From Octopus sinensis (lineage: Eukaryota): a DNA stretch of 64,000 bases. The notes under the pieces are model-generated. The model had not been told where the DNA came from, ran no database searches, and worked only from the letters and a program-made list of their open reading frames with translations. The stretch is from the NCBI RefSeq assembly GCF_006345805.1, contig NC_043006.1, positions 75,206,001 to 75,270,000 on the forward strand, given 5' to 3'. This document shows positions 1 through 64,000 of this stretch, in pieces. The translations under genes and the position numbers were made by a program. How positions within the stretch are numbered: the first letter of the stretch is position 1; the number at the start of each line of letters is the position of its first letter.

Positions 1-68
1 AGCTTGGACCCCCAGAAGTCTTATATGGATCCTCAGGGACCCATATGAACCCAGGTTGAGAACCACTG
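1..68. mobile_element. 3' end of hAT/Charlie-like MITE
   Basis: Ends ggttgagaaccactg, the reverse complement of the cagtggttc(c/t)caacc terminus seen at 53614. Confidence 0.55.
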
Positions 69-245
69 TTCTAGATAATATGTATACCTGAAAGCAAGGT
101 GGGACAATCATGGCTGGCTTGGAAAAAAGTCTTTCATCCTATGTCTGTTTATTGAAGGGTGATCTGGAGAAGGAATGGGATTGGGGTGGTGGGTAGGATG
201 GATGGGTTGGTGGGGTTGAAATCATTATGAATGTGGTTTAGTTTA

Positions 246-335
246 TCTATATATATAAAACTGAGAATGTCTGTCTGTCTGTGTGAATCCCTAAAACTTG
301 AGAACTACACAACCAATTTCACTCAAATTTTATTG
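246..335 (+). mobile_element. Helitron-like non-autonomous element, 5' end only
   Basis: tctatatatataaaactg start is identical to the complete Helitron-like copy at 51233; followed by (ctgt)n. Confidence 0.45.
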
Positions 336-688
336 TTTAATAATTTAGCAAGTTGATTAATTTAACAAAACTGACTGTGAATTCTGGTCATAAAATTAGA
401 CATTTTGTCTGCATGAGTTTGATTGTGTTTTGTGTGTGTGTTTGCGTGTGTGTGTGTGTGTGTGTGTGTGTGCATGTGGAGTTTTTATGTGGGTTTATGT
501 ACAAAAAAAAAAAACAGTGGAGATAGAGCAGCTGTTCTTATATTTCTGTCAACATGAGCAGTTGTAAAACGAAGGTTATGGAATGTTGAGAAAGTTCACA
601 AAATAGTTCAAAAAATTGCTGTGAAAAAGAAGAGGAAGAGGGGGATTATTTTAATAATTTTCTTCTTGCTTGTAGTGATAATAATTAA

Positions 689-788
689 NNNNNNNNNNNN
701 NNNNNNNNNNNNNNNNNNNNNNNNNNNNNNNNNNNNNNNNNNNNNNNNNNNNNNNNNNNNNNNNNNNNNNNNNNNNNNNNNNNNNNNN
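689..788. other. assembly gap
   Basis: Run of 100 N. Confidence 1.
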
Positions 789-2139
789 AGAGAAAAGGGA
801 GAGAGAGAAAGGGGAGAGAGAGAAAGGGGAGAGAGATAGAGATAGAATGAGTAAGAGAGAGTGAGAGGGAAAGAGAAAGAGAGAGCGAGATGAAAAGAAA
901 CATCAAAATGTCTGATGTCAAGCAAGTCAGCATCAAATCAAAAGACTCGAAGTAGGTGGTACCAAAAACATTGGTTCCAAAATGTCTCATACTAATCAAA
1001 CTGATTACTAAACGCATCCTCCAGATTAAGACCTCCAGGCTCTACTTAAAAAACCAAAATGTGGTTTCAGTATTTTGATACTTCATCAGATCAATTGATC
1101 TCAAGTTCAAATCTTGGTGGGGGAAAAGGTTTATACTATTACATCAAGTCACCTGTGGTTTGTTGCACAACACAAAATTCACTGACTCACTATGCATTTA
1201 TTAGCAATAAATACCATTGTTCATCTGATGAATTTGTAAATGGATGTCTTTGTTAAACCTAAATATAAGTCTTTATGGCCCTACCTTTTTAAATTTTACA
1301 TTACTTTTTAAAAGTTGTAGGTTGATGTCCTAATATCCCAGTTTTAAAAGCTAATGACTCACTCACGGCATAAAGACTGCAAATTGACAAAGGGTTTTCA
1401 TTTTTCTGAGAAAATTGAACTGTTTGATGAAAAGAAATGTGTGTATAATTTGAATAAAACTTGAACTAGACTAGACTGAACAATTATGTAACGAACTTGA
1501 CACAATTAATTTGACACACCTTTTCCAGTTCTCTCTCACACACACAAACAAACTAAAATATGTATGGCTATATATCATGATGTTCATGATCATGTTCGTT
1601 GTCATCATCTTTTTATTGTTGCTTTTTATGCTGATAGGTGTTGGCTAGGTTTTTCATGGCCCAAACCAGTTCTTTTTCATAATTACCACTCCTTAGACAG
1701 GTTAGTAGGTCACCTCCTGCTTTGTGCAATTTAATTTTTGATTTTGATTGGATGTCTTTCATAACACCTGCCTCATTTCCCAGTGTATTGAGTACAATTT
1801 ATTGTGTCACCACCTGTAGAGCAATTGCCACATCCTTGTCAAGACTAGAGGGTCCTCTTAATATCTTACACTAAAACAGCATGTGGCACTTGGTGGAATA
1901 TAATCATGGCACCAGCACTACCCTGGACAGATACAATTATTTTGTCGACTCTTGAAGGATGAAGGGCAAAGTTGACCTCAGCTGGATTTGAACTCAGAGT
2001 AAAGAACTGGAACAAATTAGTGCAAGGCATTTTGTTTGATGCTTTAGTAACTCAGCCGAATCTTTGTCTCACATATACACACTACATACATACACAAATG
2101 CATTCATACATACTCATACACAAACACATACATACATAC

Positions 2140-2505
2140 ATCGTGGCACTCTGTTTTTTACGATGACGAGGGTTCCAGTTGATCTGATCAATGGAACAGC
2201 CTGCTCGTGAAATTAACGTGCAATTGGCTGAGCACTCCACAGACACGTGTACACTTAATGTAGTTCTGGGGGAGATTCAGTGTGACACAGAGTGTGACAA
2301 GGCTGACCCTTCAAAATACAGGTACAACAGAAACAGGAAGTAAGAGTGAAAGAGTACAGCAGGGTTTGCCACCACCCCCTGCTGGAGCTTTGTGGAGCAT
2401 TAAGTGTTTTCGCTCAATAAACACAACCTCTGGTCTGGGAATCAAAACCGCATTCCTATGACTGCAAGTCTGCTGCCCTAACCACTGGGCCTTTGTCCCT
2501 CCACC
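2140..2505 (-). mobile_element. tRNA-headed SINE family D, tail type 1 (CpG-decayed)
   Basis: Same sequence as 63661-64000; minus-strand head with A/B-box-like cagtggttagggc...ttgattccc. Confidence 0.8.
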
Positions 2506-2679
2506 ATACATACATACATACATACATACATACATACATGCATACATGAATATGAGTGAGTGTGAGTGTGAGTATGTATATGTGTGCGTGTGCATATATA
2601 TATGTGTGTGTGTGTATGTGTGTGTACATACCTACACACAAGTATATGTACATATGTACATATGTGCCTACATAAATAA

Positions 2680-3210
2680 AACACCTGTGCCAGGTCATGT
2701 TAAGAGTACCTGTCCTGGTCACATAAAAAGTATGTGTGGCCATGTCACATTAAAAGCATCCAGTACACTCTGTAAAGTGGTTGGCGTTAGAAAGAGCATC
2801 AAGCTGTAGAAGCCAGGCCAAATCAGACTGGAACTTGGTGCTGCTCTTCAGGCGGTGAGCTGGCAGAAACGTTAGCATGCCGAAGGCGGTGAGCTACCGG
2901 AAACGTTAGCACACCGGGCGAAGTGCTAAGTAGTATTTTGTCTGCCATTATGTTCTGAGTTCAAATTCCGCCAAGGTCGACTTTGCCTTTCATCCTTTCG
3001 GGGTCGGTTAAATAAGTACCAGTTATGCACTGGGGTCGATATAATCGACTTAATCCGTTTGTCTGTCCTTGTTTGTCCCCTCTATGTTTAGCCCCTTGTG
3101 CGCAATTAAGAAATAAGCTTGCCAGCTCTGGTCAAGCAGTCCAACTTGTTACCAGCATAGAATACAGACATTAAATGATGACGACAATGGCGATGATGAT
3201 GATGATGATG
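2680..3210 (+). mobile_element. SINE family C ((GAT)n tail) interrupted by a SINE family A copy at ~2841-3116
   Basis: gtggttggcgttagaaagagcatc...(gat)n split by ggcggtgagctggcagaaacgttagc...aagaaata. Confidence 0.75.
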
Positions 3211-3431
3211 ATATATATTTGTATGTACTGTGTGCCTGTGTATGTGTATGATATATACATGTATGTATATATGTATATGTCTCAAGAACTTCCTAATGTC
3301 TTTTCCTTCTAAAATTAGTTTCTATAATTAGTGTGTCTTTTTAATTCTTTGACAGGTTCTGTGTTCTGGCTTAAAAGTACAGGCAGTCTCCTTGAGTATG
3401 TGTGTGTGTGTATGTGTGTGTGTGTATGTGA

Positions 3432-3466
<35 letters not shown>

Positions 3467-4096
3467 AGTATGTGTGTGTGTACATATACACACTTCAAAC
3501 ATATGTACTGAGTATTTTTATATTTTTGTACCTCAAAATATGCAAAAAAGATCCTTTTATATACAAACATACACACACCCATTCTCTCTTTTGACATTTA
3601 ACTATTTAACATCTTACATGCTTACACGTTTTCTGTTGTTCTTCCAAATTTTTTTCTCTTTCTGGTACCACTTTCCATTCTATGAGACATTCACCTGATA
3701 AACGATACCATAGTGGTTTTCTTTTACAAAACCCATTTACAAAACCCATTTAAGCTGAAAGCAATTATATATCTTTTTAAACAGTCGGTCACTCAAAACT
3801 TTGTCACATTCTCTGTTTTGCCTCAATGAGATAAAACCTTCCACATCTACTCTATCACTGCCCTGACAAGAAAAACAAAAGAAAAAAACAAAAAAAAACT
3901 AGTTGGGAGCAGTGGGGGTCATAGTTTAAAAATACATTCTTTACTTTATTCTATACACACCTGTTATTCTCTGTTCCCTGGTTAATTGGTTAAACTGCTA
4001 ATTGAGAGTGAAAGGATATTTCAGGATTTCAGGTTTTCATTAACCCTGTTAAGTTCTTGATTTAACTTTAGTTCATGATCAGTTAGGTAATATTTA

Positions 4097-4389
4097 TTAA
4101 CCATATACATATATACGTACATATGAATGTATGTACACACATGCATACATATATACATACATACATACATACATACATACATGCATACATACATACATAC
4201 ATATATACATATATATGGATGTATTGCATGTGGGTATATTATATATGTGTATATATAATATATATACACAGGCACACGTGTATGTATGTATGTATGTATG
4301 AATGAATGTATGTATGTATGTATGTATGTATGTATGTATGTATGTATGTATGTATGTATGTGTGTATGTATCTATCCCTCCATCTGTCC

Positions 4390-4428
<39 letters not shown>

Positions 4429-4458
4429 GTATATATATATACACACACACATGCATGC

Positions 4459-4491
<33 letters not shown>

Positions 4492-4760
4492 TATATATAT
4501 ATATATAGATATATATATATATATATTATGTATATATATATATATTATATATATATGTATATATATATATATACATACATGCATGTTTGTATCTGTATTT
4601 ATATATATATATATGTGTCTGTATATGTCTACATTTACAGAGTGTACACATACACACACACACATATATCTATCTGTCTATATATATTATACAGTACACA
4701 CACAGAAACACATGCACACACACACATGCGCAAACATACACACATATTTATAGCCACAAG
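4097..4760. repeat. compound microsatellite (CATA/TATG/TA/CA)
   Basis: Direct inspection. Confidence 0.95.
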
Positions 4761-5378
4761 TATGCAACATCTCAACTATATACTCAGAGATTATATTTGG
4801 TTTCAAATATATTATTGAAGTGGTGAAAGAACCTTTCATTCTGCTATGACTTCAACAAGCCATTAAGAAAAAAAAAGGCAAAACAAAAAAGTGTTGCCAA
4901 ATGAGTAAGGTGGGATGACATGTGTCCATTGTTCCACATTGACATGACCATTTACCAAACTGTCATTTCATTTTTATTTTAATTTTGTTATTTTGCAAAA
5001 CATTATTATTGGCAAAACTATATTGATAAAGCTGAGTAGAAATTGCTAGTTACAATTTGTAAAGTTTTAGTTTGGAAATAACCCTTTACCAAAGTTTGCA
5101 CAATTCTGAGCTTTTATTTAACCCTTTGGAAGATTATTTTATCTTCATATCAGCTGTAGCTGTGTGGTTGTGAAGTTTGCTTCTCAACTACATGGTCTCA
5201 GATCCAATCCTGTTGCAAGGCACTGTTGGATGCCTCCATGATCAGGAGTTCAGCTGGGGCTAAACAACAGCAATAGCAACAATAATGTGGGATCCAGATC
5301 TATATATGTCCAAATAATTCACTTGCTTGATGTTCATTTCATACGCCTGTCTTCATCTTTTGTTTTTCTATAAATTTC

Positions 5379-5415
<37 letters not shown>

Positions 5416-5629
5416 TATCCGACCATTATACTAATACATCTGTTTGTTGCCTACACCACCTGTCTCCGTCTTGTTTTTTTTTGTGAATCCTCCCTATATA
5501 TCATCATCATCATCATCGTTTAACCACCGTTTTCCATGCTAGCATGGGTTGGATGGTTCAACCGGGGTCTGGGAAGCCAGGAGGCTGCACCAGGCTCCAG
5601 TCTGATCATATATATATATATATCTATAT

Positions 5630-5710
<81 letters not shown>

Positions 5711-5711
5711 G

Positions 5712-5866
5712 GCAATAGCTGTGTGGTAAATAGCTTGCTTACCAGCCACATGGTTCCGGGTTCAGTCCCACTGTGTGGCATCTTGGGCAAGCGTCTTCTA
5801 CTATAGCCTTGGGCCGACTAAAGCCTTGTGAGTGGATTTGGTAGATGGAAATTCCAAGAAGCCCTT

Positions 5867-5927
<61 letters not shown>

Positions 5928-6150
5928 AATGTGTGTGTGTTTGTGTGTCTGTGTTTGTCCCCCTAGCATTGCTTGACAACCGATGCTGGTGTGTTTACAT
6001 CCCCGTAACTTAACGGTTCGGCAAAAGAGACCGATAGAATAAGTACTAGGCTTACAAAGAATAAGTCCTGGGGTTGATTTGCTCGACTAAAAGGTGGTGC
6101 TCCAGCATGGCCACAGTCAAATGACTGAAACAAATAAAAGAGTAAAAGAG
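5712..6150 (+). mobile_element. tRNA-derived SINE family B with internal (TA/TG)n
   Basis: gctgtgtggtaaatagcttgctt...ccgggttcagtcccactg head; tail gactgaaacaaataaaagagtaaaagag. Confidence 0.85.
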
Positions 6151-6199
6151 TAAGTATACCATAGAATATGGTAATTGCTGATGCTCACATGCACATACA

Positions 6200-6421
6200 T
6201 AGGAGGGGATGCTGAAAAGTTCCTGGCCTTAAGGGTATCACAAAAGGCTTGGTTGGAGGGCCCAACCTTCTGAGTTCTTTTACAGGGCTTAGAAAAATTG
6301 AAGGATTGCTGCAATAAGTGTGTGAATATGAGAATGGAATATGTTGAACAAAATCATAATTAATTGATCCTCTTGTATTTTCTTTTACCCAAAGCCAAGA
6401 ATTTTTCAGCACTCTGTCATA
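6200..6421 (+). mobile_element. mariner-derived MITE
   Basis: Degenerate TIRs (gatgctgaaaagttcctggcctt / aaagccaagaatttttcagcac), TA flanks, internal remnant QGLEKLKDCCNKCVNMRMEYVE resembling a mariner C-terminus. Confidence 0.7.
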
Positions 6422-6467
6422 TACATACACAGTAGCACAAAGACACATATGCATTTCTTTTTCCTTT

Positions 6468-6880
6468 TTTCTTTTACTTGTTTCAGTCATTTGACTGTGG
6501 CCATGCTGGAGCACCACCTTTAGTCAAGCAACTCAACCCCGGGACTTATTCTTTGTAAGCCCAGTACTTATTGTATCGGTTTCTTTTGCCGAACCGCTAA
6601 GTGACGGGGACATAAACACACCAGCATCGGTTGTCAAGCAATGCTAGGGGGACAAACACAGACACACAGACACACCAACACACACGCACACACACACATA
6701 TACATATACATATATACGGCAGGCTTCTTTCAGTTTCCGTCTACCAAATCCACTCGCAAGGCTTTGGTCGGCCAGAGGCTATAAAAGAAGACACTTGCCC
6801 AAGGTGCCACGCAGTGGGACTGAACCTGGAACCATGTGGTTGGTAAGCAAGCTACTTACCACACAGCCACTCCTGCACCT
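6468..6880 (-). mobile_element. SINE family B
   Basis: Reverse complement of the 5712-6150 element. Confidence 0.85.
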
Positions 6881-7139
6881 ATGCACACAATAAAATTTCT
6901 TTTGCTTATGTTATTTTGGAAATATTGTGGCACAGAGGCCTGTGGTTTGAAAAGGAATGTGGCAGGATATTCTTTGAGTAATTGCAGGATTGGTTTCAAA
7001 AAAGGAACAGGAAGTACTGTTTGGCATTTTTGTGAAGGGTGGTTGTGGTTGGTAGTGGAGGATATAGGGGTGTTGATGCACTGGAGTGAACACAGGCTTC
7101 AGGGGAGGGATGTGTCAGATGATAAACTCTTGGGAGACT

Positions 7140-7680
7140 CATGTGAATATGGTTGAGGGTAGCAGGGCATTTGGTGTGACTGGTGGTAGGGAGAGAGATG
7201 GGTGGAGATGAAGGGAAAGAGAGTGATAAAGAAATGTAAGGGGAAGAGAGACTGATAGATAGAAATGCAGTAGGGATGAGAAAGAGAGAGAGAGAGAGAG
7301 AAAGAGAGAAGGGAGACAGGTGGAGATGCAGGGGTAGAGAGAGAAATAGATAAGTAAGGAATGAAAGAGAGAGAAGCTGGGAAGGAGATAGATAGATAGA
7401 TAGATAGATAGTAGATAGATAGATAGAGAGAGAGAGAGAGAAGCTGGCAAAAAGAGAGAAAGAGACAGGTAGAGAAGCAAGGAGAGAGGTAGAGAAGGCA
7501 GGGAGGGAGAAGGTAAAGAAAGGGAAGGAAGAAGACAGAGAAAGAAAGAGAGAGATGAGGGAAAGAGAGGGAGATGGAGGACAAGAGAGAGTGGTGGAGG
7601 GAGAAAGAGTAATGGTAGAGAGAGTATGATGGAGGGAGAGGGAAAGACAGAGGGAAAAAAGTGGGGAGATTGTGAGAGTG
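7140..7680. repeat. purine-rich low-complexity tract (GA/GATA)n
   Basis: Direct inspection. Confidence 0.85.
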
Positions 7681-7695
7681 TATGGCAGATTTTTG

Positions 7696-7918
7696 AAGTG
7701 AGCTGGCAGAAACGTTAGCACGCCGGGCGAAATGTGTAGCTGTATTTCGTCTGCCGTTACGTTCTGGGTTCAAATTCCGCCAAGGTTGACCTTGCCTTTC
7801 ATCCTTTCAGGGTCGTTAAATTATGTACTATTTACACACTGGGGGTCGACTTAATCTGTTTGTCTGTCCTTGTTTGTCCTCTCTGTGTTTAGCCCCTTGT
7901 GGGTAGTAAAGAAATAGG
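7696..7918 (+). mobile_element. tRNA-derived SINE family A, long tail
   Basis: gagctggcagaaacgttagcacg...ggttcaaattcc (B box)...tagtaaagaaata. Confidence 0.85.
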
Positions 7919-8581
7919 ATTGTTGAAGTTAGAGCATGTGATTGGAGTGTTTGTTCATTTAAGAAATGGTTAAATAACAAGACCGGAACAACAGCCAGCA
8001 TCTCTATAAAATGGTTAAAATGCAGATATGAAGAATAAGCAGCCTTGTTTCATATCCATGGAGTAGGTAAAAGTCCCTTAAGTTGACATGCTGAAGTTGG
8101 GAGAGGAGTTTTGGCCCATGTCCTTCCTTGGGGCTTAAGCAACGTTTTACTTCATCCTTAGTCCAAGAGAGACACTGTATATTTTAATTTTTATTTTATT
8201 TTATTTTATGTAATTTTGTTAGTCGGGTCTGAAGGGTGGGGCTCTATCTTTGGCCTTTGCCTGCTCTCTTGAGACCAGTGAGATTGATATTGTTAAAGGT
8301 TTTGCTAAAAGTTTTGCAAGTTGATGGCTAGGTAGCTGCAGGAAAGATATGTGAGAGGATAGAATATATATGTAAATATATATGTGTGTGTGTGTGTGTC
8401 TGTGTATCTGTGTGCGCGTGCATGTATGTATATGTACAGTGAGAGAGAGAGAGAGAGAGAGTGAGGTAGTAATGCAGATTAACACAGGTTTGATACATAT
8501 AGCATATTCAGTATTTAGGTTGAAATTTATTTGAGCATTATTATGTATTTTCTATACTGGACATATGTACCTCTCACCTAT

Positions 8582-8614
<33 letters not shown>

Positions 8615-8714
8615 GCACACAAACACACACACACACACATAGAAAATAGATGTTAATTGATTATGATCATGATGTATGTGTATATATGTGTGTGTATGTA
8701 TGTATGTATGTATG

Positions 8715-8746
<32 letters not shown>

Positions 8747-9099
8747 CTCCTCTCCTCCTCCTGCTACCATTGTTTTGATATCCACTTTTCCATGCTTGAA
8801 TGGGTTGGAATTTTATTGAGACAGATTTTCTATGGTCGGATGCCTTTCCTGTTGCCAACTCTCACCTGTTTCCAAGCAAAGTGATATTATTACCCCATGC
8901 ATGGCCCAGATGTATTTCTTCACAGAATATTGGAAACAAACAATGCTGCATGTCTGACAGTGACGCTCATTTACCACTCTCACACGATGTCAGGAAAAGG
9001 AAACACCAATATATATATATATACTCACACACATACACATGCGCGTGCACAACACACACAACAGGCTTCTCTCTGTTTTCGTTATATATTTAATTTCAT

Positions 9100-9530
9100 C
9101 ATCGTCATCATCATCATCATCATCGTTTAATGTCCATTTTCCATGCTGGCATGGGTTGGACAGTTCAGCTGGGGTCTGGGAAGCCAGGAGGCTGTACCAG
9201 GCTCCAGTCTGATGTAGCAGTGTTTCTACAGCTGGATGCCCTTTCTAACGGCAACCACTCCGACAGTGTAGTAGTTGCTTTTTTTATGTGCCACCAGCAC
9301 AGGTACCAGAGAGGGCTGGCATCGACCATAATCGGGTGATGCTTTTTAGATGCCACCGGCACAGGAGCCAGTCAAGGCAGGACTGGCATCGGCCACATTC
9401 GGATGGTGCTTTTTATGTGCCACAGGCACAGGAGCCAGTCGGGGCGAGGGGGCTGGCATCGACCACATTTGGATGGTGCATTTTACATGTGCCACCGGCA
9501 CGGGAACCACAACTACAATTTCCATTTGAT
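9100..9530 (-). mobile_element. SINE family C with internal tandem modules
   Basis: (cat)n-gtttaatgtccattttccatgc...ctggatgccctt...; repeated gtgccaccggcac modules. Confidence 0.8.
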
Positions 9531-9598
9531 TGTGATTTGATCTCTGATTTGATTTTGATTTTGATGTTGATGTTGATGTACTTGACTCAATAAGATCC

Positions 9599-9712
9599 TA
9601 GTTAAAATAGCTACCTCACTATCATACTTAATATATACATACTGTTGATTGACCAGTTCTATTGACAGTGTGTATACATTAAGTATGGTATACAAAATAG
9701 CTATTTTAACTA
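9599..9712. ncRNA. imperfect ~114-nt hairpin (pre-miRNA-like or decayed foldback)
   Basis: Perfect 15-bp basal stem plus ~30-bp upper stem with a 5-nt loop. Confidence 0.35.
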
Positions 9713-10038
9713 AACACGGCCTCAATTGCATCAACCAGATTTATTCTGGTGTTGCCCATCAGTAATTTCATCTTAATATTAATATTTTTGTTAAATTTCT
9801 ATTAATGAATGAGAAAAAATTTTTTGTAATTAATTGGATTTTTTAATGTCATTCAATTTGAAGAATGTGGACTACATAATCAAAATATGGTTTTTATGTG
9901 TATTTTTGACTGTCTGGTTTCGGTTTTGTAATTTTCTTATTTATTTTCTTTCTTTTTCTTTTCTACAATAATTTGTGATCAAGTGTGTTTGTTTAACTAA
10001 TATCTGTTATGCTTGTATCTTTGGCAATGCTTATACAG

Positions 10039-10050
10039 ATGTTTAAAAAG
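10039..10050 (+). CDS. candidate 12-nt microexon (ATGTTTAAAAAG; MFKK or xCLKx)
   Basis: Branch-like taactaat at 9994, AG-free tract, tgc at -11, tacag acceptor, AAG|gtaaga donor; length is a multiple of 3. Confidence 0.5.
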
Positions 10051-10607
10051 GTAAGATCTAGCGAATGAAGTCTTTAATCACCACCATGTATTTTATATAT
10101 ATTTATTTAACATTTTCACTTCTGCTTTTCCAGGCTTGCATGGGTTAGATGAGTGCTTTTCAGTACAGCATCTTGCCATTTTTATGCATTCCTTTGACAT
10201 CTCCTTTGTGAGATTCTACATCCTTATTACTTTTGCACATGTCTTCCTTGGTCTTCCTATTCCACTGTTTCCTTTCACATCTATCTTCCTGGCACTTCTT
10301 TATCCATCTGTTATCATCCATATGCAATTGATGTTTGTACCAATGAGTCATCCTTCCTGCACACTATAATTGATTCTTCTAAACCTAGTTTGCCTCTCAG
10401 CTCATCTATACTACATGTCATTTATACATAGCGTTGCATTACACATCTACTGGAGCATGCTTGCTTCATTTTACACCCACCTTCGCATGTCCACTCTGTT
10501 CAGTGTCCCATCTCACAGCCACACAGCATCACCCTTCATATACAAGCAACAAACAACCTATCATTTGCTTGAAAAAAAGAACCCCATTATTGCTAGCAGA
10601 GGTAATA

Positions 10608-10830
10608 TATTTCTTTACTACCTATAAGGGGCTAAACACAGAGGGGACAAACAAGGACAGGCAAACGGATTAAGTCGATTACATCAACCCCAGTGTGTAA
10701 CTGGTACTTAATTTATCGACCCCGAAAGGATGAAAGGCAAAGTCGACCTCGGCGGAATTTGAACCCAGAATGTAACGGCAGACAAAATACGGCTACGCAT
10801 TTCGCCCGGCGTACTAACATTTCTGCTAGC
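10608..10830 (-). mobile_element. SINE family A
   Basis: Reverse complement of the 7696 element. Confidence 0.85.
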
Positions 10831-11117
10831 GATCCCTGAACATTTTCCACCTTATTCTTATTCTAGCTACTAGGCATTCAAGATACAATTCTCTGCAGCT
10901 GATTCGATTGCCAAGGTACCTGAAGCCGTCAGCTATGTTGACTGAGCCTTCCAAGCAATAAAAAGAATTCCTTTCACTAAGGCTCTGACTTCTGCTTATA
11001 TACGTCTGCCATATACAAAGGTTTTCTTCCACCATTTGCTTTCCCATGAGCTCAATACAGCTCTTGTGCGCTCATAGTTCACACTTTACACTCTTTTTTC
11101 TTCTTCTTTTTCTTTCA

Positions 11118-11520
11118 TTCTGTTATTTGTTTCAGTCATTTGGCCGCGACCATGCTGGAGCACCGCCTTTAGTCAAGCAAATCGATCCCAGGACTTATTC
11201 TTTGTAAGCCTAGTACTTATTCTATCAGTCCCTTTTACTGAACTGCTAAGTTATGGGGGGCGTAAACACATTAGCATTGGCTGTCAAGTGATGTTGGGGC
11301 GACAAACATACACACACACACACACACACACGACGGGCTTCTTTGAGTTTCCGTCTGCTCACAAATCCAATCACAAGGCTTTGGTCGGTCCGAGGCTATA
11401 GAAGACACTTGCCCAAGGTGCCACACAGTGGGACTGAACCCGGAACCATGTAGTTGATAAGCAAGCTACTTGCCACACAGCCACACCTACACCTATAACA
11501 ACTTACCACAGCCACTCCTA
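11118..11520 (-). mobile_element. SINE family B
   Basis: Family B tail and head on the minus strand. Confidence 0.8.
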
Positions 11521-11619
11521 TGAGATATCTACTTAACCCTTTTCTACATTTCCTGATGACAGTAGAGTCCCCTCTTTACTTTACGGTGTTCGTCAAGTTT
11601 ATTTTGAGGCTCCCTTGAT

Positions 11620-12068
11620 GCCAGGCTTCGCTTCCATGCTTTGAATTTCATCACAAAGACTTTCACACACTCTGCTATTAGGACGTTATCAAAGAAGCTT
11701 AAGAGGCAGTTGGATGGAACTTACACTCGCCTACTTGTGAGAGCTCAAAATCTCTTGCGGAAGCGTCATCCAACCAAAATACAAATATATGGGAAACTAC
11801 CATCTGTATCATCTCTTATGAAAAGTAGAAGAGTCCAGTTTGCTGGACATTGTTGTAGAGCTGAAAACGAGGTAATTTCTGCTCTTCTCCTCTGGAAGCC
11901 ATCTGCTAGCGATACCAGAGGGTGCACACTCTCCTACCCTGATGTAATCTCCAGGGATACAGGCATCCAGCAACAGGACCTCCGTAATGCTATGATGGAC
12001 CATGAAGTCTGGCATAACATAGTAAAATCCATTGTCTCGACCACGGTCGAACAATGATGATGATGATT
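11620..12068 (+). mobile_element. RTE-clade LINE 3' fragment
   Basis: ORF KKLKRQLDGTYTRLL...RRVQFAGHCCRAENE...WKPS...WHNIVKSI ending in a (tga)n tail; typical RTE post-RT C-terminus. Confidence 0.85.
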
Positions 12069-12782
12069 AGGACTGGGTCACCAGTGTAGTCACGTTCCCA
12101 AGGACAACCGGTCTTAATCTCCTCCGATAGAACTTCCTCTCCTTCCTCTCCTCTCCTATACTAAATAGGAAAGGAAGGGATGGTGTGTATGCTTGTTTGT
12201 GTGTATGTTCACATGTGTAACCCAGATAAACGAGACTGATTCCTTTGCTTAATAGAATCAGGAGTTTACTGCTTGCTTTGTTTGTTTGTTTAGTGTGGAA
12301 ATATGCTTCACTTCAGCTTATTGATTCCACCGTGTGGCTTAAACAGTATGTACAAACTGGCATTCTTGTTAATGTGTGTGAGACGGCTTTGTGTCTAGTT
12401 AGGATCAATATATTTATATACTATTTTTCAATACTGGGACTGCTTGTGCAACACGCGGACTGTTGTTTTTTTATCATCTTTCATCTTAACTGTCTTTGAT
12501 TATTTCTGTCCCCCCCCCCAACCACAAATCCACCACCGCTACCGCCGCCAGCACCACCACCACCACAACTCTTTTTTTTTTTCACTGGAGATATGAATGA
12601 GCTGGCTTTTGTGAATGTTTTAGTACAATATACATGACCACAAGCTTGCGTGTGCACACACGCACGCACACACACACACACGCACACTCATTCATACAGG
12701 CTTATACATCAACGCATATTTACACGAATGCATACACATACACTCATGTAAGCTTATTCTCAAATGCCTATTGACATGGTTG

Positions 12783-12819
<37 letters not shown>

Positions 12820-13439
12820 GTAAAGTTTTATTGCTACATGAACACACACACACTCACAAATTCACACATACACATCCATACATACTTATACATAAATGCA
12901 TATCTACATGAATACACACACACATATGTGTATTCTTACACACATATATGCATATTTACATGAATACATACAAACACATTACAAAAACACACACATGTAT
13001 TCATACATATTTCATTTGTTTGTTTTACATCTGTCTTTCCATGCTAGCATGAGTTAGACAGAATACATATTCTTGGGGGCATTGTTTTACTGCAGGTAGG
13101 ATGCCTTTCCTGTCTCTAACCCTTACCTGTTTTCTTCCGAACCAGGAAGTTTTCATTCCATTTGTCTCCTAACACCAGAGCTCTTGGACAATTTGTTGAC
13201 AAGGAAGTGTCAAAAAATATCACCATGTCTCTTAGCTTTCACGTGCAAATTATAAAATGTAAACATTGACACAGCACCCGCCCTCATTGCTGTCTCTCTC
13301 TCTCACACACACACACACTGTCTAGATTTCACATGCAAACTATAAAATGTAAACATTGACACGGGCCCCTCCCCACTCCATCACGCATAAGCATGCACAC
13401 ACACTCACACACACAAACACATACACACAAACACACAAA

Positions 13440-13737
13440 AGGATGAAAGGCAAAATCGACCTCGGCGGAATTTGAACTCAGAATGTAACAGCAGATGAAA
13501 TACCTATTTCTTTATTACCCACAAGGGGCTAAACATAGCCGGGACAAACAAGGACAGACATAGGTATTAAGTCGATTACATCGACCCCAGTGCGTAACTG
13601 GTACTTAATTTATCGATCCTGCAAGGATGAAAGGCAAAGTCGACCTTGGCAGAATTTGAACTCACAACGTAACGGCAGACGAAATACCGCTAAGCATTTC
13701 AACCGGCATGCTAACATTTCAGCCGGCTTGCTGCCTT
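13440..13737 (-). mobile_element. SINE family A dimer
   Basis: Two family A units joined at the tail/gtattt junction. Confidence 0.8.
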
Positions 13738-14299
13738 ATTGGTACATAAATATTATTATGTTAAAAAACCAGTTTAGTAAAATACCTACTAGGACAGGAA
13801 ATCCCCTACTTTGAGTTCTCTTCTCTTATGTACATCATTTTCAAATTAATTAATAATTGTGGCTAATTAGCAGAGTCATTAGAACAGTAGACAGAATATA
13901 TTGTGGCACTTGTTCTAGTTCTCTGTGCTCATACCTCACAGAGATTGAATTTGCTTTCTATTTCTTTGAGATTGATAAAGTACCATTCAAATATTTGAGT
14001 TGTTTCTTCCCTTCTCATTATTTTGAATCAGCTACATTGAAAGGGCCAAGGAAAGAGCATTTACCTCTTGACCTTACTAATTCTTTTATGGTACAGTCAT
14101 TCCATTGATTTGATAAGAAACAAAGGAAATTTTAATTAATTAAGATTCTGGTGTATCAGATTATTAACCTTTAGCATACTTAGGTGCATCATATTGCTAA
14201 TTATATGCTATTCAGTTCATGCAACTGCTTTCTATTGACCAGTAACAATAAATTGTGCTTACTAATCATATGAAATATGGAGAATTCTAGAAAGTACTT

Positions 14300-14545
14300 C
14301 GTTTAACATCCACATTCGATGCTAGCATGGGTCGGACGATTTGACTGAGGACTGGCAAATCAGATGGCAGCACCAGGCTCCAATCTTGATCTGGCAGAGT
14401 TTCTACAGCTGGATACCCTTCCTAATGCCAACCACTCTGAGAGTGTAGTGGGTGCTTTTACGTGCCACCAGCAGGAGGGCCAGTCAGGCGGTACTGGCAA
14501 TGGCCATGCTCAAATGGTGTTTTTTATGTGCCACCTGCACTGGCA
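14300..14545 (-). mobile_element. SINE family C
   Basis: gctagcatgggtcggacg...cagctggatacccttcctaatgccaacc. Confidence 0.8.
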
Positions 14546-14894
14546 ATGACCTTGCTCGAATGTTTTTTCATGTGCTCATGATAAAAAAAAAAAGAAATTT
14601 GTCAGTTCCCAATTCTGTAGTGCTCATGCATGGAACTGAGTATGTGTGTGTGTACATGTATGTGTGTGCACGTGTGTGTACATGTATGTATGTGCTTTTT
14701 GTGTGTTGTCATGCATAGGTGAGTGTGTATGTGTATGTGTGTGCATGCGTGTGTGTGTGTATGCATGTGTGTGTGTGTGCATGTGTATTGAATTATTTAC
14801 CTTGCACAATTTCTTTGTAAATGTATTTAACTCACTTTTGTTATCTTAATTAAGGTTGAGGAGATTTTTGTTTTTACCTGCTTAACCATTTGCC

Positions 14895-15070
14895 CTATCC
14901 AAAGCACTTTCAAATAACTTGTCCTAAATGTCTGTTTTCATTTGCAGACTTTTAATTTAGCCCTTGTTTCATATGTTCTGAGTAATATAAAGCTTCCTTT
15001 TCATAAATCCCAACTTACTCAAATGGTTGAAAAATATTGGGACCGTATATGATGATGCCAGGGGAAATAC
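14895..15070 (+). repeat. unclassified dispersed repeat (second copy at ~21160-21310)
   Basis: Shared ccaaagca...cagactttta...ttcatatgttctgagta.ataaagctt.ctttcataa.tccca. Confidence 0.65.
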
Positions 15071-15319
15071 CTCCTGTGTATTACATATGATACACAGGAT
15101 ATAAGACAGGCAAATAGTTAATTCAAATAAAGTATTTAGTTAGTGTGGAGATGTACTTGCATAGCGAGTGACTTGATCTGAGATTGTGTGCTGGAATGAA
15201 AACAAATTGCAGCGGGGAAGGTGTTTATAAGCCATTTAAGAAACACAAAAACCGTTAGATTCACTTCAACATTTAAATTTAATTTGTCAAAATACTATCG
15301 TCACTTTGAGACCGCGACC

Positions 15320-15766
15320 TCGTGATGCAGCATGAAGTTTTGTCAGCAATATCCGAGTCTGTATTTGCTGTCCGGCAATGTTTATTCAGACGCATTTTGT
15401 GATGTCGGGCACGAAAATACATTAAGCTAAGCCTAAAAGCAATGAAGTCATAAAAGAATCATCCATAACTCGCAGTAAGCAACATTTATTAAAATAAAAG
15501 CATTCAGAACACAGAATAACATGTATCAAAAACAATTTGCAAACATATTTACGTTCTCATATAACAGTTAAGAATATCGCCATTATTGTATTACGCATGC
15601 ATGGAAGTGTTTGTTCGACTAGGTGCTGCTGGCTTAATTATGCATGACTCAAGTTAGAGAAGTGGTGCGTATTATACACAAGGTTTAGGTTTTTCAGAGG
15701 TACAGCCCCCTAAAAATCCCCTGCGTATTATACTCAAGGGCGGACTATACTTGAGGATTTACGGTA
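15320..15766. mobile_element. pogo/Tigger-like DNA transposon remnant
   Basis: Terminus tgcgtattatactcaagggcggactatacttgaggatttacggta; left boundary uncertain. Confidence 0.45.
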
Positions 15767-15774
15767 GTACCTCT

Positions 15775-15940
15775 ATTTGAAGAGGCCAGCCTTGTCACAC
15801 TTTGTGTCACTTTGTATCTCCCTGAGAACTATGTTAAGGATTGTTGGGTCTTTGGAGTACTCAGCCACTTGCATGTTAATTTCACGAACAGGCTGTTCTG
15901 TTGATTAGATCAGCTGGAATACTTGTCACTATAACTGATG
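15775..15940 (+). mobile_element. SINE family D tail type 1 fragment
   Basis: Reverse complement of the tail at 2140-2330, with CpG decay. Confidence 0.7.
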
Positions 15941-16009
15941 GAGCACTAGTTATTTTTTATCACTGATGTTTGGTTCCTAAAAAAAAACATAATGTTGAAT
16001 GAATTGGTG

Positions 16010-16195
16010 ATGTGGCATGTAAAAAAAGCACCCACTACACTCTTGGAGGGGTTATCATTAGGAAGGGCATCCAGCTGTAGAAATATTGCTAGATCAGATT
16101 TGAGCCTGCTGCAGCTGCAAGCTCTCCAGACCTCAGTCAAACCGTCCAACCCATGCCAGCATGGAAAACAGGTGTTAAACGATGACGATGATGAT
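16010..16195 (+). mobile_element. SINE family C
   Basis: aagcacccactacactc...ttaggaagggcatccagctgtag...ttaaacgatgacgatgatg. Confidence 0.8.
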
Positions 16196-16414
16196 GGGCG
16201 AAAAATAGATTTTGTTCTAGACTTTAAGCTGCCCTGAGCGTTGTGGATGATTGTGCTTTTGTGGTCCGTGCAAAATCCTTGACTGATTGCCAGTCTGTGT
16301 ATTCACGGATCAATTCCAATTTATATTAAGCATAATCTGGTTCACAGTTAAGCATGTGGTGTTATCCGGATCAGTGATGAATGAATTAGTGGTAAATGAA
16401 GATAGATGTATGAT

Positions 16415-16635
16415 AATATTAGTTTCAAATTTTGGCACAATGCCAGCAATTTTAAGGGGAAGGGGATAGTCGATTGCATTGATCCCATAGCTCAACTGGT
16501 ACGTATTCTATTGACCCCGAAAGGATGAAAGATAAATCTGACCTTCGCAGAATTTGATCTCAGAATGCAAAAACAGACAAAATGCTATTAAGCATTTTGC
16601 CTGGCGTGCAAATTATTCTGCCAGTTAACAGCCTT
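16415..16635 (-). mobile_element. SINE family A, short tail, decayed
   Basis: aaatttggcacaatgccagc...gaccccgaaaggatgaaag... Confidence 0.7.
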
Positions 16636-16916
16636 AAAGATGTACAGAGCTGGCCTAAAGTCACCCATCAGTAAAGCAAAACCTATTTAATCTCAAGATT
16701 AAACCAAAAAAAATATTTTATATGTGACTTTGTTAAAAAATAGACAAATGTGGCAAAAAAAAAAAAAGCGGTGATTTTAACTCATAGCATCCAATTATTA
16801 AATTGGATGCTATTTATTCATAATTGGAATGAATAAATGAAATTGAATATTAAGCATTTATGGAATTTTGACTTACTGTCAAGTGATTTTTGGCCAACAC
16901 TGTATAATAATAATAA

Positions 16917-17160
16917 CTCTTTACTCTTTTACTCTTTTACTTGTTTCAGTCATTTGACTGCAGCCATGCTGGAGCATAGCCTTTAGTTGAGCAAATCGAC
17001 CCCAGGACTTATTCTTTGTAAATCTGGTACTTATTCTATTGGTCTCTTTTGCCGAACCGCTAAATTACGGGGATGTAAACACACCAGCATCAGTTGTCAA
17101 GCGATGTTGGGGGGACAAACATAGACACAAATATATACACACACATATATATATATACAT
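16917..17160 (-). mobile_element. SINE family B, 3' half
   Basis: ctctttactcttttacttgtttcagtcatttgactgc... Confidence 0.8.
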
Positions 17161-17568
17161 ATATAAATACTTTTTGTACATGGAAGTACATGGAAATTGA
17201 CTAAAACCCATGTAGGCTGTGTCCTTGCAAAATTACAGGCTGAAAACTGAAACCAGTAAAATAAAAAAAAACAAAAAACCAGTAACAACAACAAAAGGAT
17301 AAAGCATGATTTGTGAGACTTATTTGAGTAAGCTAAATATTTGAATGTGATAAGTTGTAAAAATATATTCTTTATTTGTATTATGAAATTATGATTTAGT
17401 TTTCTTTTTGTTAAGAAGTATTTAATTTTTGATTTCATTGAGAAAGAATCTGATTTATTTTCCTTCTAATATTTTACATACAAGCAAAAATTTGGAAGAT
17501 TTTTCTGCTTCAAAGCAAACATACCTCCTGTTCTCCCCATACCCATATTTCACCCTTACAGATACCAC

Positions 17569-17584
17569 TGCTGCCATCTAGTGG
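17569..17584 (-). promoter_or_regulatory. CTCF-like binding motif
   Basis: Minus strand CCACTAGATGGCAGCA matches the CTCF core; it lies in unique sequence. Confidence 0.45.
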
Positions 17585-18244
17585 GTGGCACCGTCTGTCG
17601 AAAGGAAATTCCTTGAATTTCTTTTTCGAAAGAGCTGCACATCTATTCTGTTAACCAGGAAGTCTTTTTCAAATTCTTCAAAGTAATTGGAAGATTCCCC
17701 CCCCCCTCTCTCTCTCTCTCCTCTCTCTCTCTCCCACATCTCTCTTCCTACATGTGTGTCTCTCTATTTTTGTCTGTCTCTTTCTGTCAATGCATGATGT
17801 ATTTCTTTTTACCCCTGATATCATTTTCCAATTGATCGCTTCGCTTAGATATTGGTGGATTTTAACACCTTTCCATTTGGTATTTGCTTTACTTTATTTC
17901 CATTGTGACATCTAAATTTTTTTCCCAAACGATTTATATTTCTTTTACTTCAACTTTTCTCATTTTTTAAAAAAACAATTTCTATATGGAGTTTTAAAGT
18001 CACTTGTGTAGACGTTTTTACTCTCAGCATTCTTCTTATAGATTGTGGTGTGCTTTCACATCAGTTTGTTTTTGTCACTGATATACAAAGTTTTTAGATT
18101 ACATTTTTTTTTCATTGGAAGTAGTAAATTATCTAAATGAGGGGTAGACTGCAATCAACCCTTCATGCTATTGAGTACCAGGTGGTGCTATTGAGTTAGA
18201 CATGGCCTGGGCCAATAATGGCCGAAACCTATCAAAGTATCAAA

Positions 18245-18460
<216 letters not shown>

Positions 18461-18700
18461 AAAGTTAATCCAAACATGAAAACACCAAGAGAAAACACAA
18501 CAACGCAAGGACGTGGAACAAATATAGTATTATTGGATGCTCAGGAAGGAAGGGTATATAAATATATATATATATATAATATATATATATATATGTATAT
18601 ATATCTTAAAATTTAGTTAGGTGTTAAATAAACACCTAAGGGATATTAAATATCCAAACAATTAGAAAATTACTATTTTTAAATCTCAGAATGAGAGTTA

Positions 18701-18854
18701 TTCAGCAACGGTACTTTGGAGTAAAGATTTTTGCCAACATAACATGGCAGTCCTGGTTTAGGATGAATAATGCTATAATTACAGCATCATTCGTCCTAAA
18801 CCAGGACTGCCATGTTATGTTGGCAAAAATCTTTAATCCAAAGAATTTGCTGAA
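18701..18854. repeat. near-perfect foldback (~70-bp stem, 8-nt loop)
   Basis: 41-bp perfect core aaagatttttgccaacataacatggcagtcctggtttagga with its reverse complement. Confidence 0.85.
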
Positions 18855-19069
18855 TGTTTTTACCTATATAGATAACAATGTTATGAACTATCCCTCTTAA
18901 CAGATAGGTAAATAAATAAATAAAATAAACATACAGTTTATCAACATGTAAATATAAATTAGAAACGGAAGCCAAAATGACAAATTGAACAATTAAATAA
19001 TTTAATCATTAAATGATAAATTCAATTCAATTTTATTATCTGTATAAGATATTTTGGTTTCCATTTCTA

Positions 19070-19114
<45 letters not shown>

Positions 19115-19115
<1 letters not shown>

Positions 19116-19420
19116 ATCATCATCATCATCATTTAACGTCCGTTTTCCATGCTACCATGGGTTGGATGGTTCGACCGGGGTCTGGTAAGCCATGGAGGCT
19201 GCACCAGGCTCCAGTCTGATTTGGCAGTGTTTCTACAGCTGGATGCCCTTCCTAACACCAACCACTCCGTGTGTGTAGTGGGCTTTTTTTACGTGCCACC
19301 GGCACAGGTGCCAGAGCAGGCTGGCAAACGGCCACAATCGGTTGGTGCTTTTACGTGTCACCGACACGGACACCAGTCAGGCGGCGCTGGCATCTGCCAC
19401 GTTCGGATGGTGCTTTATAC
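19115..19420 (-). mobile_element. SINE family C
   Basis: (cat)n-ttaacgtccgttttccatgc... Confidence 0.85.
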
Positions 19421-19831
19421 GTGTCACCAGCTTGGTGTCTATATCACTGTATTGACCAGACTATCAGATGTTGTTATACTGACCACAGTGCACTTCCTCA
19501 TGTTGTATCTTTCAAATGATGCCACCTCACTGGCATGTGGTGTGTGTGTATTGCATTGGCTTTTGCCTTCTTGATTTGACTGTTGATGTTGGATACCCTT
19601 CCTAATGTCAACCACTTAACAGAGTGTACATGCGTGTTTTTTTTTAACAAGGCACTAGCACCAGTGAAATCGCCAAGTACCTGCAAGATATGACCCCTCT
19701 ATGAAGAAGGTATAGACTGGAGAAAGTATTTTTGATAGAAGGAGAAGAATGAGTATCATGCTTAAGAGGTAAATAAATGAGAGAAAGAAAGAAAGGTTTA
19801 GGTATTATGTGAATGTTAGACACAGATATAC

Positions 19832-20250
19832 TCTTTACTCTCTCTTTTTACTCTTTTACTTGTTTCAGTCATTTGACTGCGGCCATGCTGGAGCACCACC
19901 TTTAATCGAACTACTCGACCCCGGGACTTATTCTTTGTAAGCCCAGTACATATTCTATTGTTCTCTTTTGCCGAACCGCTAAGTTACGGGGACATAAACA
20001 CACCAGCATCAGTTGTCAAGCAATGCTAGGGAGACAAACACAGACACACAAACACACACGCACATATATATATACACATATATACGATGGGCTTCTTTCA
20101 GTTTCCGTCTACCAAATCCACTCACAAGGCTTTGGTCGGCCCGAGGCTATAGTAGAAGACACTTGTCCAAGGTGCCATGCAGTGGGACTGAACCCGGAAC
20201 CATGTGGTTGGTAAGCAAGCTACTTACCACATAGCTACTCCTGTGCCTAT
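19832..20250 (-). mobile_element. SINE family B
   Basis: Full family B on the minus strand. Confidence 0.85.
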
Positions 20251-21312
20251 GATATATGATATTGGAATAAATATTGTGATGCTAAACTGTTATGATCAAG
20301 AATCTTTGCTTGGACAGCAGCTGATTACCTAAACCAATGATTTTTACAAATTTATATGATAGGGAGGTTTGAGGGGAAATAGATGGATAACCAAGGAACT
20401 GAACCAGCCACTGCTTCATTGATGGCTTCATTTTTAGTATAACCTAATAGAAGCTCCAAGGCAGATACTCAGTACTATGTGTTTTGGATTTTATGATGGC
20501 TGTTGGTCAATAGATATTAGATATTCTGAGAATGTTGCCTGCAACGATAAAATGAAGCAGGATAAATGAATTGTACAATTAACACTAATTAACAATTACG
20601 TATGCTTGTATTCATTTATAACTCATTCCAGCAGACTTAGGGATGAATTATGTTAGATTCCGTCTAATGGGAACACTTGTTCTTTAAAGACAGAAGCCAA
20701 TGGTGAAAAGCATATTTATATCCAAGGCTGCCTGAATGTGTTAAGAGTAAATAAACACGTCTTTGTTTTAATTCTCATTGCTTTGCATGCTTGTAATAGT
20801 TCAATACTAATTACCCGAGTGTTAAATATTTGCATTATAAATCTCTCTGGATTATGGTGAGACATTTAATGCTATCCATTTCATGCTACTCATAAATGGA
20901 TAATTTCTGCAAATTTAACTATTTACATGTTATGGTTTTAGAGTTAGATGCTATTTTCAGTGATGCCTATTTAATCTAAATCTATATTTGTAAAATGTAT
21001 TCCAGTAGACAAAAGAAATTAAAATGTGTATGAAGAATTAATTACTTTCTGTCTTGTTCTATAATTTCTAGGCTTGTGGTGATAGATGGCCAAATTTTAA
21101 TTCCATGTGATCTGCACTGTGTCTTACATTTTCGCAAACCAGATTTAACCTTGTGCCTGTCCAAAGCATCTTTGTAAGCTTGTCCTAAGCATCTATGCTT
21201 GTTTACAGACTTTTAGGTTGCCTTTGCTTCATATGTTCTGAGTAGCATAAAGCTTTCCTTTCATAAGTCCCAAATTATTCTGGTGGCTGAAAAAAACTGG
21301 ATGCTAATGAGA

Positions 21313-22150
21313 TACGAGGTGGTATCAAAAAGTTCTCAGACTAGTTCTGTTGTATGCCAACAGATGGCAGTACATGATTGCATGTGGAATGAAAGCTAGC
21401 AGTGACCTTCATGAGGTGGTGTCCTGAGTGACATCGCTCTGTTTACCTTGAAAGTTGTGTAATTTGTGTTTTTGCGATCTCGTGTATGCTGTAGTTTGTG
21501 ATTTTGTAATTGAGGAAGTTGAGACAAAGCCAATGAGAAATTTTGTGTTAAACTCAGGAAGTCTGCTACAGCAACATTGAGCATGCTTTGGCAAGCTTAT
21601 GGTGATGAGGCAATGGGTTGTATCTTTATCTCCATGGCCGAAGAAGACATGACAGAACCGCAGCTCAATCAAGAGCATGCTTATTGTTTTTTTTCATTAT
21701 CCGGCACCTGTGCTGGTGGCACGTGTAAAAGATTCGAGCGAGGTTGCTGCCAGTACTGCCTGACTGGCCCCGTGCCAGTGGCACGTAAAAGCACCCACTA
21801 CACTCTCGGAGTGGTTGGCATTAGGAAGGGCATCCAGCTGTAGAAACTCTGCCAGATCAAGATTGAAGCCTGGTTCAGCCATCTGGTACGCCAGCCCTCA
21901 GTCATTCGTCCAACCCATGCTAGCATGGAAAGCGGACGTTAAACGATGATGATCCCTGGTAATGTGCATTGAGAATTCATCCCCCAGGGCCAGACCATCA
22001 ACCGAGAGTTCTTCTGCGATGTTTTGAAGTGTTTGAGGGAGGACATTGAGCAAAAGCAACCAGATCCGTAGAAGGCAAGGAACTGGATTCTTCATGCTGA
22101 CAATGCACCATGTCACCGAGCTCTCCTCACCTGTGAGTTTCTCGCTAAAC
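21313..22150 (+). mobile_element. mariner (DD34D-type) transposon remnant, internally deleted, with a SINE C insertion at ~21705-21952
   Basis: TIR tacgaggtggtatcaaaaagtt; N-terminal remnant KFCVKLRKSATATLSMLWQAYGDEAMG; catalytic remnant EFIPQGQTINREFFCDVLKCLRE...WILHADNAPCH with stops. Confidence 0.85.
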
Positions 22151-22634
22151 CTCACAGGTAAATCTCTCCTGTATCACTTCTGTACTCCCACTGTTCGTCA
22201 GATTTAGAACCTGAGGACTCCCAACAATTTTTGATTTGAGCAGGTTCAAATCCAAAGGGAAGCCAATGGACGTGACATCCAAAGATTCTTTGAGACTAGT
22301 GAAATCAGTTTTGTTTATCTTATTCTATTAGTGTCTTTTGTTGAAACTGTAAGTTATGAGATCATAAACAAACCAACACTGGTTGTCAAATAATAAGGGA
22401 TCATTGCTAATCCCTCGCCATATCACGGTTCACCTATCATGGTTCACCTATAGCGGTTTATTATTTAAGCTTACATCAATTCCTCCATGGTGTTGTTTTG
22501 CAGTTATAATAAGGTAAATATATACTAATTATAAAAATAATTAAAAAAATATACAGTACAGTACTGCTTCTACTTCGTGGGGGGTTTTAGAACATAAAAC
22601 TCACAATAGTCAAGGATTACTGTACACAGGCATA

Positions 22635-22770
22635 TATGTATGCATGCATGCATGCATGCATGCATGTATGTATGTATGTATGTATGTATGTATGTATGTA
22701 TGTATGTATGTATGTATGTATGTATGTATGCATGCATGCATGTATATATATGTATAAATATATATATGTA
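22635..22770. repeat. (TGCA)/(TATG)n microsatellite
   Basis: Direct inspection. Confidence 0.9.
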
Positions 22771-23369
22771 TTCTCTAGGTTTCAACACAGTTTCCATCTA
22801 TAAATTCACCCATAAGGCGTTGGTTGGCCCAGAGCTATAATAAAAGACCCTTACCCAAGGTGCCATGCAGTGGGATTGAACCCTATACCTTGGGGTTGCA
22901 AAATAATATTCTTAACCACATAACCATGAAGATCTATAAGCTGACATTTGTAAGTAATTATTTGTTGGGGGTGGGGGTAATGTATTGTGGGGGGAAAAAG
23001 ATTATGTGAATGCCTTTAGGTAAGATTTGGAAACCATGATGTCTATAGTCCTCTCATTTCTAACTGTTTGGCTAAGTAACAAATCATTAGAAAAGAAAGT
23101 TATTTATCTGAATGATTAATATATATATATATTAGGCTTGTGTTTAATTAGATTTGTAGCTTTGCCAAGTATTATCAGAAGATTTAGAGATAGCTCCTGA
23201 GACATTTCTGTAGAACCGGGTTGTCGTATTTTGATGTAAAAGAGTATAGTAATTAGCTAGAAGCATTGCTATATGTAAATGAATATAAATATTTTTCAGA
23301 TGATGTTTAAGTAATGCAGGCAAAGTGTCGTTTAAAATATGTAAGGTGAGGCCAATAAATAAAGACAGA

Positions 23370-23410
23370 CAAGATATTGTGTCACCCTAGATAAGGGTGA
23401 CACAATCTTG
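23370..23410. repeat. short hairpin/palindrome
   Basis: caagat(at)tgtgtcaccct-agata-agggtgacacaatcttg. Confidence 0.75.
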
Positions 23411-23859
23411 GTTATATTTTGCTAAAGCTTTGAACTCATGAATTATTTTTATTTTATATTTGATAAAGGGAAGCTTTCCCGAAATATAATTGAAGCATTA
23501 AACAACCTGTGTAGCACGATACAATATCTTATCGTTGTCTTTATTCATTGGCATCACTTTACATGTTTTGCTTAACTTTGAACTCTCTTTCATATTTCTA
23601 TTTTATATTTCCCACTGGAGTAGCCATGCTTCTCTTCTGTAGCATGACGCCTATTCTCTCTCCCTCTACTATTCTTTAACCGCTCAGCTGGCACAAAGCA
23701 ACTTCTGTCATCCTTCTTTGTTGAGGGGGCCTTTGTCTTGCATGTTATCTGATCTCCTTGGTGATGCTGGTGCCACATAAAATACACCAGTGTGATCTTG
23801 AAGCTATGAAATAATGCAGGATTAATTCAAAATAATGTGATTAATTAAAATAAGAATTG

Positions 23860-24250
23860 ACTGAATAATCTGAATGCCGAAGTGTTAAAAAGGGGAGTAA
23901 AATTGAAATGCACGTCTCAAAATATAAGACTGGTTTGCCATGACTGGAACACTTTCGAACACTGACCTTCTCCCTCGTAACTGACCCGGAACTAAATGAC
24001 AACGTCAATGACGACAACAATAACTGTGGAAATAGCAAGATGTGGTAAAATACATTCAATAATATACATTCTGAATATAATATATTTATTATGTTGCAGT
24101 CACCTGTTCAATAGTTTATATCGTAATAAATATTAACGTCTTTAATAGCGCATTTCGGATGCAGTCACCCTGTATTGAAGACTACATTTTTATCAGTTTT
24201 ACTGTTAACACCTTATTTCAGATCAGACCTCTCGTCAAGCAGGTACAACA
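23860..24250. promoter_or_regulatory. CpG-retaining unique island, possible promoter or first exon
   Basis: About 12 CpG in 400 bp; ccggaa (ETS-like) and acgtca/tgacg (CRE-like) motifs; minus-strand donor GAAG|gtcagt at 23967. Confidence 0.3.
24222..24242 (+). CDS. candidate 21-nt microexon
   Basis: ttttactgttaacaccttatttcag|ATCAGACCTCTCGTCAAGCAG|gtacaa; multiple of 3 with no stop. Confidence 0.3.
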
Positions 24251-24544
24251 GAAGAATAATTAATTGTTTCATTCAGTTATATTAATCTATATATTGATTG
24301 TAAACCATTAGGTGCAAGTTGTTAAAAATAAATTAGGCAAATTAATTCAATTCAATGCATCATAGTCTGTCTGTCTGTCTCTTTTTTTTTTTTTTCGCTT
24401 TTTATATTTAAAAAAAAATTTCTGATTAATGATAAAAAATAAAAGGAATTAACGAGGAAACCTCTTCATGGTTATTTGCTGTATCAGAAACAGCGACTAA
24501 ATCTCCCTAAAAAAAATGAAGGATACTAGATGGTCAAGTATGTG

Positions 24545-24770
24545 TCAAATACACACAAACACACACACACACACACACACACAGAGACATACACACACAT
24601 ACACATATACGACAGGCTTCTTTCTGTTTCTGTCTATTAGTTCTACTCACAAGGATTTGGTTAGCCCAAGGCTATAGTACACGACACTTGCCCAATGTAC
24701 CACACAGTGGGACTGAACCCAGAACCATGTGGTTGGGAAGCAAGCTTCTTACCACACAGCCACGCCTGTA
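24545..24770 (-). mobile_element. SINE family B, 5' half
   Basis: acagtgggactgaacccagaaccatgtgg... Confidence 0.75.
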
Positions 24771-24989
24771 CACTCTACTTTATAATAAAGCTTTGACACT
24801 TAGCACTCATGTGACAAACAAACAAAGATGAGCGACTACATGAGCTTACGTGCACAGGGTAAATATTTTCGAAAACTGTAATTATGAAAATGTGCATATG
24901 GTAGTTGTGTGAAGCTTACTGCACTGAACCACTGGCTGTACATGTGGTGGTTAATGTGTTAAATTGTAAAAAAAAAACAAAAAAAAAAA

Positions 24990-25388
24990 CAGTAGGCGTA
25001 GGAGTGGTAAGTAGCTTGCTTACGAACCACATGGTTCCGGGTTCAGTCCCACTGCGTGATACCTTGGGCAAGTGTCTTCTACTATAGCCTCGGGCCGACC
25101 GAAGTCTTGTGAGTGGATTTGGTAGACAGAAAACTGAAAGAAGCCCGTCGTATATATGTATATTATATATATGAGTGTGTGTCTGTGTTTGTCCCCCCAA
25201 CATCGCTTGACAACCAATGCTGGTGTGTTTACGTCCCCCGTAACTTAGCGGTTCAGCAAAAGGGACCGATAGAATAAGTACTAGGCTTACAAAGAATAAG
25301 TCCCAGGGTCGATTTGCTCGACTAAAAAGGTGGTGCTCCAGCATGGCCACAGTCAAATGACTGAAACAAGTAAAAGAGTAAAGAGTAA
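24990..25388 (+). mobile_element. SINE family B, CpG-intact
   Basis: aggcgtaggagtggtaagtagc...gagtaaagag. Confidence 0.85.
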
Positions 25389-25829
25389 GAGTACTACTGA
25401 TGTATCTTACCCATGGAAAACCACAACATTCCTGACTAAGGTATGGAGGTCCATGTTCATTGATGCCTCTAGGCTTGGCACTTGAAGGGTGAGAGAATTG
25501 GCTTATTCAGGTAGTATTCAATAGTAGGAACACCTTTCCTGCCTTTGTTTCCCAAGCAAAGTAATTTTATTCCACAGTGTAATTAAATTGTGTCTACTAA
25601 AGTGTGCTCACAGGTTCACAGGTTCAACGGGTTAATTCATTGTGTTTACTCAAATCCCTCATGGTTTAGATTTGAACTTTTGCAATGATCACCTTTGTCA
25701 TTTGTCCATCTGGAAGTGATAAATAAATATCAAAAGGCTGATTCAGTCAATCATTTAGAATTAATTGGCTTCGGCTCTGATATAAATCAGTTGTAACCAA
25801 ACGTTTTTTGCTCTTTTAGCTTGTGTACT

Positions 25830-26302
25830 TTAACCCTTTCATTAGAATATTTCTGTTGTAATGCATTGATTATGTTTCAATTAATTTTCAAAATAACGAA
25901 GAATTTAACGATATAATTTTTTAACCCTTTCATTAGCATATTTCTGTTGTAATGCATTGACTATGTTTCAATTAATTTTCAAAATAACGAGGAGTTTAGC
26001 GATATAATTTTGTCATCATTAATCTGGTATTTGCGACATTTTGTCTGCCTTGTTCCAAGTTCAAATTGTGCTGAGGTCAACTTTGCCTGTCATCCTTTTG
26101 GGATCGATAAATTAAGTACCAGTGAAATACTGGGGTCAATGTAATCAACTTATCCTTTCCCCCGAAATTTCAGGAATTGTGCCTTTAGCAGAAAGGGTTA
26201 TTAATCTGGTGTTTGGAACATAAATTAACATGAAATTTTGATGGGAGATTATAATTTAGAACATGTTAAAAGAGGAAGTTTGTATCAGAGAACCAGGGTT
26301 AA
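25830..26302. mobile_element. piggyBac-like MITE with duplicated 5' ~92 bp, carrying a SINE A insertion (26035-26199)
   Basis: TTAA|CCCTTT starts at ~25830 and 25921; ends agggTTAA; the SINE is flanked by the direct repeat attaatctggt(a/g)tttg. Confidence 0.55.
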
Positions 26303-26665
26303 TCTCAGTTCGGCTGGTAATATTTTGGTTTCTGTGCATTCTGAGTTCAACTCCTACTCCGTCACCAGAAAGATGGTGACTGTGCTGTCAGGAGTATTGA
26401 CTAACGGACATTGTCAGCAATTTGAAAAATCAATGACACTGTAGTTTCCTTGGTTTCACTTAAAAGATCAAATATATTGATATATAACAATATTTACATA
26501 CATCTGAGCCTAGGGTGTTGCATTGTGGATATATAATTAAATCATTTGTTTAATCTAATTAATTATGTACGCAGCACATAACTTAGGAGAGACATACAGT
26601 ATGTTCTAGGCATCTAAATGTGGTTAGATCATCTTCGCTTAAGTCTAATGCAGCTGATTTTTCCT

Positions 26666-26697
<32 letters not shown>

Positions 26698-26864
26698 GGG
26701 AGACAGATGCATTGTTTATCAATCACTATAGGGAAGGAAGTTATGGAATGTCTTTCGATTGCTAATTTCTTGTCTATGGCTGCAGGTCCTATAAATGATT
26801 GCAGTGTCAGTCAAACTGATTGGTTTCCCAGACCAAGACTGAAGACTGATTGTTCAGTGGAGTC

Positions 26865-27095
26865 ATCATCATCATCATCGTCATCATCGTCATCATATGT
26901 CTATTTTCCTGCTAGCATGGGTTGGACGGTTCGACCGGGGTCTGGGAAGCCAGGAGGCTGCACCAGGCTCCAGTCTGATCTGGCAGTGTTTCTACAGCTG
27001 GATGCCCTTCCTAATGTCAACCACTCCGTGAGTGTAGTAAGCCACTCTGTGAGTATAGTCAACCACTCCATGAGTGTTGTCAACCACTCCATGGG
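26865..27095 (-). mobile_element. SINE family C with a tandem caaccactcc tail module
   Basis: Family C core followed by 3-4 repeats of gt(c)aaccactcc.tgagt. Confidence 0.8.
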
Positions 27096-27149
27096 GAGAG
27101 CGAAGTGGGGAAAGAAATCCAAAGTATTTTCTTAATATTTTGCGTTTCA

Positions 27150-27330
27150 TTCCCTACTACCGTCCTGCTTTCCAATGCTGGTGGTATTTCTGCTTAAACA
27201 TATTTTGGAGAACTCAGACCACCAAGAAGCAGCTGTATGGAGATCTCCTGCCTATTTCCACCATTATAAGGGAAAGGTGCTTGCACATTGCGGGACATTG
27301 CGGGGTGAGCTAAACAAGAGCTGGCAAGTG
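27150..27330 (+). mobile_element. RTE LINE fragment
   Basis: LNIFWRTQTTKKQLYGDLLPISTIIRERCLHIAGHCG, homologous to the 11.7-kb fragment. Confidence 0.7.
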
Positions 27331-27384
27331 ATCTACTGCCATGGATGCAAAAGCATGGCCGTACTCGAGCTGGTCATTGGAACA

Positions 27385-27670
27385 TGACCGAGGTTACCGA
27401 GGTCTTTTCCGTAAGCTTTTCTTTCCATGGATAAACCTTATCTGCTTCCCCCTTTACACTTTACATCATAACATTTCTGTGATACATGATCCCTATTGAT
27501 CGTTTTTTCTTTTCTTTTTTTCTTTTGTCCTTTTTTTCCCTTTCTACAATCCCTTTTGATCAAAAACCTACCCCACTCCTTTTTTTTTCTCCCCTAAAAG
27601 AAAAGCTCTACTTTGTAATTTGTCCCATCTGTGTCCAGCCCCATGTGGCTCATAAAGAAACATATATAGA
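27385..27670 (+). repeat. unclassified T-rich dispersed repeat (second copy at ~32710-33045)
   Basis: Shared tgaccgaggttaccg.ggtcttttccg...gatccctattgatc...aaagctctac.ttgtaatttgt. Confidence 0.75.
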
Positions 27671-27924
27671 TCAACTCACCACAAGATGCCACCCTGAAAA
27701 TCTCCTTCAACTGATGCAGGAGCAAGATGGATGACATATGTGGGTTAAAAATGTCTGAGCAAGCTTGACCAGATGATGGTTAAAGGGGATGGAAAGGTAA
27801 AAATCGAAGTCATAGCAATGGTGGCCAAAAAGAACACCACAAGGCTTTTTGTTCAATGCCCTTATGACTCACCCAATTAGCTAAAGTTATGTTGGACATA
27901 AGAAGCGTAGGATGTGGCGTGCAA

Positions 27925-28330
27925 GTGAGACGTTTGTTAAAAAGCTTCCTTCCCAAACAATAGTTTCTGGGTTCAGTCCCACTGTGTGGCATCTTGGGCA
28001 AGTGTCTTCTACTATAGCCTTGGGCTGACCAAAGCCTTGTGAATGGATTCGGTAGACGGAAACTGAAAGAAACCCGTCGTATATATATGTGTGTGTGTGT
28101 GTGTGTGTCTGTGTGTGTGTGTGTCTGTATTCGTGTCTGTGTTTGCCCCTCAAAATCACTTGACAACTGGTGCTGGTGTGTTTACATCCCTGTAACTTAG
28201 CGGTTTGGCAAAAGAGACCAAGAGAATAAGTACTAGGCTTAAAAAGAATAAGTTCTAGGGTCGATTTGTTCAACTAAAGGCAGTGCTCCAGCATGGCCGC
28301 AGTCAAATGACAAACAAATAAAAGAATAAG
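27925..28330 (+). mobile_element. SINE family B
   Basis: Family B head, internal microsatellite and tail. Confidence 0.8.
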
Positions 28331-28516
28331 AGAATAATGATATATATGTACTTGTCTATGTGTGTGTGTATGTGTGTGTATATATATATATATATGTATA
28401 TATAGGTATATATATGCACACACACATATATATATATATGTATAAATATAGATATATGTATATATATGTGTATATATATATATTATATATATATATATAT
28501 TATATATATATATATA

Positions 28517-29801
28517 CAGGGTGGGGAAGCAAAATTTACAATATTTTGAGGCAGGGATTGAAAGACAGTGTATGACCAATTTGTTTATTGAAAGTCATGA
28601 GAATTTATTGCCACAAGACAATTTACATAATAGAAAATATTTTTATACTATGTATCTTCCTTCTTTCTCAATAACTGCCTTCACACGCTTCCTGAAACTT
28701 GCACAGGCGTTGCTCAAATATTTGGGAGACAACTTCTCCCATTCTTCTTTAATAGTATATTTAAGGAAGTCGACATTGCTATCTGATATTCTATTGGTAG
28801 CATGTTATAAAACGCCCCAAATAGCATAATCCAGTGCATTTAGATCTGGGCTAGAAGGCGGCCATAAACATGATTCCAAAAAATTGCTAAAGTTGGATTT
28901 ACAGAAATCTTGTATTTTTCTAGCTGTGTGGGCTGGAGCACCATCCTGTGTCCATACATAATTACCATCTGCGTAGTTTGCTTTAATCCATGGCAATACC
29001 TGGTATCTCAGAGTCTTGTAGTAAGTATTAACATTGATCTTTTCATCAGCTTTGTAGAATTTTATAGGCATTTTCTTTCTATCGGAAGCCACAACACCAA
29101 AAGCCATAACTTGAGCAGGATCTTTTGTTTTGAATGTCCCCTTAACTCAGCTGTTGAGTTTGCGATAAATCTGTCATTTCTGCTGTTCAGAACAGCATCA
29201 ACAGTAAAGATCTTTTCATCTGAAAAGATCGTTGCAAAAAGATTGTTCTTGAACCATATAATAATTTTCTTGCACCTTTCCAATCTCTTTTCCTTCATAG
29301 CTGTTGTCAACAAGTGTTTTGGTGTTCTTGTGTAAGATTTTAACCTAAAATCATATTTTACAGCATTTCTAATGGTCGTGTTGTCTACCTCAAGTTCAAT
29401 TGCCATTTTTCACATGGATTTGGTTGGATCCTTTAGGAGTTTGGATTTGAGAGCTTTAATAAAAGCTTTGGTATGTTTTTTGTTGATACCACAACTTCCA
29501 GACTTACTCGTAATAGTTTTGCTCATAGTCATTCTATTCTTTACATTATAAATAGTCTTTATGGACACTCCAACTATTTTTGAAATCTCCTTTGGTGTGA
29601 CGAGTGCATTCAGAAAATCACACACTCTTTGACTTTTGCTTTCCTGATTACTCATATGGGCAAAAGTTTCTGAAAAGGTAAGTATAATAGTGTTAGGTAT
29701 GAGTATGACATCAATATATGCTAGGTTTCAAAATAATTGATTTAGTGCCTCCTGAGAAAAAACAACTTAACGTTCATTGTAAATTTTGCTTCCCCACCCT
29801 G
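28517..29801 (-). mobile_element. full-length Tc1/mariner DD37D (maT/Bmmar1-type) transposon, 1285 bp
   Basis: Perfect 26-bp TIRs CAGGGTGGGGAAGCAAAATTTACAAT; TA on both sides, inside a (TA)n array. Confidence 0.95.
28643..29655 (-). pseudogene. DD37D transposase pseudogene (2 frameshifts, 1 premature stop)
   Basis: MSNQESK...HTH region; FSDEK; QDGAPAH-...-WPPSSPDLNALDY with 37 residues between the 2nd and 3rd Asp; reads through to KEGRYIV* after the stop at 28805. Confidence 0.92.
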
Positions 29802-29809
29802 TATATGTA

Positions 29810-29860
<51 letters not shown>

Positions 29861-29872
29861 TATATATGTATA

Positions 29873-29917
<45 letters not shown>

Positions 29918-30302
29918 GTGTATATATATATATATATTTGTATGTATATATATGTATCATTATCAATATATTGTATGATTTATAGTAAGGTTTATTAAAG
30001 TAATCTTAGCAACAACCCATTCCCCACTCTCTGTCTAAGATAATGGGTGAAGATTACTTGATACATGGGGCTGGAGACAGGGACGTGTAGATTGGCAGTG
30101 GTTGTCACGATGGCGCCAGTGGTAATGGTAGTTGCAGTGATGGTTGCATTGGAACATTGCTGTTATTGTAGTTGTTGTTGCAATGGAGCTTGAGGTGGTT
30201 GTGGGGGCTCCAGTGGAAATCATATTTGAAGTGTATGTTGGCGAGGCAGGTCTGTAGAATTTAGCTTTTGGGAGATCAAATGAATTTTAGTTAATGATCT
30301 TC

Positions 30303-30338
<36 letters not shown>

Positions 30339-30769
30339 ATGCATGTAGACATAAATGTTCTCTTCTGTCACATTCTGTCATACTTTTGTCCATCTCTTGC
30401 TTGTAATCTCATAGAACTGTACTCGCAGGGCACTTGTGGTCTGGCAAACTTCGTGATGGACTTACTAGTGCTGGTGCTATCGAAAAAAGCATCCATTACA
30501 TGCTCTATAGTGGTTGTTGCTATAAACAGTATCAAACTATAGAAACAGTGCCAAAGCAGACACTGCAGTCCTTGGGCCCATCAGATCTTGTCAAACTATC
30601 CAACACATGCCTGTATGGAACATGAATAATAAATGACGATGATGATGATGGTGATGGCCATGATGATGGTGGTGGTGGTTTTGGTGTGTGTGTGTGTGTG
30701 CATTAAAAAAGTTAGTCTTGTCTACTAGCCTATTAAGCTGGAGGTTACCCCAGTTTGCATAGTGCTTAA

Positions 30770-30960
30770 CCAAAGTGAGTGCACATGACTGCCCTCTGAA
30801 TGGGATGCCAGTCCATCCAAGTATTGAACCCTTCACTCAACTGTCACTAGTACTCATTTTTAGTCAAGCAGAAAGAAACAACATGAAATTGCCGTACGTT
30901 GTTTACGGACACAGCATACTGCCTTCTCCTGGTATTGAACCCAATGGCCTTCTGGTAGTA
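30770..30960 (-). mobile_element. decayed SINE, family E-like
   Basis: ctcctggtattgaaccc B-box-like sequence; gggatgccagtccatc tail. Confidence 0.45.
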
Positions 30961-31102
30961 GGTCCAATTCACTTTGCCATGTCTCCTCATACACACATGC
31001 ACTCACTCACACATACACATATACATACTTGTGAATGCATGTGTATGTGTGTGTATGTGTGTATGTGTGTGTGTGTGTATGTGTGTGGATGTGTGAGAGA
31101 GA

Positions 31103-31139
<37 letters not shown>

Positions 31140-31142
<3 letters not shown>

Positions 31143-31345
31143 GCGTTATATTGGTTTCAGATTTTGGCACAGGGCCAGGAAGTTCGGGGCAGTGGGGTTA
31201 ATTCAAGTATATCAACCCCAGTGCTTGACTGGTACTTAGTTTATCGACCCCGAAAAGATGAAAGGCAAAGTGGACCTGGGTAGAATTTGAACTCTGAACA
31301 TAAAAATGGATGGAATGCCATGAAGCATTTTGTCCAGCATGCCCT
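31140..31345 (-). mobile_element. SINE family A, short tail
   Basis: ttatcgaccccgaaaagatgaaaggcaaag...tttgaactc. Confidence 0.75.
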
Positions 31346-31353
31346 GTGTGTGC

Positions 31354-31390
<37 letters not shown>

Positions 31391-32067
31391 ATATTAAAAC
31401 AATACATACTGAGTAAAAGGTAATACCCACCCCCACTCCTATATCAAAAGACACCCCTTCAAAAAAAGAAAAACAAACCCCTGAAAATACTTCAAGCCAA
31501 CTGATTGTGGATCAATACCTACAGCTGGCAGACACACTGTAGTCATGCAAAAAAAAAAATATATATAATAAAAATAAAAATAAAACATACTAAAATAATG
31601 ATTTAGTATCACTATTAACCCCTTTCCCCTACAGTTGTTGTTCTGCTCCTGTATACTCTTCCTTCTACTCCTATAGAAACACCACTGTAGAGGGAATTAG
31701 AAAGTAAGGGAGGAAAGAAAGAAGGAAAGCTGGGAAGGTGAAGAAAGGAGTCGAAGGTGGTAGGTGTGTGTGTGTATGGTGGTGGAGGGTAGGGTCAAGG
31801 GGCAGGTTTAGTGAAAAACGGAAGGCAGTTGCTGACATGCAAAGAAGAATGCAGTCGGTCACAAAGGTGTGTGAAAAACACCATTTATACCCTCTCCCCC
31901 CACACACATACGCATGCACATACACGCATGTGCGAACATGCACACACATGTGCATGTGTGCACACACCTGAGAAACTTCTCACCATCCTCAAAATCAAAG
32001 TTTTTGCTAACATGACACACCTTATCCTAGCTACACGCACACAGGTTGTTGATGATGGTGGTTTCAT

Positions 32068-32068
32068 G

Positions 32069-32126
<58 letters not shown>

Positions 32127-32162
32127 CTTGTCTATCTACCTGTCTATCTATCTATCTGTCTG

Positions 32163-32218
<56 letters not shown>

Positions 32219-32226
32219 CATGTCTC

Positions 32227-32294
<68 letters not shown>

Positions 32295-32302
32295 CATGTC
32301 TC

Positions 32303-32378
<76 letters not shown>
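32068..32378. repeat. (TATC)n array with periodic acatgtctctc interruptions
   Basis: Direct inspection. Confidence 0.95.
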
Positions 32379-33042
32379 ACGGGAAGGAAGAGCTATTTTC
32401 ATCATCCTTGTGGCTATGGCGAAAGAATGTATCTGGTGGACGCGTCTGAAAGGATTGGAGACAAACACTTTCCTCTCTGGTCAATCTCTCATCAACTTCT
32501 TCAAGTACCACTTGAAAAGGAAAGTGAGAGTAGAGAGGCAAGTTTTGTCTAGCGAATGTTTTAAAAAAGATGGGTGAATGTAGCAAGAATGGCACGTATG
32601 AATGACGAAGCCACCTGAGCATAGTCCTATGAACCCAGAAATCGAAAACAGAGAGTTGCTTATTTGCAAAAAAAAAAAAAAAAAAAAAGAAATATAAAAT
32701 GTGACTTCATTGACCGAGGTTACCGTGGTCTTTTCCGCAGGCTTTTCTTTCCACGGGTAAACCTCACCTGTCCTCCCCTTTACACTTCATATTGACATTT
32801 CTGTGATAACGATCCCTATTGATCATTTTTTTTTTCCTCTCCCCCCCTTTTTTTTTATTTTATTTTTTTTTAAACCCCCCCTTATTTTTGTCCTCTTTCT
32901 CTCCTTTTACGATCCCTTTTGATCGAACCTCCCCCTTCCTTTTTTTTTTTTTTTTTTTTTTTAATACCTTCAAAAGAAAAGCTCTACCTTGTAATTTGTT
33001 CTATCTGTGGTGCAGCCCTGTGTGGCTAATAAAGAAACATAC

Positions 33043-33066
33043 TACATGTCTCTCTATCTATCTATC

Positions 33067-33122
<56 letters not shown>

Positions 33123-33128
33123 CATGTC

Positions 33129-33188
<60 letters not shown>

Positions 33189-33196
33189 CATGTCTC

Positions 33197-33240
<44 letters not shown>

Positions 33241-33248
33241 CATGTCTC

Positions 33249-33304
<56 letters not shown>

Positions 33305-33312
33305 CATGTCTC

Positions 33313-33356
<44 letters not shown>

Positions 33357-33683
33357 CATGTCTATCTACCTGTCTATCTATCTGTCTGTCTGTCTGTCTG
33401 TCAATCTATCTATCTATCCACTTATCTAATTATGTATTTATGTATGAATTTAATCTGTCTTTCTATCTGTCCTGTCTGTCTGTCTGTCTCTCTCTATGTG
33501 TGTGTGTGTGTATACTGAGAGAGAGAGTGAGAGTGAGAGAGAGAGAGTGAGAGGGAGACTGAGAGAGTGAGAAAGAGAGTGAGAGATGGAGTGAGTGTGT
33601 GCTTGTGTGTGTATATATATATTGTGTGTATGTGTATACATATGTATGTATGCATATACATGTATACATAGGCATTATATATA

Positions 33684-33717
<34 letters not shown>

Positions 33718-33735
33718 AGAGAGAGAGAGAGAGAG
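33043..33735. repeat. (TATC)n higher-order array plus GA/TG/TA tracts
   Basis: Same interruption motif as 32068-32378. Confidence 0.95.
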
Positions 33736-34299
33736 AGGGAGAGATAACCTCACTCTGTTTCCAGACTTCATTCGACTCACCCTCTCACCACCACTGTCCC
33801 CTCTCCAATACTGTTCCTCCCCTTTTTGCTCTTTTTTTATTAACTTCCAAAACAACCTGTATGCCGACGCCTTCCTCTCCACTCCTACCTTCACATCATC
33901 CCCTACTCCTCCCCTTCCTCATCTTTCCCTCACCCTTCACTTTCTTCACCTATTTATTGATTTTGGTGATAATTGCTACATACTCAGCTTTCATCTGTTA
34001 ACCTCCCCACCAATACCACCACCATCACCATGCTCACCTGGTCTTACCTGTCTGCTGCCTCAACCTTATTGAGAACGTCTCACCTTACCGCACCCTCACT
34101 ATCATACCATCATCTTAGTATAACACTACCTTCCCATACGTAATACCAGTTCACCATACCATGAAAATGAAAAAAAAAAAGACGAAAATAAGCAGGATCC
34201 TTTATGTGGCTATTCAATTTGCTAGAAATAGCAGTCAGTTTTCATGACTCACACTTCATTGTATTAAATAAGAATACAGAGCACTCTTTAGGTGTAGGT

Positions 34300-34600
34300 A
34301 TGGCTGTGTGGGAAGGAATTTACTTCCTCTCCACATGGCACCTTGGGCATCTTCTGTCATATCCTCAGGCCAACCAAAGCCTTGTGAGTGGATTTGGTAG
34401 ATGGAAACCTAAAGAAGTCTTCCACCAGTATGTGACAACCAGTGTTAGTTTGTTTACATCCCCATAACTTAGCAGTTCAACAAGAGACTGATAGAATAAG
34501 AACCAGGATTTAAAAAAAGTATTGTGTTAGCTAAACCCTTCATAACAGAACTCCAGCAAGGATGCTGTCCAATGACTGAAACGAGTAAAAAATAAAAGAT
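34300..34600 (+). mobile_element. SINE family B, decayed
   Basis: caccttgggcatcttc...aaagccttgtgagtggatttggtagatggaaac. Confidence 0.7.
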
Positions 34601-34664
34601 ATATTTATATTAATATTTGTTTGTATGACAGGTTATACTGTATATAAAAACAATTTAATGTTCT

Positions 34665-35115
34665 TTTCTACACTAGACATAAGGCCCAAAATTTTTAGCG
34701 AGGTGGAGGGGGCGGCGGACAGTCGTACACATCAGTACACAACTGGTACTTAATTTGTCAATCCCGAAAGGATGAAAGGCAAAATCGACCTCAGCAGAAT
34801 TTGAACTCAGAATGTAGACAGACAAAATACAGGTAGGCATTTTGCCCAGCGTGCTAACATTTCTGCCAGCTTGCCGCCTTTGTGCTGGAGGAAATATTCT
34901 TTTCTACTCTAAGCATAAGGCCTGAAATTTTTGGGGAGGGACACTGGTCAATTAGATTGACCCAAGTATGCAACTGGTATTTAATTCATCAACCCCCAAA
35001 AAGAATAAAAGGCAAAGTTGACCTCAGCGGAATTTGAACTCAGAACGTAACGGCAGACAAAATACCACTAAGCATTTCACCCGGCATGCTAACGTTTCTG
35101 CCAGCTCACCACCCT
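34665..35115 (-). mobile_element. two tandem SINE family A copies, short tail
   Basis: Two aaggcaaa.t.gacctcagc.gaatttgaactcagaa cores. Confidence 0.8.
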
Positions 35116-35200
35116 ATAACAACCATTTAATATTAAACTGAAAAATTACTCAGTTTAATATATACTTAATTGAGTATATATATTCATTATGCTTTTGCTG

Positions 35201-35301
35201 GAGGTTTGATAACTGTGACTTTGAAATTTTTGGCTTGCTACCATTTGTTGGAGATGAACAAATGCTAGCAGGCCAAAACTTCAAAGTCACTATCACTCCT
35301 C
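35201..35301. ncRNA. pre-miRNA-like hairpin (101 nt)
   Basis: ~33-bp upper stem with 2 mismatches, a bulge and a G:U pair; 7-nt loop ggagatg; basal tgata/tatca and gagg/cctc pairs. Confidence 0.45.
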
Positions 35302-35436
35302 TTCATGTAGAAGTGGTGCAGGTGTGACTACATGGTGGGGGGCTTGCTTCTTAAGTCTTCTACTAGAACTTTGGGCTATAGGAAAAAGTGGTTTCGGTAG
35401 ACAGAAACTGAGAGGAGTCCATCGTTTGTTTGTGTT

Positions 35437-35467
<31 letters not shown>

Positions 35468-35793
35468 GTATTTGTGTGTGTGTGTGTGTGTGTGTGCAAG
35501 CTATTTATTACACTGACACTCTTGCGCCTATGTATATATATGTACCGAATATGTATTGCATATATATATCTGAAAATATAATATGTGACAATTATTCAGT
35601 GACCATGATAAAACTCCGAGTTTCGGATGTCAGGGCAGAAACCCACACTGCCATCTCTTCAGTGGCCAGATAACTGAAGAGATGGTGGCATTTTAATATA
35701 GCTACTGAATAATTGTCACATATATCTACAGATAAATTCCTCTATTTATATAATATCGAGGTCTCTTTCATTCTTTTGTTGCCATTTCTATCA

Positions 35794-35877
<84 letters not shown>

Positions 35878-36221
35878 AGAAAAATCTCTGGACAGTAAAT
35901 TACTGTATCATTTATACAACAAGAAATATGTCTATCATATTTTAAGCCTCATAACACCTACCATAAAGCTGGCTCACTCTCATCTATACTCCCACTCACC
36001 TGAGGGGGCGTTTTAATTTCGTGAGTTACCTGGCGACTTCACTGGTGCTGGTGCCATTCTAAAAGCTCCTCATACATTCTGTAAAGTGTTTGGTGTCAAG
36101 TAAGACATCCTGTCATATAAACTACATCAAAGTAGATGTTGGAGCTCCTCTACCCAGTTGTCTGTCAAGTTAGATCCTATCAAAACATCCACTGTATCCT
36201 GGCATGGACAGTGGATCTTAA

Positions 36222-36284
<63 letters not shown>

Positions 36285-36320
36285 GTGATGGTGATGGTGA
36301 TGGTGATAATGATGATGATG
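36222..36320. repeat. (GAT)n tail of a decayed SINE C (36040-36320)
   Basis: Direct inspection. Confidence 0.8.
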
Positions 36321-37401
36321 ACCTTCAAAACTATCATAAGCAAGGTAAAAGAAATCCTCAGACTGGAGACCCGGTGTCAATATTTGCAACAAGACACCCC
36401 AGCGCCAGGTGGTGGTTGTAAAACCAAACATGATGGATTAAGCCTAGCACCGATGAACAGGAACGATCTCTCTGACCAGGCTTTGACACAGTTTCCACCC
36501 AAATTTAACTTCCATGACTGTGTTAAACCACATTAGCTCAAGGTGCTGTGCAGTGGTATTGAACCTGGAAACTTGTAGTTTTGGAGCAAACTTCATAAAA
36601 TTTCAGTTATGCTTACACCACTAGTTTTACTGTGTAGGTGCTAGTTACAGTGGTGAGATATGCCAACCAGAAGGTTCCTATTTACAGTGAGGTCAGCTAA
36701 TAGGATCCTTGCTCGTTAAGTATGCTATTCACCAACACAGGCAATACTGATGATAGAATATAAGTCACTGACCTTTTGGCTATTTATTTGGCATCTTTTG
36801 GCCATTATTTTGGTCAGTTGCCACTTGCATATCTTCAAAGAACACTTCAGTGTATCTGAGATGAAGTATCATTGAGGCAAAGTATAATTATGGTGATTAT
36901 AAAAGCTCATCTTTTCTGTTATTGTAATTCTTTAGAAATATGTAATTGCGAACTAATTTGGAGGTGATCAGTGATTTTGACTAATCAAAATGTTGTATAA
37001 ATGAATAGAAGCCATTATAATAATGACTGAGAAGATGGAATTTATGGATTAATAATCTCTTGTTATTTCACTGTATACTATCTTGGAGAAAAATTATTCC
37101 TTGCTATTTCTTGATTTCATCTTTGTTAATCATCTGCTGTCAATGCTTACTAGGCAATCTCCATGCAGAGTCACTCGACCTGCTAACAAGAGCAGCTAAG
37201 TCTCCTGCAAACCATGCCTAAGTGTTGGCAAGGCTGTCTGATTTAGAAGCTCACTTTGCAATTATATGCTTTTGGGTTCAATCCTACTGTGTGTCACTTG
37301 GGCAAGTGTCTGCTACTATAGCCCCAGGCTGACTGAGGTCTTGTGAGTGAATTTGGTAAATGAAAACTGAAAAGCAGCCCACTTCTCTCTCTCCTTCTTT
37401 G

Positions 37402-37434
<33 letters not shown>

Positions 37435-37447
37435 CACACACACACAC

Positions 37448-37479
<32 letters not shown>

Positions 37480-37600
37480 CACGTGATCACGTGACCGACC
37501 AGGCTATCAGATGTTGCTCCACATCGCTGGTCACAATGCGCTTCGCATTGCTTTAGCCTTCAAATGATGCCACCTCGCTGGCTAAGCGAGCAGGCCAATA
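37480..37600 (+). repeat. short dispersed repeat (second copy at ~19450-19560)
   Basis: gaccag(g/a)ctatcagatgttg...ttcaaatgatgccacctc(g/a)ctggc. Confidence 0.7.
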
Positions 37601-37620
37601 TATATATATATATATATCCA

Positions 37621-37810
37621 TATAAAGGGGATGACTACTAAGTGGACATCCATTATGCTAGAAGTTGACCCCCTATGGTCTTACCACTAAGAAAGAAATG
37701 TTCTCAAGAAAATTTAGCAAACCCAGAGAACATTCCTTTCTTAGAGGTAAGACCATTGGGGGTCGTCTTCTATCATAATGGATGTCCACTAAGTGGTCAT
37801 CCCTCTTATA
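37621..37810. mobile_element. palindromic MITE (~85-bp arms, ~20-nt loop), TA-flanked
   Basis: gatgactactaagtggacatccattatg...aatgttctc / gagaacatt...cataatggatgtccactaagtggtcatc. Confidence 0.8.
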
Positions 37811-37940
37811 TATATATGTAATATAATTTTTCTGAATCTTCAGATTTTTCAGCATGCTAAACCACTGGTTTTAAATTTATATTAGCAGTACAGCAAAAGA
37901 GAGTGATGGAGTAAGTACCAGCTTAAAACTAAGTACAAAC

Positions 37941-38908
37941 AAATATATACACGCACATTATACATACGTGTGTATAGATGAATATATAAATACATTTAAA
38001 TATCTATATACACTTTTGGGCGATCTTTCTGCTACTTGGAGATAACTTTAGATCTTATTTTCGTCCTAAAAAACTTTGTATGGAGTGAATGGTTACCTCT
38101 ATGGAAATATATACACACACGTTATACATACATGTGTGCATAGATGAATATATAAATACATTTATATATCTATAACACTTTTGGGCGATCTTTCTGCTAC
38201 TTGGAGATAACTTTAGATCTTATTTTCGTCCTAAAAAACTTTGTGCGGAGTGAATGGTTACGTCTATGGAAATATATACACATACATTATACATACATCT
38301 GTGTATAGATGAATATATAAATACATTTAAATATCTATATACACTTTTGGGTGATCTTTCTGCTACTTGGAGATAACTTTAGATCTTATTTTCGTCCTAA
38401 AAAACTTTGTGCGGAGTGAATGGTTACGTCTATGGAAATATATACACATACATTATACATACATCTGTGTATAGATGAATATATAAATACATTTAAATAT
38501 CTATATACACTTTTGGGTGATCTTTCTGCTACTTGGAGATAACTTTAGATCTTATTTTCGTCCTAAAAAACTTTGTGCGGAGTGAATGGTTACGTCTATG
38601 GAAATATATACACATACATTATACATACATCTGTGTATAGATGAATATATAAATACATTTATATATCTATATACACTTTTGGGTGATCTTTCTGCTACTT
38701 GGAGATAACTTTAGATCTTATTTTCGTCCTAAAAAACTTTGTGCGGAGTGAATGGTTACGTCTATGGAAATATATACACATACATTATACATACATCTGT
38801 GTATAGATGAATATATAAATACATTTAAATATCTATATACCTTTTGGGTGATCTTTCTGCTACTGGATATACTTTAGATCTTATTTTCGTCCTAAAAAAC
38901 TTTGTATG
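37941..38908 (+). repeat. tandem satellite, 164-166-bp unit, ~5.8 copies
   Basis: Unit starts aaatatatacac at 37941, 38105, 38270, 38436, 38602 and 38768. Confidence 0.95.
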
Positions 38909-39209
38909 AATTGAAAAGAAAATGAATTGAAATTTTTAGAAAGGAATTTGTTTACATACATGTGTGAAATGGCAAATGTTTGTGCAGTTGTCCGAAATGG
39001 AACCAGGGTAAATGTGTGGAACTGATGTATTATAATGAATAGTTTGACTAAAACTCTTGAAGGTGGTGCCTCAGCATGGCCGCAGTCAAATGACTGAAAC
39101 GAGTAATTGATAAAAAAAGATGAAAGGGTGTTTAGCTACTAATTAACCCTCTGACTTTCATTGTTTCTTTTCTCTATGATTCCGCAGCAAATGAGAATAT
39201 CATTTATTT

Positions 39210-39441
39210 ATCTTTTACTTGTTTCGGTCGTTGGACTGTGACCATACTGGAGCACCACTTTGAAGGGTTTAGTTGAAACAAATCAACCCCAGTACTTATG
39301 CTTTTTAAAATCTGGTCCTTATTTTATCAATCACTTTTGCTGAACCGCTAGTTTCAGGGATGTAAGCAAACTAACATTGGTTATCAAATGATGGTGGTGG
39401 TGGTGGCAGGGCTAAAACACAAAGACACACTCACTCACTCA

Positions 39442-39504
<63 letters not shown>

Positions 39505-39660
39505 ACACACACATACACAAAAACATGATGGGCTTCCACACAGTTTCCATGTACAACATTCACTCACAAGGCATTGGTGGGACCTGGACTATGATAAAAG
39601 ATACCTGCTCACAGTACTGCACAATGGGACTGAACTCAAACCAGAGGGCTCCAAACAAGC
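39210..39660 (-). mobile_element. SINE family B variant, decayed, with a (CA)n core
   Basis: ttttacttgtttcggtcgttggactg...aatgggactgaactc. Confidence 0.7.
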
Positions 39661-39739
39661 TCCTTAATTACACATCCAACCCTGATGTTTTATATTTTAT
39701 ACAATTTGTCTTTTTTCTTATCATGTTTGTTATTAGTGT

Positions 39740-39861
39740 TTTATATTATGTTTTTTTCATTTTTTTTCAGGTAAGTGTCAATCCTTCTGGGAATGGTGTA
39801 CCATTTTAAATCCAATCGAACTGTGAATGTTGATTACTTATAATTATTTGATAAGGTATGT
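39740..39861 (+). other. candidate recursive splice site (AG|GTAAGT at 39770/39771) with an 85-nt RS-exon
   Basis: Long U tract ...tttttttcattttttttcag directly followed by gtaagt; downstream donor AAG|gtatgt at 39856; stops in all three frames. Confidence 0.5.
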
Positions 39862-40311
39862 TGAGACGTTTCTGTGATTACTAACAATGATAACAATCTC
39901 TTGGACATTACACAATGACAATTTTTTTTCAACTAATATGAATCATGAACAGAATTTCTTATTAAAAATAAAAAAAAAAGAAATGGAAGTAAAGTTACCT
40001 TCTCTTGTGGTGAAATCCTGACACCCCTGTAGGACAGCAAATGAACTGTCCTAAACCTTATAAAGGCGCATGTGTACTGACAATGCAACATAGTGTGGTA
40101 TGTGCAGTTGCATTTGTGATGGCAGTCACAGAAGTCGTTGTTACTGACTTAGTTTTTGTAGGTTATGACACTGTTACAGTGTAGTCTTTATCTAAACCAA
40201 GGATATAAGAGTGTTGACAAGGATGAGATCAGTGGAAATAAATATATAATAAATAAAAGAAAAATATTGACCTCCAAGGAAAGTCAGACTCAAAAAGGGG
40301 AGTTGTGGTGG

Positions 40312-40757
40312 GGCATGGATACATTGAAACCCCGACGTCTGGCAGCTGACTTGGGAGACACCCATAAAATTATTAACCATCTTACTAACAATAACTCTGA
40401 GCACCTTTTCAAACTCTACCTGTCTAACACCCGTGGATATGTTTACAAAGTCAGAAAACAGCACAGCTCCCATGACTTTCAGAAACATTTTTTCATGCTA
40501 AGAGTTGCTGAAGCATGGAACAGACTGCCGGCATCAGTTGTTAGTTGTCGGAGCACTGCATCCTTCAAAACTTCCATGCTTCCTGAGATTCACCAACACT
40601 ACACCTGATTTTCTCCCCTCCATATACAGACAAGCATGTATCTGACTCATACACTGTTCACCTTCCAGACATTTGTACATTACTGCATATTCTTTATATG
40701 CACTTTTGACAAGTTGTGGTGCACCTGAGCACTGTATACAATAATTTCATTATTATT
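40312..40757 (+). mobile_element. CR1/L2-clade LINE 3' fragment
   Basis: GMDTLKPRRLAADLGDTHKII...TRGYVYKVRK...KHFFMLRVAEAWNRLPASVVSC...FK; 3' UTR ending (att)n. Confidence 0.85.
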
Positions 40758-40775
40758 AAATCCTGACACCCCTGT

Positions 40776-40970
40776 GGGATAGCAAGTGCTTTCATGGCGT
40801 ATAAATTCTCCACCTGGATGAGACGCTGGTCCATCACAGGATTATTCATTTTAGCCAGCTGAGTGGACTGGAGCAACATGAAATGAAGTGTTTTGTTGTT
40901 TTGTTCAAGAACACAACGCATTGCCTGGTGCAGGAATTGAAACTGCAATCCAACACCTTAACCATGGCCA
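40776..40970 (-). mobile_element. SINE family E, host of the CR1 insertion
   Basis: ccacctggatgagacgctgg...cagctgagtggactggagcaacatgaaatgaag...aagaacacaacgc; its tail continues at 39985-40043. Confidence 0.7.
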
Positions 40971-41065
40971 GATATGTTTTCCATTGTAAACTGGAAATGA
41001 ACAATTTGCTTGTATGAGGGTGATGCTTGTTTACAACAATCACGTGATGTGAAGACAGTGGTACA

Positions 41066-41096
<31 letters not shown>

Positions 41097-41570
41097 CAAT
41101 CTTTCAGTTTCCATATTCCATTTATGAAATCCGTTCACAAAGGCTTTGGTTGGTCTGGGATTATAGTAGAAGACACTTGCCACGCTGTTGGGAAGCAAGA
41201 TTCTTAACTCCGCAGCTGCTCATAATCTCCTTATCCAAGGTACTTTAAGTTGTCTCTTATCAGTTCTTCACAGGTTCCGTCTCCTTAGTTAATTCTTCAT
41301 ATATTCTCTTTCTGGAGAATCAAACCATTACTACCAGCTCACACTTCAAACTATAAGGTTTCCAGTTTATTTGATTACTCAGTTCCAGACATCTAACTTT
41401 AAAACTCTTTTGATGTCTTTATCAGATCCTGATTCAAGATCTTGATAAATTGGATGCTATAAATTGCCATGAACTTCCGTTTATGATGAAGTTCTTTGAA
41501 TTTATTTCGAAACAAGACAAAGAGAAAAATGCCTCTAATAATAGACTTAGTGAATATCTTGCTGTATGCT

Positions 41571-41838
41571 CAATTTCCTCTGTTTTGAGGGCCAAACACG
41601 ATCCTAGTCTTATCATCCTCATATATTATTTAATGCTTCTCATTGGTCCTATCATACGTGACTTTCTCATTGGCTTCTAGGATACAGAGTATGGGGCCCT
41701 TTTAAATTTCCTCTGTGTTTTGAGGGCCAAACATGATCCTAATTATATCATTCTCATATATTACTACTCCTCATTGGTATTATCATACCTGATTAACTTT
41801 CTCATTGGTCACTAGGATACATAGTACGGGGCCCTGTT
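41571..41838 (+). repeat. ~133-bp tandem duplication with 4 ATTGG (CCAAT) boxes
   Basis: aatttcctctg...gagggccaaaca.gatccta...ctcattgg...taggataca.agta.ggggccct occurs twice. Confidence 0.75.
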
Positions 41839-42059
41839 AAAGATCTTCTTTAATGTTTACAAGTACAAAACAGAATTGTTTGTTTTCTCATTAGAAACGC
41901 ATACCCTCTATATTTTCATGTGCCAGTATATTTCTACTTACGTCGGTAAATGGTTCCAAGACATGCAATTTAACTCAGATGATAACGTAACACAAAAGTT
42001 ATTTTCTTTAATGAATTTCTAGCTTATATCCATTTTAATATTTCTACATATTACGTTTA

Positions 42060-42506
42060 TATATTTGTTTTGCAAGATTTTTGATGTGAACTCATGTGTT
42101 GAAACAGATATTGTTGTATTTAGGAATGGTCATTTTGTCAGTTTAGCCAATACAAACACACGCGCTATATATTTGGTGTTACTTTGCTTCAGCGTTATTA
42201 ATTTTTTACATTAATCTTAATCTTATTTCGGCCAGAGTTCTTTCGTCACACTCCTGTGACCTCATCAGTGGTCCTTTGCTTTCTTCTTTCTTATTTGTGT
42301 GTCTCCCTTTATTAACGGTCAGCCATTTTGTATTTTGTATTCCTATTGTATGTGTCTTCATTTGCGCATGCGTATACCTCTATGTGTGTCTATGTTTAGA
42401 TTAATGTAAAAAATGAATAACGCTGAAGCAAAGTAACACCAAATATATAGCGCGTGTGTTTGTATTGGCTAAACTGACAAAATGACCATTCCTAAATACA
42501 ACAATA
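42060..42506. mobile_element. Penelope-like element remnant with a 109-bp inverted repeat
   Basis: Arms 42109-42217 and 42398-42506 differ at one position; the spacer holds a hammerhead motif. The Penelope assignment is inferred. Confidence 0.55.
42230..42274 (-). ncRNA. type-I hammerhead ribozyme motif
   Basis: ggacca-CUGAUGA-g-GUCAC(aggagu)GUGAC-GAAA-gaac-UC-uggcc. Confidence 0.55.
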
Positions 42507-42819
42507 GATTTCTACATGTTTTTACATGTATTTTATTTTCCACTTCAGCATTGGTATTTTTTTTCATGATTTTAAATGTTCGTCGAGGCCGACGTAAAGT
42601 CGGATAAAACAGTTGAAGTTGAGGTTTATTTTTCTCTTTTAATTTCCCTAAAATAAAAAAAACGCTGTGAGGTCGTAAAAGACGTAGCTCAAAACAACAT
42701 AAGTCGAAATTTGCTTTTATTTCAAAGTTCTATGGGGCCTGATAAATACCCTTCACAATTAATGCTAATTAAACTTATTTAATTAGCATGCTAATTAAAC
42801 TTGTTTAGGGTTTATATTT

Positions 42820-43063
42820 ACTCTTTTGCACTTTTACTTGTTTCAGTCATTTGACTGTGGCCGTGCTGGAGCGCCGCCTTTAGTCGAGCAAATAGACTCC
42901 AGGAGTTATTCTTTGTAAGCCTAGTACTTATTCTGTCGTTCTCTTTTGCCGAACTACTATGTTACGGGGACGTAAACACACCATCATCGGTTGTCAAGCG
43001 ATGTTGGGGGGGGAGACAAACACGGACACACAAACATATATATATGTATATATATGTATAAAT

Positions 43064-43114
<51 letters not shown>

Positions 43115-43325
43115 TATATATATACGACGGGCTTCTTTCATTTTCCGTCTACCAAATCCACTCACAAGGCATTGGTCGGCCCAGGGCTATAGCAGAAGAC
43201 ACTTGCCCAAAGTTCCCCGCAGTGGGACTGAACCCGGCACCATGTGATTGGTAAGCAAGCTACTTACCACACAGCCACTCGCACATTTTATTTAATAATC
43301 AGTAAGAAGACTTATCCAGCAACAC
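42820..43325 (-). mobile_element. SINE family B, CpG-intact
   Basis: Full element on the minus strand. Confidence 0.85.
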
Positions 43326-43404
43326 GATTTTCGTTCTTCTATCGCTATAGTTATATCATTAAACCTGCAAATATTTTCTTCTGAATTGTGAGTTATACAC
43401 AGAT

Positions 43405-43570
43405 ACAGTGATTAACAGTTGCATATTAATTACAATAATCAATAATTGTAATAATTTAATAATTGCATAATTGATAATTACAATAATCAATAATCATGTC
43501 ATTAATAATTGTGTTATTAATAATTAAAATAATCAATAATTGTGATAATTAATAATTGTATAAATGATAA
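43405..43570. repeat. degenerate AATAATT/AATC low-complexity repeat
   Basis: Direct inspection. Confidence 0.7.
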
Positions 43571-43574
43571 TTGT

Positions 43575-43915
43575 CAGAGGGAAGTTATTTGAATAGAAGT
43601 TGTCCTGTGGGGAAAATTATCCAAGGGGTAAGTTATATAGAGTGAAATTGTTCTATGGGGGCTATTACCCAAGTGTCATTTGTCAAGGGACAAATATCTA
43701 CATAGTAATTGCCCTGTAGGAGAAATTATTTGAGGGGCCATTATCGAAGGAAGAGGGGTAGTTGTCACAAAAGGGACAATTATATAAAGGGTGATTGTCA
43801 GGGAACAATTATCTAGATAGCAGTTGTGTTATCGGTGGTAATAATCCTGGAGACTATTACCTAGAGAAGAGTTGCTTATGGGGGTAATTATTCAAGGGGC
43901 AGCTGTCAGAAAACA
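43575..43915 (+). repeat. degenerate ~15-bp GGGG(C)AATTRTC-type tandem repeat
   Basis: Recurring ggg...aatt(a/g)tc(c) units spaced ~15 bp apart. Confidence 0.6.
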
Positions 43916-43959
43916 CTTATGCAGGACTAGGGGCAGTGGTCCTGAAACCATGGATGTCG

Positions 43960-44300
43960 ACTCAAATTATGTAACGATACTCGATGGGAGAAGTGAGGCG
44001 GGCGTAGTTCAGAGAGACTCCAGGTCGATCTGCTACATCTCCACATTCTGAGGTCACAGCTCTTGAACTATGGACGTGTGATTAGAATCGCAAGACGGAT
44101 TCTTCAAACCCTGCAAGAGACCTAGGGGTAGAACAAAAACGAGATGGTTGGATAATATCCGTAGTCTCAGTTGGTCATGCTTGAGAATCCAGTCGGAAAG
44201 TATAATGACAGTTGCTTCTGAGAGGGCCCTTGGAGGAGGTGCTTGAGGACGCTTCTACCATGACCCTCTCAAGAATAGTGGATAAGATGGATACATCGAT
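43960..44300 (+). mobile_element. RTE LINE 3' fragment
   Basis: LHILRSQLLNYGRVIRI...PCKRPRGRTKTRWLDNI, frameshifted. Confidence 0.75.
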
Positions 44301-44409
44301 GCTATTAATCTTGCTTCCAGGAATCATCAATTTAATTCTTTATTTAGAAATCATTATGATTTCCATTTCACCAATCTCTTAGCTGTCATGAAGCAATAAT
44401 TAGTCCGCA

Positions 44410-44720
44410 TTACTCCGGAAGGTGTATAGGGCCGCAAACCATTTTATACCAGTGGACAGGATTTAGGGCCACCTTCTTGGTTTCAGACCAAGAGAAATGG
44501 ATTGCTTTCTGTTTATCCTCCACGAATTTTTTCCCATGTCTTCTTAGATCACCAAGTTACCCCTTTCCCTCTGGTTGCCCCAGTCTAACACCGGTTTTAC
44601 AATGTTGCTTGGGAGGTCTCCTTAGAGTGTCACTGATCCAGCCCCATTTCCTTTTCACAATTTCTATATTGACGGGAGTTTGATTTGTTCTATCCCGCAG
44701 GCAGCGCTGTCTCTGTGTTA
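44410..44720 (-). mobile_element. RTE LINE 3' fragment, different subfamily
   Basis: EIVKRKWGWISDTLRRPP/SNIVKPVLDW...FSWSETKKVALNPVHW. Confidence 0.7.
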
Positions 44721-44994
44721 GTCATCAGACATTACGTATACTCGCACACAATCTGATTAAATGTCGAAATGTCTGAGCTGGGTTGTTAATGAGATTATCA
44801 CTTTTAATAACCTTCAATTTTAGAGATGTAAAAATGTAAATATTTAAAGATTTTTTTGTTTTTCACATCTCTAATGATGAGCTTAATTGTCTGAAAAATT
44901 ATAATCATAAATACAATGTGATTAATTAACACTAGTGACTAATGTAACACTACATATACACAACCTAATTAACTATGTTAGTGACTAATGTAAA

Positions 44995-45085
44995 AGGCGC
45001 GTGGCATAGTGGTCAGGGGTATTCGGATCGCTATCATAAGGTTGTGGGTTCGATTCTCGGCGGCGCGTTGTGTTCTTCAGCTTTT
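44995..45085 (+). mobile_element. tRNA-like SINE head, family E, truncated
   Basis: ggcgcgtggcatagtggtcagg...gggttcgattctcgg..gcgttgtgttctt. Confidence 0.65.
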
Positions 45086-46119
45086 ATACGTAATAGAACA
45101 GGCACTGTCGTGCCCTACAGCTCGGCAGGCTTTCGCAATAGCAATGAATGTTCGACTCAGTGTTTAAAGAAATATCGAGACACGAATTTCCTTTAAGTTA
45201 GTGACAGTCAAATGCACGGCATTGACAAGCCTCAACAAAGGCGAAAAGCCCTTTGTGGTTTTCGCGAGTTACTGTAGCCACAATGTTCGTCTTGCTTCTT
45301 CGTTCGTCTTGTACCTTATTTAATAGCATAATAGTCGCACCGTAATTTCAGTTGCATATACTCAAGAAAGACTGTTTTAAATGTATCAACGCTTGTAATA
45401 TAGGGCCCAACTTCGCAGATAGGACCCAGGTAATTTTTTTTTCGACGTTTTCTTGGAAGGAAAATGTTCCTCTTATAAGCCATCCAATATGGTATATTGA
45501 GTTTTCACCACGACACATCTATAAAGAGATTTTATTTCAGACAATTTCACCGTATAAAATCTTCTAATGATGTGCATAAATTTAGTATGATACGCAGATG
45601 GCGAGTCCTGGTACATATTTTATTGATCCTCAGAGTGAACAATACCAAAATTAATTTTTGGTAAAAGACGAACTCAAAAACCACCGACCATCAAATTAAG
45701 TCGAGCCAAAGCCTAAATTCTCTCCTGGTCTCCAACCACATTTCTCAAGTCTCGTTACCATTTAATAATAGTAAGTTATTGTGTTAACCAGGAATAGGTT
45801 ACGGTAGGCAGTGGGAGACGAAAAAATTCCAAAATGGACACAGACAAACGCAGTCAGATGTAAAGTACGTTTTCCTGTTTTCTTTTTATTTTGTCCAAGT
45901 CAGTGTGATTTCATTATTTAAGCTACTTCATAAATATATCTTTGATGAAAGGTTCATATTTTATTCTTGTCCGGTTGCCAATATATTTCGTAATTAGGTC
46001 TTCGTAGTCAGTCACATGAACTAAGTAGAGAGCCATACAGTGGTTGTTGTATTTGCTGTTGTTCTTTCTCTTTTTCTATAGCATTGTCTCTTTTTTGTAA
46101 TGGGGTTAGGGTTAGATAG

Positions 46120-46316
46120 ATAGATAGATAGATAGAGAGAGAGTGTGTGTGTATGTGTGTGTGAGAGAGAGAATATGTATGTGTGTGTGTGAGAGAGAGA
46201 GAGAGAGTGCATGCGTGTGTGAGAGAGAGAGAGAGAGAGTGTATGTGTGTGAGAAAGTGTATGTGTGTATTGTGAGAAAGAGAGAGTGTGTGTGTATGCG
46301 TGTGTGTGTGAAAGAG

Positions 46317-46348
<32 letters not shown>

Positions 46349-46990
46349 TGTGCATGCGTGTGTGAGAGAGAGAGTATATGTGTGTGTGAGAAAGTGTATG
46401 TGTGTATGTGAGAAAGAGTGTGTGTGTGTGAGAGAGAGAGTGTGTGTATGTGTGTGTGAGAGAGAGAATATGTATGTGTGTGTGTGAGAGAGAGAGAGAG
46501 AGTGCATGCGTGTGTGTGAGAGAGAGAGAGAGTGTATGTGTGTGAGAAAGTGTATGTGTGTATTGTGAGAAAGAGAGAGTGTGTGTGTATGCGTGTGTGT
46601 GTGAGAGAGAGAGAGTGTGTGTGTGTGTGAGAGAGAGAGTGTGCATGCGTGTGTGAGAGAGAGAGTATATGTGTGTGTGAGAAAGTGTATGTGTGTATGT
46701 GAGAAAGAGTGTGTGTGTGAGAGAGAGAGAGTGTGTGTGTATGTGTGTGTGAGAGAGAATGTGTATGTGTGTGTGTGAGAGAGAAAGAGAGTGCATGCGT
46801 GTGTGAGAGTGTATGTGTGTATGTGAAAAAGAGAGAGTGTGTGTGTATGCGCGCGCGTACGTGTGTGTGAGAGAGAGTGTGTATGTGTGTGAGAGAGAGA
46901 GTGTATGTGTGTATGTGAAAAAGAGAGAGTGTGTGTGTATGTGTGTGTATGAGGGAGAGAGAGAGAGAGAGTGTGTGTGTGTGTGTGTGA
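46120..46990. repeat. (GA)n/(GT)n mosaic with a ~296-bp higher-order period
   Basis: Marker gagagagagaatatgtatg recurs at ~46162 and ~46458. Confidence 0.85.
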
Positions 46991-47599
46991 ACGATAAGCT
47001 TTGTGTGTCTGTGTAAACAAATAGGCAATATTGATATGACACTAGTGTATTCTCCCTGGGATATCTCTTCATCTGTTTTCAGAACCTCACACTAGGGTCT
47101 TATTTGATTCGTGCATTAAATCATTGACTCCGAAAGGATGACAGGCCAGGTTGATCTTGGTAGGATTTAGATTTAGAACATAAATAACCAGAAGAAATAC
47201 TACAAAGCATTGTCCGATGATTTTTACCAATCAACTGCCTTTCGTATTATTTAGTTAATTCCTTCATTCACTCTGGAGTGTAGGCCATCGATGGCTCTCC
47301 TCTGTTGTTCTCTACTGTTCTCGACTCTGGGTTATCTTTTTCTGCCTCTGCCAGGTCTTGTTGGTCTTGAACTCTCACCGATGCTTCTGTAACTTTACCC
47401 TTTTGCTAGGTAGGAGTATTAGCCCTATGTTGACCCTTTTTTACCTCTGGTTATATTAGTTTGGCCCCTATCCTTTGACCTGTCCAACAAGGAAGGCCCT
47501 ATAAGGAGTTTGTGCTCTGCTTGTATAACTCTCATGCCATCGATACACACAAGCCACAACACTGCAACAAGGACTAGACCGTGAGGCTGGCTCCTTATA

Positions 47600-47820
47600 T
47601 TGGTTTCGAATTTTGGTACAAGGCCAGCAATTTTGGGAGAGGGTGTACATCGATTATGTCGATCGCAGTACTTAACTGATACTTATTTTATCGACCCCGA
47701 AAGGATGAGAGACAAAGTCGACCTCGATGGAATTTGTGCTCAGAACGTAAAGACGGACGTAATGTCGCTAAGTATTTTGTTCGGAGCTGTAATGATTCTG
47801 CTAGTTCGCCGCCTTGTTGC
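47600..47820 (-). mobile_element. SINE family A, short tail
   Basis: tttatcgaccccgaaaggatgagagacaaagtcgacctcg. Confidence 0.8.
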
Positions 47821-49419
47821 ACTTTTATATTAGCTCTTGTTAATTTGTTTTAACTTTAAGAGTTTTACGGTGCTTGGCGAATCTATGGGTAACTTTTAAA
47901 TAACAGCTGAAGTAATTTCTTTTGCTTTATGTTGGCTTGAACATCAAGCTAGCTCTTTCCCTTTTCCCATAAATGTGTGCCTTGTGTCATATAGCAAGAG
48001 GCAAATAGTTTGTTCCCTGTATGTTTAACCCCTTGTGGGCAATAAAGAAATAAGAAGCAAGTTGCTAGAAAGCTGCATTCATGCCTACAACTTCGTCCGT
48101 CACTACAATTTAAAGGTACACTTCCTATGCTACAACTCCCATCTACATTCTAACTACAACACACACTGTAACCTTCACATGCACTAGGTACACTACAAAA
48201 ATTCAGCCTACACCACAACTTCAACCTATGCTACCACTTCATTTTTACCCACATTGTTAGGTATGGTGGTCAGTGTCAGGGTGGGGACAACAACTGTCCA
48301 GACAACTGACTCCATCCCCCGGTCAGATGTTCTGATATCATCCTTTGACCAGTTCTTCACTGTGTTAGCCAGCTGCTTCTCTGGGAAATATATAAATATA
48401 TCTTTTAGTTATTAGAATTGTTTCTAATTTAAGAACTAATTTTGGGCTATTTTCAGCCGTCTTAATAATTTGTTTACAACCATTTCATATCTGTAGAGTA
48501 AGTTCTCTGTACAGTTTCCACCAATTAGCTGTTTTCTTTCAGAAATCTTTCTCCATTGAAGTCATAAATAAAATCTTTTATACACTTTGGCTCCCTTTAT
48601 TTAACGTTTGCTCGCATCATCACCATCATCGTCATCATCATCATCATCATCATCATCATCTTCATCATCATTGTCATCATGCTCATCATCATCGTTGTCA
48701 TCAATCATCATCAGGATGTGAATATAGAAAAAAAAAATTAACTGCCATTTCTAACAGATCGAACAGCCGCATAGAGACACCCTCATTAGCTCGATCAGAA
48801 CTGATGTTTATTTACACGAATAAATAAAAATACGTTTTTGATAGACGTATTACATTTCTATAAACAGCTTGTATTAGTAAAACAATCATAAATGTGCCAT
48901 CTCACACAGCCGACCAAATAATGACCTAAATTCTGAAGATCAATTTACATGAAACGTCACTTTCTTTAAAGGGGGCAATGTTCTCATTGGAAGCCCAGAT
49001 TCACTAAGAATCATGTATAGTATTATTGTAAAACCCCAAAACATATTATATACACTTTTTATCGCTAAAATCAAGATTAATATTATGAGTGGGTATAATG
49101 CGGAATTGTGGAGGTGCATAGCTTACTGGTTAGGGTGTTGGACTCACGATTGTAGAGATTGTGGTTTCGATTCCTGGACCAGGCGATGCGTTGATTTCTT
49201 GAGCAAAGCACCTCGGTAAAATCTTTATAATCCAGCGAAGCGAATCTAGAATTTACCGGATAAAATATATTGGGATTGCTTATCTGAAGTAATCCTATGT
49301 GTTCCTTATAAATTGAAGCAGTTAGCCATAACCTGAATTGTAACTGAGTATTCGTACGGTACGTGCCTGGATATTTTATTCTTATCTATTCATTACAGAC
49401 ACAAGCAAACACACACACA

Positions 49420-49466
<47 letters not shown>

Positions 49467-49869
49467 CACGTATGTGATCTGTCACACGTGGATCCACCGG
49501 TGTACAAAGTTTGAAACTATTTATTTAAAAAAAAAATTTATTGGGAATCTGTGCGTCAAACTGAAAAGATCCCATGTATGTATGGATGAATGGACGGATG
49601 GATGGATATGAAGGCGTATGGCTTAGTAGTCAGGCTGTTGTACTCACGATCGCTAGATGGCATTCTTATAGATATAAGAATAATCGCTGCCGCTGGTCAG
49701 CTCCATGAGGCCACCGCCATGAAGATAGCTATTGATACACGATCTGTATCCATTATAACCTTCGAACAAGGGAGGTCAGCCGCTTCACACTGCCAGTAAG
49801 CGCTGCCGTAATCTCTTTTATAGAGACTTAGTAATTTTAATATTTCTATTATATATATATATGTCATGA

Positions 49870-50070
49870 TGGATCGCTAGCCACTACACATTCTTTATTT
49901 TCTGTCTTTATTTTCTCTCCTTGTTTCTTTCTGTGTTCCTTTCTGTGGAAGAGCTTAGGCTCGAAACGTTAAAGACTTTTTCACTTCCTGAGCGTTATAC
50001 TAATTCATCTGTTTGTTGTCTACACCATCTGTCTTCGTCATTTGTTTTTTTTTGTGAATTCTCCCTATAT
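49870..50070 (+). mobile_element. Penelope-pLTR-like repeat carrying a hammerhead-like motif (partial copy at ~5420-5500)
   Basis: cttt-CUGUGGA-a-GAGC(uuag)GCUC-GAAAC-GUU-aaag; shares atactaat.catctgtttgttg.ctacacca.ctgtct with 5430. Confidence 0.5.
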
Positions 50071-50869
50071 ATATATTTATATATACATATATATATGTAT
50101 ATATATATATCTCTTATTATAAAAGGCAGATTTTATCTGCCTCCCTTTGGGAGTTATAGAAATCTACAATATAGGATTTCTTCAATTACAATTTACCTAG
50201 CATTTTTGAGAGTACAATGCATCGCGTCATGCCAGGTCCAGTTTTTAAAATTTAAACTCAATTAAGCAAAATTTACAGAAAACTCACATTCTGGTGTGTG
50301 TGTCAAATGCTTTTCTTAGTCTGGTTTACACCACACGCAAACGCACACACACAGTGGGCAACGAATAAAATGAAAGTAAATAGCGACAGAGTGATTTGAG
50401 GAAGACTAAAGTGAAAGTATTCTGTCTATGACGCTGATAGATACATGAGTAAAATGTATGGGGAGCTAAGAGTGAGTGAAAATGTTCTTGGAAGAGAGTA
50501 ATTAGTAATAAAGTAAACATACACTCATACATACATACATACATACATAATACCCATACACACCACACATACACACACACATACACACACACACCACACA
50601 TACATACATACATACATATACATACATATACATACATACACACACACATACACACACACAGTATTGAAGCTTGAGAACAATCAGATACATTTGCAACACA
50701 TATGTTGAAAATATTATTGTTCACACACATACATATACATATATACTTACAGACACAGACAGACAGACACACACACACCACACACACACACACACACATG
50801 ATCCAGCATGGCCACAACCTCAAGGCTGAAACATATAAAGAATAACAGAATATAAATGTGTGCAAAGTA

Positions 50870-51210
50870 CAAGAAATATTAATGCAGTATATGGGGATTG
50901 GACAATAAGCGTAAGGCATGTCAATGGTGGTTCCAGAAATCCCGAGCCATAAACTACAGCCTAGAAGACGAGCCTCATCCTGAAAGATCTGTAGAACTCG
51001 ACAAGGACATCCTGAAAACCCTGGTGGAACAAAATATCATCGTAACTGTTGAGGAACTAGCAGAGAAGCTTGGATTTGGTCATTCAACCATTCATTGACA
51101 CCTGTGTGCTATCGGAAAAGTCAGCAAATGGGTCAATGGGTTCCTCACGAACTTTCCGAGTCTAATTGCATGCAGAGAGTGAATGTATGCTTTTCTTTGC
51201 TGTCATATCT
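50870..51210 (+). mobile_element. mariner transposase remnant
   Basis: NINAVYGD...QWWFQK...LEDEPHPERSVELDKDILKTLVEQN...TVEELAEKLGFGHSTIH*HL...QWVPHELSE (WVPHEL motif). Confidence 0.85.
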
Positions 51211-51232
51211 CACCACTACTGCGCTATGTATA

Positions 51233-51867
51233 TCTATATATATAAAACTGTAGTTGTGTGAGTGTCTGTCCCCTTCGATTTAGATTCCTAACTACTCCCA
51301 CATTTTGTGGTACAGTTTAACCAAATTCGGGTAGCTTATAGTCGTGATTCATATCGAGCCCGTCTGAATATTAGCGCGCGTCTACGATGAGTCTACGATT
51401 TTAAAAATAATTTAACATCATTTTTTATTCCATTTTAATGCATAATTTTTCGTGTGTCGATGGCGGCGGAGTTGGCGTCCACGCTCACACCTGCACCTGT
51501 GGGGAAGGGAGTGTAAGAAATCAACGTCGTAATGCATTGTCAAGGAGACCAGTGTTCTTTTAGAACAACGACTTCATGGCTTGAAGACACCAAAACAGAA
51601 ATGGTTAGAAGCGTCTACATGAGTCTACGATTTAAAAAAAAATTTACCATCGTTTTTTTTTCCATTTTAATGCATTTTTTCGCTATTATATAAGGGAAGT
51701 AACTCTCTAAAAATGTCTACGATGAGTCAACGATTAAAAAAAAATTTACCATCATATTTTTTCCATTTTTAATGCATTTTTTGCTATTTTTTGGCTATAA
51801 CCTCTCTAAAAATGCTTATATAGTTATTTCCCTTACAAACCCGAGCAACGCCGGGCGATACTGCTAG
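51233..51867 (+). mobile_element. non-autonomous Helitron
   Basis: 5' TC(tatatatataaaactg); 3' hairpin cccgagcaacgccggg followed by CTAG; A|T junction. Confidence 0.75.
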
Positions 51868-51883
51868 TATTATATATAATATC

Positions 51884-51918
<35 letters not shown>

Positions 51919-51924
51919 TATATA

Positions 51925-51960
<36 letters not shown>

Positions 51961-52001
51961 TGTATGTATGTATGTATGTATGTATGTATGTATTTATATA
52001 A

Positions 52002-52398
52002 AGCGGCGAGAAGGCAGAAACGTTAGCACGCCGGGCGAAATGCTTAGGGGTATTTTGTCTGCTGCTACGTTCTGAGTTCAAATTCAGCCGAGGTCGACTT
52101 TGCCTTTCATCCTTTGGGGGTCGATTAAATAAGTACCAGTTATGCACTGGAGTCGATGTAATCGACTTAATTCGTTTGTCTGTCCTTGTTTGTCCCCTCT
52201 GTGTTTAGCCCCTTGTGGGTAGTAAAGAAATAAGTATTTCGTCTGCCGTTACGTTCTGAGTTCAAATTCCGCCGAGGTCGACTTTGCCTTTCATCCTTTC
52301 GGAGTCGATACATTAAGTACCAGTTGCGTACTGGGTCGATCTAATCGACTGGCCTCCTCCCCCAAAATTTCGGGCCTTTTGCTTAGAGTAGAAAAGTA
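52002..52398 (+). mobile_element. SINE family A dimer
   Basis: Long-tail unit joined at aagaaata|agtatttcgtctg to a short-tail unit. Confidence 0.85.
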
Positions 52399-52683
52399 TG
52401 TATGTATGTAAAGTGATATATTTAAAACTAGTATATTGAATTATGATAAATTATCTACCCTGGGGTTGGTTATTCCACACTAGGTGTTATTAAAAGGTTT
52501 TAAAGAATTTAATCCCGAAATCAAGATATGTATAACATACTCGGTAGCATTCATTCCACGTGAACTCTTGCATTATTCTGAAACTATTTTTTAAAAATAT
52601 ATTGATCTCTTCTGTAGATGATACCATCGGTCTCTGGATTTCTGCCAGAATACAAATTACTACTGATTATGCCTGCAAAGGAT

Positions 52684-52775
52684 AACAATAATAATAACAA
52701 TAACAACAACAACAACAACAACAATAACAATAATAATAATAATAATAATAATAATATAATAATAATGATAATAAC
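52684..52775. repeat. (AAC/AAT)n
   Basis: Direct inspection. Confidence 0.9.
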
Positions 52776-53322
52776 AAACTCAAAAACACTTTTTTTGTTC
52801 TACTTCATCCCTTTCCACCTATGTTTTAAGGTGCGTTTGAATTTAGAAGTCTGATATTTACATATTTGGAAGTGAAATTTTGAATAATTGGTGTTTATTC
52901 TCTCTCGTATTTTGTGATCCCCACCCCCTGTTTACCGACTGTTTAACTATTCTCCAATCATCATCATCATCGTCGTCGTCGTCGTTGTTATTTTTAACAT
53001 TTACTTTTTCTATGCTTACATAAATCGGAAGAAATTAGTTGAGTCAGGTTTTCTCTGGCCGGACGCTCTTCCTTTCGCCAACCCTCGCTTGTTTCCAAAG
53101 CGCGGTAATGTATTCTTTTCCCCATGCTTTTAAATGACCGGATAAGTTTTTCACGGAAGATTGGAAACAATCGACACTGCTTGTATGGCCATTACACGAT
53201 CTCTTGATAAAGAAGCACAACCACGCGCGCACACACACACACACACACACAGCAAGCTTCTTTCAGTTTCCTTTTGCTAGATTCACTCACTAAGTTTTGA
53301 TCAGGCCGAGGATACAGTAGAA

Positions 53323-53507
53323 CAGTGCTCCGCAACCGGTGTGCTACATCACACTGGTGTGCCACGAGACGATGCTAGGTGTGCCGCAGTGTAACCTGAA
53401 TATGATTTTCCCTCTATACTTTTAGTTATATTTTTATTTCAGGTGTGCCGCCGAATTCTGAAAAGAGTATAAGTGTAACGCAAGGGAAAAAAGGTTGCGG
53501 AGCTCTG
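53323..53507. mobile_element. hAT-like MITE inserted in a SINE B (53240-53600, minus strand)
   Basis: TIRs cagtgctccgcaacc / ggttgcggagctctg. Confidence 0.7.
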
Positions 53508-53613
53508 CGGCTGAAGACACTATCTCAGAGTGTTCCGCAGTGGGACTGAAGCCTAAACCCCGTGGTTAGGGAGCGAACTTCTTAACAACATAGCCATCTC
53601 CGTGCCACAGAAT

Positions 53614-53765
53614 CAGTGGTTCCCAACCGGGGTCCGTATGACCCTTTGGGGGGTCTATAAAAGTTTTGTTACCAAAATTTATATGCAATGAATTGATTTA
53701 TACTCCTAAAATACACAAAATATTTTAACAATTTTTCTTACAGTTTCTAATAATATTTAATCATA
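53614..53765 (+). mobile_element. hAT-like MITE, 5' part
   Basis: cagtggttcccaaccggggtcc. Confidence 0.55.
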
Positions 53766-53769
53766 AAAA

Positions 53770-54450
53770 GGCGGCGAGCTCGCACAACGCCGGGAGAAAT
53801 GCTTAGCGGTATTTCGTCTGCCGTTACGTTCTGAGTTCAAATTCCGTCGAGGTCGATTTTGCCTTTCATCCTTTCGGGGTCAATAAATTAAGTACCAGTT
53901 ACGCACTGGGGTCGATGTAATCGACTTAATACCTATGTCTGTCCTTGTTTGTCCCCTCTGAGTGTAGCCCCTTGTGGGAAATAAAGAAATAAGAAACGTT
54001 AGCACTCCGGGCGAAATGCTTAGCGTTATTTCGTCTGCCGTTACGTTCTGAGTTGAAATTCCGCCGAGGTCGACTTTGCCTTTCATCCTTTCGGGATCGA
54101 TTAAATAAGTACCAGTTACGCACTGGGGGTCGATATAATCGACTTAATCCGTTTGTCTGTCCTTGTTTGTCCTCTCTGTGTTTAGCCCCTTGTGGGTAGT
54201 AAAGAAATAGGTATTTCGTCTGTCTTTACGTTCTGTGTTCAAATCCCGCCGAGGTCGACTTTGCCTTTTATCCTTTCGGCGTCAGTAAATTAAGTGCTAG
54301 TTGTGTACTGGCGTTGATGTAATCTGTTTCTTTATTACCCACAAGGGGCTAAACATAGAGGGGACAAACAAGGACAGACAAACTGGCGTTGATGTAATCG
54401 ACTGGTCCCCCTCCCCCAAATTTCGGGCCATGTGCCTAGAGCAGAAAACA
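53770..54450 (+). mobile_element. SINE family A trimer with an inverted tail insertion
   Basis: Three A cores; the inverted tail at ~54324-54383 is flanked by the direct repeat tggcgttgatgtaatc. Confidence 0.8.
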
Positions 54451-55053
54451 ATATACTTTATATTATATAACGGTTACATAACTGAATACCACATACCTAC
54501 AAGTCATTAGTCTTAACAATTAAGTTGCATTATTTTAAAAGTTCCATCCAAGTTGACCTGTAAACCTGTCATAAATATTCGAAATATTTTTCTGGCCCTT
54601 TAAACAGTGGCTTCTTCTGCCCACCCCCAAACACTTTAAACAATAAAGCATTAGCAATACTAATTAGAGGTGGCAAGCTATTTAATGTGTATTTGTTGTT
54701 GTTGTTGTTGGTAGTGGTGGTGATGGTGATAATGATGATTACGACGACGACTTCGACTGACAAGGTACCTGAAATATAAATGACTGTTCATTTTAAATAT
54801 GTAGTTAGTGAATTGGTGGTTGGTGGGTTAGAGAGGGAAGCCATCATCCCCAGCAGCGTCGCCACCACACCACCACTACCCCACCCCCACGCCCCCACTA
54901 CCTCGCCGTCGTCATCTTTCTCTTCAGCATTATTATCGTGGTCGTCGTCATCATCATCATCATCATCATCATCATACTACCATGATTGCCGCCTCCGCTG
55001 TCGTCATCATCATCATCATCATCATCATCATCAATATCTTAATCGTCATCATC

Positions 55054-55085
<32 letters not shown>

Positions 55086-55359
55086 CATCGCCGTTGTCTT
55101 TGCCGCCGCCACAGTTTAGCTGTTGGCATTGCTATTATTTCACGTAACCCACGTCTTTCCTCATCCACACCGCGCACTCTTGCATGACTCGGGGGCTGTC
55201 TGCTGTTTAATCTATTAATTTCTTTTATTAAAATAGCTTTATTTAGAGATGGTAGGACAGAGGGCGACTACGATCTTTGTGAGGACCTCCGACACTAGTG
55301 GAACGGTGGGCGAAGGGAGTAGCGAAGAGGGAAGTTTATCCTCAGATCAATGACCTGAC

Positions 55360-55505
55360 TGCAATGCTTACAACTCTGCTTTAGCATTTAAGGACCGGGT
55401 GGTGGTGGTGTTAAACTGGGTGGCGGGTTACCTCACTGCAATGCTTACAACGCTGCTTTTAAGGACCGGGTGGTGGTGGTGGTGTTAAAATGGGTGGTGG
55501 ATTAC
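55360..55505 (+). repeat. ~75-bp tandem duplication
   Basis: ctgcaatgcttacaac...taaggaccgggtggtggtggtgttaaa.tgggtgg occurs twice. Confidence 0.8.
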
Positions 55506-55529
55506 GTCTACCATGCAGTACTATTCCAT

Positions 55530-55820
55530 GTTGTTTGTTTGTTTGTTTGTTTGTTGAGCGAAGCGGTCTTCGTCCCAGTAGTGGGAGAGGCCCGAAACGT
55601 GGTCCTTTGCTATTCGTAAGACCTGCAGAAGAGAAAGCAGGTCAGCCCCCCGACACCGAGAGCATCGACGGATGGATGAATGCGCATCCAGGCTCAGCGG
55701 TTGCGTAGGAAATCGGGAACAAGAAACAGGAAGAAAGAGTGAGAGAAAGTTGGAGCGAAAGAGTACAACAGGGGTCGCCACCACCCCCTGCCGGAGCCTC
55801 GTGGAGCTTTAGGTGTTGTT
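55530..55820 (-). mobile_element. SINE family D body with tail type 2 ending (AAAC)n
   Basis: Body shared with 63840-63950; different 3' module. Confidence 0.75.
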
Positions 55821-56144
55821 GATGTTGCTCCTTACTCTTAAGCCAACCCCGATCAAACAGACGTGTAATTTCAGTTGCGATCTTCCTATTCTGTTTTGTA
55901 TTTAGGACCATGCAGTCTAATGTGTCCCTCCTTTTCAAAGATTCGAACTGAAATGTTTTAACAGAGATTCGGCTGCCATTTCTGATATACCGAATGACCA
56001 CATATATATCTTGATTTTGTGACGCCTCATCGTTGACATTCAGTATTTTCAGATCCAGTTTAAGCCCCTTATCTCTGACGTTTCTTAAGGTCTTCGCTCT
56101 TCAGTGGTTGTAGAATAAAATTCAAATATCCCTTAAGCCTTTAA

Positions 56145-56448
56145 AGCATTCTTTCCCAAAGTGGGCAGTACTGCTCCACACTAGGTGCGGTGGAAAGATC
56201 CAGGGGGATGGTGGAGTGTCGTGGAAGGAAAATAGAGTGATAATAGGATGGCCAAAAGGGGCAAATGAATGTTGAAACAACAAAATAATGGGTTGATAAG
56301 GTTAAGTTTAATTTGTGAAAAGCAGTTGTTTTGAATTTGCTGCAGAAAGTGGTCTATCTTTGTGGTGGTGAGGTGGGGCGGAGGGCGTTAGGAATGTGAC
56401 CTGGATGCCAAGGGGACGGCAACCGGAAAAGTTTGGTAACCCTTGCTT
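56145..56448. mobile_element. decayed hAT-like MITE
   Basis: ttcccaaagtggg...aaaagtttggtaacccttg termini. Confidence 0.45.
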
Positions 56449-56489
56449 TAAAGGTTTGCTAAAGACCGTTCCTGATCTCTAGGAAGCAT

Positions 56490-56680
56490 ACAGATATTGG
56501 TTTCACATTTTGGCACAAGGCCAGCAATTTTGAGGGCGGGGGATAGTCGATCACATCACCTTCAGTTCTCAACCGGTACTTATTTTATCGAACCCAAAAT
56601 TTGGAAGGTAAATTCGAAGTCAGAAAGTAAGGACGGATGAAATGCCGCTAAACATTTCGTCCGGCGTGCTAACCATTCTA
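56490..56680 (-). mobile_element. SINE family A, short tail
   Basis: ttttggcacaaggccagcaatttt...aaatgccgctaaacatttcgtccggcgtgctaac. Confidence 0.7.
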
Positions 56681-57251
56681 TAGATATTACAGTTTGGGAG
56701 TACAGCAATCATTTGCCGTTAACATCCACAGATTGTTATTTATATATTATCTTTCATTGCTGTGAAACTGGTTTACTGGTAGAACCGTTAAGCGCGAGGG
56801 ACCGAGGCTCTGGCAGCAAAGCTCTTGGCCAGAGTGTCCTGGGATAAAACTCAAAACCTTGTTGTTACTAATCTAACTTGCTCCCCATACAGCCATAGCT
56901 GCATCGACGGAATCTTTGCGGTATTTCTTCAGGCACTTTACGTCCCGAGGTCAAATCTCCGCTGAGGTAAACTTTACCCTTTATCCTTTCGAGATTGATA
57001 TTTAGTTAGCGTTTTCAAGAGTGGCGAGGCGGCAAAATCGTTAGACAGAAGGAAATGGGGCGGGGAAGCCTTGCGTCATTTGTTCTGGTTCTTTACGTTC
57101 TGAGTCCAAATCCTGTCAAAGTCAGCTTTGTCTTTTGTCTCCCTGAGATCAATAAAATAAAGTAACAGGCAAGTACTATAATCAAAGGTATCAACTAACT
57201 CGTTCTTCTCAAAACTGCCGTCCTTTGTGGTAAAATTGTTTGTTCTTTCTC

Positions 57252-57535
57252 GAGCCACGCCTGGCTCATAAGGGCCGGTTTCCCGGTTTCCTTGGCGTAT
57301 AGGTTCCCCACCTGGACGGGACGCCGGTCCGTCGTAGGTGAGTTGCAAGATGCAGGAGGAAAGAGTGAGAGAAAGTTGTGGCGAAAGAGTCAGCAGAAGT
57401 TCGCATTACCTTCTGCCGGAGCCGCGTGGAGCTTAGGTGTTTCGCTCATAAACACACACATCGCCCGGTCTCAGATTCGAACCCGCGATCCTTCGACCGC
57501 GAGTCCGCTGCTCTAACCATTAGGCCATGTGCCTC
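57252..57535 (-). mobile_element. SINE family D head/body with tail type 3 (shared with family E)
   Basis: Minus-strand head ggcacatggcctaatggttagagc...gggttcgaatc; tail cccgtccaggtgg...gaaaccgggaaaccgg also occurs at 63450-63510. Confidence 0.8.
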
Positions 57536-57936
57536 TACTTGTGGTAAAATTAGACACAGTTATTTAGTTGGTGCCAGAAAATTTATTACTTCAAGGTTCC
57601 TACATAAAATTATGATATTCGTTCGTTCGTTTTTCCGTGCTGTCGTCGTGAGTTAGACGAGGTCTTACACCTAGATTCCCTTCCTACTTCTAACGTAAAC
57701 TTATTTTCTAAGAAATGATAATTTTTTTCTTCCATTGGTCTTCGAGAGCGACCGGTTATAATGTGAACGTTCATTCACATATACTTGAAAATACATTCAT
57801 AAACAGAAAAATCCTTGCTCAGAGTGTCCTGGGGTAGAACTCAAAACCTTGTTATTACTAAGCTAACTTCCTCTCTACACAGCCACATCTGTTTCCCTGG
57901 AAGCTTTTAATTTAAGATTTCAACACTTGAGAACGT

Positions 57937-58098
57937 ACATTATTTGCATTGGACGGAGATTTGTCATCTTGTTTGTTGTTAACACACCGTTTCAGCTGAT
58001 ATACCCTCCAGACTTCTTCATGTGTCTTGGGGAAATTTCGAACCTGGGTTCCTAAGGTATTTTTCGATGCTATTACTGTTATTATTGTTAGTGTTCAG
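57937..58098 (-). mobile_element. headless, decayed copy of the hammerhead-SINE
   Basis: Reverse complement of 58258-58420; core mutated (AUGAAGA, GGU). Confidence 0.8.
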
Positions 58099-58186
58099 AT
58101 ATGAGCTGCATATGGGAACCGGTATTAAGGAAGGATAGAAAAATATTAGATTTATAAGCCCTAAAATTCACTCCATAATTGCCCAC

Positions 58187-58445
58187 GGGCATATGATGTA
58201 GTGGTTAAGAGCGCAGACTACTAACCCCACGATTCCGAGTTCGATTCCAAGCAGTGACCTGAACACTAATAATAATAATAACATCGAAAAATACCTTACG
58301 AATGAGAACCCAGGTTCGAAATTTCCCCAAGACACCTGAAGAAGGCTGGAGGGTATATCAGCCGAAACGTTGTGTTAACAACAAACAAGGTGAGGACAAA
58401 TGTCCGTCGAATGTAAATAATTCTTCATCTCTTAAATATAGAACT
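58187..58445 (+). mobile_element. tRNA-headed SINE-like element with a hammerhead-bearing (Penelope-type) tail
   Basis: A box tgatgtagtggttaagagcg, B box gagttcgattcc, (aat)n linker, hammerhead at 58331-58376. Confidence 0.75.
58331..58376 (+). ncRNA. minimal type-I hammerhead ribozyme
   Basis: GACAC-CUGAAGA-A-GGCUG(gaggguauau)CAGCC-GAAAC-GUU/GUGUU: intact core, stem I (5 bp), stem II (5 bp), palindromic AC/GU stem III. Confidence 0.7.
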
Positions 58446-58989
58446 GTACTTCAGAACGTGTTCTTTGTTGGTTTTTTTTTGTTTTTATTTTCATATTGAA
58501 CCAAAGGTTGTCAAATATATATTATTAGCAAAAGGGTTAAATCATATTCAGAAATATGCTATTATTGTCTTTTTTCTCTTTTTTTTTGAGAGGAAGGGAG
58601 GGAAGAGGTGAGTGAGGGGAGAGAGAGAGAGAGGGCTGGGGTATGTAACAAAATTAATGACTTTTACAGAAAATTAGCCAGGACTTGTGAGAATTGTCAG
58701 TGTTAATCAGTGTTAATCAGTTTACGAATATTTGCTTAGAGAATCAAAATGATGGCTTTAAAGTCACACCTCTTGCCAACAATGGAGGTCAGTAGTGTAG
58801 TACAATGTATGTGTGTATATACACATATACATATACACACACATATATGCGCGTGTGTGTATGTATGTATGAATATTACACACACACGAGTAATTACATT
58901 GGTTTTGTTTCTGTCGTCCTATATACACGTCTATAGATCGAGGTTGGTGCAGTCCCACTGGTTACTGGAAGGATAGGATAGGCAGAAGA

Positions 58990-59285
58990 GGAAGGGCGAA
59001 AGGAAGGAAGGAAGGAAGGAGGGAAGGAAGGAAAGGTGGAACAGAGCAGTTGCAGATGGTGGTGCTGGTGGTGATGGGTAGGGGGGGATCGAATGCTTTT
59101 GCAATGAGCCGAGGATTTCTTGAGCTATATATTCATGTTCTTCTGAGTCAAAGTAGTAGGTAAGCGCCCAGGCTGTTAATTTATTATTAATCGAGAAGTT
59201 TGGTTGCAATTTAAGCAGCGTTTTGATTGAACGTGCGTTTGCCATATTAATTACCATCGCCGCCGCCGCCATCATCACCACCACC

Positions 59286-59319
<34 letters not shown>

Positions 59320-59330
59320 ACACCATCACC

Positions 59331-59364
<34 letters not shown>

Positions 59365-59390
59365 TCATCGTCGATATCATCATCATCATC
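58990..59390. repeat. low-complexity (GGAA)n, (GGT)n, (CAC/CAT)n
   Basis: Direct inspection. Confidence 0.85.
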
Positions 59391-59624
59391 ACTGTCGGAT
59401 GGGTAGATTGTATTTACAGCACTTAGGCTTCCTGAGCACTCGCCTATCTTGAGGAGTAACTGGGCCCGTATAGTCTTTGGTAATCCGAAGAGAGAGCTGG
59501 TTTCTAGAACGTGACGTGGTTGCTTGAGTATGTAAGAGTGTGTGTGTGTGTGTGTGCACCCGCCCCCAATTGTTTTGTTCAAGTTACAGGATAAAAGTGA
59601 TTTTTCGAGAATATTTGAGGACAT

Positions 59625-60022
59625 TTTACTCTTTTACTTGTTTCAGTCATTTGACTGTGCCCATGCTGGAGCACCGCCTTTAGTCGAGCAAATCGACCAC
59701 AGTACTTATTATTTGTAAGCCTAGCACTTATTCCATCGGTCTCTTTTGCCGAACCGCTAAGTTACGGGGATGTAAACACACCAGCATCGGTTGTCAAGCG
59801 CTGTTGAGGGACAAACAGAGACACACAAACATATACGCAAACACACACACACATATATATGTATATACGACGGGCTTCTTTCAGTTTCCGTCTACCAAAT
59901 CCACTCACAAGGCTTAGGTCAGCCCGAGGCTCTAGTAGAAGACACTTCGCCAAGGTGCCACACAGTGGGACTGAACCCGGAACCGTGTGGTTTGTAAGCA
60001 AGGTACTTACCACACAGCCACT
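59625..60022 (-). mobile_element. SINE family B
   Basis: Full element on the minus strand. Confidence 0.85.
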
Positions 60023-60744
60023 GGATATTTTAAAATCAATTGAAAAATCTTCATATTTGGTATATTTATGTAACTTTTCACGCTAAATCCGAATTAAGGA
60101 TTCATTTATTCCAGAAAAAAAAGAGAAAAAATAGTAAAATGTTATTAAGGTTTCAAAGTTTGATAATTTTTAGCCAGTCAGGAAACGAGGAATTGGACGT
60201 TAGCATTTTCTGCGTGATCGCTGTCTGTCACAAAATGATTCCCGTCAAAACTTGTAGTAGTGGTTGCGGTGGTAAAAGTGTCATAGTCGCATGCGTACAG
60301 CGTCCTTGTTACTATGGAAATAATCACATATTGGTAATTTACAGTCATGTGTATAATTGTGGATCTCGATTGGCCAAAATTACCCCCAAAATTGCAAACT
60401 TTAAAAGCTGTTATTTTTTTTGTTAATTTATAGGGAAAATGATTTTCATTTTCGTAATTAGCATTTAAAAGTAAATTGTTATACCAAATTGGAAAGCAAT
60501 TGGAACAAAACTGAAAAAATACGAAATCTGTGACAGCAACTGAAAAACTTCAAGCCATCTGTATCATCAACAGATATCTGTATCAAAAATGTCCGCAACG
60601 TACCCACTTTCTTTCCAGGAGATATGACGATATTGCCAAAGCTAAGGATTGTCCTGACGACCATACGAAAGGAGCACCAGAACCAGAATGTATACACATT
60701 TTTAAGAATAAGAAATGCTAGTGGAAAATTTCAATAAAAGATGC

Positions 60745-61430
60745 AGCGCGGGCGAACACAGCATATCTAATATTGGTTACAAAATTTTGACACAGGGATA
60801 GCAATTTTGAGGGTGTGCTGTTGGTGGTGGTAGTGGTGGGAGTTAGTCGATTACATCGATCCCAATGCTCAACTGGTATATATTTTATCGACCTCGAAAA
60901 GATGAAAGGCCAAGTCAACCTAGGCGGTATTTGAACTCAGGACGTAAGGATGAACGAAATGCGGCGAAGCATTTTGCTCGATGTGCTAACGATTCTGCCA
61001 GTTCGCCGCCTTAAGCTTATCTAATATTCGTTTCTACTCTAGGCACAAGGCCCGAAATTTTGGGTGAGGGGGCAATCGATTACATCAACCTGAGTACGCA
61101 ACTGGTACTTAATATATCTACCCCGAAAGGATGAAAGGCAATGTCGACCTCGGCGGAATTTGATCTCAGTACCTAAAGACAGACGGAATACCTATTTCTT
61201 TACTGCTCACAAGGGGCTAAACACAGAGGAGACAAACAAGGACAGACAAACGGATTAAGTCGATTACATCAACCCCAGTGCGCAACTGGTACTTAATTTA
61301 TAGACCCCGAAAGGATGAAAGGCAAAGTCGACCTCGGTGGAATTTGAACTCAGAACGTAACGGCAGCCAAAATACCGCTAAGCATTTCGCCCGGCGTGCT
61401 AACGTTTCTGCCAGCTCGCCGCCTTCAGCT
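60745..61430 (-). mobile_element. cluster of three SINE family A units
   Basis: Three gaaaggc.aagtc.acct.ggcgg.atttga.ctcag cores. Confidence 0.85.
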
Positions 61431-62099
61431 TATCTAATATTGATCTACAGGAGGACAGGCAACAAGCGTAATAGTGTTGTAGAAGTCAATTGCCCAGATC
61501 ATATGAACCTCTCGAATAATGGTGCGTAAAATGAGAGCATAGATGTTGATCTAATGCAGAGGCCGACAGCTCTTTCATCCTATAGCCTAATCTATAGATT
61601 GCAATCTATAGAATCTATGGAGGTTATGTATTGTTAGCAAGCAGTAAAATGATACCATTGCTGGTTGGAGTGGTTGCTGCTGCTCGTAGTTTAGTGTTGT
61701 AGATACATCATATGAGAGAGTGGAAAAAGAACATCTCATTCCGCCGTTCCAATATTCCAACATGCTGGATTTCATTTACCGAACGTCGAAAGAATGCAAA
61801 CCAAAGCTAACTGAGGCAGAATTTGAACTCAGAGCGCTGAGAGCTTGAGCAAATACAAGGCATTTTATCCGTTGCTCTAACGACTTTACCAATTCACGTT
61901 CGTTGACATTTACACAAATAGGTCTGTGTGTATGTGTGTGTGTGTGTGTATCTATATGCGCATATGTATATGTATACACGCACACACACGCTTGCTTGCT
62001 TGCTTGCTTGCACGCATACATATATAAGTAGGGAACATGAGTGTTTCTGAAGAATTAATGTGTGCCTGCATATTTTAGTGTACATATTTATGTACCTGG

Positions 62100-62111
62100 G
62101 TGTTTGTCTGC

Positions 62112-62165
<54 letters not shown>

Positions 62166-62186
62166 GTCTATCTATCTATCTATCTA

Positions 62187-62219
<33 letters not shown>

Positions 62220-62287
62220 ATGTCTGTCTGTCTGTCTGTGTGTCTGTGTGCCTGCCTGCCTGTGTACCTGCCTGCCTGCCTGCCTGC

Positions 62288-62326
<39 letters not shown>

Positions 62327-62990
62327 TCTATCTGTCTATTTTCCTCTCTCTCTCTCTCTCTCTGTATATATAAAATAGAGATATCTATATATGTTCCTGT
62401 TGTGTGCCTTGCACACACACACACACACACACACGCACGCACACACACATATATACACACACACACATACACATATACACACACGCATGCACACGCACAC
62501 ATAATCACTCACATACACACACACTCAAATATTCACACATAGATGTATCACTGAAATAGAATATTGATTCCCAACTGAGCGTGCTCTATATGCCTCACTG
62601 CTGCAGTAGAGCAAGGCCATCAAATATAACTAATTCGACAGACACACTCGTATGTGTCTGTGTGTCTGAATACATACATACATACATCATACATACATAC
62701 ATACATACATACATACATACATACATACATACACACACACATACATACATACATACATGCATACACACATACATACGTACATACATACATACATACATAC
62801 ATACATACATGCATACACACACATACATACATACATACATACATACATACATACATACATACATACATACATACATACATACATACATACATACATGCAT
62901 ACATACATACATACATGCATGCATACATACATACATACATACATACATGCACACACACATGCACACACACATACACACACACACACACAT
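62100..62990. repeat. compound microsatellites (TATC, TGTC, TGCC, CA, CATA)
   Basis: Direct inspection. Confidence 0.95.
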
Positions 62991-62993
62991 ATT

Positions 62994-63296
62994 CAGGGGG
63001 CGGTGAATAAAATGTCGTCTAAATTACGCGAAAATTAATATAATACTGACATCTTATTTTAGCGGATATATTTACCAAAATTACATAATGATATCTTGAA
63101 ACACTAAAGAGTAGATTTATTCCATAAAATCGCCATTGGCTTCAACCACGGTCGCCAGAGAATTTTGGAATCTCCTGCAACTCTTCTGGACGGTCTTCTT
63201 GTTGAAGTTGGTGAATGCTGCCATAATCCTTGCCTTCAGTTTATCTTTGGTGTTACAAGGAGTTTTGTTGGTCTCTCGCTCAAATGCACCCCACAA
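62994..63296 (-). mobile_element. 3' end of a second maT/Tc1-type transposon
   Basis: Minus-strand peptide VWGAFERETNKTPCNTKDKLKARIMAAF...CRRFQNSLATVVEANGDFME*, resembling the C-terminus of the 28.5-kb transposase; truncated by a SINE B tail. Confidence 0.75.
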
Positions 63297-63419
63297 AAGA
63301 GACCGATAGAATAAGTACTAGGCTTACAAAGAATAAGTCCTGGGGTCGATTTGCATGACTAAAGGCGATGCTCCAGCATGGCCATAGTCAAATAAAATAA
63401 AAGAAAAGAAAAAGAAAAG

Positions 63420-63660
63420 GTAAAGTAAGATAAAATTACCTTCTCGAATCATCCCGACTCATTACAGCCCGGTTTCCCGGTTTCATTGCGTATATATTCT
63501 CCACCTGGACGGGACACCGGTCTGTAGCGTGGCTACTCATTGTCGTCAGCTGAGTGGACTGGAGCAACATGAAATGAAGTCTTTTGCTCAAGAACACAAC
63601 GCGTCGCCCGTTCCAAGAATCGAAACCACAATCTTGCGATCATGATGCTGACACTCTAAC
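63420..63660 (-). mobile_element. SINE family E
   Basis: Minus-strand head ggttagagtgtcagc...ggtttcgattctt; body ctccagtccactcagctg; tail type 3. Confidence 0.75.
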
Positions 63661-64000
63661 CACTGTGTGGAAGCACTCCGTCGGTTACGACGATGAGGGT
63701 TCCGGTTGATCCGAATCAACGGAACAGCCTGCTCGTGAAATTAACGTGTAAATGGCTGAGTACTCCACAGACACGTGTACCCTTAACGTAGTTCTCGGGG
63801 ATATTCAGCGTGACACAGAGAGTGACAAGGCCAGCCCCTTGAAATACAGGTACAACAGAAACAGGAAGTAAGAGTGAGAGCAAGTTGTGGTGAAAGAGTA
63901 CAGCAGGGATCACCACCATCCCCAGCCGGAGCCTCGTGGAGCTTTTAGGTGTTTTCGCTCAATAAACATTCACAACGCCCGGTCTGGGAATCGAAACCGC
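63661..64000 (-). mobile_element. SINE family D, tail type 1, CpG-intact, runs off the window end
   Basis: Homologous to 2140-2505. Confidence 0.85.

What the first reader, a model, noticed from the sequence alone, without database searches (positions are those of the whole stretch)
39740..39861. Candidate recursive splice site with a stop-containing RS-exon
Seen: a U-rich tract ending tttttttcattttttttcAG is directly followed by a consensus donor GTAAGT (39771). A second donor AAG|gtatgt lies 85 nt downstream, and the enclosed segment has stop codons in all three frames. Established: juxtaposed 3'/5' sites mark ratchet points in long Drosophila and vertebrate introns, and vertebrate RS-exons often carry premature stops. 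Inference: stepwise removal of a long + strand intron in a mollusc.
Basis: partly seen in the sequence, partly recalled or inferred. Interest (0 to 1): 0.72.

Follow-up and report, generated by a model that had tools for sequence, protein, structure and literature searches.

The report
Unproven recursive-splice-site look-alike in octopus DNA
A textbook-perfect "recursive splice site" motif really is present in this octopus-type sequence, but nothing available here shows that this strand is transcribed or that the site is conserved. It remains a credible but untested candidate, and is more likely than not an unused look-alike.

Summary
The sequence ...TTTTTTTCATTTTTTTTCAG|GTAAGT has its junction at 39770/39771. 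AAG|GTATGT follows with GT at 39856, enclosing 85 nt with stops in all three frames.

The junction also meets fly ratchet-point details: TT at -5/-6, a yUnAy branch point at -28, and no AG in between. It is the only such site on either strand of the window. About 0.002-0.013 are expected per 64 kb. A 2.8 Gb octopus genome should still hold roughly 100-550 by chance, and about 5-40 with an equally good donor downstream.

The stop codons carry no weight, because 40% of random 85-mers have them.

The site lies in single-copy AT-rich DNA. It is 80 nt beyond the head of an old minus-strand SINE and 540 nt before a plus-strand LINE tail, and belongs to neither.

I found no exon, host gene, transcript or orthologous sequence, so transcription, intron membership and conservation are untested.

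My estimates:
- unused look-alike: about 0.55
- genuinely used recursive site or RS-exon: about 0.27
- ordinary non-coding or terminal exon: about 0.1

If real, it would be a new member of a known kind and the first reported in a mollusc.

The parts
39740..39744 (+). Candidate branch point tttAt (yUnAy), with the A at 39743, which is position -28 from the acceptor
   Evidence: Read. No AG lies between it and 39769. Fly ratchet-point branch points lie at -36 to -21.
39750..39768 (+). Polypyrimidine tract gtttttttcattttttttc, with 16 of 18 pyrimidines before the AG and TT at -5/-6
   Evidence: TT at -5/-6 is present in 99.5% of fly ratchet points.
39769..39776 (+). AG|GTAAGT: acceptor and consensus donor juxtaposed, the putative zero-nucleotide ratchet point (junction 39770/39771)
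39771..39855 (+). 85-nt segment between the two donors, the putative RS-exon. It has stops in all frames, and its length is not a multiple of 3.
   Evidence: The stop content is uninformative (40% of random 85-mers).
39853..39861 (+). Second donor AAG|GTATGT, matching 8 of 9 consensus positions
39879..39972 (+). Alternative reading: TACTAAC (39879-85), T8 (39922-29), first downstream CAG (39950-52), then ATTAAA/AATAAA (39961-72) and A10. This reads as a possible 97-nt mini-intron followed by a poly(A) signal.
   Evidence: Read. Signals only, not tested.
39197..39698 (-). Context: an old SINE copy in two halves around a (CA)n array. Its head ends at about 39690, so it does not contain the site.
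39699..40310 (.). Single-copy AT-rich spacer that holds the candidate. No homology to any transposable element was found.
40311..40759 (+). Context: 3' fragment of a jockey-like LINE, 93% identical to an Octopus vulgaris copy. Homology starts sharply at 40311/40312, so it does not contain the site.

Best explanation
The plus strand of a single-copy, AT-rich spacer between two retroelement fragments carries a complete set of splice-signal look-alikes. These are a branch point at -28, a T-rich tract, CAG|GTAAGT, and AAG|GTATGT 85 nt later.

The most likely reading is that this is a pseudo-exon or ratchet-point look-alike of the kind a 2.8 Gb, T-tract-rich genome produces by chance. It probably lies in DNA that is not transcribed in this sense, and so it does nothing.

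What is shown: the motif, its rarity per window, its position outside the neighbouring repeats, and the absence of any detectable exon nearby. What is inferred: that it is not used.

If the plus strand does turn out to be intronic, the spliceosome would be expected to recognise the site (see the first rival).
For: - Chance expectation is 0.002-0.013 per 64 kb. Over 2,800 Mb that is about 100-550 such junctions genome-wide, and about 5-40 with a donor scoring at least 8 of 9 within 30-250 nt.
- Annotated genes are sparse: 23,423 genes, median length 20 kb, median intron 2.5 kb, 8.4 genes per Mb. By my own estimate, not computed, a random site would fall in a sense intron less than about 20% of the time, and in a very long intron far less often.
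- No coding exon or protein-family hit was found in the non-repeat ORFs of the window.
- No ORF across or beside the site is on record.
- Rfam and tRNA searches were empty.
- The surroundings are a satellite, a SINE and LINE debris.
- In mammals, validated recursive sites are a minute fraction of AGGT sites.
- No paper in the library mentions both recursive splicing and octopus.
Against: - The motif is of top quality and unique in the window on both strands.
- A good second donor at +85 is present, which happens by chance only 6-7% of the time.
- With the donor included, chance supplies only tens of such sites per genome. Even a few dozen selected sites in octopus would make this reading no better than even.
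- The exon search was insensitive. It covered only ORFs of at least 45 aa, and the chimeric queries lose sensitivity: the weak DDE_3 hit vanished.
Confidence: 0.55

Rival explanations
1. This is a genuine recursive splice site with an RS-exon.

1. A long plus-strand intron is removed in steps. The 85-nt segment is first defined as an exon by the acceptor at 39770 and the donor at 39856.
2. The upstream exon is spliced to 39771. This rebuilds a GTAAGT donor, perfect at +1 to +6.
3. That donor out-competes the 8-of-9 donor at 39856, so the 85 nt leave with the downstream part of the intron.
4. If the 39856 donor is used instead, the 85-nt insert shifts the frame and brings stops, which would send the mRNA to nonsense-mediated decay.
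For: - All sequence criteria are met: a strong T-rich tract, TT at -5/-6, yUnAy at -28, an AG-free zone, CAG|GTAAGT, and a downstream donor.
- 50-69% of human candidate recursive sites are followed by an RS-exon, against 14% of controls.
- It is the only such site in 128 kb of strand sequence, and none was found in 57 kb of other octopus DNA.
- It is not derived from the neighbouring SINE or LINE, and no other copy was found.
- A 64-kb stretch with no detectable exon is what a very long intron would look like.
- In human, 60% of strong, conserved intronic AGGT sites have junction-read support, so a site like this in a sense intron would probably be used.
Against: - There is no evidence for a plus-strand gene, transcript or intron.
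- Conservation is untested.
- Chance look-alikes are expected in the tens to hundreds per genome.
- No recursive splicing has been reported in any mollusc, so the number of real sites is unknown.
- The plus-strand T>A and G>C skew cannot be used as support. 15.5 kb of annotated O. vulgaris genic sense strand shows no such skew.
Confidence: 0.27
2. This is an ordinary exon of an unannotated plus-strand transcript, not a ratchet point. It could be a non-coding, 5'-UTR or poison cassette exon (39771-39855). It could also be the start of a cryptic terminal unit: the 85-nt exon, a 97-nt mini-intron (39856-39952), then a poly(A) signal at 39961-39972.
For: - Both splice sites of the 85-nt segment are strong.
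- Downstream lie TACTAAC, a T8 run, the first CAG, and then ATTAAA/AATAAA followed by A10.
- Annotated exons that begin with a donor-like sequence are known in human (PMC6224609, abstract as listed).
- In mouse, 46 of 84 junction-supported AGGT candidates turned out to be unannotated exons.
Against: - There is no coding capacity.
- No matching protein or ORF is on record.
- All these signals are short and AT-rich, and common in this sequence.
- The 3' splice site at 39952 has no pyrimidine tract between the nearer branch-point candidate and the AG.
Confidence: 0.1
3. The motif is carried by an unrecognised repeat. In this reading the T-rich tract 39699-39768 is the decayed A-rich tail of a minus-strand retroelement whose 3' end reads ...ACTTACCTG, and the SINE inserted into that tail. 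Many copies of the same look-alike would then exist, like antisense Alu pseudo-acceptors in primates.
For: - About 70 nt of A-rich sequence on the minus strand lies directly upstream of the SINE head.
- Another SINE copy in the window also abuts a long T run (c25120rc).
- 29% of the window is repeated within itself.
Against: - No second copy of 39699-40310 exists in the window or in 57 kb of other octopus DNA.
- The inverted and direct repeats around the site are at chance level for AT-rich DNA (significance estimated by hand, about 0.6 such pairs expected).
- A family with fewer than about 10,000 copies would have escaped this test.
Confidence: 0.08

Closest known systems
Drosophila zero-nucleotide ratchet points (Ubx, kuz, luna and others; Burnette 2005, Duff 2015)
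   Same: A juxtaposed (Y)nNCAG|GTAAGT, a prominent T-rich tract, TT at -5/-6, and a branch point about 30 nt upstream. Cryptic downstream donors also mediate recognition in flies (PMC8605326 and PMC6110457, as listed).
   Different: Fly sites were shown by junction reads, saw-tooth coverage, lariats and conservation across species, and lie in introns of 11-133 kb. None of this is known here. In the compact fly genome the motif alone is predictive (91 of 160 predictions verified). In a genome 20 times larger (my comparison, from general knowledge of the fly genome size) it is not.
Vertebrate RS-exon-dependent recursive sites (CADM1/2, ROBO2, PDE4D, Lsamp and others; Sibley 2015, Zhang 2018, PMC8797253)
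   Same: AGGTAAGT with a strong 3' splice site, a short downstream exon closed by a second donor, and premature stops in that exon (68% of human RS-exons).
   Different: Vertebrate sites lie in the first or second introns (over 51 kb) of very long, brain-expressed genes, and are as conserved as exons. The host gene, intron and conservation are all unknown here.
Intronic or intergenic pseudo-exons and decoy exons
   Same: Good acceptor and donor pairs at exon-like spacing, without coding capacity, arising by chance in long non-coding DNA.
   Different: Ordinary pseudo-exons do not begin with a perfect GTAAGT. That extra feature is what makes this one stand out.
Splice sites derived from transposable elements (for example antisense Alu exonisation)
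   Same: A T-rich tract next to a retroelement supplies the polypyrimidine tract.
   Different: The tract and the junction lie outside the SINE consensus and outside the LINE. No repeat family carrying them was found.

Membership tests
Recursive splice site / ratchet point | Juxtaposed strong 3' splice site and 5' splice site around AG|GT (polypyrimidine tract, YAG, GTRAGT) | tested here: met
   ttttttttcag|GTAAGT, with 16 of 18 pyrimidines. It is the only such site among 398 AGGT sites in the window.
Recursive splice site / ratchet point | TT at -5/-6 and a branch point about 21-36 nt upstream (fly ratchet points) | tested here: met
   T at 39765 and 39766. yUnAy with the A at 39743 (-28), and no AG in between (criteria).
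Recursive splice site / ratchet point | Lies inside a long intron (over 10 kb in fly, over 50 kb in mouse) of a gene transcribed in the same sense | tested here: inconclusive
   No exon, domain or annotated protein was found on either strand. The searches were insensitive and the host assembly could not be reached. Strand skew is not usable.
Recursive splice site / ratchet point | Splicing intermediates: reads joining the upstream exon to the site, saw-tooth coverage, and lariats starting at the site | not testable with these tools
   No RNA-seq access.
Recursive splice site / ratchet point | Evolutionary conservation of the site above that of its flanks | not testable with these tools
   No orthologous sequence was retrievable.
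RS-exon (vertebrate type, also fly cryptic exons) | A usable 5' splice site a short distance downstream, so the site can be found by exon definition | tested here: met
   AAG|GTATGT at +85, 8 of 9 consensus positions. The chance of such a donor in 30-250 nt is 6-7%.
RS-exon (vertebrate type, also fly cryptic exons) | Inclusion would be harmful (premature stop or frameshift) | tested here: met
   Stops in all three frames, and 85 nt is not a multiple of 3. This does not discriminate: 40% of random 85-mers have stops in all frames.
SINE- or LINE-derived sequence | Homology to the neighbouring repeat families extends over the site | tested here: not met
   SINE copies stop aligning at about 39690. 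LINE DNA and protein homology starts at 40311/40312.

The most novel reading that the evidence does not exclude
The site is a working recursive splice site with an RS-exon in a cephalopod. That would be the first reported in Lophotrochozoa. It would imply that stepwise removal of long introns, with the same consensus and exon-definition logic as in flies and vertebrates, was already present in the bilaterian ancestor, or arose again in a third large-brained lineage with long neural genes.
Probability: 0.27. Interest if true: 0.5.

Novelty: new member of a known kind. Interest (0 to 1): 0.27.

Why it matters
Recursive splicing has been documented only in insects and vertebrates. No paper in the searched library links it to octopus. 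Cephalopods have large genomes and large nervous systems. A confirmed site would extend the mechanism to a third major animal lineage and would allow a genome-wide census.

As it stands, the finding is one motif match. Its main value is as a precise, cheap hypothesis that existing octopus total-RNA and Iso-Seq data could settle.

Tried and rejected
1. Site inside the plus-strand LINE whose tail ORF starts at 40165. Rejected: DNA and protein homology begin sharply at 40311/40312. An upstream similarity I saw by eye was spurious.
2. Site inside the SINE. Rejected: nine copies stop aligning at about 39690.
3. MITE or terminal inverted repeats, or target-site duplication, around the site. The repeats found are at chance level for AT-rich DNA.
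4. Another copy of 39699-40310. None in the window or in 57 kb of O. vulgaris and ENA octopus DNA.
5. Orthologue or transcript retrieval through ORFs. Exact look-ups of 12 window ORFs failed. The 94-aa ORF spanning the site has no homologue. Two exact-pattern scans of JGI metagenomes found nothing.
6. Host-gene search.
   - A 4,987-aa chimera of non-repeat ORFs gave no hit at E<=1e-5.
   - Pfam on 9.9 k aa of chimeras gave nothing, though chimeras lower sensitivity.
7. Strand skew as a sign of plus-strand transcription. The window shows T>A 3.6% and G>C 3.4%. Annotated octopus genic sense strand shows none, and unannotated DNA shows larger skews. Rejected as evidence.
8. Rfam and tRNA scans were empty. 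The bacterial promoter/terminator scan is irrelevant here.
9. One literature search was badly framed and returned nothing useful.

Full report
THE OBSERVATION

The plus strand reads ...gttattagtgttttatattatgtttttttcattttttttcag|GTAAGTgtcaat... The AG ends at 39770 and GTAAGT occupies 39771-39776. Further on, gataag|GTATGT has its GT at 39856. The enclosed segment, 39771-39855, is 85 nt. Frame 0 reads VSVNPSGNGVPF*, and the other two frames also have stops.

- T at both -5 and -6, as in 99.5% of fly sites.
- A yUnAy branch-point candidate with its A at 39743 (-28). Fly branch points lie at -36 to -21.
- No AG between that A and the acceptor.

IS IT MORE THAN CHANCE?

AGGTAAGT alone is not: 2 were found and 2.28 expected. 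With the pyrimidine tract, Y8NCAGGTAAGT at up to 1 mismatch gives one hit against 0.07 expected from dinucleotide shuffles.

I also made an estimate from the real sequence, because shuffles do not preserve the homopolymer runs of real DNA.
- The window has 398 AGGT sites on both strands.
- It has 15 YAG sites preceded by at least 85% pyrimidines in 18 nt, or 39 at the 80% threshold.
- P(GTAAGT after AG) is 1.4-3.3e-4.
- This gives 0.002-0.013 expected sites per 64 kb.

Only 39770 combines a pyrimidine tract, YAG and GTRAGT. None was seen in 57 kb of other octopus DNA.

The second donor scores 8 of 9 against MAG|GTRAGT. A donor that good lies 30-250 nt downstream of 6-7% of random positions. 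Stops in all three frames occur in 40% of random 85-mers and are worthless as evidence.

Scaled to the 2,800 Mb O. vulgaris assembly, chance supplies roughly 100-550 junction motifs of this quality. About 5-40 of them would also have such a donor.

WHAT SURROUNDS IT

The window is octopus-type DNA. The ORF at 40165-40608 hits Octopus vulgaris proteins named "jockey-like RNA-directed DNA polymerase", "Tick transposon" or "Hypothetical predicted protein" (up to 90% identity). Positions 40311-40759 are 93% identical to a copy on O. vulgaris OX597841.1.

About 29% of the window is repeated within itself. From left to right around the site:
- A 166-bp satellite, 37941-38905.
- An old SINE copy, 39197-39698. 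Its simple-repeat tail is on the left and a B-box-like motif reads on the minus strand, so I place the element on the minus strand (inferred).
- A single-copy AT-rich spacer, 39699-40310, which holds the candidate.
- The plus-strand LINE tail, 40311-40759.

An alignment of nine SINE copies loses all similarity at about 39690. LINE homology begins sharply at 40311/40312 at both DNA and protein level. The T-tract and the junction therefore belong to neither element.

No second copy of the spacer exists in the window or in the other octopus loci I could fetch. A low-copy repeat family cannot be excluded.

HOST GENE, TRANSCRIPTION AND CONSERVATION

- Twelve window ORFs are not in the protein collection.
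- The 94-aa ORF that crosses the site has no homologue.
- A 4,987-aa chimera of non-repeat ORFs, covering everything within 10 kb of the site plus the longest ORFs elsewhere, found nothing at E<=1e-5.
- Pfam found nothing in 9.9 k residues.
- Rfam and tRNA scans were empty.
- Two exact-pattern scans of metagenomes found nothing.

These searches would miss short exons. They say only that no exon is evident.

The plus strand shows T>A (3.6%) and G>C (3.4%) after masking repeats. From memory, this resembles the sense strand of mammalian introns. However, 15.5 kb of annotated O. vulgaris genic sense strand shows no skew, and unannotated DNA shows larger ones. I discard this lead.

WEIGHING THE READINGS

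In flies the motif is predictive: 91 of 160 computational predictions were verified, in a genome I take from general knowledge to be about 20 times smaller. Large genomes look different.
- Mouse brain: 19 sites among 4.77 million sense AGGT sites. Fewer than 0.06% of long introns are affected, and all sites lie in introns over 51 kb of genes over 294 kb.
- Human: 36,870 strong, conserved AGGT sites in long introns gave 342 candidates and 16 saw-tooth sites. Yet 60% had some junction-read support, and 50-69% of candidates were followed by an RS-exon against 14% of controls.
- A 2026 preprint reports 3,022 human sites.

So a site of this quality inside a sense intron would probably be used at least sometimes. 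The real unknown is whether this is a sense intron.

O. vulgaris has 23,423 annotated genes, with median length 20 kb and median intron 2.5 kb. By my own estimate, not computed, a chance site would lie in a sense intron less than about 20% of the time.

I combined the chance counts with a plausible 3-100 selected sites of this quality, and a likelihood ratio of about 7 for the second donor. That gives a 20-50% probability of use. My settled estimates are:
- 0.55 for an unused look-alike
- 0.27 for a working recursive site or RS-exon
- 0.10 for an ordinary non-coding or terminal exon
- 0.08 for an unrecognised repeat carrying the motif

These numbers rest on order-of-magnitude inputs and should be read that way.

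MECHANISM IF REAL (INFERRED FROM THE PUBLISHED MODELS, NOT SHOWN HERE)

1. The 85-nt unit is defined as an exon by the acceptor at 39770 and the donor at 39856.
2. The upstream exon is joined to 39771, which rebuilds a GTAAGT donor.
3. That donor beats the 8-of-9 donor at 39856, so the 85 nt leave with the rest of the intron.
4. Use of 39856 instead would insert 85 nt, causing a frameshift with stops in every frame, and would target the mRNA for decay.

A different reading of the same DNA is an 85-nt exon, then a 97-nt mini-intron, then ATTAAA/AATAAA with A10. The mini-intron would run GTATGT 39856, TACTAAC 39879-85, T8 39922-29, and the first AG at 39951-52. That would be a cryptic terminal unit.

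VERDICT

The interpretation can be neither supported nor refuted here. At sequence level the site passes every membership test for a recursive site. The defining functional tests (sense long intron, splicing intermediates, conservation) are untested.

If real, it is a new member of a known kind in a new phylum. More likely than not, it is a chance look-alike. Mapping the window to an annotated octopus assembly and looking at existing total RNA-seq would settle it quickly.

Noticed in passing
window 37941-38905: A 166-bp satellite with 5.8 tandem copies and 97% matches, about 1 kb upstream of the candidate.
   Followed up: partly
window 39197-39698 and at least 14 other places (e.g. 6687, 11306, 20061, 24587, 25163, 28106, 43102, 59841): An abundant SINE family on both strands. 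The copy next to the site is in two halves around a (CA)n array. The same two halves are adjacent in O. vulgaris at L001 4810-5176.
   Followed up: partly
window 40311-40759; L001 3716-4011 and 4069-4518: A 450-bp LINE 3' fragment, 93% identical to an O. vulgaris copy. There, two copies sit in tandem and are annotated as separate hypothetical proteins. In the window the ORF runs 146 nt upstream of where homology starts.
   Followed up: partly
window 40013-40043 and 40758-40788: A 31-nt direct repeat (90% identity) bracketing 40044-40757. It is either an unusually long target-site duplication or the edge of the next repeat (40760-41030). Not resolved.
   Followed up: no
window 28805-29727 (-): A Tc1/mariner-like transposase remnant, with weak DDE_3 and HTH_Tnp_Tc3_2 hits below Pfam cut-offs. 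The only other AGGTAAGT of the window (29676, +) lies in it and has no pyrimidine tract.
   Followed up: partly
window 39856-39985 (+): GTATGT, TACTAAC, T8, the first downstream CAG, then ATTAAA/AATAAA and A10. This reads like a 97-nt mini-intron followed by a poly(A) signal.
   Followed up: no
window about 700-800: A run of 100 N (assembly gap), flanked by simple repeats.
   Followed up: no
window 46008-47072, 32000-33500, 7000-7700, 62060-63010: Large microsatellite-like arrays that give long spurious ORFs and strong local GC skew, up to +0.44 at 46-48 kb.
   Followed up: no
whole window; L004 1-8354, L006 1-3521 and 14884-20366: The plus strand shows T>A 3.6% and G>C 3.4% after masking repeats. 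15.5 kb of annotated octopus genic sense strand shows no such skew, so it is not evidence of transcription.
   Followed up: yes
L003, L005 (ENA ERZ26693861): An ENA record filed as a metagenome assembly holds contigs with octopus-type LINE and SINE sequence. It looks like host (octopus) DNA.
   Followed up: no
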